DNA from: Monocercomonoides exilis PA203
Lineage: Eukaryota; Protista; Preaxostyla
Direction: 5' to 3'
DNA: 64,000 bases
Assembly (NCBI GenBank): GCA_001643675.2
Contig: LSRY02000060.1
Span: forward strand, 124,001 to 188,000
In this document: piece after piece, positions 1 to 64,000 of the stretch
Layout: the number at the start of each line of letters is the position of its first letter
How positions within the stretch are numbered: position 1 is the stretch's first letter
The notes under the pieces: generated by a model
Seen by the model: the letters and a program-made list of their open reading frames with translations, nothing else
Database searches by the model: none
Told to the model about the DNA's origin: nothing
Position numbers and translations under genes: made by a program

Positions 1-157
1 TTGTCATGTTTTTTTCATACGATAATTTCACTAACATATTTAACTGTTGCCCCGAAATTAAATAAGCACATCTGTTAATCCAATGACGATAAAAACAATT
101 GTTTGTACACATAATATTTGTTCCCAATATCAAATTATATCTTTCACAAAGAAATAG

Positions 158-195
158 AAAAAAGGTGCCAATAAAAAAAAAGGTGCCAATAAAAA
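158..195. repeat. Short tandem duplication (AAAAAGGTGCCAATAAAAA x2)
   Basis: Two adjacent copies of aggtgccaataaaaa. Confidence 0.7.
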
Positions 196-1225
196 CACTA
201 ACCTATCCTCAGCCGCCTAACGATTTCATTCATCGATGCTGCTTCAAGCGTTAAAGAAGCCTCCACCTTCTAGGCATCCGAAGGGTAAATTGGTAGTACA
301 GACGAAAATGCTAATAACTGTTCATTCCCTGTAACCTTCTTCTCTTCTCTTATTGGATTACGGAATGGTCAAAAAGATCTGCGTGCTGCTTCACTCGAAG
401 AAGACGAAAAAGACAAAGGCGCTGAGCGAAGAGACAACTGAATTGCTTCCACTATCGCAAGAAGCTTATTGAAACAACTTAACTCACAAAAATACAACAT
501 CTTCTATCCCACATACACTTGATCAATGTTCAAATAAGAACGTCAAACATCACAGAAATTTATTTTTTCGATCTGATTGAAAAAAGGAACAGAATTTCTT
601 TTAGAAGGAAATTGAAATGAGAAGAAAATATGAATAAAATAGAAAATGAAAAGTTGAAAACTATTTAAGATATGATTCATGATTTGATTCAAAACATTAG
701 ATACCATTTCTGTTAAGAATTTTATATAAAAGTTCATTTAATTTTGAGAAATGACATGTTATTCTTCATTTATTTTTGATTTCATTTCCAATTGCTCAAT
801 GTTAACAACTTTTTGTATTTCTTTTAATTTCAATGATGAAAGAATAGATGAAAATTTCCTATTTAATAATTTCTTTTCAAAATAATCAAATTAAAACAAG
901 TTAAAATCTATCTGTTATTTAACATAGGAAAATAATTAATGTGGAGCCTCAATTCAAAAAAATAAAACGTTTATATGAACAGTTGAAATGAAAACAAAGA
1001 AATGTGAACAAAATATTAAGTTGCTACAAAAAACAAGAAAAACAAAATTTAATAACATTGATATGATTTGACAGAGAAAACATTATATGAAATCTGTTTT
1101 ATAGAAACGTAATATTCGGAGATAGGGTAGCAAAACTGAAAAGAATAATACTCAGCAATATATGATGGTAATGGAATGATCAACATTTTTTGATCATTTT
1201 TGATCTTCTTTTCAGATCAGTTAAA

Positions 1226-1254
1226 CGTTTGCGACTTTTCAAAAAGAATAACCC
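1226..1254. mobile_element. Solo terminal inverted repeat of MITE family C
   Basis: tttgcgacttttcaaaaagaataac is identical to the right TIR core at 5326-5350; ends ccc|atat; partner end not found. Confidence 0.7.
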
Positions 1255-1585
1255 ATATCCTGCTCACATTAGTTAATAAACTTGTTTGATAAATTTGTTT
1301 TCCAATATGTAAAAATAAAAAAATTCGTATAATGATCCTAATTTCCAAATGACCTCTGTTAAATGCTGTTTCAGATAGCAATGAAATACGTTTTGAACAT
1401 TTTTTGCACTTCCATCTTCTTCTGTGTCCAACTTTCTCAACCTTCATGATTGTTCTGCAATTTGCACATAATTTAGGATGAAACACATGCAAAACCTCCA
1501 TTAACCAATTCCATGTTACGTCGTTATCCCTTGAAATATTCAAAATAAAAAATATTTCATCTTTTGTATCATTAATTTTTCTCAT
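1255..1585 (-). pseudogene. Merlin/IS1595-like transposase, N-terminal zinc-ribbon fragment
   Basis: CANC...WKCKKC..RISLLSETAF matches the N-termini of the relics at ~20.4 kb and ~62.7 kb; truncated exactly at a MITE-C end (the ORF tail WVILFEKSQ is TIR sequence). Confidence 0.7.
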
Positions 1586-1849
1586 CTCGTTTCAAAACTG
1601 TTTTTTTTTGATATATTTTCAAAAGAGAATTTTTTATATTTATGTTATTAAATATTGAATTTCGAACTTCATGTGCACAAATTTGATCACACCCATTAAT
1701 TTAAATGTTTCTATTTGAATTTTTATTCACAAAACACATTTTTGAATTTCATATTTTCGACCCTGGATGTATTATATTTATATTTATAAACAGTTAAGTG
1801 TTTGAATTTTTGTATTTTTTGAACTTTTCAATGAATACGTTAAGTTATC

Positions 1850-2617
1850 ATATGCCAAAATATGATTGAAATCTCAGCGAAACTCGATAGAAAGAGAAAA
1901 CTTTGAATTTTGGCAAATATGCAATGACAGTTAGATTGCACAAACGGGAGTAACCGGCTGGTTATCCAAATAATTATTTCAGTTTTCACTCTATTCGTTC
2001 GATTTTTTTGAGTTTTACCATAATTTCTTTTGGAATCAATGTTCACGGCAGGGATTCTGCAATGATGTACACAGCAGCTGTAGCAGGCTGGATTCCTCAT
2101 TCGCCTGTTCAACAACGATACGCAAAAAACGCTGTGACTTTCACAGTTGTCTCAACAAGGCTGGGAGAAATGAAGTCGGACTCAACAGACATTGTTGATG
2201 TTTCCTTTATAAGACCAGATGTTTATCATTACATCGTTTTCAACAACGAAAACAACGAGGAAGTTAATTTCAGAAGAGCTGTGCATCAAATAAGAAAAGA
2301 ATTCAAATCAAGAATCAATGTTGAATGCGCAATTTCAAAGGATGCAAAATCAACAAAACAAACACTGAAGGATCATTAACAAAGAAAATGATAGAACAGT
2401 TGTGCACAAAACAATCTTTGTGAAAAGGAAATTGAAGTGGACAGTTGGAAAAAAGCTTATCACAATTAAAAATACTCCTGAATATGAAGAACGAGTTGTG
2501 AAACACTGCAATCAACATATTTGGTGGATAATACGGTCAAGCCTAGTTTTTTTGTCCAATGTGCAAAAATACTGTTTCACTTATAACTTGACAAAATTCT
2601 TTCAGATTTTTAAATAA
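1850..2617 (+). pseudogene. Tyrosine recombinase relic 1 (C-terminal catalytic half plus extension)
   Basis: Frame upstream of ORF 2008 reads AGYPNNYFSFHSIRS (His at 1987), then AAVAGWIPHSPVQQRYAK, giving HxxR..W..Y; in-frame stops at 1951 and 2377. Confidence 0.75.
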
Positions 2618-2639
2618 ATAGGATTCTCATATCTATTAA

Positions 2640-2790
2640 CATGTATCATTGACGTCACAACACAATGTTTTGTATCTTCAAACGTATTTCAAATAATGAT
2701 CCCATTTTTTTCATATTTTTTTGTTCACAAAAAGTTGATCAAAAGAGAATAATTTTTCTGACAAAATGCCTGAAGTTTGATATTTTTCCC
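2640..2790 (+). mobile_element. MITE family B, right-half fragment
   Basis: cacaaaaagttgatcaaaag...tgaagtttgatatttttccc matches the right halves of the copies at 3837 and 63191. Confidence 0.65.
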
Positions 2791-3162
2791 AAAATGTTAA
2801 TAAAGAACACCCAATTAATGTTTCAGTTTTTTTGGAAGAGTTGAGAAAATGAAAAATACAGCGTTGATAAACATAAATGTGAACAAAAAATGAAAACGAT
2901 TTTCGATAATAAGTAAAAGATGAATTCAATTCACACTTTTTTCCAGTCAAAGAACAAATGGGAAGTCACATAGGAAATATCAGACAATACTGAGGTGTTA
3001 ATTATTTAAAACAAAAAATCATTCTCAAGATATTATCCAGATAAATGTGAAATCAATGATAATTGTTTCGAATACCAATGTTCGAGAAGAAAAATAGAAA
3101 AATGGATTTTTGAATTGTGAAAATCCTAATCAATATTCGTTTCCCAATCTTTATTAATATAT

Positions 3163-3419
3163 GGGTGATTATTTTTGTAATCATAACTTTTTTCGGGGTG
3201 TTGAATATTTAGAATATACATTGTTATTTGCCGAATAATTTTCTTTTAAATATTAAATGTTATTCAATCGTTTTAAAAGTTAATGGTTGATGAAAAATAG
3301 AGACAGAGATGTTTTGTATTGGAGTTGTCACTTTTCTGTGTTCATTAACAAAGATTTAAAACTATGTTGATAAACAGAAATTTTTGTTCAAACAAATATG
3401 ATTTCAAAAATAATCACCC
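3163..3419. mobile_element. MITE family A, 257 bp, with ATAT target-site duplication
   Basis: 23-bp TIRs gggtgattatttttgtaatcata / tatgatttcaaaaataatcaccc (1 mismatch); atat on both flanks; homologue at 39994. Confidence 0.85.
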
Positions 3420-3836
3420 ATATCCACAAATCGAAATTCAAGAAGGAAAAAACAAGATTTTTTAAAAAAATCACACAAATATACACAAAAAATAGAAAAT
3501 AGCTTTTTTTATATCAAGAAATTCTTTTTGAAAATCTTTTAATAAACGAAAAAGGAAATTAAAATTAGATTTCTTTTTTGTTGGTTGTATTAATGAGTCG
3601 AATCCTTTTTAACAAACGAAAAAGTTAATGATATCAATAATCCATTATGATTCAAAAGCCATGAGCTTATGGAAAAAACAAAAACTCAGAAATGTTGTTA
3701 TTTCGATGTTTTGATTTTTGGAAAGTTGAAATGAGTATTGAATAAAAATTTTCAGTTTTAAACTTCAAAAGAAAATTTTTCTTAAGGAACTTTTTTAAAA
3801 AATTTAGACACATATATGGGTAATTATTTTTGTGAT

Positions 3837-4104
3837 GGGGGGAAATATGGACTTTCAAGCTTTTTATGCATGAAGCATGAAAAAATTGTTTCACTAATAA
3901 CATTTTTAAACTTAATTTAATTTCAAAAACAATTTGATTTTCAAATTTGTTAACAGGCATTGTAGAAATCAAAACATTAAGTTTTCCAGCATTTCACTAA
4001 TGTCAAAAAATGGACCCATTTTTTTCAAAGTTTTTGATTACAAAAAGTTCATCTAAGGTGCATTATTTTTCTATGAATACACCTGAAGTCAAATATTATG
4101 TCCC
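3837..4104 (+). mobile_element. MITE family B, 268 bp, nested inside a family-A TIR that starts at 3818
   Basis: ggggggaaatatggactttcaag...gaagtcaaatattatgtccc; the flanks rejoin into gggtaattatttttg-(tgat/aaat)-catatatttttcacggtgt. Confidence 0.8.
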
Positions 4105-4172
4105 AAATCATATATTTTTCACGGTGTGTATATAAACGCGTTGTTCTTATTCTTTGAATGGTAATATCTTGA

Positions 4173-5485
4173 TCATAAGCTCTCTGCATTGCAATAATTG
4201 CAAAACCAAATGTTATAGATAAAAAAAACGAATATTGAATGATCTTTTAATGATGTTTCTATATTATATAAATTTTTTTCTTTTGGTCTGGCAAAGTTCA
4301 ATCCGATTCTTCCATCCAAATAGTCTTGTATTCTTGCTAAATAAGTTTGAGCTGCTTCAGCCACATTATTATTCTTCTTCAGTTTCTGTGATAAATCGAT
4401 TCTGGCTTGCTTCATGTTTGCGTTTCCCTTTTCGCACTTGACATTACGATTATTCAAATACGATGAAGCAGCCAATCGATTCAATCGTACGACACAATTA
4501 TATGGGTAAAATAATTCACAGCAGGTGGTCTTTTTTATTTCGAGAACAAAAAAGTCAAATGAAAGTTTAATTGATTCCTCCTTCCTAATTGGCTCATTTA
4601 ATTTGATGTTATGATACATTGCAGGACTTGTTTAAGTCATATCATAGTAATCATCGGATTCAATTGCTTCATCTTGGAATCCAAGCCTATTACCTATTAT
4701 TACAGCCTTCTCAGTCTCTTTCACATATTCCCACTGGGATTTTGAAATGAAGGCCCAATTCACTACAAAAGCTGTCGCCTCCAGCACCTGCTTCCTTTTT
4801 TCCTGGTTTTCCCAGCTTTCAGGAAAGCTGAGCAAATAAAGCCTGACCTGAAAGAATGAAAGCCGAATAGGTTATCTGGATAACCTGCTGGTTTTGTTCG
4901 TTTTTGAATTCAGACTTTCATTGCCTCTTTTCGCAGTTCCCATAATCGCTCCCATCCCAAATCACCTTGTACCCATTTGTCAAACTGTGTTAGAGATAGT
5001 TCATTTTCTTGAGCTGAAAATTATTCACTCCACCAAACTAAATTCAAACTGCTTATCAAAAGAAAGCCCCTTTCTTATGTGATGTTGTGATCGTCCATGT
5101 GGGTTATTCTTTTTGAAAAGTCGCAAATGTTAAATATCTGGATTAAATAAAAAAGGAACTTATTTGATCATTTCAGAAAATAAATCCAATGAATTTCTTT
5201 ATTATGCAGTTAATTTCCCAATAAATATGTTAGAATATTCTTTTGTGCAAATTCATAAAGCAAGAAGAATTTATTGCTAAAGAAGACCAAAATAGATTCA
5301 ATTTATTTGACCCAGATATTAATCATTTGCGACTTTTCAAAAAGAATAACTCTTGTGTTTGTGTTTTCCACAAACTTAATTTAAGTGACCTTCAGAAAAG
5401 AAGAATTTTCTGCAAAAAATATTCTCATGGCGTTTTGAAGTCTGAGAAGAGAGCAAACATAAACTCAAGACATAGTTGAAAGTGC

Positions 5486-5486
<1 letters not shown>
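4173..5486 (-). pseudogene. Tyrosine recombinase relic 2, interrupted by MITE-C
   Basis: Minus strand reads AGYPDNLFGFHSFRSGFICSA (HSFRSG at 4841-4858); after a frameshift NWAFISKSQWEYVK (Tyr at 4725-4727); colinear with relic 1. Confidence 0.78.
5101..5352. mobile_element. MITE family C, 252 bp
   Basis: ~50-bp imperfect TIRs starting gggttattctttttgaaaagtcgcaaatg; flanks atgt/ttgt. Confidence 0.85.

Positions 5487-5530
<44 letters not shown>
5487..5530. repeat. Poly-A run (44 nt)
   Basis: Direct reading. Confidence 0.95.
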
Positions 5531-5532
<2 letters not shown>

Positions 5533-5659
5533 TTTTTCGAATTTTCCACTAATCAGTCAGTGTTTCATCTCATAAACAACTCAAAATCTGCGACAATCAA
5601 TTGCTGCTTTTGTCATTTATTTTCTTCATCATCTTTATTTTGATGCGTCTTCTTTTTAT

Positions 5660-5694
5660 ATCTCTTTCTCTCTTTCTCTTTCTCTCTCTCTCTT

Positions 5695-5739
<45 letters not shown>

Positions 5740-5772
5740 ATCTCTATCTCTATCTCTATATCTATCTCTATC

Positions 5773-5808
<36 letters not shown>

Positions 5809-5836
5809 CTTTCTCTTTCTCTTTCTCTTTCTCTCT
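5660..5836. repeat. Compound (CT)n/(CTATCT)n microsatellite
   Basis: Direct reading. Confidence 0.9.
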
Positions 5837-7112
5837 GTTATTTATTATTTATTTTATTAATTATTTTTTTAACTAATATTTATTTATTTATTTTATTTTC
5901 TCTTTCTCTTCAAATTCACAAAAATTTCCACTCGTCCATTACACGATTGTTATTCTTACGCACTTTTTCATCATTGATCACTTTTGTTCTCAACCAAGAT
6001 TATTTTTATATTGCACACGTTATACGATTTTGAATTGAATATAACTTGTTTCTTGTTCAAATTCCAAGATGTTGAACGAAACTGTTAATATTCTTTGGGT
6101 AGCTACAAAAAAATATTGTCTTTATCATAATTAAAAAATGAATGAAACGTATGATGGCTGATAACGATTCTGCTTTGTTAATTGGTTCATTCTGAATAAA
6201 AAAATGAACAAAGATATCAACATCCGGATTTATTAATATTCTGATTTAAAAAAAATTTATTTGTTCTGAAGAGAACAAAACATGGAGTTGATTATGAGAT
6301 AAATATTTGAGATTATAAAATGATTTGAATCTTTGCGTTTTGAAAGTATAATGTTGTCATTCATGACTTGCAGTTCACTATCCAATGCAAATTCTTTTTC
6401 TTTCGTTGAATTAACTTCTCTTCCTTTGCAATAATATCATTGCTTCAATAATCTTTTCTTTTTTGAATAAAACGAAACTTTCTTCACTTGTTGAAGATTT
6501 TGATCGAAAAGGAGTGAATTTTTTTTTCCAATAAGAATTCTTTGAATGAATTCGAGTGAATAGAGAGTCATTCAGATTGTTTGTACCTCGACAGAATCAA
6601 ACTTTGAATTTTAAAAATTTCAGACTTTTCCTGTATCTGTGAGAGAACATGGTCTTCTCCACTGAGAGCGCAGGGCTTGTGGCTGATGAGGAGTTAGAGA
6701 GTACCTGAAAAGGTCAGGGGTTCATGGTCTATTGAGACATACATGTCCAAAAAGCTCCAAATGAACCAGTCACTGACCCTTCAATGCTCGATAGTGAGAG
6801 AAATACCAGTAATCTGGAACCGATTCACAGAGAGTGGTCTCAATGGAAAAACTGCAATCATTGAAAAATTGAATCCCAAATATTCACAACATTAAAAATT
6901 CAAATTAATTAAAATTTTCAATTCAATTTGTAATATCATTTTCAAAATTTTTGAATTTTTATTTTTTTATTTTTTAAAAAAAAATTAAAAATAAAACGGT
7001 TTTGAAAATTCAACCGAATCCCATTTGACGTATTTTTAAAATTTCAATCTTCAAATTTCAAAAAATATAGATAAAGGTTTTTTTAATCTCACCCTTTGTT
7101 TCAAATTTCTGT

Positions 7113-7442
7113 TTGTCAAATGAATTCATCGAAATTATGAACTTTCGAGTGTTAAAACCAAATTTTTTTGGGTTAGCTCGAATCGAAATATATTTTTCAA
7201 TAATGTTTATGAATGCAATGATGCAACATCAAGATCCAAGAATTAGAGATGATTATCATCTTGAAATCTGGATTGAGGATATAAAATTGGAAATCGTCGA
7301 AATCGAGTTGGAAATGCAGCGGGCGCAAAGGATCCATGATGAACAAAAGCGCGAAAGGAAAATGCAATATCTGCAAAAGATTCTGGATGACGAGTTCCAA
7401 GCACTCGCTAATGTTATGAGAAATAGAGAAATCCATCCTTAA
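7113..7442 (+). CDS. Small hypothetical coiled-coil protein (likely start ATG 7203 or later)
   Basis: Charged helical ORF in a GC-richer island inside very AT-rich flanks; no recognised domain. Confidence 0.35.
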   Translation: MSNEFIEIMNFRVLKPNFFGLARIEIYFSIMFMNAMMQHQDPRIRDDYHLEIWIEDIKLEIVEIELEMQRAQRIHDEQKRERKMQYLQKILDDEFQALANVMRNREIHP

Positions 7443-7989
7443 CTTTTCAATTTTTTTCCAATACTTGTATCACATCATCCAATTTGAATTTATAGTGCTT
7501 GATATTTTCATTTCTTTTTTTTTGTTTTTTGAAATTGAATATTTTCTAAATTTCAAAAATTCAAAAATTAAAAAATAAAAATTATTAAATACTTGAATTT
7601 CTCTCATTTTAATTAATCCAGAAATTTAATAAATGAAAATATTATGAAATATTTGTCATTTTATTTTTCAAAATCTGAACTGACCAGTGAATTAATAGTC
7701 TGGTTTTATTAAAAATTCCCCAACTAACTTTCATTGTTTTTTGCAAACTTGTGTCGTGAACATCTTCTTGAATGTTCAATTTCAAATCGGAATTTGTTTT
7801 TGTCCCACACAAGAACAGTCCGAAGGCATTCAACAGGACTATGCCAAAAATTTCATCGGTTATTCCAAAGTGTTTGTCTTTATTTATTCTTTGTTTTCGT
7901 TCAAATTAATGATTTTCATTGAATTTTCAAACTAAACTATTCAGAAATTTTCTCATTTTTTATCTGTTTTTTGTTGATTTTTTCTCTCC

Positions 7990-8577
7990 TTGGAATGGCT
8001 ATGATAAATTCTAATTCTTTTGGGCTGATTGGCTTTTGATTTCTCAGATGTGAACAAAACCATGACGTTTTTATCCAAAACAAATCGTACTTTGTCTCCT
8101 TCTGCTTCATCGGCAAAAGTTGAAAATTAATGGTTCACACCACCAAAGAAAAGTTTGTGAATAAAAATTGCTACAACAAATATAGAAAAGAATAGAAAAC
8201 CAGAAAAGTTCAATTGATTGTTCCTCTAGCCACGGAACTTTTGGATAGTGCTAAAGTGGTTAACAATTATGAAAAAGAAATTGTTGACGATGAAAAAGTT
8301 GTAGAGTATGTTCTTTGAAAAAGCAGAACAGAAATGTTAACCAGATGGTTCCAATGAAGATTACTCATTAATGAAAAGAAGAGATATCTGGGTGGAAGGA
8401 AAAAATGACTATCAGAAAAATGAGCTCGCTAACACCTTCAACTTCGTCGAGCTGCATTGCATCATAGCCGGTTACTTAAATTCATCGAATCTTAAAGTTT
8501 CGTGGGTCAAGAGAGAATATGAAATCTTCATGAAAACTAAATTGGTTGGAAAAAAGATTTGCATATTAAATTTGTAA
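7990..8577 (+). pseudogene. Degraded coding fragment, possibly the C-terminal extension of a third recombinase copy
   Basis: Coding-like composition with stops; SPSA-HRQKL across a frameshift weakly resembles SPAMYHNIKL of relic 2. Confidence 0.25.
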
Positions 8578-9436
8578 TTTTTATTCGAAAAATTTTTTGC
8601 AAATCGTTTATTTGTTAATTCTAATTGTTTGATAAGGTGCCTTTTGATGGACAGACACATTTTCATTAATAAAATGATTAACAAAAATCGAAACTTTAAT
8701 TGCACCAATGTTATTTACAACTTGATTAATAAAATAATTGAATAATTTTTTGTTAAAAATGTCAGACTTCCTTATAACTTTTTTGAAACAACAAAAAATC
8801 AAATAAAATTGTTTGATAATGTTTTCTTTAAGTTGATTTAATATTTTTAAATTAAATGGGCAAAAAAAATTAAGTTAAATGTTTTTTTAAAAAGAAAACT
8901 TAATTTGTTTTGAATGAATATCTTATTTTGTTCGCATTGCGATTTGATAAATATATTTTTAAATTCATATTTATTAATTCCATTTAATTTGGTATAAAAT
9001 AGTTTGCAAATTAAAAATTCCAAAAATATTATGCCCCATAACCCCTTCACATCAAATTTGAATACAGATCAAAATACCATAAATAAATATTATCATTAAT
9101 CTTCAAATTTTTGAAAAAATAAAACATTTAACTACGTTTAGATAAACGAAAGGGTCACTCTTTAAATAAAATTTCTTTTCAAATTATTTCTTGCATTTTC
9201 TTTTATTTTCTTTCACCGAAACATTAATTATCCAATAAGCTGTGCTTTCTTCGAAACAGAATATCTCAAAAAAACACCAACGAATAAATGCTCGCTCAGG
9301 CAAAAAAAAAAAAAAAAATTATCCTAATTTCTTCATTCTTTTATTTCAGATTATCTTGAAGACATTAACAGTTTTTTTCAAGAAGAAGAAAAAAAAAAAA
9401 AAGATGAAGAATAAAAGAAAGAAGAAGATGAAGGAA

Positions 9437-9598
9437 AAGGAGGAGGAGGAAGAGAAAGAAGAAGAGAAAGAAGAAGAGAAAGAAGAAGAGAAAGAAGAAG
9501 AGAAAGAAGAAGAGAAAGAAGAAGAGAAAGAAGAAGAGAAAGAAGAAGAGAAAGAAGAAGAAGAAGAAGATGATGATGATGATGATGATGATGATGAA
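9437..9598. repeat. 12-bp minisatellite (GAAGAAGAGAAA)n followed by (GAT)n
   Basis: Direct reading; about 9 units; followed by degraded coding-like sequence to ~10200. Confidence 0.9.
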
Positions 9599-10999
9599 GT
9601 GAAAATGGAGCAGTGATCGCAGAAATACCCGAGCAACACATGCGGCTCAATCAAAAGAGCAAACACAAGGGGAATGTGCTCATGGGAGGAAAGAAGACAG
9701 TTTGCAGTTGGAATGGCCAAGTCCACTTTCTGAGTGGACGATGAGGAGGAGCAAGTGGAAAAGAGAGTGTGCAGCACTTCCTTTCGAGAAAAGGTGGAGG
9801 TCGATGTTGATTTGTGTGGTGACGAAGACAAGAGAAGCAAAAACGTCTTCGTTCGTATTGGATGCAGAAGTGTTCGATGAGCCGAAGAGATAAAAGATTA
9901 TGGAAAAGGATGATGCGAATAATCATGATAATGACTATATTGGGCACACAATGCTCACGGAAGGGGAGTAGAACAAATAAAAAACAAGCAAGATTGCAGA
10001 GAGAATTCATTCTGTTTTCGTGTCTGGCAGAGGAAGCTGAATCAATTCAACATAAAATCTGCTCCAAGTTCTGTGTAAATTGTGTTCTTTGTAAAATACA
10101 TCGCTTGTTAAAAAAGAAGATGTGACGGCAGTGCGCTCAGCGAAGATGAAGCTGAAGATGAAGATACAGATGAAGGTGGAGAAGACAAAGGAATCTTGAG
10201 TATTCGATGGCTCACAAAGAAACAAGAAAATATCTTTTCATGTTGGAGCACAGAAAAATCTGGGGATCTGCATCTTTCTGTTGGAGATGATCATCATTGC
10301 TTTTCTTCAAATAATCCATTTCCAAATCCAATGAATCATTTTCGCAATGAAACAACTTTGCTGCAATTTTCATCCTTTCTGCTTATTTTTGAACATGCCC
10401 TTTTGAAAAGATTTGAATGTTCTTTTGTTCAGTCAATTCATTTTGTTTTTCAGAAATTCATTTCTTTGAATCTTTGGCAATCCTATGAGTCATTTTGAAA
10501 CAGATGCTAACATTAGCGATTCATGAAAAATGATAAGAAGGTTAGTAACCACGTGTCCACTTTTTCATTCATGTTCTTCTTCCCAAAAAAGCCTTAAAAC
10601 ACTTTCTCTTCAAGAATTGATATTTCCTCTTTTCGAATTCTCTTCAGCAAGATTTCCATTCCAATTACAAAATAAAATTTGTTTCAAAGCCTCGAAACAA
10701 TGTCTTCAGGAAAGAAGAGCTCCTCGCTTCATTTTGGAAAAAAAAATTCGCATTCAAACAATTTTTTGTTGGTTCGATCAAATCGAATCAAAAGATTCAC
10801 TTTTCTTGCATTAAACAGCCAATCCAAGGCATTTCGTTGTGCTCTCTTTTGCATTCCATTTTGTTGGGCAAAAGCACTTGCGTCGAAACTCCTATCTGTT
10901 TTATTTTTTCTTTATTTTCAACGATGTTTGTATTTTTCTTTTGTATTCTTGCTTGCCAAGCTTTACCCTTCCTTTTGAATATTCTTTGCAACAAACAGA

Positions 11000-12515
11000 A
11001 TGAGTTTGCTTGATGATGATGAATCTGATACAAGAATCCTGGTAGTGGCTCAAACCGAGAAGTTTTCAAGTTTGCTCATATATTTGGATTGAATAATGAA
11101 GAATGGATTTTAATATTTGAATACCTTTTGCAGAATTATTCCACGAGCTGGAAATTTGCAATGATGATGGACAAAAACAGAAAATTGAAGAAATGAAAAA
11201 AAAAAATGATTTGTGAAGTGGAAAAAGAAGAATTTTGATTTATTTTGGAGGAAGAACTGTTCAATAAAATTGACAAAATGACTGGAGAAAAGAAATTGGC
11301 TTTGGAGAATACTATTCTGTTACTGAAGCATATTGGATATTACAAAGCATTGAAATGCTTTTTTTGTTATTCTTATGATTATTCATTATTAGACAAAAGA
11401 ATAAGAGAGATGATAATTGATGAAAATGAGAAGAAAGAAGAAGAATAGAACAAAATATTTCTAATTGACCTTTGCGAATGTTATCTTTTGTTCAATCATA
11501 GGATTTCATCGGAATTGCTTTCAATCGTTTTGCCATGCCTTCTGAAAGTTGCACCGGATAAAGATGAGAGCGAAGAAACGCAAAAGGAAGTGGAAATGGC
11601 TTTTCTGGCGCTGAGCAACATTAACGAATATGCTGTTTGAGCACTTCTGTCACATATTTGAAGCTATTTATTTTTCTTTTTTTGCTTTTAAACAGATAAT
11701 CGATAAAAATATGTATTTTAGTGAGATGAAAGAGATCATCCAACATCATCAAGAGCATAACAATCTGACGCGGCTTGCCTATCATTCTGCGTGGGAGTTT
11801 ATAATAAAAAGATTTTGCCTAGACGAAAGCTTGGAAGATGTTATTTCGAACGAGCTGCATTTTGCGAAGGAGGCAATAAAGGAGTTAGAAGAACTGATGA
11901 ATTGCGTGGATTGGAAGAGAACAGAAGAGGAAAGAGAAAAAGAATCGCAAGAAGAGCTTATTTTGAAGAGATGGCTCCAAACATTAGTGATTTATTTTAG
12001 CTGTTGTCGATTGAAGAACGAAGAAAATGCAGGGCTAATCAATAGCATTGTTCAGGTATATCAAACAGCAAAAGGGAATAATGAGGAAATTGGCAGTCGA
12101 TGCATTTATTCATTGAGCATGGCAGCGAAAAATAGAGCCATGAAGAATGAAGACTTGCTGGAGAGCGGAGCTGTTGATATCATTTTGGAAGAGATTCAGC
12201 AACCAACGTTGAATGACAAAATGGTGTGCGAATTCTTGGATTTTTTTGAAACAATCTCATGGCGGCTGAACAAAAAAACTGATGATGAAATAGAAGAAGA
12301 GGAGTTTGACGAGGGGGATGAAGAGAGAGATGAAGAGAAAGAAGAAGAGGAAGAAGCGAAAAGAAAGGAGTTAAAAAGGAAGATGTTTGAAAAGTTGGAA
12401 GAAGAAGGATACGAAGATATTGTTACAAGCTTTAATGAAACTTTTGGATTTTTTTAAAGGAAATTTTGACCATTTATTATCGTTGAACACTTCTGATTAT
12501 TTTGTGAAACATTTG
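11000..12515 (+). pseudogene. Expanded alpha-helical hypothetical protein family, copy 1 (disrupted)
   Basis: Family motifs EVEMAxLALS, HQEHNNLTRLAY, EEEGYED; two introns; TAG at 11446 and homopolymer frameshifts. Confidence 0.75.
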
Positions 12516-12786
12516 AAGAAATGGATTTCATTTAACTTTGAAACAAAATAAAGGTATTTTTTTTGAAATTTAATTATTTTTCTTCTCACTTCTTTGAAAA
12601 GCAGCAAATCCAGAAAAAAGAAAAACATAAAGACAGTCAGCTTGCTTGTCTTTACTTCATCAAAATGAAATGGCATTAAAAACGTTTTCAAACAGCCACA
12701 GATTGCTTCTTGTTTTTTATTTTGTGAAATGACACAAAAAGAAAAATAAAATTTATGAGTTACAAAATTCAACACATTTCATTTTT

Positions 12787-14280
12787 TCAAGCATTTACGA
12801 AATAATCTGTAACATCTAACGATAAATGATGATTTCTTTTATTGAAAAAATCAATTTCTTCATGAAAGTTAATTATGATGCTTTCTAATCCTTCCTCTTC
12901 CATCCATTCAAATGTTTTCCTTTTTGTCGTTTTCCTTTTCGCTTCTTCCATTTCATCGTCCCCCTTTCCTTTCAGCCTCCGTGAAATAGATTCAAAAAAT
13001 TCCAAGAATTCGCCCGCCATTTCGTCATCCATTGTCGATCGCTGAATCTCCTCCAAAAAAGAATCAAAAACTCCAAGGCTCAGCAAGTAATCAATCCTCA
13101 CAAATCTTTTTTTCGCTGAGTGTTCAAGTGACAAAATGCACAAGAAACTTATGTTTTTATTTTTATCCCTTGATGCTCGAAAAACACTCATAATGCTACC
13201 AATAAGCCCAACATATTCTTCATTTTGCACAAAGCATACTCTCAAGAAATGCTCCAATGTTAGCAACCATCTCAATAAAACATATTCTTCTTCCCTTTCT
13301 CTCTCTCTTTTATCTCCTTCTTTCCTCTTCCAATCCACACATCTTGCCAGCTCATCCAGTTCTCTTGCTGCCTCTCTCATAAAATGCAGTTCATCCGAAA
13401 CAACTTCTCCCAATTCGAAGTCAAAATAATATCTATTGTTCAAATACTTCCAAGCCGATTGATAGCCAAGTCTGGTCAGATTATGATGTTCCTGATGATA
13501 TTTGATGATTTCTATTGTATCATTCAAATGCGATGCTTGAGGCCGGGCCTAATGAAAATAAAGAAATGCATCAATAAATAACTCAAAATAATTCAACAAA
13601 TCGTGCTAAAAATTAATACCACGTCCCACTGTTCAACTGCGCTCAAAGCCAACAAAGCCATTTCCACTTCTTTTTGAATTTCTTTGTTTTCCTCTTTTTC
13701 TGATGCAGCATTCACGAGATAAGGCTCGCAGACATGTAAAAAGTATCCATCAACTGAGCTACCAAGCATTAAATAGCTTTTGCAAAGATCAGTGAAATCC
13801 TTTTCGTTCAGAGAATCTTTCCTGTATACTTTGGAAATATCTTTCCAATAAAATTCATCAGAAATCATCTCTTCAAAGAGATAGCACAACGAACAATCTA
13901 CAAAGCTAGAAATCCACATGCGCTTCAACGCATTGCAACGTCCCATGTGTTTCAGCAAGAAGAATGCATTTTGCAAAGATATTTTCTTTTCTTTAATCAT
14001 TTCGTAAATTTTGTCGAACAGTTTTTTTGTGAAAACTGATTTAGATTCTTTAACATTCATCTCTTCCATCACTCCATTTATTTCAATGATTTTCTGTTTT
14101 TGCCCATCTTCATTGCAATCTTCCAGTTTATTAAACAATTCTGAATGAATTTTTTAGAAAAAAAACACCAAATTTCACAATTAGAGAATAAATAAAGAAA
14201 ATGAGCAAACTTAAAAACTTGCGCGCAATTGGAAATTCTGAAATTCTATCTTCGGTCAATTTAGCAGAACCCAGTTTCAT
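12787..14280 (-). CDS. Expanded alpha-helical hypothetical protein family, copy 2 (apparently intact, 3 exons)
   Basis: ATG at 14280; two GT-AG introns join ORFs 13593-14138 and 12787-13527 in frame; same motifs; ends DYFVNA. Confidence 0.8.
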
Positions 14281-15338
14281 TCAAATTGCCAAAACGTCAT
14301 GTTCGGTTTGCAAGGAAAAGTGCTTCAAAAATCATAAAAAAGGAATAAGCGCAAACGATGAACTTGCATCGAAAAACGAAGCGGAAGCAGTGCCAACTTT
14401 ATGTGCTTTTCGAGAAGAACTGGAAATAAGCTGGCCCATCGATCAATTTACCTTAATAAAAGTCATTTTGGCTTTTTTCATTAAGATTTCTTGATTGATA
14501 AATGTTTGAAAAGATGCTCAAAAGTTTGTTTCTTGTTCCTTTTCATAAAAAGAAAATTATTATCTTGTTTGTATTGGTGAAAGGGAAAAACAAATATAAT
14601 TTTAGCTGAGAGCTGGAAGAAATCATAACTTGTCAAAAAAGTGAAAAGGCGTGGCAAATGAGGCGTACAGCAAAACAGAGAATTTTCTTCCTTGCTGTTG
14701 AATCACAAATGATCCTGTGAAATGCATTTGAAACAACTGAAATGTTTTCTCAGAAAAGTCTGAAATCGCTTCGAAAACATCAAAATATGATTGTCCATGA
14801 AGATAAAAAGAAAGAAACAGACAATGAAAGTGCAATGCAACATCAAAAATGCAATTGCTGAAAAGTTAAAGATGCAAATAGCAAAATGAAATTTATGTCA
14901 TTCTTTTTCTTCTGTTCTCGCCTTCAAGGTAATCCTTTTGCATCATATCGAAATGAATACCCAGAGTTGGTTATTTGATGCATGCCTCTCTTTCTTCTTT
15001 CTTCTCATTCTTCTTCTTTTTCATAGATGACATTATATTCTTCACACAATTCAACAAAAGATGCCAACTTGTCGGACATTCTACTTGTTGCTTGAAGATG
15101 ATCTTCCTGTCTTGCAGCACCTCCTTCTGTGAACGTGTTTTCAATCGTTCGCTGACTGGCTTTTCGTGAGCATCCATCATAAGAAGAAATATTTCACAAA
15201 TTTCCGCATGCAGGAAACTTGACTAAAAATATTGAGATGATCTCAAAGAAAATTAACTTGTTTCTTCTTCCCCTCTGTTTTGTGTGTAGCTTTTCCATTT
15301 CAATGCATGATTGAGTGATTTAAGATGAAGTGAAAGTG

Positions 15339-15440
15339 GAAGAAGAAGAAGAAGAAGAAGAAGAAGAAGAAGAAGAAGAAGAAGAAGAAGAAGAAGAAGA
15401 AGAAGAAGAAGAAGAAGAAGAAGAAGAAGAAGAAGAAGAA
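15339..15440. repeat. Perfect (GAA)34 microsatellite
   Basis: Direct reading. Confidence 0.95.
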
Positions 15441-16708
15441 TCTGAATGAGAAATGAAATAAAATGAATTTGATGATGCTCATAAAACATTGTATAACTTC
15501 AAAGGCGAACAAGACCCATATGAATAAAATGCAGGCATAATGAACAGATTCGAATTTCATAACAGCCAACAGCAGCAATAGACAGCAGTTTCATCGTGTG
15601 TTGCAACATGAGAATATGATGGCCGTCAAAACAACAAATTCTCAAATAGGAAAAAGGCGTTCTTTTCATCACCCAAATTTAAAAAAAAACTCGTCAATGA
15701 AGAGATTGGAGGAGGAGGAGGAGAAGAAACCATATAATCCACAAAAATGCTGCTTGAAATGGATTGTTCCAGAAAAAGATGCACAACATGAAAAAAAAAG
15801 CTGTTCATTGGAATGGAAATAAAAAGATATAAAATAAAAATAATTGGTTTTTAGTTGACAATTAAAATTCCTCAAAAGAACACATACACCCTCCCTATCG
15901 CAAATGCAGAGGATTGTCCAATCACTGATGCTGTCAATCTCCTTTTCCATTGTTTCCCAGTGCTCATTTCTTCATCATCCTTTATTCCCACACAAATATT
16001 CTGCTTTTGGTGTTATCATCAACTTTTTTTTCATAAAAAAATATCTCTCTTCATTTTTTCTTTCCAAGAGCTGTCCAATTGTTGGCATTCTTCTTTTCTT
16101 TCTCATCCAAATGCTTTGAAATTAAATTTATTTTTCAGCACCTCTCCAAACTGAATACAAAAAAAAAAATTGTATTTCCCATCTGCTGATTGTATCTCGG
16201 AATCCAGTTCTCTTCTGATGTTCTCCTCAGAAAAACAAAGGAATGGCCATTTAGACAATTTATCAGATTCTTGCGCTCTGAAAAGATGATTAAAAAAGGA
16301 TCTTCTCAACGAACAAGAACAATAAAAAACGCATACATGCAAATATTTTGATTTTCAAAAAAATGTTGAATTTCCTTCAAAGATGCTTTTCATAAAAATC
16401 ATCTCCTCCAATACCATCATCGATGCCTTGAAGTCGCTGTCTCGTGCAACCTCTCAAAATAATATCGCCCATTCTGCAGAAAATATTCGCTCACCGATAT
16501 CAATTTTTAACAAGAAATATTTTTGTTCTTTCAAATCAAATGATCTGAATATCCATTACTTCAAACAAGAAAAAAGATTTATCGTTTTTTTCTTTCTTTG
16601 TTTGTTTGAAACGACTTGCCAAATAACACTAACAACGCAGAATGGTATAGCAACTTATGCTTTCATGATTATTTTGAGCTTTTGTTTTGCACCGATTTCT
16701 TCTTTCCA

Positions 16709-18186
16709 ATGGTATCTGAAATCAAATCAAATGACGAATTTTCGTTGTTTTCTGGCTGCAATGCATTTTCAAAAATGCAGACAACGAGTAGAATCAAAAG
16801 ATCTAATGGCTTGTGCTAATTGTTGCATTTGAATCCTTGATTGTTGAGATTTTATTTTTTATTTATATTTTTTGAAGATTTACTTTAAGAAATGGAATGT
16901 TGGACAGGAATTGCACAGAAAAGAATAATCGAAGATTTGAATTTACTAATTGAGGGGATGAACAAAGAAGAGTTCAATTTTGTTTGTACGGAGAAACTGT
17001 TCATTAAAATATCCAAAATGATCGTAGAAAAGAAAATTCAAGTGGAAAAAGCCATTCTGGTGTTGAAACACATGGGATATTTGAAAATGCTGAAAAGCAT
17101 TAGCGGCTTAAGGAATGGTGCCTGTATATTGTGCGCGCGATTTGAGATTATGATTGAAAAGGAAGAGAAGAAAAAAAAAGAAAAGGATGAAAAGCTGCTA
17201 TTAGATCTTTACGAATGCTGTCTTTTGCTTGAAGATGGAATTGTTTCAAAATTGTTGCAAGTCTGTGTGCCTTGCCTTCGGAAAGCCGCATCAAACAGAG
17301 AGGAAAACGAGGAAGTTCAAAAAGAAGTGGAAATGGCGTTGCTTGCTTTGAGCAACATTAAATATGATGCATGTGATATTCTATTTCAATTTTAGTATTA
17401 ATGATTTTTTTTTATCAATATTTTTTTAGGAAGTGAGAAATGATCTGTATTTGAATGAGATCAAAGAGATCATCGTTTATCATCAAGAACTTTGGAATCT
17501 GATTCAACTTGCCTATCAGTCTGCTTGGGGTTTTTTGACTAACGGATTGCTTCACAATGCAAATTTGGAAGAAGTTATTGTGAATAATCTGCATTTTGTC
17601 AGAGAGGTGGGAGGAGAATTAGAGGAGCTGACAAAATGCGTGGATTGGAAGAGAGAGAAAGAAGAGAGAGGAAAAGAAGGCAAAGAAGAGATTTTAATAT
17701 TGAAATGGCTCCAAACTTTGGGGAAATTTCTTTTCTACTGTCGATTGCGAAATGAAGAGTATTCTGTGCTTGTCGAAAGCATTGTGCAGGCATTTCGAGC
17801 AGCAAAGGATAATTACAGAGACATTGTCAGCCAGTACATCAAATCATTTTGTTTTTCTGTGAATAACAGAAATGTGAAAGTTGAAGGCTTGCTGAAGAGC
17901 TGTTGAAGCTGTTTTGGAGGGGATGCAGCGGCCAGCGTTGGATGATGAAAATGCGTTTAACTGCTTGATATTCTTTACGAATATTTCGAGGCGATTGAAA
18001 GGGCAGACAAATAACGAAACAGACGAAGCGTACAGAAAGGCAATCAAAAGGAAAGCGCTTGAAAAGATGGAAGAAGAAGGATACGAAGATATTGTTACAA
18101 GCTTTTATAATAATCTTTCAATAGTTGATGATGAAGAGATTGGAGATCTGTACAAAGGCATCGAAAATGACTTTGTGAATATTTGA
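16709..18186 (+). pseudogene. Expanded alpha-helical hypothetical protein family, copy 3 (disrupted)
   Basis: Same motifs; TAA just before 16892; short deletion near 17897 shifts the frame (paralogue reads ESGAVD); start approximate. Confidence 0.72.
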
Positions 18187-19482
18187 GGAGAATAAATTCT
18201 TTTCGACATTTCACTCTGAATGAATATTTTTTTTATTGCTTCATTTCACAAAAAAGAAATCAAAGAGCAACTTGAACTTTTATTTAAGATACTTTTTTAT
18301 CATTTATTCATTACACACGACTGAACAGTAAAAAAAATTAAATTTAAAAGATTTTGCCACGAAATTTATCTGGATTATTTTGATTGAAAAATAATCTTCA
18401 AATTTGCACAAAATGTCAGTTTTTTTTCATTTTGTTTTTCCACAGGTGTGAGTCTTTTTCTTCATTTGTTGATGAACAATTTTGAGTGAATAGTCAATTT
18501 ATTTTTCATCAAAATACATGGATGCACAAAAACGAAGTTGATGTTCGTTTTTTTTAACCACCATTAATTATTCAAATTTGGAAAAATTTTTTTTCGAAAT
18601 TTGTCAACTTCTAATTCAAAATTTAATTAATTGAGTATTTTTTATTAAAAAACTTTGTTGTATTAAGCATTCCATTGTTTGAGCGTTGAAAAGTGAAGAA
18701 AATATTATTTTCAGCCAATATTCGAAATAACGATGAGAAAACGAACATCAAATAATATTATTTATCAATAAACATGAATTTTTCTTCATTTTCATAAAAA
18801 ACATATGGAAAACGAAATTTTTAATAAAAATTTTGCCTATCATCGATAAATTAAGTTTTATTCAACAATAACATGTTATTTCCATTTTTATATATTCGAA
18901 AGATCAATAAAAAACAAATGAAGAATTCTGAAAGTTCACATATGGCTTTATTCAATTGTAAAAAAAATATTTTTGTTTTCAGCATCTTGCATTGATGCAA
19001 GCAATATATTTTGATAGAGTTATGTGATATCAAACAATGAAAAGTGAAATTATTTGAAAATTATCAGATTTCCATGATGATAATTTTTTTTTGAAAAATC
19101 AGCAATATTTGTGTTTATTAACAAATAATAAAAATCTGGGTACAAATTCTCGTCTATATTTCGAATATTGAGTGAATATAATATTTTCAATATTTTCTGA
19201 TATTCAGCCAAAAACCATTTTTTCACAAAAAAAAAAAATTTTTTTTTTTAAATACTCAATTTTGTTAATTTTGAATAAGAAGTTTGCCAATTTCGAATAA
19301 TAAATGATGGGCATTAATGAACAATATGGTCATGTGAGTTTTTGATATTTTTGGGATAGATGCATCGGAAATATCAAACAAAGCATGAGAATGTTGTTTG
19401 TTATGAACTGAAACTTATTTATGTTCAAAAAAACAAAAAATTATTTTTCAAAAATTTAATGGAAAGACAAATATGTTTTTCA

Positions 19483-20572
19483 TTATGGAGAATATTCGGA
19501 AGCACTATCTCCATCACCAGCACCATCTGAATAATCTTCTTCTGTTTTTTTTATCTGTCTCATTCTCATCATTTCCTGATATATCTTCAATAAAAGGCAC
19601 ATCTTCGTCAATTTCATCATCATCATCATCATCTTCTTCTTCTTCTTCTTCACGTTCCTTTTCTTCTGTTTCTTTTTCTGGTTTATATTTTGAAACATGC
19701 TGCATAAGTTCCAAATAAACTCAATTTCATTGAGGATTTCACCAAATACATTTCGATATGATCAGAAATAAACTTATTTCTAGTACCAAAACGTGGAAAA
19801 GACGCTCTAATATGTGACCATAGGCCATCAATCGTGTTTGTGCATGCATGAGTCTCTTTGTTCACACATTCTTTCCTATGACAGACGATTTGATGCCCGA
19901 ATCCAATCGTTTCCAAACATGAATACGCTCTCCATTCGTCTGAAATGATCATTGTTTTCGGCAGAATGTGTTTTTAAATTATAGGGATAATTGTATTTCT
20001 TTTTCTATTCGGCACAATGGTCAAAAAGCGAGATCCTGCCCCTCCACCTTCGAGCCTTTCAACGCCACCAAATATCCATATCTGATCCTTCTTTCTCCCT
20101 CTTCCATATTTTCGCTTTCTTTATATCGCCTCTTCAAAATCAACGATCTTTCCTTCTCCACCAACAACTATCAGTGTAGAATTCCATAATTTTGAACAGC
20201 ACACACGAATGACGCTCCCCCAAAATCCCACTATCTTTTTTCCAACTCCTGAATAGTTGAAATCGTAGTTATTGGAATTTTGAGCCAGTAGTACAAACAA
20301 ATAAAGAATGTTGTTCTCAATGGAGTCTTCATATTTTCAAAAAAAGTATTGTTGTTAACTGATGATTATTCTGTACTTATCGGGCACTTCCAAAATCTGC
20401 AGTTGGATGCTGTCTAATAGCAATTCTTTTAGATTTAATGTTTTAGGCATATAGGGACTTTATTTTTCAGAACATGAGTGAGAAACCAAGTCCACGTTGA
20501 ATACTCATTATAGAATACCTTATTTTGATCAGAAATGCTTTCTGTTCCAAAATGAAAAGGAACAAGTTCCAT
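19483..20572 (-). pseudogene. Merlin/IS1595 (ISXO2-like DDE) transposase, near full length, inactivated
   Basis: VGGEGKIVDFEEAI*RKRKYGRGR..WIFGGVER..VPNRKRNTIIPII*KHILPKTMIISDEWRAY..VCH..TNTIDGLWS; acidic tail; stops and frameshifts. Confidence 0.88.
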
Positions 20573-21886
20573 TTTTTTATTTCGATCAAACCCTTAAATT
20601 CAGATATCGCATAAAATACAGGACATCGCACAAAATACCGGACATGATCGATATCTGTATTTGAAAAAGAGAGATTTTTCAAAAAGTTATATTATTGTTA
20701 CAAACAATTTCCGTTGAAAAAAAAACACCACACAACAACAGTATAATTAATGAGAATTGCCTTTGTGATGAAAAAATGAAAAATCTCTTATGACCATATT
20801 GAACACTTAAACAAAATGTTGTATCACATATTTGAATTAAAACTAATGTGCGTTGCAGCGATTTTTTTATTTTTAATGATGAACCACAGTTCATAAAATT
20901 ATTAACTGTAATGTAATTCTTTCGATTTATATCGGATGTTCTCGTTGTGAATAAAAAATGATATTCGATATTTTTCGGGGAGTGTGATTCTTTTCTGAAT
21001 AACGAACTTATTACAAATAAGTCGCAGTTATTACGGATAAGAAGCATTTATTACAAGAATAACACATGATATTTGTCAAAGAGCAATTCTTTTAATGGAA
21101 ACCAATGTTCATTGAGAAATATTGATGTTTCTGGAGATTATTTGATTTTTTTTAAAAAAAACAACAAAATAAACATTCACATATATGCAAAAAACGATGG
21201 ATAAAATTTGAATATTAGACCGTTTTTTATTTTCACGAACGAAAATTGATTCATTTTTTTCATTAAAAAAGGATTGTTCACAATATTATAAACAAATGAA
21301 ATCAATTAAATAATGAAACGCCTTCACCGACTGATGGATTTGAAAGTTTTTTCATTAACTCACAACTATTTTATTTAATTGATATCCAAAAAATTCAGGG
21401 TAATTACAAGAAAGACTGACTTGTTAGGATTATTTTTATATTTATCAGAAAAGAAGTTAGTTTTGTTGAAAAAATGAGTCATTTCAGGAACAGCATAGAT
21501 GTTTCAATCAACATCTTTTTCTATTTATAATATCTTGTTTGTTTTTTGTAATTATTATTTTTTACGAAACAATTCACAGTTATAATTAATTATCAATTGA
21601 AACTTAAAATAAAGTTCGACAAAAAAATATACCGCCATCGTTTTTTTTTTATTTAATAAATACGAAATTTGAAACAATAATTCGATGAAAACAATAAATA
21701 TATTTTATTGTTTATTTTGAATATTCGAAAATGATTTAAAAATTTTATCAAAAAATATTGACAAATATGAAACATTATATAATTTGTTTTTTCTGCTGAA
21801 TTTTGTTATTGCTGGGGAGCAATATTCGAAAAAAAGAATACAAGAGCATTTCAAGACGCATAAATTATTAAGTAGATAGAAAATTG

Positions 21887-23888
21887 ATGAGAAGTTTGCA
21901 TGAATATGGAAGCGATTGCTCGATTTTTTCTGAAATGCAACTTTCTACTTCTTTTGAACGAATGGCAAATGGAAGAACTGTTCAATGGAGCGGAACTGTA
22001 ATAAAAATTCTTTTGGACGGATATGTTCTTTTATTGGAGGATTCACAAAATCCTCTAATACCAAATCAAGTCTATTTTAAAGTTGACAAAAATGTGGCTG
22101 GGAGGTGGTATGAATCATTTACGATGGGACTATTAACGTATTTCCAAGGTATTGTGAGGGCATTGAGCCCGTCAGTCATTGTCGAAGCTATTCCATTTGA
22201 TGCCAATAGAAAGATTGACATTGTGGATTCTTTTCCTTCGTTTTGTGAACGTTTTATGGAATTAACTAAATATTCCATTATCAATACTTTTGAGAGAAAT
22301 TGGAGAGGTAAAAAGTTAAAACTTATTGGGACAATTTCAGCTGTCGTTGAAAATCCCTCTTTTTGCACCAAAGACTTAATTTTACTATTTAAACTTCATC
22401 CTGTTGAGATGTTTGGTTTGCTGCATACTATAACGTGCTCTAATAAATTATATTCCTAAATTTTTATTTTAACCCCCTCTCCCCATTTCCTTCTTCCTCT
22501 TTTTTTATTTGTTTAATGATGGGATTTTGATTCAGACTCTCTACGTTTTTTCCCTGAGCCTGTGATGATTATTATTCCGCATGATTCAAAGGCAGAGCAA
22601 TATTTCTGTGCACTGTTGCAAAAGAATGAAGGTATGCATATTTTTTTTCATGCCTAAGAAAGAATTTGATATAACTTTTACATTCATGAAAATTTTATTG
22701 CTTATTTATTTATTTATTTATTGAAAATTCAAGCGACCGAAGTTGTTGTCGAGCTTACAGCCACTTGCTTAAACTGCGTGCCTCAGCATCAGTTTTTGGT
22801 GTCTGACGTTTCTTTCCCTTGGATTCCATCTTCTTCTGAGTGTTCGCTGCTGAACAGCTTCATTCCTCCTCCTCCTTCTTCTTTTCCTTCTTCTTTTCCT
22901 TCTTCTTCTTCTTCTTCTTCTTCTTTTCCATATGACTCATCTTTTCCTTCTCCTTCTTCATACAATTCTTCTTCTTCTTCTTCCTCTTCCTCTTCTTCTT
23001 CTTTGCCTGTAACTTCACCATTTTCGGCTTCCAACTTTTTCTTGCAAAATTACCCGCCTGCTTCATCATCATCATCATCATCATCATCTTCATCATCATC
23101 ATCTTCTTCTTCTTCATCTTCCTCTTCCTCTTCCTCCTCCTCTTCTTCTTCATCAATTCCTTCCTCTTCAAAAAAACCTTCTTCTTCTTCTTCTTCTCCT
23201 CCTCCTCCCATTTCCCTTATTCAACATTTAATAGACTATCTTCCTTCAGATTTTCAAGATTTTCCAATCAAACAAAACAAAACAACGAAAATTTCCGAAC
23301 GCAAAAAAGATAAATTGCTTGTTGAGAAGATAAAAAGACCAAAAAGTGCAGACCTTTTGAAAAGAGAGAAAGAAAACGGATTTTTATGCCCTTTGCTCAA
23401 CCAGGTGCGAATGAAAGAAATTGTGCTGGTGATTTTTATTTGTGAGGAAGGGAAAAAGAATGAAAGGATTGAAAAGTTGTGATTATTTTCTTGTTTGTTG
23501 TTAAAGGTTATGTGCTTTTCTTTATTAATTGCATTGTCTATCAGAAATTTAGTGTCTTTTATTTTATTTTTTTATGTTTATCTTACTGCTTAATTTTCTT
23601 CAATATTCTAATTGATAAAATTTCAATCTTTGCATTTCTTTTATCCGTTTTATTTTTGTTTATCAAAATATTTTCTTTTCTTTTTTCTTTTTTCCTTTAA
23701 ATTTTCCCTCCTCAAATAAGCTTATGTGTGAGCCCTGTGTAGCACCAGATGGGTGTCTATATGAAAGAGTTGCAATTGAAAGCTTTGTGGAAGAATTTCA
23801 CATGTCGCCTTTGACATTCGAGCCGATGGACAAGTCATTTGTGAACGATGCGATGGTGAAAGAAAAAATATTCAGTGTGCGAATATGA
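21887..23888 (+). CDS. U-box domain protein (putative E3 ligase) with N-terminal repeats and Ser-rich linker, multi-exon
   Basis: Splicing intron 23405-23720 gives FLCPLLNQLMCEPCVAPDGCLYERVAIESF..SPLTFEPM, a U-box; TGA at 23886. Confidence 0.82.
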
Positions 23889-23900
23889 ATACAATTGAGG

Positions 23901-23904
<4 letters not shown>

Positions 23905-23972
<68 letters not shown>
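23905..23972. repeat. (GA)34 microsatellite
   Basis: Direct reading. Confidence 0.95.
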
Positions 23973-23980
<8 letters not shown>

Positions 23981-24164
23981 AGTTAGTTGGATTTAAAGAG
24001 TGAAAGTGGAATATGACATATGTGCTATTATGATTTAGTTTATTAATAGAAATTAGTAATAATAATCTTGGTGAAACATGATGAATTTATTATTATTTGT
24101 TATTATTTGTCATCTTTTGACATCTTCATCTTCTTATAAATACTTTCTTTAATATTATCAAACA

Positions 24165-24343
<179 letters not shown>

Positions 24344-24345
24344 GG

Positions 24346-25467
24346 ATGTTTTCAGTTTACACATCAGAATTTCCTCATAGGCGTGCCACTTACAGCGATT
24401 ACTACAGCCAGAAAGGCACAGACAAAGGTTTGCAGTTCATTTTTGATAAAGGCGCATAAAATTTCTCTGATAATAATATTGTCTTTGACAATTTTATTTT
24501 ATTTTACTTTTTTTTGAAAATAAATTTGAATAAAATCAACGCAAACTTGGCGGGATGATAACGAACGCACAACTGAATGCAAAACTTGTCATGACGTTGA
24601 ATCATTTTCAGTGGGACAGGAGATGAAGAACTACATCTGCAACCATCCAGACGAATTCTTCCCTCACCTTTTCATTCAAAAATACGTGAAGTCCCAATTC
24701 AAAGAGCAAAATGAAGGCAAAAAAGGAAAGGATATTGACAACCAAAACAAAGAAGTGAACAAAGACCCTCCAAAACGACAATACGAGGCATACGACGATG
24801 GCACAGATACAAAGCAGCCGAAAGGGAACTATCCGCAATTTCCTCCTCTTTCTCGTTTTGGACAGCTGGAGAAGCGAAGACTGCCTGGAAACATTGTCTT
24901 GTCAAACAGAAAACAGAGTGTGGACTTGCTGTTTCCGCTGAAGGGGGCGTTTGTGGTTGTGAAGGAACACGGGAGACAGCCGTGGAGTGTGACGATCAAC
25001 GGAGGCAATAGAAGAGCTGGGGCTGATAAAACAGGTTTGGATGCATCGAGGGCGGAAGATGAAGACTTTTTTATAAGTTTAATTTTTAATAATAAAAAGC
25101 TAAATATTAAAATTTTAAACACACATGCATATTTCTCTTTCATTGCTCATTTATTTTCATTTTCATTTCAAAATTCTTCCACAGCCCCATCTTCTTCCTT
25201 CCACAAGATGCAGTTGATTGCAGATGAGTCACGTATGCCCATGTTGTATTACGTGTTCCATTTGTGGAGAGACCCTCTCCCTTACGAGTTGTGCAGCCTT
25301 CCCTTGCATCTCTTTGACGAAATGGTTTGATTTTTGAGGAATATTTTTTATTTTATTTGATTTTATTTATTAATTTTCTTATTTCCTTTCCTTTCTTTCT
25401 TTTCCAACTTTCTTTCTTATTTTTTATTAACACTTTCAATTTTATCTCAATCTAAATCCAACTAACT

Positions 25468-25509
<42 letters not shown>

Positions 25510-26976
25510 CAGAAAAGCGAAGCTCTCCTTCTCCAAGACCTGCACTGCCGCTTCATCCCGTTCTGGTCCCTTTCCAATGCCCAGCACTGGTTCCGTGCGG
25601 AGTTTGCGAATGCGACCGGCTTCCGCTTTCCAGTCAACAGCGGCGATGCTCTTTTGGATGAAGAAGGAGACGAAGGGGACGAAGACTTGTGCAGTGACAT
25701 TTCAGACTTCAGTGGAAGCGATGAAGAAGGAGGAGGAGAAGGAAGAGGTTTTGATGACGAATCAGATGTTGACTGGGACGAAGCATACGGGATGGAGGCG
25801 TTTGCATTGGCGACCGAAGAAGAGAGGAAGAAGAAGAAGAAGAAAGAGCAAAGAGAAGAAGACAACTGGTGGCAGTTTGAGTTCGCATACGACATGAGGG
25901 TGCAGCAGTTCCTGAACGATGTGGTGGCGATGAAGCCAATCACAGATACAGATTTGGCGAATCAGTTCGATGCACTCACAGCAGGAGGAGGTGCTGGTGG
26001 TGCAGCTGGTGGTGCTGTTCAGAACGAAGCTGGCAAGAAAGCAGAGGGAAAAGTGAAAGCTCTGACGCCATCACGAATAAGAGCTGGGTCGAATGTGCTG
26101 TCGCTCATCAGAAAACTGCTGGGGACGCAGCGAAAACTGTGGGCGGTGCCACATTTGTGCCGGAAATTCAACCAAATTCTGGGGAATGAGTATCTTCAGA
26201 TGGAAGCACTGACAAAAGAGAATGCAAACCGGCTCATCCCCGACATCACATACAAACTGGTGAACTTGACAATCAACATGACGCCCCCTTCCATCGACCG
26301 TTTGTTCGTGTGGAACGAAGCTATTCGCACGCAGCTCATCTTCCACGCCTTCAACACACAGCTGGAGGTGTTGGAAGAACACGACGACATGTTCGCCCTC
26401 GTTCAAGACAACGTCAACTCCACAAAGGCACTCACAAACTACCCAAACGCACAAGTCGCTGCCGTCTTCCGCTGCCACCGCCCTGACGACGAGTACCGTT
26501 TTGTGCCTTGTTCGCAGCTGCAGAACCGGCTTTATCTGTGGCACGGCTCACCCAACACGTCGTGGCTGTCTATTTTGTCTCAAGGATTGCAGTCACCAGG
26601 TGAGCTGAGTGTGACGTCGAGGGGGGAGGCAGACAAACAGAACTATGGTGTGTTCTTTGGGGACATGTATGCGAAGGCGTTCTGCTATTCGATGAAGAAA
26701 GGTGCGCCTCCTTCGCAGACGGTGACATTAGCCCTGTGTGAGGTGGCACTGGGTGATGAATACAAACGAGGGGCAGCTGTTCAGGCCAAAGGATACTATC
26801 ACCACAGAGTGTATGGGACGATGACTCCTGACAAGACGAAGTTTGTGCGGCTGGAAAAGGGGCTGGCGATGCCAATGGGTCCGGAAAATGCAGCGGCAGG
26901 GAGGGTTTATAATGAGTATATTGTGCACAAACCAGAGCAGATTATTATCAGATATCTTGTGCGTGTCCATTTGTGA
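24346..26976 (+). CDS. PARP-family ADP-ribosyltransferase (degenerate WGR + regulatory HD + catalytic domain); 5' end uncertain
   Basis: LWHGS..ILSQGL, GVFFGD..KAFCY, LCEVALG, YNEYIV..IRYLV; HD-like LTPSRIRAG..LCRKFNQIL; WGR-like FHKMQLI..YYVFHLWR; introns 25035-25184 and 25325-25512. Confidence 0.88.
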
Positions 26977-27953
26977 TGGTGATTCTGTTTCTATTTCCAT
27001 TTCTATTCCTTTCTATTTATCTTTTTTTTTTTTGGAAAATAAAAATAATTGTGGATTTACAAATGAAATTTTATGTGTTTTTGCTTGGTTTTTTTTTTTT
27101 TTTTCCCTCCTTTTTGCAAAATTTTTCTTTAAGATTTCTTATTTTTGATGAAAGGTTTGGAAATATTTAAGCCTTTTTTTCTTTTTGTTTGTTAACGCGT
27201 TCATCCTCATATAACTTGGATATGATTCAATAGTTTCATAACATTGCAGCATTGATATTGCCTTATTTTTTTTTCCAAATACAAAAAATAAATATGAGAC
27301 ACTTTTATATTATGGAAGACAAACTAATCAACGGAGGAGTAAACAATACACCTCAACATCGAATTAAAAAAGCATACCTCTCAATGAAAATTTTATTCCA
27401 TATAAATTCCTCATTCATAAGAACAAATCTAAACAGAACTATGCATAATGGGAAAAAAAATCTAATTGCAGAAAAACATATACCATTGTAAATGCATTAA
27501 GTATAAATAGAATTCATAGCACATAAATATGTAATTAAACAAGCACAAACAACAAGAACAGCAACATAAAAAAAAAAAAAAACAACATTTTTAAATGGAA
27601 AGTTAAATTTGTTATAATCATCTCAAATAACATATTTCCCTCAAATAACAGTCCAGACAAACAATTCATAATCCCGTTGATGTGTAACCGAAAATGAAAA
27701 CAAAAAAAAAATTAGGGGAATAATCAAACAGATAAAACAATCCTGTAATATCAATACGGTTTATTAAAAAAAAAAAGGTTCGCATTTATAAAATTTGATT
27801 AAATAAACTGAAACCTAAAAAATTAACCAAAAAACTAATCAAACAAAATAAAATCCTAATAAAATATTTTCATAAAAAGTTATGATTATGTTCAAAAATG
27901 AAAGAAAAGAAGAGAAGAGAAGAGAAAAAAGATGAAACAAAACTCCATAATCT

Positions 27954-30900
27954 TCAAAACCCTCCTCTTCTGTTGATTCTTCTCTTCTTCACCACAAGAT
28001 GCCCCTTCATCAGCGACTGCGGTTTGTTTGTCAGCCATTTTGTGCCCTTGTGAAATCTGCTCATCAAACTGGACAAAACATCACTGCCAAACTCCCTCTT
28101 CAAAAAAGAGTAAGCAATCAGCGGAAGGACACCCACAATGACACAGAGCAATAAACAGAGCCAGTTGATTGAAGAGCCCATCGAATGAAAAAGCTCAAAG
28201 AAATACGATTTGCTGAGGCGGAAGACGAGAGAGGCGGTGGACATAAACAGAACATAGAGAAGAAACGCAGATGCATGAAGGAGGTGGTTGATGATGGTCC
28301 AGTAACTGGAGGAGATGGGGTGGAGGGATTAGGAGAAGAAGAATGGATAAATGAAAAGAGAATATGGAAAAAAAGAAAGAATAAATTTGATATAATAATT
28401 AAAAAATTTTAAAAATATTATATTTATTTAGGTTTAATCCACATAAACTTCTTTTTCTTTTTTCTTTCTTTCTCTTTCTTTCTCTCTCATTTTCCTTTTC
28501 ATACCAAGTCGTCCACGCAATTGTGATTGTCACCAGCACAATCGACGCGTTTGTGACATAACTGCCCATCACCCACAATCCGTCTATTTCCGGCCCAAAA
28601 TGCACTTCCCCATATTTAATTCCAATCGCCGCGGAGAAATACGACAATACTCCGTGGAATATTCCGAGAACCGCCCAGCCGGCAACGGCCCAAATTGTGT
28701 AATGTTTGCCGGCGCCGGTGCTGGCTGAGCGGAAAGCGGAAGGGTGCTGTTCAAACAGCCAGTCGGGGGCTTCTTTGTCCAAAATGGCGACAGCAGCGAT
28801 GGGAAGAGAGGTGAAGATGGTATTGAAAAGTGTGGTGTACCAAGAGTCGTACAGGATTTGGAGAGAAAAAGCAGAATAAAACAAGAAAATGAACGAAGGC
28901 GTGAGAAACGCGAAGTTTTTGTAGATGGAATATTTGATGAGTTTTGCCAGTCGGTACATGTTATTTCTCCCATGCACCACAATCAACCTCTTCACAAATC
29001 GGAATTTTGCGAGGGCGAAATCAGCCACTTGCGAAGCTTGTGCACCTTCGAGTCCTCTTATTCCCACGCCGACGTGTGCTTCTTTGATCATTGAGACATC
29101 ATTTGCACCATCGCCTATGGCAAGTGTGGTGACTCGGCGGTGGGTCTTGACCATGCGAAGGATTAAAGCCTGGGGATGGATAGAGGGATGTGAGAAGAGA
29201 AAGAGAAAGAGAAAGAGAAAGAGAAAGAGATAGAGATAGAGAGAAAGAGAAAGAGAAAGAGAAAGAGAGAAATAAATAAAGAAGAAGAAGAAAAGTAAAA
29301 ACATTCAAAAATAAATTAATAATCAAAACCTTCTGCATTGGAGCAATTCTACAGCATATAACAGAGACACAGCATTCAGCCAGCAGCAAAAAAAGAGAAA
29401 TAAAAGTTTCAGACGAGACAATCATGTTGATCACTGTCCCATCCACAACAAGAGCTGCATGTTTTGTTATTTGCGTGCTATTTTCATTGAATTCAAAAGA
29501 AGAAAGAATTTTTTCCTTCTTATTTTTTCCTCTTTCTCTTTCTCTTTTTTTCTTTCTCCTTTTCTTTTCCTTCTCCTTCTCCTTCTCCTTCTCCTTCTCC
29601 TTCTCCTTCTCCTTCTCCTTCGTCATTTTCCACTTAATTTTGCATTCCTTCATCTCCTTCTCGACTTCTTCATCATTCAAAACCTCTTTCCATTTCTTGT
29701 CTTTCTTCAAAATATTTTTGATTTCTGTTTGCGAAACACCAAATTGGCACAGCAACATTATCATCTTCAGCAGCAGAGAGAAACAAAGTGCATCTTCTGA
29801 TTCATTTTCAGGGGAAGAGGAGGAGGAAGAGGAAGAGGAAGAGGAAGAGGAAGAAGAAAATGAAGAAGAAGAAGAAGAAATTGAGTTTTTCTTTGAAACT
29901 TTCTTGTTTTCTTTTGGAATTAAAGGCTCACTTAATGAAGATTTGCGTCTATTGTCAGCATCTTCATCGAATTTCAATGAAGAATCCAATGAAAACTCTT
30001 TTTTATTCTCCTTCATTTGAACAGAGCAACCAACTTCATCATCTTCTTTCCCTGAATCCAAAGTGGAAGATGAAGAAGAAGAAGAAGAAGAAGAAGAAGA
30101 AGAAGACAATCTTTTTTCCGTGCTTCTTCTCCTCTCCTTCGTCAACCTCCTCAGATTCCTCCTCTTCTGCTGCAGTTTTGCCTGCTTCTCCACAGTCAGT
30201 GCAGGAGAGGTGAGATAAACAGGGTCTGTGTTCTGGTGGAGCAGGTGACATGCATACCCAACATTCACTGCTGTGTCTATCTTGTCCCCAGTGAGGATCC
30301 AGATGCGGATGCCACACTGGGAAATAGAAAGGAAAGAAGGAGAAAGAGAAGGAAGAAAGGAAGAATATTTATTGAAAGAATGATAATGATAATTATAATT
30401 GAATTAATGAAACATAAATAGAATTGATTCAAAAGCAAAATACAAAAAAAGAATTTAAATCTTCTTTCTTTCTTCTTCTCTCCCTCCATCTCCTTCACAC
30501 CTCCGTCAGAAACTCCACCGTCTCCGCACATTCATCCTGCAGCTTGTCTTCCACTCCTGTGCACCCCACCAGCTCCAAGTTCCTCTCCAGCCGCCCAAAC
30601 GACGCCTCAATTTTCTCCTCCCTCTTCTCCATCGCTGCCTCTGCTTTCCTTTGCCCTTTCATCCACACTGCAAAATCCTCTTCATTTATCGTCTTTGTGC
30701 AGACAACAAGTGTTCTCAGCCCTTCTCTTGAGAAGGAGTCAACATCTTGGCACACTTTTTCGTGGGTCATTGATTGGCAATGGAGGCATTCGGTGTATGC
30801 AGAATAGGATGTGCGAAGAGAGGAAATTAATTGGGGAGAGAATGAGAAAGAAGAGGAAGAGGAAGAGGAGGAGGAGGAGGAAGAGGATGATAATGATGAT

Positions 30901-33900
30901 GAAGATGAAGTTGGTGGAGTAGCTAATAAAGAAGGAGGAGATAAAGAAGAAGAAGAAGAAGAAGACGAAGAAAAGTTATTTTTCAAAGCAGAATTTGGAA
31001 AAGAAGTGACTTTTGGCGAAAGAACAGAGGCAACTGGAGAGCCAAAGTTCTGTTTGAGAAGAGGAGGAGTAGCGATTGGTGCAAAGGCACCACCAAACAC
31101 AGAAGTTGGAAGGAAAGAGGAAGAGGAAGAGGAAGAAAATGAAGAAGAGGAAGTGTTTGATTGCTTTAGAGGTTGACGAAGCGATGACCAATAAAATGTT
31201 TGAGGAATATTTCTCGAAGAAGAAAAAGAAGAACTTGAAGATGAATTATTTGAAGAAGAAGCAAAAGAAAATGAAAATTGAGGAGTTTGAGGGTTATTTG
31301 GAGATAAACTAGACAAACTCAGTTTGTCTGCTTCAACAGCAGTTGGCTCAATGTAAGGCTCACTTATTTGTGTTTGCCTGTTTTCCTCAAAAAACAAGGT
31401 GTAATCATCAACTCCCCAAAACTCATCAGATAATTCATCATCGTCTTCTTCTTCTTCTTCTTCTTTGTTTTCTCCTTTATCTTCATTGTTCTTTTCTTTC
31501 TCTTTCTCTTCTTTTCCTCTTTCTTCTCTTTCTTTTTGTTTGTTTCCAGTGTATCCTTCTTCCAATGGATTGTTCTGCTGTGTGTCTGAAAGCACCTCCC
31601 TCACAAACGCCAAATCCTCTGGTGAAAGTTGGCTTTCCATCATTTCTCTGTTTCTTCTTTCTCTTTCTTCTCTTTCTCTTTCTTCTCCTCCTCTTTCTCC
31701 TTCTCCTTCTCCTCTTTCCTCCCCAACCCCCATCATCTTCCTAATTGCCTCTCTAATCATCCTCCTCACCCTCCCCTTCCTCCTCTGCACCCTCTCTTTG
31801 GAAGTCATGCAAAGAGGCAAGAGAGCATTGTCTGCTCCTTTGCTGTACAACCTGATCGACCCATCAGGCAGCCTCACCACAACACTCATCCTTCTCCTCT
31901 CTGAAGAAAACGGAAGAGAAGCAAGAATCTCAAAGCGCAAGGGAAGGCCAGCCACATCAACATCAGCGTGGAGAAGAGAGCGGGAGACGAAAGAGAGCTT
32001 GGCAGAGGAAAGACTGTTGAGAAGAGCGATTTCATCGGGGGAGGTGGATTGGTAGGTGAGAGGGGAGAGAGAAGAAGAAGAGGAAGAGGAAGAAGTGGAA
32101 GAAGAAGGGAAAAGAGGAGGTAGAATGGAAGAGGAAGCGGAAGAAAGAATGGATAAAGGAGCAGAAGAAACAGAAGAAACAGAAGATGAAGAAGAAGTTG
32201 AAGATACAGAAGAAGAGTCCAAGTTCGCAACAATTGGAGAAGAAGGGTTGAAATGAAAGGGGTAGTTCAAAGGAGATCCAACAGAAACAGAAGCAGAAGG
32301 AGGAGAAGGAGGTGGAGGAGGAGAAAGAGGAACATCTGAGTTGATCGATTGAGGAAAAGAATCGCAAAATTCATTGAAATTGCTTTTGTTTTTGTCATTT
32401 TTGGAATTTTTATTGTTGTTTTTCCTGTTTTGCTGCAAAGAAAGCGAAGAAAAACTGCCAAAAGACGAAGAATCGTTTGGCTCTTCCGCCTCCAAATCAA
32501 ACGGAGACGCAAAATGCGTCTCAAATTCGTTTTTCCCCTCAAAATCTGCATTTAAAGAAAGCAATTGACTCAAATTCTGCTCAAAATACATTTTCCTTCC
32601 CACCTCCATACCTATTGTCCTCTTCTCCCCCTTCGCCTTTTGCGAAGGGGTAGAAAGCAGCTTCTGCAACACAGCTGAAATTCCTTTTTTCCTTTTTCTC
32701 TGTTTTAATTGCGTGTTTTTCAAGTTGTTGTTCATTTCGGGGACGCCATCGTGGCACAAAAGAAGGCAGTTGATGAAGTGGAAGGAGTTGTATTCAGAAG
32801 AGCCTGGAAGAAGGAGAAGATGAGAGAGAGAAGAGGAAGAAGAGGAAGAAGAGGAAGAAGAGGAAGAAGAGGAAGAAAGGGAAGAGGAAGAAAAGGGAGA
32901 AGAGGAGGGAAAAGAAGAAGAAGAGGAGGAGGAGGAAGAATCGATTGGTGATTGAATTGGAGGTGAAAGAGGATAAATGGAAGAAGAAGAAGAAGGAGAA
33001 GGAGAAGGAGAGGTTGATGAAGAAGAGCTAAGAGGGAAAGGAGGAAGAGGAGGAGAAGAGGAAGAAGAGGAAGAATTTAAACTTGAACGAGCAAGCAACA
33101 CACTACGAACTGCGATTGAAGCTGAATTGTGAGGTGAATTCGAAGAAGAAGAAGAAGGAAGAGAAGAAGAAGAAGAAGAAGAAGAAGATGTTGATAGAAA
33201 ATCATTAGAATCTTCATTTCCTTCCTCGTTTCTCTCTCCCTTTTTGTTCTTTTGCAGCTCAAAAGCAGAAAACTTCAATTGCACTTTTGAAAGCCCACTA
33301 AAACACAGTTCTTCATCTTCGCCCAAATCAAATGAAACTGTTTTGTTTCTCTTTTTCTGCTTTTTTTCTTCGCTTTCAATCGAATTTTTGATTTTTTCTT
33401 GTTGAAAAATTGCATTTTTTCTTTCTTCTTCATCATCTTCATCTTTTTCTTCATCAATTTCTTCTTCATCTCCTTCTTTCTCTCTCCTTCTCTCTTTCGT
33501 TCCATTTCTTTTCTCTTTCATTCTTCTTGCTAATGTAGGCTCAATTGGCTGTTTAAGTGAAGAAATTACAGAAGAAGAAGGAGAAGGAGGAGAAAGAGGA
33601 GGCGAATATGGAGGAGTTTCTATTTGATTGTGAATGGCATGAGAAGAAGGAGAAGAGGAAGAAGGAGAGGAAGAAGAAGAATTAAATGAAGAAGAAGGAG
33701 AAGAGGAGGAAGAGGAAGAAGAAGAAGAAAATATTTGAGGAGGTGTATTTTGCGAAGGAGAAGATGGGATGTGGAAAATTCTTCTTAAAATAGACAGATG
33801 AAGAGAAACATAAGAGTCAGCAAGAGAAGAGAAAGGAAGAGAATTATCAAATGGAGAAGAAGAAGAAGAAGAAGAAGAAGAAGAGGAGGAGGAGGAGGAG

Positions 33901-34434
33901 GAGGAGGAAGAAGAAGAAGAAGAAGAAGAAGAAGAAGAAGGTGATAAAGGAGAAGGAGGAAGAGGAGGGGTAGAAGAAGAAGATAATGAAGCAGAAGAAG
34001 GAGACGAAGAAAGGAAAGAAAAAGGCTTTTTCAAAGAAGAAGAAGAAGAAGAAGAAGAAGAAGAATCAATAACATCAGTAAATGTGGCTAATGTATCAAC
34101 CGACTTAATTGTGCAAAGATCGCTTTCAATTTCATCTTTGTCTTTGTTTTCTTCATTTTCCCCTTCTTTTTTCCCTTCTTTTTCCTCTTTTTCCTTCTCA
34201 TTTCTGTTTAAATTTTGAATTTTCTTTGTTTTTTTGTTTGTTTTATTTTCGACTTTAACTTTTGGGCAATCAAAAATATTTCCTCCGACTGAACACAATT
34301 TGAACTCCATCACATTTGCTGTCAATGTCCCTGTCTTGTCAGAGAAGATGTGTTGCACCTGAGAAGAAGAGAAGAGAAGAGAAGAGAAGAAGGAAGGAAG
34401 GAAGGAAGGAAGGAAGGAAGGAAGGAAGGAAGGA

Positions 34435-34474
<40 letters not shown>

Positions 34475-36625
34475 AAATGATGAATAATAAATTAAATAAC
34501 AGAAAATGAAAAAAAAAAGATAAAAAATTTTTTATTTTACAAAATAACATCGCAATATTTTTGTTCATTCCTAAATATATTCAAATAAATAAATAAAAAC
34601 TTCCCTTCTTCTTCTTCTCTTCTCTTCTTTCTTTCTTTCTTTCTTTCTCTCCCTCTCTCTTCTCAAACACTCACTTTATCGCTTTATCACCTTACACCCA
34701 TCAATAACCCCTTCACTTCTCCCTCACAATCCCCTCACAACATCCACACCATTCCCAGTTCTTCATTCAGCGTGGATGTTCGTACATTCATCCTTCCCTC
34801 TTCTCCCCTCTTCGCATCAAACATCTTCGTGTCCCACTCCAAAAAGATCGACTGGATAAAACGTGTCACTTCCAGCGAAACAAACAGAGAGATTGGAATG
34901 AGGTAGGAAAAGAAGACAAAAAAGGCGATGATGTTCAAGAAAAAGGAGGAAATGTTGCGATGTTTGAGGAAGAGATACGGATGGGTCATGCCTGGGGAAT
35001 TCTGGAGAGGAGGAAAAAGAGAGAGAGAGAGAGTAGAGAAGAGAAAAGAAGAGAAGAGAAGAGAAAGAAATGAATAAATAAATAAATAAATATGTATAAA
35101 TATTAAAAAAAAAGTTAATGTTAAACAATATTATATAAATAACTCAGTCTATTATAAAAATCATAAAAATCGTTTATTGTATTTCTCTTTCTCTTCCTCT
35201 CTCTTTCTCTCTCTTTCTCTCTCTCCCACACATTCCACCACAGCGCCGCCACATTCGACCCCACAATCAGACAGAACATCGCTGCCATCAGAAATCCCAC
35301 GGTGTAATTGAGTTTTCTGTCTAAAGTGGATAAAGAAGACGGTCTTGTCTGTGAATTCAGCTGGACTTTACTCTCGTTCCCTGTGTAGACAACAAGCCCC
35401 ACCGCATTCGGAGTGCATTTCATTGAGCAGCCCTTTAGAAGCAGCTGGACAGGGGTGATGGAGCATTCTGTGCTGTCTTTGCTTTCTTTCTCATTTTTGA
35501 CATCTTTTTTTGATTTGAAATACTTGTCATTTTGAATGTTTTGAATGTTTTGATTGTTTTGCATGGTTTTCTCTCCAAATTCTGATTGCAATTCTTCCTC
35601 TTTCGAATAACTTGGTGGTGAATACTGCATAATTTGCGAGTTGTTCAACAAAACATCGCAATTTTCCTGCTTCGAAGGCTCAATCACAAATTTAGCTGCA
35701 AACTGGTTCAAATTTCTGTTCGGCGCTTGAAAAGTTATTTCTCCGCGGAGTTTTTTCAGCTGCTTTATTAAAGATTCCTCATCCAAAACTTGCTTAGCTT
35801 TCACATTTTGCGAAGGCAAAGAAGCATTGTCTTCGTGCTCATCAGGTTTTGACTCAGGGTTTAAAAACTGCATTCGACCTGAAATTTTGAGATGATAAAA
35901 ATGCGATATCAAATTATATGGAAAAAATTATTTATTTAAAAGGTTTTTAAAAAATTAATGTATACACACCAACAATATCAAGGATAGATGGATGAGCTCT
36001 TTTAACTTTCAAGTTTGTCTCTCCATCTAAATTCATCGTATTGACATATGCTGTTCCGTTTTCTTCAGTTGAAGTAATAAGAACAATGTCAGCAGGGATC
36101 TCGTCATTTCTATTTGGTTAGATTGAAATGAAATTGTTAAAATCATTCTAAATTTAGAAAAGCATACGCTGATATAAGTACAAAATCTCCGACACTCAGT
36201 TTTTGTGTTTGTATAGTCTCAAATTTTGAGTTCCGCAAAGCTCTGACAGGCTTTTGATTTGTTTTTTTATCAGTTTTATGGCGTAAGTAATCTTCGTAAG
36301 CATCTTTCAGAGCACCCACAGAAAATATGAAAATAATAGGTAAAACTGCAGTAACTGGGTTATATACATTAACTCCAGGTCTTATGCGAGACATGCATAT
36401 CGAAAAATTGCAATTATTTTATCAATAAAAAGATACATACAGCAGGTTCATGCACATTGATATCAAAAAATAAAAATTTGACACTTTCCTTAGTTGCTCA
36501 AAAAGGTTTTTCGGTATAAAATTCCACCATGTATATTTTGACGTTTTTATTCTATTATCACAGAACTGTTTCTTGGGTAGTGGTTGATGGCATGCAAATG
36601 ACCTATCTTTAGCTTTGGTGCTCAT
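27954..36625 (-). CDS. P4-type ATPase phospholipid flippase, ~9 exons
   Basis: [54 protein letters not shown]; introns include 35002-35231, 34359-34749, 30317-30500, 29170-29329, 28306-28504. Confidence 0.95.
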
Positions 36626-36749
36626 TTTAATTGCGAATGCTATTGCAATTAAAAGTGATTTGTCAAAAGAAACCAAAAACTTACCAAGAGAAAATTATGA
36701 TAAAAATGAAAAAAGTGAAGGGTTTGATCAATTTAATAAATATGTATTT

Positions 36750-39342
36750 TCAACTTTCAATATCCATTTGCCCAGAATTTTTATTCTCAATATCCATAGC
36801 CGTAGGTAATTCAGCTTCCTGCTGGTCCCAAGCAATTCGTAATGGGCTGTTCGGTGGTCTTTGAGCATCGGACGTGCAAACATCCTCTTCCATTTGTCCG
36901 GAATGCCTGCCGTGTCCACACCCGATTCCTGCACCGCACACGATTGAAGACAATCTCTTTCTCGTCTCTCTTTTCAGTGCAGCCATTTCGCTGCTGTTCT
37001 TCACGAAGCGTATGAGCGGCTTGGGGGCATTTGCGGAATAAGCGCCAAATGCAACAGGAGAAGGAGAAGGCGAAGGCGGAGGCAAACCCGCGTCGAATTG
37101 CAAGAAATGGAATTTTGGGATGATGTGCAGATGCTCCACGTGGCCAGACATCGGAGACGAGTCAGCTGTATGCCCTGTTTCATCACCAGAACCAGAGCCA
37201 TATCCAGAATTATAGCTAGATTCAATCATATTTGAAGAAGAAGAAGAAGAAGAAGATTGAGACATCTCATTCATATCGCTTCCATGGCTTCCCTTCCTCT
37301 GCAGCCCATCTCTTCCTTCTCTTCCTTCTCTCCCCTCCCTCTTCTTCTGTGCCCTATCAAACCTCAGATGCGCCACTGCTCCCTTGTTGATCCAGCCGGA
37401 ATAGTGAGCAGAGGAGAACACAGTCACACACCTCCCTTCCTGCATCACCTCAAACCCTTTCATCTTCGCCTCGTGCGAGCGGACGATGCACCGCAGGCCG
37501 CAGCGGTCGAGGAAGGCGTTGCTGATCGACTGGTCAAAAAGATACGTGCCTTGGCCTCGCTGGCTGCGGCGGGCTGGAGAATAAGGAGAAGCAGGGGAAG
37601 AAGGAGAAGGTGGGGATGAAGGGGATAATTGGTTGTGTGACAATGAAGAAGAAGAAGAAGAGGAATGAGAAGGAGAAGAAGGCGAAGGCGGCGACTGGCT
37701 AAGCATCTGCTTCAGCAGCAGGCGGGGGGACAGCATCGGATGCTCCAGTGAGGGCGGCTGCGAAGTTGGGTCGTTCCAAAGCACTTGGTGCATAATTCGT
37801 GTGGTGCGCAGAGAAGATGAGCGATCTCTACCAATCATCGCGGGCTCTGCTCCGCCAGACACGAGCTGCTGGGCAACGGGGTTAAGATACGTGTCTTGGC
37901 CTTCTGATTCTTCTCCTCCTTGTTCTCCTTCTCTCTTCTCAACTTCTTTCTCATCCATCTCACTTATTCCTCTCTCTCCTCCTCCTCTTCCATTCGCAGA
38001 CACAGAAGACACATAATTCGCCTGCATCCCATTCGGCTCCCCTTTCCCCATCTCTTCTCCTCCTCTTCTTTCTCCTCCTTCTCTTTCTCTTTCTCCTCTT
38101 TCTCCTTCTCCTTCTCCATCTCCCCAGCTCGCCTCTGCCAGCCTGTGCCTCTTCCTCAGAATCTCAAACGTGTCCACACGCGCCACATCCGCCAGGCTCA
38201 GCCGTGGGTCGTCGATTCCCTCCGTCCCGCTGATCGGCAGCCCGCCGTGCACAAAGAACACTCCACGGCCGATGAGCGGGTCGTATCCAAAGAGCGATGC
38301 AGACACAAGATTGACGGGGGTGCAGATTGGTGAGGCGTTGGGGGTGAAGAGGAGAGAGGGAGAGGGCGGCTGGCTCGACGGGGAGGGCAGGCTGGGGGCT
38401 GCAGTGGAAGAGGAGAAGAAGAAAGGCGAAAGAGGGGGGAGGGGGGAGGGGATGGTGGGGCTTGGAGCTGACTGAGAATTTGGAGAGTTTTGGGTGTGTG
38501 CGGATGATCGGATAGAGTTCGGGGGAGGTGTTGTTGGCTTTAGCTTTGATGGCGACCAGCCAGCAGGAAGAGGAGGTTGTGGAGCATTTGAAGAGCCAAC
38601 CAATGAAGATGGAAGAAGGGTGGTGTTGACAATATCAATTGAAGGGTAAACGACAGCAGCAAGAGGTAATGAGAAAAACACATGTAGAAAACAGTTGTAA
38701 ACGTTTGTTGCTGAATAAAAATCCATTTCATCGTCTTCATCCGAAACAAATGAATATTTAGTAATTATTTCTTGGTAAAATCCGAAGTTCTTATGCAAAA
38801 GTGGCTCGGTTTCGTGATTGCCCATCAAGAGATGAACATAATTTGGATATAACAACTTATATGCACAAAGTAATATAAAAACTTCCACTCCATTTGTGCC
38901 GCGATCAACATAATCTCCAAGAAACAAATATGGATTTGTTGGAGACGGAAGACCATTAAGTAAAAAAATGGACATTAAACTCTCAAAATTACCATGTAAA
39001 TCCCCAACGATCGTAAAAGGAATTTTGTCAATGGACTTTGAATTCTTTTTACTTGATATGGGGTATAAAAGACGTATAATTGTCTCCTGATCCTTCAGGA
39101 GTTGGCGAGTTTTATGAAGAATTGAAATCACATCTTTTTCGGGAATTGTACAACCAGAAAGTATTGCTTCACTAAGCTGTGTAAGCTGCTCAAGAGTTGT
39201 TGGAGGAAAAGAATCAAGTGTAGGTCTTGGCTGCAGTATTTTCTCTTGAGGTGAGAATCCTAAATTTAATTTGAATTTATGAATCAAAAACAAAAAGCAA
39301 TAGCAAACTGTCTGAAAACAATGATGCGAGCCGATGCATCAT
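36750..39342 (-). CDS. PPP-family Ser/Thr phosphatase (PP5/PP7/PPEF-like catalytic domain) with inserts
   Basis: GDLHG, GDYVDRG, GNHE, VHGG, WNDP, RSHE, FSSAHY; probable short first exon with intron 39260-39308. Confidence 0.9.
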
Positions 39343-39562
39343 AATCGGAATTACAAAACAGATTATTCCGGATAGCGGATTCAAAACATTCCTGTCAATT
39401 CAATTGGATCACTAAAACTATAATTTTTTTCTTTTCCAACAAAAGTCATAGTTACAAATGAAGTGTTCTTTTAAACAATAAAAGAAGTTTATTTTTTGAA
39501 TGATTTTGAAATTGAAACTTTCATGTTCATGTTTTCAAACGAAACGAAAAAAATGAATTTTC

Positions 39563-39563
<1 letters not shown>

Positions 39564-39608
<45 letters not shown>
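39564..39608. repeat. Poly-A run (45 nt)
   Basis: Direct reading. Confidence 0.95.
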
Positions 39609-39611
<3 letters not shown>

Positions 39612-39993
39612 CATTATACAAATAATTTTCTTTCGCTTGAACTTTGATCATCATTATATGGATGATCATTTTGGATATTTTAACTGTTTTCAGTGTGTTG
39701 ATAATAAAAAAAGTGTTTTGTTATTTTATTGAATTTATTTTGTAAAATGCTTTTGTTTAATTATCATGTGAATATGACAGTTGGATATTTTCATCTGAAT
39801 TTCATATAAACTCACGAAATTTCTCCGGCATGGAAACAAATGCTTGACAATGTTATTATTTCTATTTTGGTGATATTTGGTGAGTTTTAATAAACTTTTG
39901 ATTAAAAAAATTCATTTTTCGTTTTCGCCAAAAATTCAACAAAAGGAACTTTTCAAAAAAATATTTTTTCAAATAAATGAATAAATACAACAT

Positions 39994-40250
39994 GGGTGAT
40001 TATTTTTGAAATCATATCTTTTTTCGGGGTGTAATTTTTTCAAATATTGAATGTTTTCTGAAAGAAATGTTTAATTCAAAAAAATAGAAGCATGTTTATT
40101 ATTTTTGAATCAAATGCTTTTAAGAAAATAATAGATGAAAATGTCTTCAATAAGCCTTTTCACTTTGCATTGTTCATTTGTTATTATTCGAAACAAATTT
40201 TTGAACCAAAATTTTTATTAGAAAAAACATGATTTCAAAAATAATCTCTG
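39994..40250. mobile_element. MITE family A copy (257 bp, right end decayed)
   Basis: gggtgattatttttgaaatcata..ttttcggggtgt and atgatttcaaaaataatc; same length as the 3163 copy; flanks acat/actt. Confidence 0.8.
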
Positions 40251-40254
40251 ACTT

Positions 40255-40506
40255 GGGTTTTTCTTTTTCAATAGTCAAAAAACTTTTAAAATTGAGTTGA
40301 ATCGAAAAAAACGTAATAAGACAAATCCTGGAAATTTTTTCATTTCATTACTCTTCTATGTTCTTATTCTGTAATGAAATAGGTTCGAATAAAAAACAAT
40401 TTGAAAAGTGATAAAGCATTAAAGATTAATTGTAAAAATTATCAAACGAGGTTCCATTTTTTGATTAAAACAATGAACATAAGCGATTTTTCAAAATAAA
40501 CGACCC
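40255..40506. mobile_element. MITE family C-like copy (252 bp, diverged)
   Basis: Ends gggtttttctttttcaatagtc and gcgatttttcaaaataaacgaccc resemble family-C TIRs; same length as the 5101 copy. Confidence 0.55.
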
Positions 40507-40526
40507 ATATGTGTTTATCATTATTT

Positions 40527-40797
40527 GGAAAAAAAATACGGACTTTCAAGCTTTTTTTGCACAATGCACAGAAAAATTGCTTCACTTATATCTTTATTTC
40601 ACTTTCTCAGATTTCAAAAAAAAAATGATTTTAATATCCGCAAACAGGCATCGTTGAAATCGAATCATAAAGTTTTCCAACATTTTGCGAATGTCAAAAA
40701 ATGGGTCCATTTTTTGTTGTGTTCCTTGATATAAAAAAAGTCAATGAAAAGTTCATATATTTTCTATGAAAATGGCAAAAGCAAAATATTTTGCCTC
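40527..40797 (+). mobile_element. MITE family B copy (271 bp)
   Basis: aaaatacggactttcaagcttttt...aatgtcaaaaaatgg; colinear with the 3837 and 63191 copies; flanks attt/atta. Confidence 0.8.
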
Positions 40798-41623
40798 ATT
40801 AAGACAAAAACACAAAAATAAATACAAATTCATTCTTTTCAAATTTTTTTTTTCTATTTTATACGAAAAGTCACATCGTTTATAATCACAATTGGATATT
40901 AAAACAATAAGTTGCACAAAAATCGATGTGATTTTATCCGATTTTAGCTGTTAATGGATATTTTGATAAAAATTCAAATTCTATATAAAAAGAATATATT
41001 GAAGAACTTTTTGAAAATAGTCATAAAGCAATAAATCAAAAAATCATTTCTTGAACAATTATATATATATTTTTAACATGACGATAACCAGAAATGGTCA
41101 AAACTTTCAATCCAGCAAAGCTTAACAGTTCAATCCAAACATTTTTTTCCAAATTGAATTTTCTGTTCTGAATTTGAATGATTTTCGATGTTTAAAAAGA
41201 AAAAATAGTTATGAAAAAGTTTAAAAACTCCAAATGAAAACTCATGTCTTTTCATATTACCAATTAAAAAACAAACAGCTCTAACATTTCAGAAATAGTA
41301 GAAAGTACATTCAAAAATGGAATAAAATCAAAATTTAAAAATCAAAATGGAAAAATGAACTTCAATTCGAAGATAGCTTACAATAACAAAAAAAAAAAAA
41401 AAATAACAAAAAATAATTATGCTTCCTCACCGGAAGTATTTGAAAATAAGTGAGTGAGTATTTAAAACAGCAACTTGGCTGCAACCCCGCAACACAAATG
41501 ACCGCTTTAAACAGGTTATTGTTCCACAGTAAAGGAAAAATAAATAAAGAAAGAAAGAAAAGAAAGAAAATAATTATTCCTATATAGTTTTAAATCAACA
41601 TTTACTCAATTGCACTTTATGTA

Positions 41624-43232
41624 TTATCTTGAGATGATCGACAGCATATGATTAATGCTTTCCTTCTTGTGAAGAATGCCAGTATGTGAATACTTCAACT
41701 CTAACAAAGTTATTTCTTCATGTTGCTCGTCTTTCCATTTCAAGGCACCTAATTAAACAATAATAATTCCATTTGAATGTTGAAATTAAACATAAAATAT
41801 ATAAAACACACAAAAAAATTATATTAACAGAAAAAAAATTTTTTTTCCATTGAAACAAAAAAATTTTTTTATCAAAATTATCAATAAAATCAAATATTTT
41901 TTTTTTCAAGGCATTCAAACAATGTCACAATTCATACATCTCAGTGACTCAATTGGCACAGTTCCATCGCCGTCTCCAATGATATTCTTTCCCTGTTTAT
42001 GCCACCAGGAATCAGGCGCTCCTTCATACTGCATCGCCTTTGTCGTCTTTTTCCCTCTTCCAATTATAAAATGCACAGGCACATGAGGTGCTTTGATTGG
42101 CCTGTCGATGTACCGTTGAGTCATCGCCAGGGCTTCATCTGCCAAATATCTGTTTGTCGACGTAAACACATGAGACATGTTCCGAAGAGTAATCGTCTCT
42201 CCGATGCTGGGAATTGTCGCAATAATCGTGTCGTCAGCATACGCGTTCTTGTTCGGCAGCATCCAGAAAATGGAACCAAATTCCTTCGCCATTTCGTGGG
42301 TAGCTTTGGCGCCGACTGTTGGAATCGACCATTTGTGAGGTGAGGCAAGATGCGCAAATGCTTCGGTTGCTCCGCCATATGGCCCGCTGATAGATATGAA
42401 CGATGCAACATATTGGTCAACCCAATCTTGTGTCACATAACGAGTCATGAAAGTGTGTATAAAGATGCACCCTACAAATTATTAGTTGTTTATTTCAAAA
42501 ATTAAAATGATTAAATGATAAAAAGCAACATAACAACAAAAGCAGTACCGCAACTGTGTCCTATTAAATGAACCTTTTTTCCGTTATTGAGGTTTGATGC
42601 TTTTTCCACAAGATCTTTAAAGTTTGCAAACATTCCATTTTCCATACATGTTTTTGGATGAGCAATTCTCCAATCATACTGAAATTAAAAACAAAATATA
42701 AAACTATAACAAAATGCCTATACACACAGGTGCGCCAAATAAATTCTTTCCAGTTTGATATCCAGCTTTTTTAAACGCTTTGACAATTGTATTAAACATT
42801 CTTGTAACAGTTTTCACAACAGGGTCAAGATATTTAATTCCCTGTTAAATAAAAAGCAAACAAATAATTTTCAACATATGCACTATCCTTTCAAACCTTA
42901 ACTCCACCAAAATCCACTGGGCGAACCTCAATATGATTTGCTGATAAGAATGTCTCATTAACAGGATCGTAATGAGTTTTAATATCTTTTATATATTTTG
43001 GCAAAAGTCCTGGCAATGTTCTTGCGAAATCAAGCCATAACGTTGACCATTTTGTTCCCGTTTTATTTCTATATTCCAAGTGACTTCCAGCAAGACCTGG
43101 AACAAGAACAACTGGATCAAGTTCTTGACGCCTCTCTATTTCATCAATAAACATTTCTTCTTCATCTTCAAGCTCTTCAAATTCATCAGCTGCAAACGCT
43201 GAGAGAAATGTCAAACAAATACACACCCACAT
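41624..43232 (-). CDS. LCAT / group XV phospholipase A2-like secreted lipase, 5 exons
   Basis: Signal peptide; PVVLVPGLAGS, GAPYDWR, nucleophile elbow GHSCG, GDGTVP, SHTGIL; TAA at 41624. Confidence 0.93.
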
Positions 43233-43375
43233 TCGAGAAAAATAAATTTATGCAATTTGATCAATCGATCAAATCAATATTTAAAATATAAAAAATGTGA
43301 CCAGAAATGGTAAATGTTTGATAAAATATCTTATATATATAACTGTTTGTACAAAAACAAAAAATATTTCGAATT

Positions 43376-46300
43376 CTACTCTTCAGATGCTCTGATTTCT
43401 GTATTTTTCGAAATATTTCCAATTTTTTTTGAAAATCCTTTTTGTTTGCTTTTTGTTGTGAAAGGTTGGCTGTAACTAGCTGATACAGGAGAGCAGGGCA
43501 TTGAATGGGGACGGCTGTTGCAGTGCTGGAAATGTGGCTTATATGAATTGAAGGGAAGAAGAGCACCTTGATTCTGATATGGAGAGGAAGGCACAGGTGA
43601 TAGAGGAGAGAAAGGCGGATGAAGATGAGGAGGAGGAGAACGATATGGCTGGAAAGAAGGAGAGGTGGGAAAATGAGGAGAAAATTGAGGAGAAGAAACA
43701 TTGAATCCAAGATTTGGGGAAGAAGGAATGAATGATTGAGGAGACTGAATTGGAGAGAACGAGGAAGAAAGAGAAGAAGAAAGTTGAAGAGAAGGTTGGG
43801 GTAGTGCAGGAGGAGGGGGAGGAGGAGGTGAAGAAGAAAACGAAGAAGCTGAAGAAGCAGAAAAGCGAGACGAAAATTGAGCCGGAACAGCAGTGGTAGC
43901 AAAAGTCGGAGAAGGCAAAGAATAAGCATTCACACAGCAACTCTGATGATTGGAAGTAGGGTTGCGCGGAGAGATAGAACGCGAATAAGAGCGAGAGGAG
44001 TGTGGAACAGAAGAAGGCTGCAATGAAGATGAAACAGGAGACTGCATGTTTGAAGGCAAGTTGCTTGGCATGCGAGGAGAGGAAGAAAAGAACGGCTGGA
44101 AAAGGCCAAAAGAGCCACTGCCTTTTGAATATTCAGAATTCAAAGAGCGCAATGTTCTCGCTTTGGGGATAGAGAATGAATCAAGTTTGGTTGCAGAAGA
44201 AGAAGAAGAGGAAGAATTGGGATAAGAAGAAAATGAAGGTGAGCGAGAAGGTGAATGAATCGGTGAGTCAGCCAGCGAGCCTCCATAATCAGTGCCCAGA
44301 AGACTTTCTTCCATAAATGCCGCCTTGAATGGTGAAGACTCAAACAGCAAGCAATCAGCACCCTCACTTCTTCTCAGCCATTTCTCAGCCTCAAGCAACC
44401 AGCCAGGCTTCTCTTTCATCCTCACCATCGCTTTGAGCTCGTTTTTTTGATCCTCATTCAAAATACCTTCCCTCCACAACGTATCTATCACATCCTCCAC
44501 AAACACCCTCTCCTCTCTTCTTGGAGTTTCCTGATAGATGCAATGGAACAACCAACAAAGATATGGAAAAATGATCCCTCGTTCTCCAGCCATCCTCACA
44601 AACATACCAACCAACAGGACACACAGAGCATTCCTCTCTTCGCCTAAGGGAGGATAGCAGCACCAAACAACACACAGAAGCCAGGTGAAGCACTGCAGCG
44701 AGGAGGAATCAGTGGAGTGTGTCACACACCACTCTAAAGCACTGGCACAGGCATCAGATCCACACACAGCAAGTTCTAACTCACACAGCCACTGAGAAAG
44801 AAGAGGGACGGATGAAAAGATGGAGAGGATGGAAGATAAAGGAGATGTTGGGGCAGAGGCAGAGGATGATGAATGACCAGGAGATTGATTGAAGAAAGTC
44901 AGGAATTTTGAAGAAGTTGAAGAAGTTGAAGAAGTTGAAGAAGTTGAAGAAGTTGAAGAAGTTGAAGAAAAAAAAGAAGAATTCGATGAAGAAGAATGAT
45001 TAGGTTGTTTTGAATGTGTCGAAATTATAGGAGATGAATTCGGTGAATAGCACAACGCAGAAAGCGCTGTTTTCACCGAAGAAGAAGAAGAAGAATACGT
45101 TGATGAAGATGATGAATCACAAATCTTCAAATTCGACTGTTTGCGATTGCAATCACCATCATTTTGTGTTCTTATTCCCTTTTCTGCCTCTCCCTTTCCA
45201 TCAGCACATTTTTCTTCCTCCTCATCTGGATGAACAATTTTGCTTATTATTGGGTGTCTGGCGCTGAGGAAGCACTCAGGAACATCCCATCTCTTCCCCT
45301 GTGCATATCGGATCACTCTTTTGCCGCTTTCTTCCTCCGAAATCCCGTTCAGTGCACAGAAAACACGCCATTTGTAGTACTCGTTCCCTTCTCCACCTTC
45401 GCGCAGGAAACTGAACAACGGGAACTGCTTCTTCTCTTCCCGCATCTTTGTTTCAAACCCTTTCCCTTTCACCACAACATACATCGCCATCTTTTCAATC
45501 ACGTGCTCCAAATCAACATTTTCCGGAGGAGCTGCAGGAAAAATAGCGTTCTTGTTCTGATTCAATGAAAAGATTTCTTCGTTCGTTGGGTGATTTTGGT
45601 TGTCTTCCTTTTCATCCTTTTCCTCATTTTTATCTTTGTTCATTTTTTTCTTCTTTCTTGCTGAGTTGTTACTATGGTGATACAACGGAATATTCTTTTT
45701 CGCATATCCAATATGCATACAGCACTGTTTTTCTATTTCTTGTTTGCCTTTTTCAATTTCCTTTTCCTTCTCTTCCCCTTCCCCGATCCCTTCCTTTTCC
45801 TTATTTCCTTTCATCTCTTTCATTTCCTTCAGTGCTGCCTCCACTGTCAGCTTTGCACAGACTGCCTCCTCTGTCGTGAAGAACGCTACAAACGCATATC
45901 GCTTCTTCTGATTCACCGCCACATAATCCAGCGGCCCAAACTCCCCAAACAGCTGCCGCACATCCCGCTCTCCCGTGCCAGCGGGGAAGTTGCGGATCCA
46001 CAGCGTGCGCTGCGCCTCCCCCGCTTCCCACTCCGCCTCAACCACAGCCTCAGGGAACACTCCAGAGCGCAGCACCGCCTCCGCCTCGCTGATCCGCCCG
46101 TAGCTGCACAGAAGAGAGAACCCTCCGATCGCAAAGCGGAACGTGTCGATGGAGTCTGGCTCTGACGACAGTACACCCGAAGAAGAGCTCTGTACGTACT
46201 CTGAACTATCTGCTGTGCTTTTTGATGGAATGTCGCTGGATATAGAGGCTGCGGATGAAGAGGATTCCTCAAGGCAAGAAGAAGAAGAAGAAGGCAAAGA

Positions 46301-47824
46301 AGAAGAAGTTGATGATGAAGACGACGATGAAGATGTCGATGAACAGTGCAAATGAAATGATGATTGCGAAGAAATTGAAACGGCTGGAGTGTTTGCCGAA
46401 TTTTCAGTGGAAGCTTCTGCTGTCTGACATTGGAGTTTGTTCTGTTCAGCAGCAAAATCAGAACTCTTTGCAGCAACTTCGTCCTTCTCCGCCAAAGCAG
46501 AGAGCGCAGCTTCTGCCGATCGAGTGCCCTCCAGCCGAGGTGTGTGCCTGATGCCAAATTCGCTATTTTCCGGTGGCTCTGCTTTGGCTGTTGCTGCTGC
46601 TGGTTCTGCTGCTGCTTGCTCTTTCTGAATGGCGAAGCCATCACCACACAATGAATCATTCCCAATCTGATTCGCGCCACGCTTTCCTTGAAGGCAGCCA
46701 ACAGAGCTATTTACGCTTTTTTGCAGCGTCTCTTCTGTGGCTGCGCTTTCTCGTGAAGAATCTGCAGAAGAGCTTGGCTGGCTAAGGCAATGCAGCTTTG
46801 TGGTGCTTGGCTTTGAAGTCAGAAGCGTCGCAGTCTCTTCAAACAGACTGTCGTCAGCGTAAAAGCCACAGTCTTCAGCAACTCGGATGCTTTCTTCGTG
46901 CTTCGGATTGCTCCCGCGCTTTATGCTGTCTATCGCTTTCCTGCAATCCAGCTCCCTTAAAAAATTCACAAATGCACAGCATTTTCCTCGAATAATTCGA
47001 ATAGATTCAACTGCTCCAAATTTCGAAAAAAATTGGTACAATTTTTTTTCTTCCAATTCTTTTGGCAGTCCTCCAACCCAAATCGTCTTTTTTCTTTCTT
47101 TTGACAAATCAACAAATTCTTTTGAAAAAGCATCTGACCCATCGAACGAAATGCCTTTATATCCTGCTGAATGCAAATTCTCAAATAACCGACTTGAGAA
47201 AAGGCGGAGCCGAAATGGATTTGCCGGTTCCTTGCTTTCTTTATTCGTTAACTCACTTTTTTTATTGGGATCATCATGCGAAGGAGTCGTCAAAGGAGGA
47301 AGCTGAAAATATGTCGCTTGCGCAACAGGCATATGCCACCCGTCATGCGACTGGCCAGCTGAAAGTCCATCGTTGCCATATGCATTTTGATACGGCGTAT
47401 TTGATAGAGAACAATATTGATAAAAACACCCATCTTGAAAAGAAAAGATATAAATTCTTCTAAAAATCACAAAAAAATACATACCAAACGGGTTATTTTC
47501 CGCTACAGGAAAATAATACCCAGGCAAATAAGACAATTGGGGATAAATATATGGAGAAAGATATTGATTTTGAAGCGAAGAATACATCATCTCTCCCCCT
47601 TCATATGCGCAGGAAATAGATTTTTCACTGTCTTTTTGCGCAAAGGATGCATATTGCATGCAGCAATCAGCCCGAGGGTCCAAAACATTCTTTCCAGCAA
47701 AATATCGTTTATAATGGTTGCAAAAAAATAAATTAAAATTTTCTGAATGATAATCACGATTTGGACGCTGGGCGAATCGGTAGCTATCTATTTCTGTGAA
47801 TTGTTTGAACAACCCAATTAACAT
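43376..47824 (-). CDS. RNA-binding protein: two RRMs + SURP + CID-like helical region + Ser/Pro tail
   Basis: IWVGGL..CAFVNF; LWIRNF..YAFVAF; SURP IEKMAMYV..GFE..FSFL..YYKW; true start and 5' introns uncertain. Confidence 0.85.
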   Translation of the reverse strand: MLIGLFKQFTEIDSYRFAQRPNRDYHSENFNLFFCNHYKRYFAGKNVLDPRADCCMQYASFAQKDSEKSISCAYEGGEMMYSSLQNQYLSPYIYPQLSYLPGYYFPVAENNPFGMYFFVIFRRIYIFSFQDGCFYQYCSLSNTPYQNAYGNDGLSAGQSHDGWHMPVAQATYFQLPPLTTPSHDDPNKKSELTNKESKEPANPFRLRLFSSRLFENLHSAGYKGISFDGSDAFSKEFVDLSKERKKTIWVGGLPKELEEKKLYQFFSKFGAVESIRIIRGKCCAFVNFLRELDCRKAIDSIKRGSNPKHEESIRVAEDCGFYADDSLFEETATLLTSKPSTTKLHCLSQPSSSADSSRESAATEETLQKSVNSSVGCLQGKRGANQIGNDSLCGDGFAIQKEQAAAEPAAATAKAEPPENSEFGIRHTPRLEGTRSAEAALSALAEKDEVAAKSSDFAAEQNKLQCQTAEASTENSANTPAVSISSQSSFHLHCSSTSSSSSSSSTSSSLPSSSSSCLEESSSSAASISSDIPSKSTADSSEYVQSSSSGVLSSEPDSIDTFRFAIGGFSLLCSYGRISEAEAVLRSGVFPEAVVEAEWEAGEAQRTLWIRNFPAGTGERDVRQLFGEFGPLDYVAVNQKKRYAFVAFFTTEEAVCAKLTVEAALKEMKEMKGNKEKEGIGEGEEKEKEIEKGKQEIEKQCCMHIGYAKKNIPLYHHSNNSARKKKKMNKDKNEEKDEKEDNQNHPTNEEIFSLNQNKNAIFPAAPPENVDLEHVIEKMAMYVVVKGKGFETKMREEKKQFPLFSFLREGGEGNEYYKWRVFCALNGISEEESGKRVIRYAQGKRWDVPECFLSARHPIISKIVHPDEEEEKCADGKGEAEKGIRTQNDGDCNRKQSNLKICDSSSSSTYSSSSSSVKTALSALCYSPNSSPIISTHSKQPNHSSSSNSSFFSSTSSTSSTSSTSSTSSTSSKFLTFFNQSPGHSSSSASAPTSPLSSILSIFSSVPLLSQWLCELELAVCGSDACASALEWCVTHSTDSSSLQCFTWLLCVVWCCYPPLGEERNALCVLLVGMFVRMAGERGIIFPYLCWLFHCIYQETPRREERVFVEDVIDTLWREGILNEDQKNELKAMVRMKEKPGWLLEAEKWLRRSEGADCLLFESSPFKAAFMEESLLGTDYGGSLADSPIHSPSRSPSFSSYPNSSSSSSSATKLDSFSIPKARTLRSLNSEYSKGSGSFGLFQPFFSSSPRMPSNLPSNMQSPVSSSLQPSSVPHSSRSYSRSISPRNPTSNHQSCCVNAYSLPSPTFATTAVPAQFSSRFSASSASSFSSSPPPPPPPALPQPSLQLSSSLSSSFSPIQSPQSFIPSSPNLGFNVSSPQFSPHFPTSPSFQPYRSPPPHLHPPFSPLSPVPSSPYQNQGALLPFNSYKPHFQHCNSRPHSMPCSPVSASYSQPFTTKSKQKGFSKKIGNISKNTEIRASEE

Positions 47825-49206
47825 GGATGGCCTATTGCCATATTATTTTTCCTCTTTTACCGAAAATACATGAAAGCAAATTCATGTTCAACCTCAATTT
47901 CCATTTCTCAAGCATTCATTACGTAATTGACAATTGAAAATCCATCAGTTTATCTGGAAACTTCATTATTTGAAACCCGATCATAATTGTTGGTGTGGAA
48001 AAAAAATTCCATATTTTCCAAATTATTAAAAATCCTGCTTTTTATTTTCTTCATTGTTCTTGCCAGTTAAGCTTTGCCGTTCTGAGGCAACTGCAAAGAG
48101 CGATGCAATACACGCATGCATTCTGAATTTCGGGGAAGATGCGCCGAACTTGATTCCACACTCCATTTGTTGGAAGCTCGGGCTTATTCGCTGCGAGAAA
48201 TAAGTATCTGCCGAATGGCCTGCTCGGAGTGCATAAAATATTTGGATAGCAACGGTCAGTGGAGAAAGAGAAGCCAAACAAGTTGGAGTCGGAGAAGAAG
48301 ATTGAAACTTTGTGAATTTTGATGAGGAACGGCTTGACAAAGTTGAAAAGGAAGCTCACCAAATAAATGGAAAGAGCACAACGTTTTGACAATGATTCGT
48401 GCCCAACAGATTACCAAGAGAGCGCTGCGAGTTTTTTAAAGGCGTGAAATGCTATTGATGCAAATGTCAGTTGCTTTATATCTTTTGATTGATAGCTTTC
48501 TTTGCTCAAACGAAAAGTGAGGAATCAGTACCAGATTTTAAAAGTTGTTAGATAAACTGCCAGATGAGTTTATAAACATTTTTTCCCCAAAGCAAAATAA
48601 TCCACGAAACAAAATAGGAAATGGGAAAATTGCCTTCAAAGATTTGAAAATTAAGAGAATTGTTGAAAAAAAAAGAAAAGGATAGAAAGTTAATGATAAG
48701 AATTTGGGAAAAAACATTACACGAGAAAAATCTGGTGATGATCCAAGTCGTGACGGAAAAGAGCTGGAAAAGGAAACATCAAACATGAAAAGAAGAAGCT
48801 CCTTTTTTCATTCGGAGAGTAAGAGCAAATTGACTTCAAGGAGACATGATTGTGAAATATTGATAGGAGACATTCAAGAAAAACTCTGCATGCTGACATC
48901 AGTCATCTGTCATGCCTTCCTTCAATGCTTCAGTGGATGTTTATTTCAACAAAAAATAAAAGTGAAGATTCCGAATTTGGATGCATTAGCAAGGAAATTT
49001 CTTTATTAATGCAAGTCAATAAGAAAAACTCTGCTTTCAGCCATAATAAATATTTCTTAATTACAGTAATTTACTAATATTTCTAACTTGCTCCTTGTTC
49101 TCTGAAAGACAATTTTTCCAGATAAAAGGCAATCAGAAACAAAGTTTGTTTGCTCTTTTCGTATTAGAATTTCTTTTTGAATTATCGTTGAACTGTATTT
49201 ATTTGG

Positions 49207-52200
49207 ATGAATAAAACTTTGCAGTCAAGCAGCAGAATGGCACACATCGTTATGAATATTTTGGGGCTGACAATATTCATTCAAACTTTTTTCGCCAATG
49301 AGTTAGCTGATTCTTTCGAGGCACAATTTCACAATGACTATCTATCGTATGGATTTATGCTTGTGTGGAAAATGCAGATAATTGTTATGTTTTAGCCGTG
49401 TGTTGTTTTGCTGCCACATTGTCAATTCTTCAATAGAGTTAGGATCAGTTGAACTTCTTCAGCCAGTGGAAAGAAGTATTATTCAGGGACATGAGAATTC
49501 TTGTCTTTCAGTTGCATCTTGCACAGTTGCATGCCGAGGGTCCTCTGTCATTGCACCTTTCGATTCCGTTCTTCATTCAAGAATCGCAAACATTTCGATC
49601 AGGACTATAGGAAATCCGGAGCTTTTTCCGCCTTTGATGTCTTCAAGAACTGTATTTCAAGGAAACAACCAATATTCAAGCACAGCTATCAGTTCTTCCA
49701 TTTTTTCTTCCTTTCAACTGACCGCTGCACCATTTATAACTTCGTCAGCTTTTTCGGCAGATGAATTGTCAAAGTTGGTATTCAGCAACATTTCTCTGAT
49801 GATGGCTTATATCCCGCTGAATCAAGAGCCTGCATCAGGCGTTTCACATATTTCTTGTTGCTCATTTTATGATGTTTCAAATGTGTTTTATGGAGGCATT
49901 GTCAGAACAATCGGTGATCCATCTTTTTCTCATTTTTTGATCAACAACTCATTTTTTTCATGCTCACGGGCAACCAACGATGACTTCACAAACAATTCTT
50001 CAATGGATAGGATCATTTATTCTTCACAAAAACGATTTATCCGATGTGAATGGCATAGTTGCATCGTGAATAACACAACATCTTGGGATGCAGACGGGTC
50101 TGGCGGTGCGATATGCATCATATCGCAGCCGAATTCAGAAATTGTTGTTGACCAGTGTTTATTTGAAGGGTGCTATGCATCGGGCCATGGAGGTGCAATT
50201 GCCAGCTATTATTCCGGAACACTAATTCTTTCAATGTCAACTTTCGAAAACTGCTCATCCAAATCAGGGACTGGAGGTGCCATATCTGTTGAAGGTGTTT
50301 TAGGATGCTGTTCAGTCCAAAATAACAATTGCTTAAATTGCACCACATTGGATTATGGAGGAGGAATTTATGTTTTCACGGACAGAATGTTGTTTGAAGA
50401 TTGCATTGAAAATCAGAAAACAAGTGTTCTGTTTAAAGAGGAAGAAAAACAAATGGATGAAAAAATTATGATTTTCAATTGCAACTTTCGCTTTTGTTCA
50501 ACTGCTCGTCAATACGGAGGGGGATTGAGTTTGCCATCGGGAACACTTTGTGCAATAGTGAGCAACTGCCATTTTTTTGAATGCAGTTCAGAGAGCAAGG
50601 GTGGAGGAATGAGATATAGGTTGTATTCCCATCACTTGCTGACTCAGGTTTTATTCAGGTATTTGTTTTTTGATAAATGCAGTTGTAGAAGTGACAGCAG
50701 CAGAAGTGGCCACGACATATATTTAGATGACTCGTACAATCGCTCTGCAGAAACCCAGTTTGAATCATGTTATTCAACCAACTTATTGGCTCAGAGGCTT
50801 TGCAAGGACAATGGCACAGCATATTACTTCCCGGATTGGCTTTTGAGCGGGTATCTTTTCCGCTATGTTGGAACAGAAGGAAATGACAATGATGCATTGT
50901 GCGGGATGAGTTCCACGAGCAGCTGCTTAACGATTGAAAAAGCTATTGAGTTGTCATCTTCAAAAGGACAACAACAACTTCTGCTTCTTCCTGGTGTGTT
51001 TAATCCCCGCATTGCTGTAGATACACAGGATAAAGAAATTTTAATCACAGAAACTGAATCAAATTCTTCAGAGGTTTCGTCAAAATCTTTGTCTGCATCT
51101 TCTGATTCGCTTTTTGTACTGTCTTCTGGAGTTATGTTCATTGACTCATTGAGAATTACACATTTTCTGACAGATTCAAATATGGCGTCCCATCTATTTT
51201 CCATGATCTCACAACAAGGAAGACTTGTGCTGAGATCTGTCATAATTTCATCGCAAGGACAACAGCCATCATCAACATTCACATCTTCATTGTTCCACAT
51301 CGTTTTCTCACAACTGCGTTTTGAAGATGTGATGATTCGCAATTTTCTGATTGAAACATCTCTTTTCACTGAGCATACTTCTTCGTCATCTCAACTGTCA
51401 ATGTTCAACAATGTGTCGTTTCAACAAATCACTCGGACTGTAGGAAATGGGACAATAATTTCAAAAATACTGCTTTCCTCAGAGCAATTTTTCATCACAA
51501 ACACAACGCTTGAAGATTGCAGCTGCTCATCTGGAAACGGAGGAGGAATGTATTTGCGCTCGACAGATGCAACAAACACAATTAGTATTTGTGACAAAGG
51601 GAATGCAAAGTTCAGCCAATGTTCTGTTCCAGCAAAACGACAGGATAGAGGAAAAGGAGGGGGGATGTATATTCAAGGTGTTTCCGATAGTTGGACATTG
51701 AAATTTGGAGATGTGTCATTTGAAGAATGCAAAGCATGGAAAGGATCTCACTTGTTTGTCGAAGGATCGAATCTTTCTGAACTTGTGAATAAAAGGACAA
51801 TTGGCTTTTTTGTGGACATTTCAGGCAGCTCATCTTTTGACGAATTGTCTGGATTTGAAAACAAAAACACAACTGCTGCGATTCCACTTGTCCTGTTTTT
51901 GAGAACTTTTTCTGCCCCAGCCTTTGTGAGTGGACTTGATGAAGGAACAGATTACAGACTCTGTGGATACCAAGATTATCCTTGCTCGTCGATTGAAGCA
52001 GCATGCAGCAATCGTTTTCTTTCTCAAAAGCATATAATTAGACTTCTGAATTCCTATGTTTTTGATGATGAAATTATTTTTGATAAGGATTCGAACGAAA
52101 TTGATGTGGAGCGTGTTGGAGCAGAAATACTTGTTCACTCACTTTCCCCAATTGTTCACAACGCAATAGTTATAAACAAAGTGACAACAACAATTGATAA

Positions 52201-55200
52201 TATAACTTTTGTTCTTGGAGAGATAAATGGGAGATGTAGTTTTATTGAAACGACGATGAATGAATTTTCTCTTGGGAACTGTTCATTAACGCAACATTCA
52301 AATGCTTCTCACATAACTTACTCATTCATCACTGCAAGTGGAGGAAGAATATGCGTTCAACATTTTTCTTCAGACTTATCCCAAAACATGTTGTTTGACT
52401 CAAAGGGCATGATTAACGTATGCGAAAAAAGTGGATGCACGCTAATTGATGTCAAATTGAGCGGTGTTTTGCTGCAGAATTTTGATGATGGGGTGATTGC
52501 CGCATCATCCAGCGGATCAGTTGTAATTCAAAATTGCTCATTCAACAACTCTTCCTTAGCAACTGGCGGATATATAGTTTCAAAAAGTGGATCTGCACTA
52601 ACAATTGAGAATACAACATTTGGCAATGTGACTCGAACAACAGGAAATGGATCATGTGTTGAGTTTTCTTCGACAAAGGATTCGTATCAAGTGTTATCAA
52701 TATCGAATTCCACATTCGCAAATTGCAAGATACGAGAAAATAAAAAAGGAGGTGGCGGATTATATGTAATGCTGAAAAAGCCAACTCAATTCTGTCTGGT
52801 GGCATCAACTATTGAATCTTGTTCTGCACCAATATTAACAGGAACAGAAGGAAAAGGTGGAGGAATGATGATCGATATCCTTGACGAAACATTTTTTTCT
52901 CTGTCGACATTATTCATGGACCTGAATCAAGCGGAATACGGAAACGATCTATTTATTTATTCATTTGATCTATCATCAAGTGCAAATGGTGATTCTTTTC
53001 CACTTTTTCCCCATCACTTCCATATTCCGAAACTTCATGCGTTGGGATTGATTCAAAATGGCCAAGCACAAGAATTCCATTGGTTTATTATTTTCTCGAA
53101 AAAGAACTTGTTGTGAGCACGTCGATGGATGGCAGTGATGTTGAAGTGTGCGGGTTTATAAAATTTCCGTGCCAGAGCTTCGATTTTTCATTTAGCAGAA
53201 AAAGCAATGAAAGAAAATCAATTGAAGTGAGCAGAAATTACATTCTTAACGAAAGTCTTATTCTTGATGATGTCAGTGGATATTCCATATGTGGAGTGAA
53301 TAAAACAGAGCTTGTTTTAAACGGAAAAGAAGGCAGCGCATTGGGAATTTTTGAAATAAGGCAAATAGTGCACATTGGAAAGTTTGCCATTCTTCTTAAA
53401 AAGCACATTCCGTCTCCACAAAAATCAGCTATTTTCATTTCAAAGTCTTCTGGAATTGCAACAATTGAAGATTGTGCAGTTTTGTGCGATGCTGGCGCAG
53501 ATGCAATTTTCTTTCCGTTTTTGTTCATCAACGCTGGATCATTGTATTTAAACAGATTTTCTACCTCATCAATTAGATCTGAAAGTTTTTCTTTCATTTC
53601 TGCAGCAACTGATGCATCGATGAGTATCTGTGACGCAACATTTGTAAATGTATCATCCACAAATACAAAGGGGCTGTTGTCTTTCTCATCTTGCTTTCAC
53701 ATATCGCTGAATAGTTCAGTTGCAAATGCTTCATCATCTCCAAACTGTGGGATGATTTGGATTGATAATGTTGTTCAATCAAAGCTGCAAAATTGTTCAT
53801 TTAATGAAGTGAGAAAAATTTCGGGAAACGGTTCTGCCTTGTCGGGGAATGTGTGCAACGGATGCTGTCTGTCACTTGATTCAAACACTATTTCTGCTTG
53901 CGAAACGAAACAAGGATTCGGAGGCGGAATATCTGTTAAATTGCTTGGAGGAGGGGAGTTTAATGTTGGAAAAGAATCAGTATGCTACATTGAGCGATCT
54001 GTGGCCGAGGCAAATGAGCAATATGGAGGTTATGGCGGAGGCTTACACATATGTTGTGACGAAAGTGGGCATGATTTTTTCTTGTCGCAATTAACATTTG
54101 GATCACGAGAGAACACATTAAATAAGGCAAGCTATGGAGGAAAGAATGTGTTTCTCGAAGGATATTCGTTGCAAGCACTTTTAGATCGGACTTCTTTTGG
54201 TTTTAATTTTGCAATAGAAATAAACAAAACAGACATCACAGAGCTAGTGGGGTTCGAAAGTGTTAGTCACATAAAACCAATTCCGTTGGTGTTGTTTTTC
54301 AGAACATTTTCTCCACCAGCAATGCTAGGAAATCCAGGATATGATTACATGCAATGTGGATATTATGACTATCCTTGTTCGACAATACAGTTTGCGGAAA
54401 ACGCGCGCTTTAAGGATGGCACGACATCTATAAAACTATTGCCATCTTTTCATTTCGACAATAAACTTGTTTTAAATAAGCAAGAGACTGTGATCGACTC
54501 TTTGTCAACAGGATCAAAAATTTCAGTGAACGAGGAGGGAGCTGGCTTAGGAGAAGGATTAATAGAATCTGAGGTTTCATTTCTGTTGAAGAACATAAGT
54601 TTTGAGATTCCATCTTCATTGAAAATAGTGAATGAAAGTCAAGCTCGGGAATGCTTCCTATTGTGCAAATGCAACACATTACAACTTGTTGAGTGTTCCA
54701 TAAGCAAGGCTGTGAATATGCTGAATGAACAGCCTGAATTTTTCTTTGCAATGGTGAAAGGTGGTTGCCTAATTGTTAACAAGCTGATAGTCGCAGATAT
54801 TGTATTCAGAGGAGGAGGAGTATTCGCCATTGATGAAACAAATAATGAAGACTCAATTATTTCTGAATGGAGTTGCTCAAAAGTCCAAACAGATTTTGCT
54901 GATGGAAGCCTTATGAAGCTCAAGAAAGGAAAATCAATGCGAATGCAAAACTGCGAATTCTCAGATTCTCATTCTGAAGATGGATGCATCATTGATCAGT
55001 TGAATGAATGCTCACTCGAACTGAAAAATGTATCTTTCAGGGATATAAAGCGAAGAAATGGAAATGGAGGCATTCTAATTGGAGAGATTGGTTTTGAGTG
55101 CATGCAAAAAGCGGAAAACTGCACTTTTGGGACGCAGCTTGTGAGGAACAAAAAGGCAAAGGAGGCGGAGTTAAAGTTAGAATTTCTGAAGGAGCCACCT

Positions 55201-58200
55201 TCAATTTTAATGCAAACAAAATCAGTTCATGTAATGTATCTAATATCGATGGTTGTGGAGGAGGAATGCATGTTGAATTTTTGTCGAGCGATATGAAATA
55301 TTCATTAAAATCTATTGTTTGGAGTTGGAATAGCGGTGCTCATGGAAGAGATCTGTTTGCTGTGTGCAAGCATCCCCGAGTTGTGATTATTGCTTCTCTT
55401 TGGAGTGATACAGCTTTTGAAGATGAGGCCGAGAGTCAAAGGGACAGATTATGGGTTGTTGATGAAGACCCTGCGCTGAATGTTGATACATCGTTATTCG
55501 ATTATTTATTCCCAACTGCCGATGAGATTGTATTTGTAAACAGTGGAGGCCTTGATGCCAATGTTTGCGGATATCTTGAAGATCCATGCGATACAGTTGA
55601 AGGAGGCTTTAATGTACTTGGAGATGAGCAATCAATAATACAAATAAAGTCAAGTGCAGTTTTAAACAGAGATTTAAACAGAGGTCAGAGGAAATTGACT
55701 ATTCGAGGTAACAAGACAAACATAATTATGAATATTGGGGATCAAGGTCATCTGTCGTTGACATCAGGAAACTCTCAAGCTTCTTTGACTCTTTGGAAAT
55801 TGAACTTAGTTCTTCCAGTTCATTCTGTGCGAACAGAGTTTATTGATATTTTTGTTGGCACTGCGTACATTTCAGAATGCTCATTTGGAAACAAAGAAAG
55901 CTCAGCGAAGGAAACAAACATGAAGCTTTTCCTTGTTAGAGGTGGAATACTTCAAATAAGTTCTGTTAACATTTTTAATATTCATTTTTTGGACAACAAC
56001 ACAGTGATCACTGCCTTCGATGGAAATGTTTCTCTTGAAAATTGTCACATTTTAAAAACAACATCTGGTGGAGGCTCGCTGATAAAGGGGGTAGAAAATT
56101 CGATATTTTTTGTAAAAGGAACATTAGCAGAACAATGTGAAATGCCAGAAGGTCGGGCATTTGTTTTTGAAGAGAATTCGAAAATAGAAATTGGAGGTAA
56201 TTGCACATTCTTAAAATGCAAATCGGCAAATGGCCATGGAGGTGCAATTAAATGCTCATTGAGTTCATCGTGCATTTTCAACATTTGGAATTCGACAATT
56301 ACAGGCTGTGAGGTTTCGATAAACAAGCGTTTGTATGGAGGAGGTCTTTCATTTGATTTATTGTTAGGCTATGAGAATTCTTTTTCTTTGAGTTCTTTGA
56401 TGTTTTCATTGAACAACGCATATATTGGAAAAGATCTTTTCGTTTGTTGCGGTGATTTGAACGAATCAATAACACCTGAAAGATTTGATATAATCCTAAT
56501 GGAAAATGGTATTGAAAAAGTGGATTTTGCAGGAACAGATAAGAAATTATTTATCTCTGAGCCAATTGACTTGCTGCATTTGCTTGTGAAATACGTTGGT
56601 GATTTTGTGTTTATTGATGAAGATGGAATTGACATCCTTGGATGTGGAAAAGAGAAGCTGCCATGCAGGTCAATGAACAATGGATTTAAGCATCTCGACA
56701 ACAATGGCATATCGTCTCTGCATACGATATACATAACAAACTATGGTCTTTTCGAAGAATCGTCACTAACAGTAACCACACCTCAAATGATTCAGTCATA
56801 TGCTCCATCAGATGTGTCTATTTCCGATCTTGAATTTTCAAGTGAAATAGAAAATAGTAATAATCAATCGGTGATTGTTGCACTTCGTTCTTTATCGTTT
56901 ATTCGACTGAACATGATTCTTCCACAATCATTTGCTGGTAATCAAAAAGAGGTGATAAGGTCAGATGGAGGTTCTATTGATTTATTGACCTGCAAGTTCG
57001 ATTTTCAATTAAGCACTGCTAAATACACGCTGCTAAAAATAAATCAAGGAACTCTGACAATGAAAAACTGTTCAATGAGAACCTCTCAATTTGAATTTGT
57101 ACCAATTATATCTTTAAAGAAAGTCAGTGTCGACAATTGCACGTTTGATGGATTGTACACGCCCAACAGTGAGAAAGGAGGAGTTTTCAGAAATTCTGTA
57201 CTCGGAAACGACGATGTGTGTTTGAATAGTTGCATCATGCATAACTGTAGTTGCTCTGATAGCAATGGAAAGGGTGGAGCATTGTTTTTTGATTGCTCGA
57301 AATGCCAAAACCCAATCTGCTTAATGCTTGTAAATGTCAGTTTTTCATTAAATGAAGCTTATGTCGGAAAAAATATGTTTATTCTATCCACAGACCTTAA
57401 CACAACAGTTACAACAACTTCATTTTTGTTTGACTATAATAGCTCGATTAATGATGAAAAATCTTTTCAGGGAAGCGACAGCCTTCAAAACGATACAGAT
57501 TTGCTTCGCTTTCTTGTTCCACGCTTGTCGCCGCATATTTATGTTTCATCCAATGGATTCGACGTTATGAGATGTGGAAGCAAATCAGATCCTTGCAAAT
57601 CTTTTTGGAAAGGATATAACCAATTGGACAAAATAGATCAAAACAAAAAAATATGCATTTGCGGATCGACAATAATTCAAGACGAATTTGTTTTCCTTGA
57701 TAGCTTTATAATATATTCATCTGATAGAGATGATGAAGATTCAATGTCGACCATTACAATAAGTGGTAAGGAGACTAAAAACGATGTTGAGATAGTGAAC
57801 AAGGGATCATTATCAATTCTTAAAATCAATGTCTTCGCATCAACAAACGCTTCAAATTCTGATGAGTCTGTATTTTGCAGCATATCTGGCATTCTTGAAT
57901 TCAATAAATGTTTATTTTCATCTGATGGAAGGAATGATGAACCTTTGAGATTGTCTTTTATTTTGGCCACAAATGGCGTTATAAACGTACTAAATGTGTG
58001 TTTAAAGTCTTTTGTGTGCTCAAAGGACATTGTAAATATTCGTGGATTTTCGTCACTAAAATGTAATAATATATCTGTATTTTCAGTAATTATCACTGAA
58101 GGCACTTTTTTGAATGTCCATGAACAACGTGTTTCAAACAACAATGAAAGGAATGTTGCAAGTGTTAATGGTTCCACATTTGAATCAGTAAATAGTGATA

Positions 58201-61200
58201 GCAATTATCCATGTGTTTTATCGTGCGAAAATTCAAAGAATATTCTGTTTGAACTGCATGATAATGTATTCCAGTTATCAAAAGCTGCAACTTGTTTGAA
58301 TGGTGGGATTATAATGTTTGCAATGAACGAGGAAAGCTGCCTGAGAATCCGCTCTTCCTCATTGACGCAATGCAGCTGCTCCAGCACGAAGGGACGAGGA
58401 GGCGGAATTTATTTGAGAACAAATTTAAGCGGAGCATTGAATTTTCAATTGAAGAATATTAGTTTCACAGGAAATAATGCATTTCTTGGAAGGGATATGT
58501 TTATTGAATGCGTAAATATTGATGAACAGATCAATGAAACACAATTCAATATTGATTTCAGCGAAAATGTTTTTGTTCGGCAAAATGCTATTTATGGAAT
58601 AGATAGGGAACAGCATTCATCCGAACCTGTAAATCTGATGGACTATATTTTAATAAATAAGGCAGATACAATATTTGTTTCTGATTCAGACGTACTTGAA
58701 GGCGAAGATACGAAAAAATGTGGCTCCATAGCCCTTCCATGTTTTTCGATAAGTTACTCTTTGCTTCATCTATCTCATTTTTTGAAAGCAGACTTCTTAT
58801 AAAAATTTCTAGCTATTTAAATGCAGAGATCGATTTGGAAGATATTTTGATTGAATCTTCATCAAAAACTTCGTCTGCAATTAGAGTTGCGCCAAATATT
58901 TCGGAGAGTCGAAATTCCCTTATTGATTGCACAAATTCCGTTGAACTATCTCTTTTGTCGTTTGTTTATGAGACAAACTTCAATTCAAAGCATAAGATAT
59001 TTGCACTTGCTTCAGCTGGAACTTTGTCTTTGTCACACATTTCATTTTTCTCAAACGTGCCTTCAAGCTTTGCTTGCGTTCCGTTTACATTGATATTTGC
59101 ACTGAATTCAGAAGTCATAATTGAGCATTCAGTGATTAAGGATATATCATTTTTATCTCCTTCAATTTTTTCTTTTCAATGCCAAAGTTTCACAAGAATT
59201 TCCGATGCTGAGTTTTCCCAGATAGAGATATCAGAATCATGCATAAACAATATTTACAGAACAATCAACAGTGATGTTGCTAATGATATTCCAACAGATG
59301 GAGTCGCAATTTCATCTTGCTTTTTCTCTAATATTACGTGCCTTTTATCGAGCAATTGTATATTTGCTTTACGCAATATTGCATCAGTTGGTGTGCAAAA
59401 TTGCTCTTTCAATTGTCATACCCCTTTGCATCAGCAAGACTTATTTGTTTCACTGGTAAACTGCTCGGAAGTGATTCTTGATTCATGTGTTTTTGATGGG
59501 GGAATATGTTGTAGTGATGAAAGAAAAAAAAGACTTGAAGGAGAAGCCGATGTGACAAATAATATTTGCTATTGGAACGGGTCTATTGTTCAACTAATTG
59601 GAAGCACTTCGTCAATAAGAGAAACTGAATTCGCAAATTCGACAAAGGGGGCACTGCTTATTTTAGACGGAAATGCAAGAATCGGAATGGGAATGTTTGC
59701 TAATAATTCACCATCAATAGAAAAATTCCCGTCTATCCGACGAAATGTTTTGTGCAATGGAAATAGCACACTTGATGTACAGAGTTTGAAAGGCGGAGAT
59801 GGAGCAATGCCAAACACGTCATTATGGATTTTGAGCGAAGGATGCAAATTGGAGGGTATTGCTGGAGAAAGAGCATCTTCGTTATTTATTCCCACATTAG
59901 ATTTTATAAGAAAAGAAATGAATGGGAATATGATTGAATTAATATTACTTGGAACAATTCTTCTTCCATGCGATTTGAAATTATGCATTATTTCTTCAAT
60001 TGAAAGTACAGAAGCTATAGAAACATATGAATTAGAGAAAAATGCATTTATATCAGAAAGAGAGGTTCATTGCTTTATTGAAGGAGCAAAAATTGATTCT
60101 GTGCTCGCAGAAGTTGAAGTGACTGCTCAGATTTTGTTTGGAAGAAAAAGTATTCAAAAAACAAATGCAATAATCTTGAAGAACAGGAGCGAGCTTCAGG
60201 AGAAGAGGGATGGAGTTGCTGTTAAAGGAGAAAACAAAGCAGGAACATCATGGGTGATTATTGTGATTGCAATGGGCTTTATTCTTCTTATTGTACTTAT
60301 TGGTTTAATAGTGTTTGTGGTTCGGTGGAGGAGGGCAAAGGAACGAACAAAAGAGCTTGAAGAAATTGTGAATGACACAGTGAAGAAGGATCCGAAGGCA
60401 TTTGAGATGGTGACGATGGAGATGTCGCCAGAAGAGCAGTGGCGACGAGCAGAAAGGGAGGCGGAGAAGAAGAATGAAGAGAGGATAAAGAAAAGGGTAT
60501 ATGAGAAAAGCTTAGGACATTCAGAATCTTCGGAGCATCTTCTGTCTGAGAGTGGCTCCACTGAATATATATTGGGAAGGGATTCAGACAAGATTCCAGA
60601 ATGGATGCTGGAGAAGGTCGATGAGAAGGAAGAAGAAGAGATTAGAAAGAGAACACCATCTCCATCCATTTCATCCACTTCAACGACTGATTCAGATTCG
60701 ACATTTGTTCGAGGGGAAGATCTGTGCCCGACCACCTCATCCATGTCGAATCTGGTGGATGCAATGGCATGCTCTTCTCCTCATGAGAAGCTGATTGTGG
60801 ATTTGAGGGATTCACTGTTCATGCTACTTCATGGAAGAAATGAGAAGAAGGAGATGGCGATTGGGAGTTTACAGGAGAGAGTGTTCACAGCAGCACAGGT
60901 CCTGTTCTGGGTGGCAAATGGGGCACTTTATTCATTTGATGAAGACAAGGAATTGCCTTCGCTGGCCGGTCTGAGTTCTCTCATTGTGCTGTTTTCTGAG
61001 CACATGGTCATCTGTATCGCGATGCACTCCGATTGTTCTGACGATAGCTCTGATTCATCATCTGTTTCATCATCCTCCACAATTATCTCCTCTTCCTCTG
61101 ATTGCTCATCTGTTAATAAGAAAGGCAGAGACTCACCTCCCTCATCAGCATTTGAAGATGACGAAGACAACCGGAAAGAATGCATGCGATGGAAGGCACC

Positions 61201-61579
61201 AGAGCTGCTTATCAACAAGAAGATGAGAGCTACGAAGGAGTCTGTAGCGTTCTCAATTGGGATGATGCTGTGGGAGTGCTTGACGCTGGAAATCCCATTT
61301 GGAGAATATGAGGCTGTGACAGCAGGGCAGAAGATTGTGAATGGAGAAAGGCCAGACATTGATCTGACTGAGGAGCGTGGAATGTGGAATGTTGTGCGTA
61401 AGTGTTGTTCTCCAGATCCATTGCAACGGCCAACGCTGAGCAATTTGAAAAGAGAATTTATCCAGCACTTTCCTGCTGGAACAGTCATGTTGGCTGTGTC
61501 TGATGCAATTGACTTGGAGCAATCATCAAAAGAGGAAGGAGAAAGCACAGGAAAAGATACAGAAGCATTATTGTCTTGA
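49207..61579 (+). CDS. Giant (~4100 aa) type-I membrane protein: beta-helix-like repeat ectodomain, TM, partial kinase C-lobe; three frameshifts
   Basis: Signal-like N-terminus; intron 49347-49395; GGAI/GGG repeats; eight CG-x5/6-C modules; TM WVIIVIAMGF..VFVV; RWKAPE..FSIGMMLWE..IPF..RP. Confidence 0.85.
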
Positions 61580-62462
61580 AAAAGCTTGGAATGCAGCAAT
61601 TGATAAGTGCTAGAAACAAAAAATATGCAAGAGAATGCATTCTGCTAATATATAGAAACCCAGAAAAAAAATATCTAAGAAGAATCATGAACAATGCAGA
61701 AATCTTTTTATTGTGAATCCATATCTTTCAAGAAAGCACGATAAGAAATTTCTTGTTGACAATTTTGTGGCACAGATATTTGCAGACACATTGGTTCCCT
61801 TTTGCAAATGCATGCTTCAGGTTTTGGGTTCTTGTGGTTCTGAAAGATAGAGACAGAATCCTCAACCGATTTTTCTCACTTTTTTTCTCATATTTTATAT
61901 TTATATTTGTATATTTATGTATTTTTTTTCTCTCTCTCTCTCTTCAATTGCTGACCTTCTGTTGTCGCAAAGGAATCATTTAAAATTATAAATTACAACA
62001 ATTTCACTGATAATCAATAAATTTGAATATGGCTTTTTTTGGTGCCTTTTTTGTCAAAACTCATGGAGGAGTAATTTAGAAAGCGCACCATAAATAATCC
62101 AGTTCCTTCAAGAATAATTCAATTCATAAAACTCGCTTTATTCAATCTTCTAGAGTGCATATTTCTTTCGCGTTTTTCATGTTTTTGTATATTTTTGAAA
62201 ATTATTTATGTTTTTCTATTAATCTTGAAGTTATTTTCATCTTCAAATTCAGAATTTTGAGAACAATAATTTCTGTATTGCATTAATTATAGCATTCAAA
62301 AAAGAAAAAATCTGCGCACACTCAAAATAAATAGCATATGGATACTATATTGGAGTTTTCAAAACACATTAAAACTTATTTTTTGATTTGAATATGCTTA
62401 TTCATCATCATTATTCATGTTTATAATCATCGGAAATTCATTGTTAAGATTTATTAATTTTT

Positions 62463-63190
62463 ATGGAAAAAGTCAATTTCAAATTGTTGTGTGATGTAAT
62501 CAGAATTGATATATTGAAATGGCAATGCAGGAACTTCAGATATCAAAGCCTCATCAGCATGATATTGTTTTTTCAAACGAAGATGGAACATGCAGGTTGT
62601 TATCAGAAAATATTTTGAAAAACAAGCTCTTAAATGAGAAAAGTTTGCAGGGATTGGTTCTGTGAAAAATGCAATAGAAAGATATCTGTTTATGATGAAA
62701 CAGTATTCCCTGGTAATAAATTTGGACAAGGGAAGGTTTTTTGAATCATTTTGTGGTTTTGTGAAGGTGCGAATATTGCATTCATTTAAAAAATAATGGG
62801 AGTGGACAGGAAAACAATCAAGTTTTAGTGAAGCATCGTCAGAGTTTCCTGCATGGAAATTTGGAATTTGCATCAAAACATAATAGGAAGAGAGTAGAAA
62901 GTGGTTGAAATTGATGATGCAGTTATACAAAGACGGAAATGTTTAAAAGTTATAAGAAAGGAACTAATTTGGATAATTGATGGGGTTGAGAGATTGGAAA
63001 GAGGGGGAGCTGCTCTTCGTTTTGAGAAAGTTGTGTCTAATAGAAAGAGTGAAACTTTTTTTCCCGTCACTCAAGAAACAAATCAGTTTCAAACAACAAT
63101 AATGTGTGATGAGTGGAAAGCATCCTCCGCGCTGGATTAATATGATTGCACTTATATATCTATTTGTCAAAAAAGGGATTTTGTTGATCT
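62463..63190 (+). pseudogene. Merlin/IS1595-like transposase relic, cut by MITE-B
   Basis: WFCEKCNRKISVYDETVF..VVEIDDA..WIIDGVER..NRKSET..CDEWKA..CQKRDFVD; stops and frameshifts. Confidence 0.82.
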
Positions 63191-63457
63191 GGGGGAAAAT
63201 ACGGACTTTCAAGCTTTTTATGCACAAAGCATGAAAAAATTGTTTCCCTTATAACATTATTAAACTTAACCAGATTTCATAATTATTTTGATTTTCATAT
63301 ATGAAAACAAACATTATTGATATAATAACAAAACGTTTTGTAAACTAACACGTAATTAAAAAGCTGTTCTCATTTTCAATAAATTTTTGTACACAAAAAG
63401 TTGATCAAAAGTGCATAATTTTTCAATGAAAAAGTTTGAAGTCTCATATTTTCCCCC
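63191..63457 (+). mobile_element. MITE family B copy (267 bp)
   Basis: TIRs gggggaaaatacggactttcaagc / gtttgaagtctcatattttccccc; flanks atct/attt. Confidence 0.85.
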
Positions 63458-63873
63458 ATTTTTTCACATTTTTCGTTTTTAAGTCTTTAACATTTTCATC
63501 TAATTTTTAAAAAAAGAAAATAATGATGATGAATAGGGTCAGTTATTTATTGGGAACTTTTTTTAACGGTGCCGAAATATTTAAATAGAAAATTAAAATT
63601 CCCACTTTTTATATATTTATTAACATTATCAGCATATAAGCAAACTCTGAAAATTAGGATAATTACATTTGAATACGAAGCCTATTTCCAATGGGTGGGA
63701 GATGGGGGTTAATCCCTTCCATCGAAAAAAATAAATAAATAAGTGTGTAACAAGGGGTATAATACCATTTAAATTCGTATTGAATGAAAATAAAAATTAA
63801 ATTTCAAAGAAAATTGACAATAAAAATTAATAAATTAATAAATTGGACTTAAGATCATAATCATAATAAAAAA

Positions 63874-64000
63874 ATGAAAATTGCTGTGGAACAAAAGAGA
63901 ATTGCTGGACAAAGGAAATTACGTGCTGCAATGAAATCTTTCGATTACAGAAGGATTGACAATCGGCTGGAACGGATGGCGCGCATTGTTGTTGATGGAG
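63874..64000 (+). CDS. Possible gene start running off the window
   Basis: ATG at 63874, open to the window end (MKIAVEQKRIAG...), rise in GC. Confidence 0.3.
   Translation, partial: MKIAVEQKRIAGQRKLRAAMKSFDYRRIDNRLERMARIVVDG

Follow-up and report, generated by a model that had tools for sequence, protein, structure and literature searches.

Decayed fragments of a tyrosine recombinase-Myb element family in Monocercomonoides exilis and a possible mode of addition at chromosome ends

Recombinase relics and their surroundings

The analysed window, a stretch of 64,000 nucleotides from contig LSRY02000060.1 of Monocercomonoides exilis PA203 (contig C59 below), was described in a first-pass annotation as containing two convergent tyrosine-recombinase relics. 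The quoted motifs are indeed present, one set per strand and with about 1.7 kb between the copies (Table 1). Both hidden recombinases are genuine, but they are dead, truncated pieces of a large element family of M. exilis. Intact copies, for which a genome-wide tblastn search had been proposed, were found, and their proteins match the window at 1873-2436 and 5110-4811.

Table 1. Features of the window; positions count from its first nucleotide.
Feature	Position	Strand	Remarks
High-copy repeat, unrelated, upstream of plus relic	203-1258		>38 copies, 73-89% identity
ORF mostly inside the low-copy repeat, ending in the neighbouring repeat	1217-1585	-	
Low-copy repeat, unrelated	1255-1859		four other copies, 78-91% identity
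Plus relic, clade-A recombinase-Myb gene fragment	1873-2436	+	tblastn, E 1e-37 against intact family proteins
Plus relic, stops	TAA 1951-1953; more past 2376	+	TAA lies before the open stretch
Plus relic, uninterrupted stretch	1954-2376	+	141 aa
Plus relic, HSIRS	1987-2001	+	H 1987-1989, R 1996-1998
Plus relic, AGW	2083-2091	+	W 2089-2091
Plus relic, QQRYAK	2110-2127	+	catalytic Y 2119-2121
Plus relic, VYHYI	2221-2235	+	
Minus relic, from a clade other than that of the plus relic	4275-5110	-	tblastn, DNA identity, tree
Minus relic, MYHNI	4605-4619	-	
Minus relic, breaks	TAA 4632-4634; frameshift near 4808-4811; TGA 4910-4912	-	
Minus relic, WEYVK	4719-4733	-	catalytic Y 4725-4727
Minus relic, VNW	4755-4763	-	W 4755-4757
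Minus relic, HSFRSG	4841-4858	-	contains H and R
MITE-like element	5103-5350		248 bp; 49-nt inverted ends, 92% complementary
Third fragment, clade A, upstream region plus about 90 initial codons, then cut off	6554-8193	+	

Aligned to an intact protein of 902 aa, the plus relic covers residues ~505-691. Its match to open frames that are intact at other places of the genome (581-924 aa; E values from 1.6e-40 to 2.7e-33) is far above chance level and bears out the earlier description of diverged and broken gene copies. In the tree its terminal branch within clade A (SH-aLRT 99) measures 0.94 changes per site, compared to a median of 0.16, and a genome DNA search found no DNA-level copy of it elsewhere. 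The minus relic starts at about residue 451 of the 869-916-aa intact proteins of its clade and spans 836 bp, i.e. at most about 280 codons. Intact family proteins match its 5110-4811 part by tblastn with E 1e-16, and 4275-5003 shares 85% DNA identity with C49:37936-38665 and C31:1051792-1052521, two loci whose open frames measure 916 and 869 aa. It groups with copies L030 and L024 (SH-aLRT 100; branch 0.49).

Each relic keeps about 190-280 of the roughly 900 residues. Both retain only H, R, W and Y of the active site and lack the first Arg as well as the Lys. They match each other with E 3e-9 across the PAGYP..HSxRS block. Membership in one family, as first proposed, could be upheld, but not the assignment to one element type: the tree places the relics in two deep clades, and we regard them as representatives of these rather than as copies of a single element. 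The HxxR motifs lie outside the called ORFs, as had been noted, if ORFs are taken to begin at a start codon. The Tyr initially proposed as catalytic, that of the "YH" motif, has to be replaced: this position reads FH in the family consensus, and the invariant Tyr is found 10 residues past the invariant Trp (QQRY in the plus, WEY in the minus relic). Likewise, a shared extension of about 150 aa cannot be derived from the relics themselves, as pairwise comparison of their tails was not significant (E 3.8); the helical region past the Tyr is conserved throughout the family, and the Myb domain that comes after it has been lost from both relics. Pfam searches of the relic pieces returned neither a Myb match nor a recombinase family.

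At the DNA level the third fragment runs collinear with L031 (2928-4289, 71-81% identity) and L034 (3570-4217), and tblastn places residues 57-88 of the intact protein at 8095-8193. It was absent from the first-pass annotation.

The relics are cut at both sides, and unrelated repeats border the breaks. The low-copy repeat stops where the plus relic starts and therefore marks its 5' break, while the MITE-like element is located exactly at the N-terminal-side end of the minus relic homology. No N-terminal family match adjoining either relic was found by tblastn. All three window fragments are non-functional.

The intact family protein

The single protein of an intact element measures about 900 aa and is encoded without introns. 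Its N-terminus is rich in Ser; a two-domain, Cre-like tyrosine recombinase follows, then a conserved helical extension and, last, a lone c-Myb-like repeat. In copy L031:4248-6953 the active-site set comprises R424, K458, H543, R546, W577 and Y587. In an alignment of 32 sequences R155, K189, R277, W308 and Y318 are invariant and H274 occurs in at least 90%; the 10-residue distance from W to the catalytic Y agrees with the canonical order and spacing of tyrosine recombinases.

An AlphaFold model of the family protein (pLDDT 84) exhibits the two-domain tyrosine-recombinase fold, consisting of a helical N-terminal DNA-binding domain and a catalytic domain. For this model Foldseek ranks Cre first (E 7e-8, target TM 0.66, about 340 columns) and lambda Int, Xer and IntI after it; no protelomerase was among the fold matches listed. 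In the ESM Atlas a DUF3435 cluster comes nearest in predicted shape (TM 0.66 over residues 4-451); DUF3435 is what we take to be the recombinase family of fungal Cryptons and Starships. At the sequence level Pfam gave no match of the family to DUF3435. PF00589 was matched by 7 of the 32 members (best E 3.1e-5), L031 not being one of them, and language-model neighbours of the family carry Phage_integrase. Of the proposed checks, that by fold revealed a recombinase for the family; PF00589 was matched by some members only, and the relic pieces gave no Pfam recombinase match. Taken together, alignment and predicted fold assign the family to the tyrosine recombinases of the Cre/lambda Int type.

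The family profile matched c-Myb with E 2e-17 and found nothing but this Myb repeat among PDB sequences, so that a fold search was required to reveal the recombinase. The repeat is by far nearer to c-Myb than to TRF-type telomere binders; binding of telomere repeats is therefore only a guess.

Arrangement of copies at chromosome ends

The family is split into several deep clades and numbers over 100 copies, of which many are decayed. Its units measure 4-6 kb and contain a single ORF each. The annotation had proposed a recombinase-only unit with no adjacent reverse transcriptase (RT) or RNase H, and this is what the intact relatives show: none of the best 150 RVT_1 matches lies within 9 kb of any recombinase match. 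In L031 telomere tracts are the sole terminal repeats, with neither inverted nor long terminal repeats.

The chromosome-end location of the intact copies is not visible from the window alone. Of 127 family matches, 63 lie less than 60 kb from a contig start, compared to 7.4% expected. Where junctions were read, a telomere tract of 34-57 bp is found on the centromere side of intact copies, and the outermost copy is capped on its other side by the terminal telomere array. The farther a match lies from the contig start, the shorter its open frame tends to be (Spearman -0.26, p 0.03), a weak gradient obtained from matches that are not mutually independent. The suggested alignment of flanks yielded one defined terminus: in three clade-A copies the 3' end of the element is conserved and directly abuts the inner tract, beyond which each copy has different DNA. 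The outer end differs between copies and in some lies inside the ORF. Since the termini abut direct telomere-repeat tracts, the exact crossover site is unreadable from them, and neither a circle nor an empty site nor a precise outer end was seen among the copies examined. The gene past the tract in L032 codes for a ubiquitin-hydrolase-domain protein and resembles a host gene. Of four metagenomic relatives, three have a TTAGGG-type tract of 13-17 nt located 275-970 bp upstream of the ORF; in the fourth, L040, no telomere-type tract was found.

These observations suggest a model in which elements would join chromosome ends by action of the recombinase at telomere repeats, with the Myb domain probably guiding it. 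The outer end would next erode and be healed by telomerase, and older copies would be displaced inward and decay. The window fragments could then represent old inward copies that lost their telomere tracts and around which later transposons inserted. The joint reading that the window contains three dead remnants of a single-gene DNA-element family with units of 4-6 kb, and that such elements were added at chromosome ends according to this model, is in our view probable. The further-reaching proposal is a new telomere-specialised DNA element, combining a Crypton-like recombinase with Myb and joining telomere repeats, by which ends grow as stacked units and of which the decayed C59 copies, 114-129 kb inside, form a fossil record. 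This we put forward as tentative, the chances lying somewhat below even. If true, the C59 copies, the three in the window included, record outward chromosome growth.

The window itself was compared with this model. Its copies lie about 125 kb from the contig start, a putative chromosome end, and all three fragments are oriented, with respect to the contig's left end, as expected from their clades. A further decayed match on the plus strand of the same contig (C59:113901-114263), the one located 10 kb before the window, breaks this orientation rule, unless it is part of the copy that left the plus relic. Telomere-like dimers are missing from the whole 64-kb window, which contains fewer than shuffled sequence does; nothing inside the window thus links the copies to a former chromosome end.

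Among the alternatives, a subtelomeric host gene family, perhaps a domesticated recombinase, could have been spread by ectopic recombination or break-induced replication in the manner of yeast Y', the window pieces being ordinary pseudogenes. The confinement of copies to subtelomeres and their variable outer ends would fit such an origin, as would the copies on C57 and C30, whose 100% identity over 4.6 kb could reflect end-to-end segmental copying instead of transposition. Yeast Y' units are likewise separated by short telomere tracts. Against this speak the conserved 3' terminus on the inner tract with differing DNA beyond it, a copy number, depth of clades and extent of decay typical of selfish elements, and the short telomere-type tract upstream of the gene in relatives on unrelated metagenomic contigs. 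We consider a host gene family unlikely as the source.

It is very improbable that the relics are exons of living genes with the stops inside introns, even though M. exilis genes average 1.9 introns (PMC6759080). The two blocks flanking the TAA of the plus relic directly adjoin each other in intact proteins, and no additional sequence separates them in the relic; the minus copy requires a frameshift in conserved sequence. Intact paralogues are single open frames across the region; the small retained part of the protein with no adjoining N-terminal match, the unrelated repeats in the flanks and the long terminal branches of the relics point in the same direction.

A third alternative derives the pieces from retrotransposons of the DIRS/Ngaro/VIPER type or from a large integrated virus, the former being among the best-known recombinase-bearing eukaryotic elements and the latter recalling the telomere-repeat-specific recombinases of endogenous nimaviruses (PMC10871703). 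It is hardly conceivable given intact single-ORF units bounded by telomere tracts, with none of the best 150 RVT_1 matches close to a recombinase match, no long terminal or inverted repeats in L031 and a host-like gene past the tract in L032. Chance motifs and protelomerases were set aside as well.

Comparison with known elements

Known telomere-targeted mobile DNA consists mainly of retroelements, plus giant endogenous viruses of crustaceans. Like the M. exilis elements, Drosophila HeT-A/TART, Bombyx SART/TRAS and yeast Y' pile up at chromosome ends in fixed orientation, with a precise inner and an eroded outer end. Telomere retroelements use reverse transcription and Y' relies on recombination and a helicase, whereas a tyrosine recombinase is the sole enzyme of the M. 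exilis family. Telomere-associated Penelope-like elements are also on record (cited in PMC3212892).

Similar to Crypton DNA transposons (Goodwin 2003; Kojima and Jurka 2011, PMC3212892), the family combines a tyrosine recombinase with a C-terminal DNA-binding domain only, lacks RT as well as inverted and long terminal repeats, and has short direct repeats abutting its ends that may correspond to those of Cryptons. This likeness is one of architecture and of nearest shape (DUF3435). In contrast to the GCR1_C domain of CryptonF, the DNA-binding domain is a Myb repeat according to Pfam and PDB searches. Telomere tracts of 34-57 bp take the place of the 4-6-bp flanking direct repeats of Cryptons and, unlike Cryptons, the M. 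exilis copies lie mostly near chromosome ends. CryptonV of cnidarians, for which insertion specific to simple repeats was reported (Repbase Reports 2012, as cited in PMC8869645), shares by that description the recombinase-only structure and the association with simple repeats; as described there it targets microsatellites, whereas the M. exilis family is found at the telomere repeats of chromosome ends.

Endogenous nimaviruses of crustaceans, whose telomere-repeat-specific tyrosine recombinases are considered by their authors unrelated to Cryptons (PMC10871703), likewise combine flanks of the host telomere motif with a tyrosine recombinase. The M. exilis elements, in contrast, are single-gene units with a Myb repeat. 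Cre of phage P1 shares both domains and the R-K-H-R-W-Y set including Trp at the fifth place, but is only about 16% identical to the M. exilis protein, which is far larger at about 900 aa, carries the long helical extension and Myb, and resides on a eukaryotic chromosome. DIRS, Ngaro and VIPER elements have RT and RNase H next to the recombinase; intact M. exilis units have neither.

Unclassified repeats make up about 35% of the M. exilis genome (PMC8767320). In accordance with the first suggestion, the family is apparently undescribed: a recombinase-bearing element of this organism is described in neither of its two genome papers nor elsewhere in the literature searched, and a search combining Monocercomonoides with Crypton returned only 'crypton' as the name of an organelle. 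If the telomere-specialised reading is true, a small RT-free tyrosine-recombinase element at telomere repeats would represent a third way of telomere targeting and would tie the building of chromosome ends to site-specific recombination in a testable manner. To this the window adds internal fossils of the family from at least two clades, with strands that fit the chromosome-end orientation rule.

Two minor observations concern the neighbouring repeats. The end of the high-copy repeat at 203-1258 has a terminal sequence in common with the small element at 5103-5350. The minus-strand ORF 1217-1585 shows a weak match to an IS1595-type zinc ribbon (PF12760, E 0.026), below the family cut-off.

Recombinase relics in the window

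Both motif readings of the first-pass annotation were confirmed in place by six-frame translation of the window. On the plus strand an unbroken stretch of 141 aa (1954-2376, PAGYP..HSIRS..AGW..QQRYAK..VYHYI) directly follows a TAA at 1951-1953. On the minus strand the same motif blocks are spread over three pieces (4766-4909, 4635-4871 and 4176-4631), split by a TGA (4910-4912), a frameshift near 4808-4811 and a TAA (4632-4634). The window corresponds to C59:124001-188000; across its first 10 kb the sequence is AT-rich (28-32% GC) and without long ORFs. The window copies are non-functional fossils.

In the M. exilis genome (82.3 Mb, 101 contigs; PMC8767320) the plus piece found more than 80 matching places, many of them within open frames of 900-1300 aa, and the best non-self matches reached E values of 1.6e-40 to 2.7e-33. 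Conversely, intact family proteins matched the window by tblastn at three places only. The third of these belongs to a fragment at 6554-8193 (+) that is collinear with the upstream region and first codons of elements of clade A, a deep clade of the family.

Matches of intact family proteins in the window (tblastn)
Feature	Position	Strand	Protein residues matched
Plus relic	1873-2436	+	~505-691 of a 902-aa protein
Minus relic	5110-4811	-	451-554; second segment to 4566 from one protein
Third fragment, coding part	8095-8193	+	57-88

A quick IQ-TREE search on the conserved core places the plus relic within clade A (support 99), with a branch length of 0.94 changes per site, and the minus relic in a separate clade with the copies at loci L030 and L024 (support 100). 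A DNA-level match of the plus relic was sought in the genome and none was found. The minus relic must be the younger fossil, since over 4275-5003 it is still 85% identical in DNA to copies on contigs C49 and C31, where open frames of 916 and 869 aa occur. Similarity between the two relics is confined to the PAGYP..HSxRS block and a weak match around the Trp; the extension that they were thought to share after the catalytic Tyr had to be abandoned, as their tails lack significant mutual similarity.

Unrelated repeats are located at or near several of the relics' breaks. A low-copy repeat stops at 1859, immediately before the plus relic, a 248-bp MITE-like element (5103-5350) lies where the homology of the minus relic ends, and short abundant repeats occur between the two relics. 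The ~26-nt terminus at 1258 of a high-copy repeat (203-1258, at least 38 copies, 73-89% identity) is the same as in the 49-nt inverted ends of the MITE-like element, which suggests an inverted-repeat DNA transposon family with short derivatives. The 605-bp low-copy repeat (1255-1859; four other copies, 78-91% identity) contains most of a 122-aa ORF (1217-1585, minus strand) with a weak match to the IS1595-type transposase zinc ribbon (PF12760, E 0.026, below cut-off). Between the relics, a very abundant ~270-bp repeat occupies 3836-4105 (40 scored candidates ~80-83% identical; the 1510 first-look candidates refer to the whole 3.6-kb query containing it), and a 265-bp unit at 3159-3423 with 34-nt inverted ends, 88% complementary, looks like another MITE. 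Further along follow an A run of ~50 nt (~5480-5530) and a long CT-rich microsatellite (~5640-5880) that gives rise to a spurious Leu/Ser-rich ORF.

The encoded protein

The complete copy at locus L031 (4248-6953) encodes 902 aa with a Myb repeat at residues 787-828; a Pfam search of this protein returned no recombinase match. In an alignment of 32 sequences, comprising paralogues and metagenomic relatives, R, K, R, W and Y are invariant and His is conserved in at least 90%, with the order and spacing of the tyrosine recombinase active site (R424, K458, H543, R546, W577 and Y587 in the L031 copy). The invariant Tyr lies 10 residues past the Trp and corresponds in the relics to the Y of QQRY and of WEY. 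The Tyr initially taken as catalytic is not the nucleophile, because its motif is FH in the family consensus (F352 and H353 in alignment numbering, both invariant).

An AlphaFold model of residues 270-720 (pLDDT 84) matched Cre over both domains (E 7e-8, target TM 0.66), followed by lambda Int, XerA/D/H and IntI. In the ESM Atlas the closest shape belongs to an Ascomycota cluster of DUF3435 (TM 0.66, residues 4-451); we take DUF3435 to be the Pfam family covering fungal Crypton and Starship recombinases. PF00589 was reached weakly by 7 of the 32 members and Myb by 22, and the language-model neighbours of the family are annotated as Phage_integrase. Alignment and model together identify a predicted Cre-like recombinase that has all residues of the active-site set and is joined to a Myb repeat. 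From the first-pass interpretation, tyrosine-recombinase relics of Crypton-like kind with RT-less relatives are retained; the assignment of the Tyr and the common tail are not. The Myb repeat was also considered as a telomere-binding 'telobox', which is unsupported: c-Myb repeats are much closer (profile E 2e-17) than TRF1/TRF2 (~1e-4).

Intact copies at chromosome ends

The units contain one gene and no RT and lie at chromosome ends, each with an inner telomere tract and with a terminal array beyond the outermost copy. In the six 10-kb loci examined, no unit has a long ORF besides this gene, and recombinase matches are absent from the 9 kb around each of the 150 best RVT_1 matches, bearing out the expectation that intact relatives have no RT beside them. 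At L031, the first 10 kb of contig C57, a terminal telomere array of mixed CCCTAA and CCTAA extends to 2678, followed by the element (2679-8305), a 55-bp telomere tract (8306-8360) and, from 8358, an unrelated high-copy repeat. The succession of terminal telomere, element and short inner tract (34-55 bp) is repeated at L032, L033 and L034; L035 has the inner tract only (57 bp).

The inner terminus is conserved with varied inner flanks, and the outer ends are eroded. In three clade-A copies the conserved 3' terminus is fused directly to the inner tract, and the DNA past the tract is different in each, encoding at L032 a protein with a ubiquitin-hydrolase domain. The outer, telomere-side end varies among copies and lies inside the ORF at L036, L006 and L008, as expected from terminal erosion and subsequent telomerase healing. 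Other clades have the opposite gene orientation with the 3' end toward the telomere (L023, L029), and at L027 a short telomere tract follows the 3' end. Along the G-rich strand, a telomere tract flanks the element body on one side or on both in every case read, the gene pointing inward in clade A and outward in the other clades.

Judged by the strands of the plus-piece genome matches, most copies near contig starts and apparent contig ends follow this orientation rule. The N-terminal core gave 127 matches, of which 63 are no more than 60 kb away from a contig start, compared to 7.4% expected. Open-frame length declines with distance from the contig start (Spearman -0.26, p 0.03), a weak trend among non-independent hits. 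All three window fragments have the strand expected for their clade relative to the left end of their contig, C59, which also carries more intact copies at 39-49 kb; a telomere-like dimer was found nowhere in the 64-kb window. A decayed match to recombinase residues ~387-507 at C59:113901-114263 (+), 10 kb before the window, might be the N-terminal half of the plus relic's copy, with ~11.5 kb of later insertions between; only as part of that copy does it fit the orientation rule.

The repeat at L031 8358-10000 begins exactly past the inner tract and is also found on C79, C14 and other contigs (at least 19 copies, 95-97% identity); its copies on C79 and C14 are ~17.5 kb apart, suggesting large tandem subtelomeric units. 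Terminal arrays (L031 157-2678, L034 19-3565, ends of C1, C2 and C3) are irregular mixtures of TTAGGG and TTAGG, the repeat given in the genome paper being TTAGGG; the mixing may reflect a genuine variant repeat or homopolymer errors of nanopore reads in the assembly. Three tandem units of ~64 nt (L031 4003-4218) lie directly upstream of the clade-A start codon, and a ~23-nt motif with this codon occurs twice more upstream; they may form a promoter or binding-site array.

Mode of spread and relatives

Most likely, the family is a Crypton-like recombinase element with a Myb repeat, resident at chromosome ends. The recombinase would join the element to telomere repeats, either in circular form through site-specific recombination or in linear form at a telomere that is short, and the Myb repeat would help to locate the target site. 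Telomerase would then rebuild the chromosome end; over time units would stack, and older ones would shift inward and decay. The main alternative is that the copies form a subtelomeric gene family of the host, which spreads from end to end through recombination as the yeast Y' elements do. Identical copies on C57 and C30 suit such a family, but a selfish element better explains the conserved terminus with differing inner flanks, the large number of decayed copies across several deep clades and the telomere-type tracts beside metagenomic relatives.

Cryptons, a recombinase-only kind of DNA transposon, have short direct repeats at their termini, and many carry a DNA-binding domain at the C-terminus (PMC3212892). 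The M. exilis family would work in a similar way and is structurally nearest to DUF3435, but gives no sequence match to it, carries a Myb repeat in place of GCR1_C and is tied to telomere repeats. Microsatellites are the reported target of CryptonV (PMC8869645). Telomere-repeat-specific recombinases occur in endogenous nimaviruses of 280-400 kb and are reported to be unrelated to Cryptons (PMC10871703). Recombinase elements are mentioned in neither M. exilis genome paper, 35% of unclassified repeats being stated in one of them (PMC8767320), and the literature searched yielded no description of recombinase-Myb elements at chromosome ends.

A word search revealed 26 proteins: six are hypothetical proteins of M. 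exilis, and the others come from metagenomes, are 530-875 aa long and in many cases bear a Myb repeat. In three of four metagenomic contigs examined, a TTAGGG-type tract of 13-17 nt lies 275-970 bp upstream of the gene, in line with the idea that such a short tract belongs to the element or to its junction. One of these three contigs, L038 (ERZ25039499:contig_74700), starts with a 13-nt TTAGGG-type tract; behind its recombinase-Myb gene, 3331-4099 holds 26 copies of a 10-nt unit and then a long T/G-rich heptamer array reaching the contig end, which may be the telomere of another host with a different repeat.
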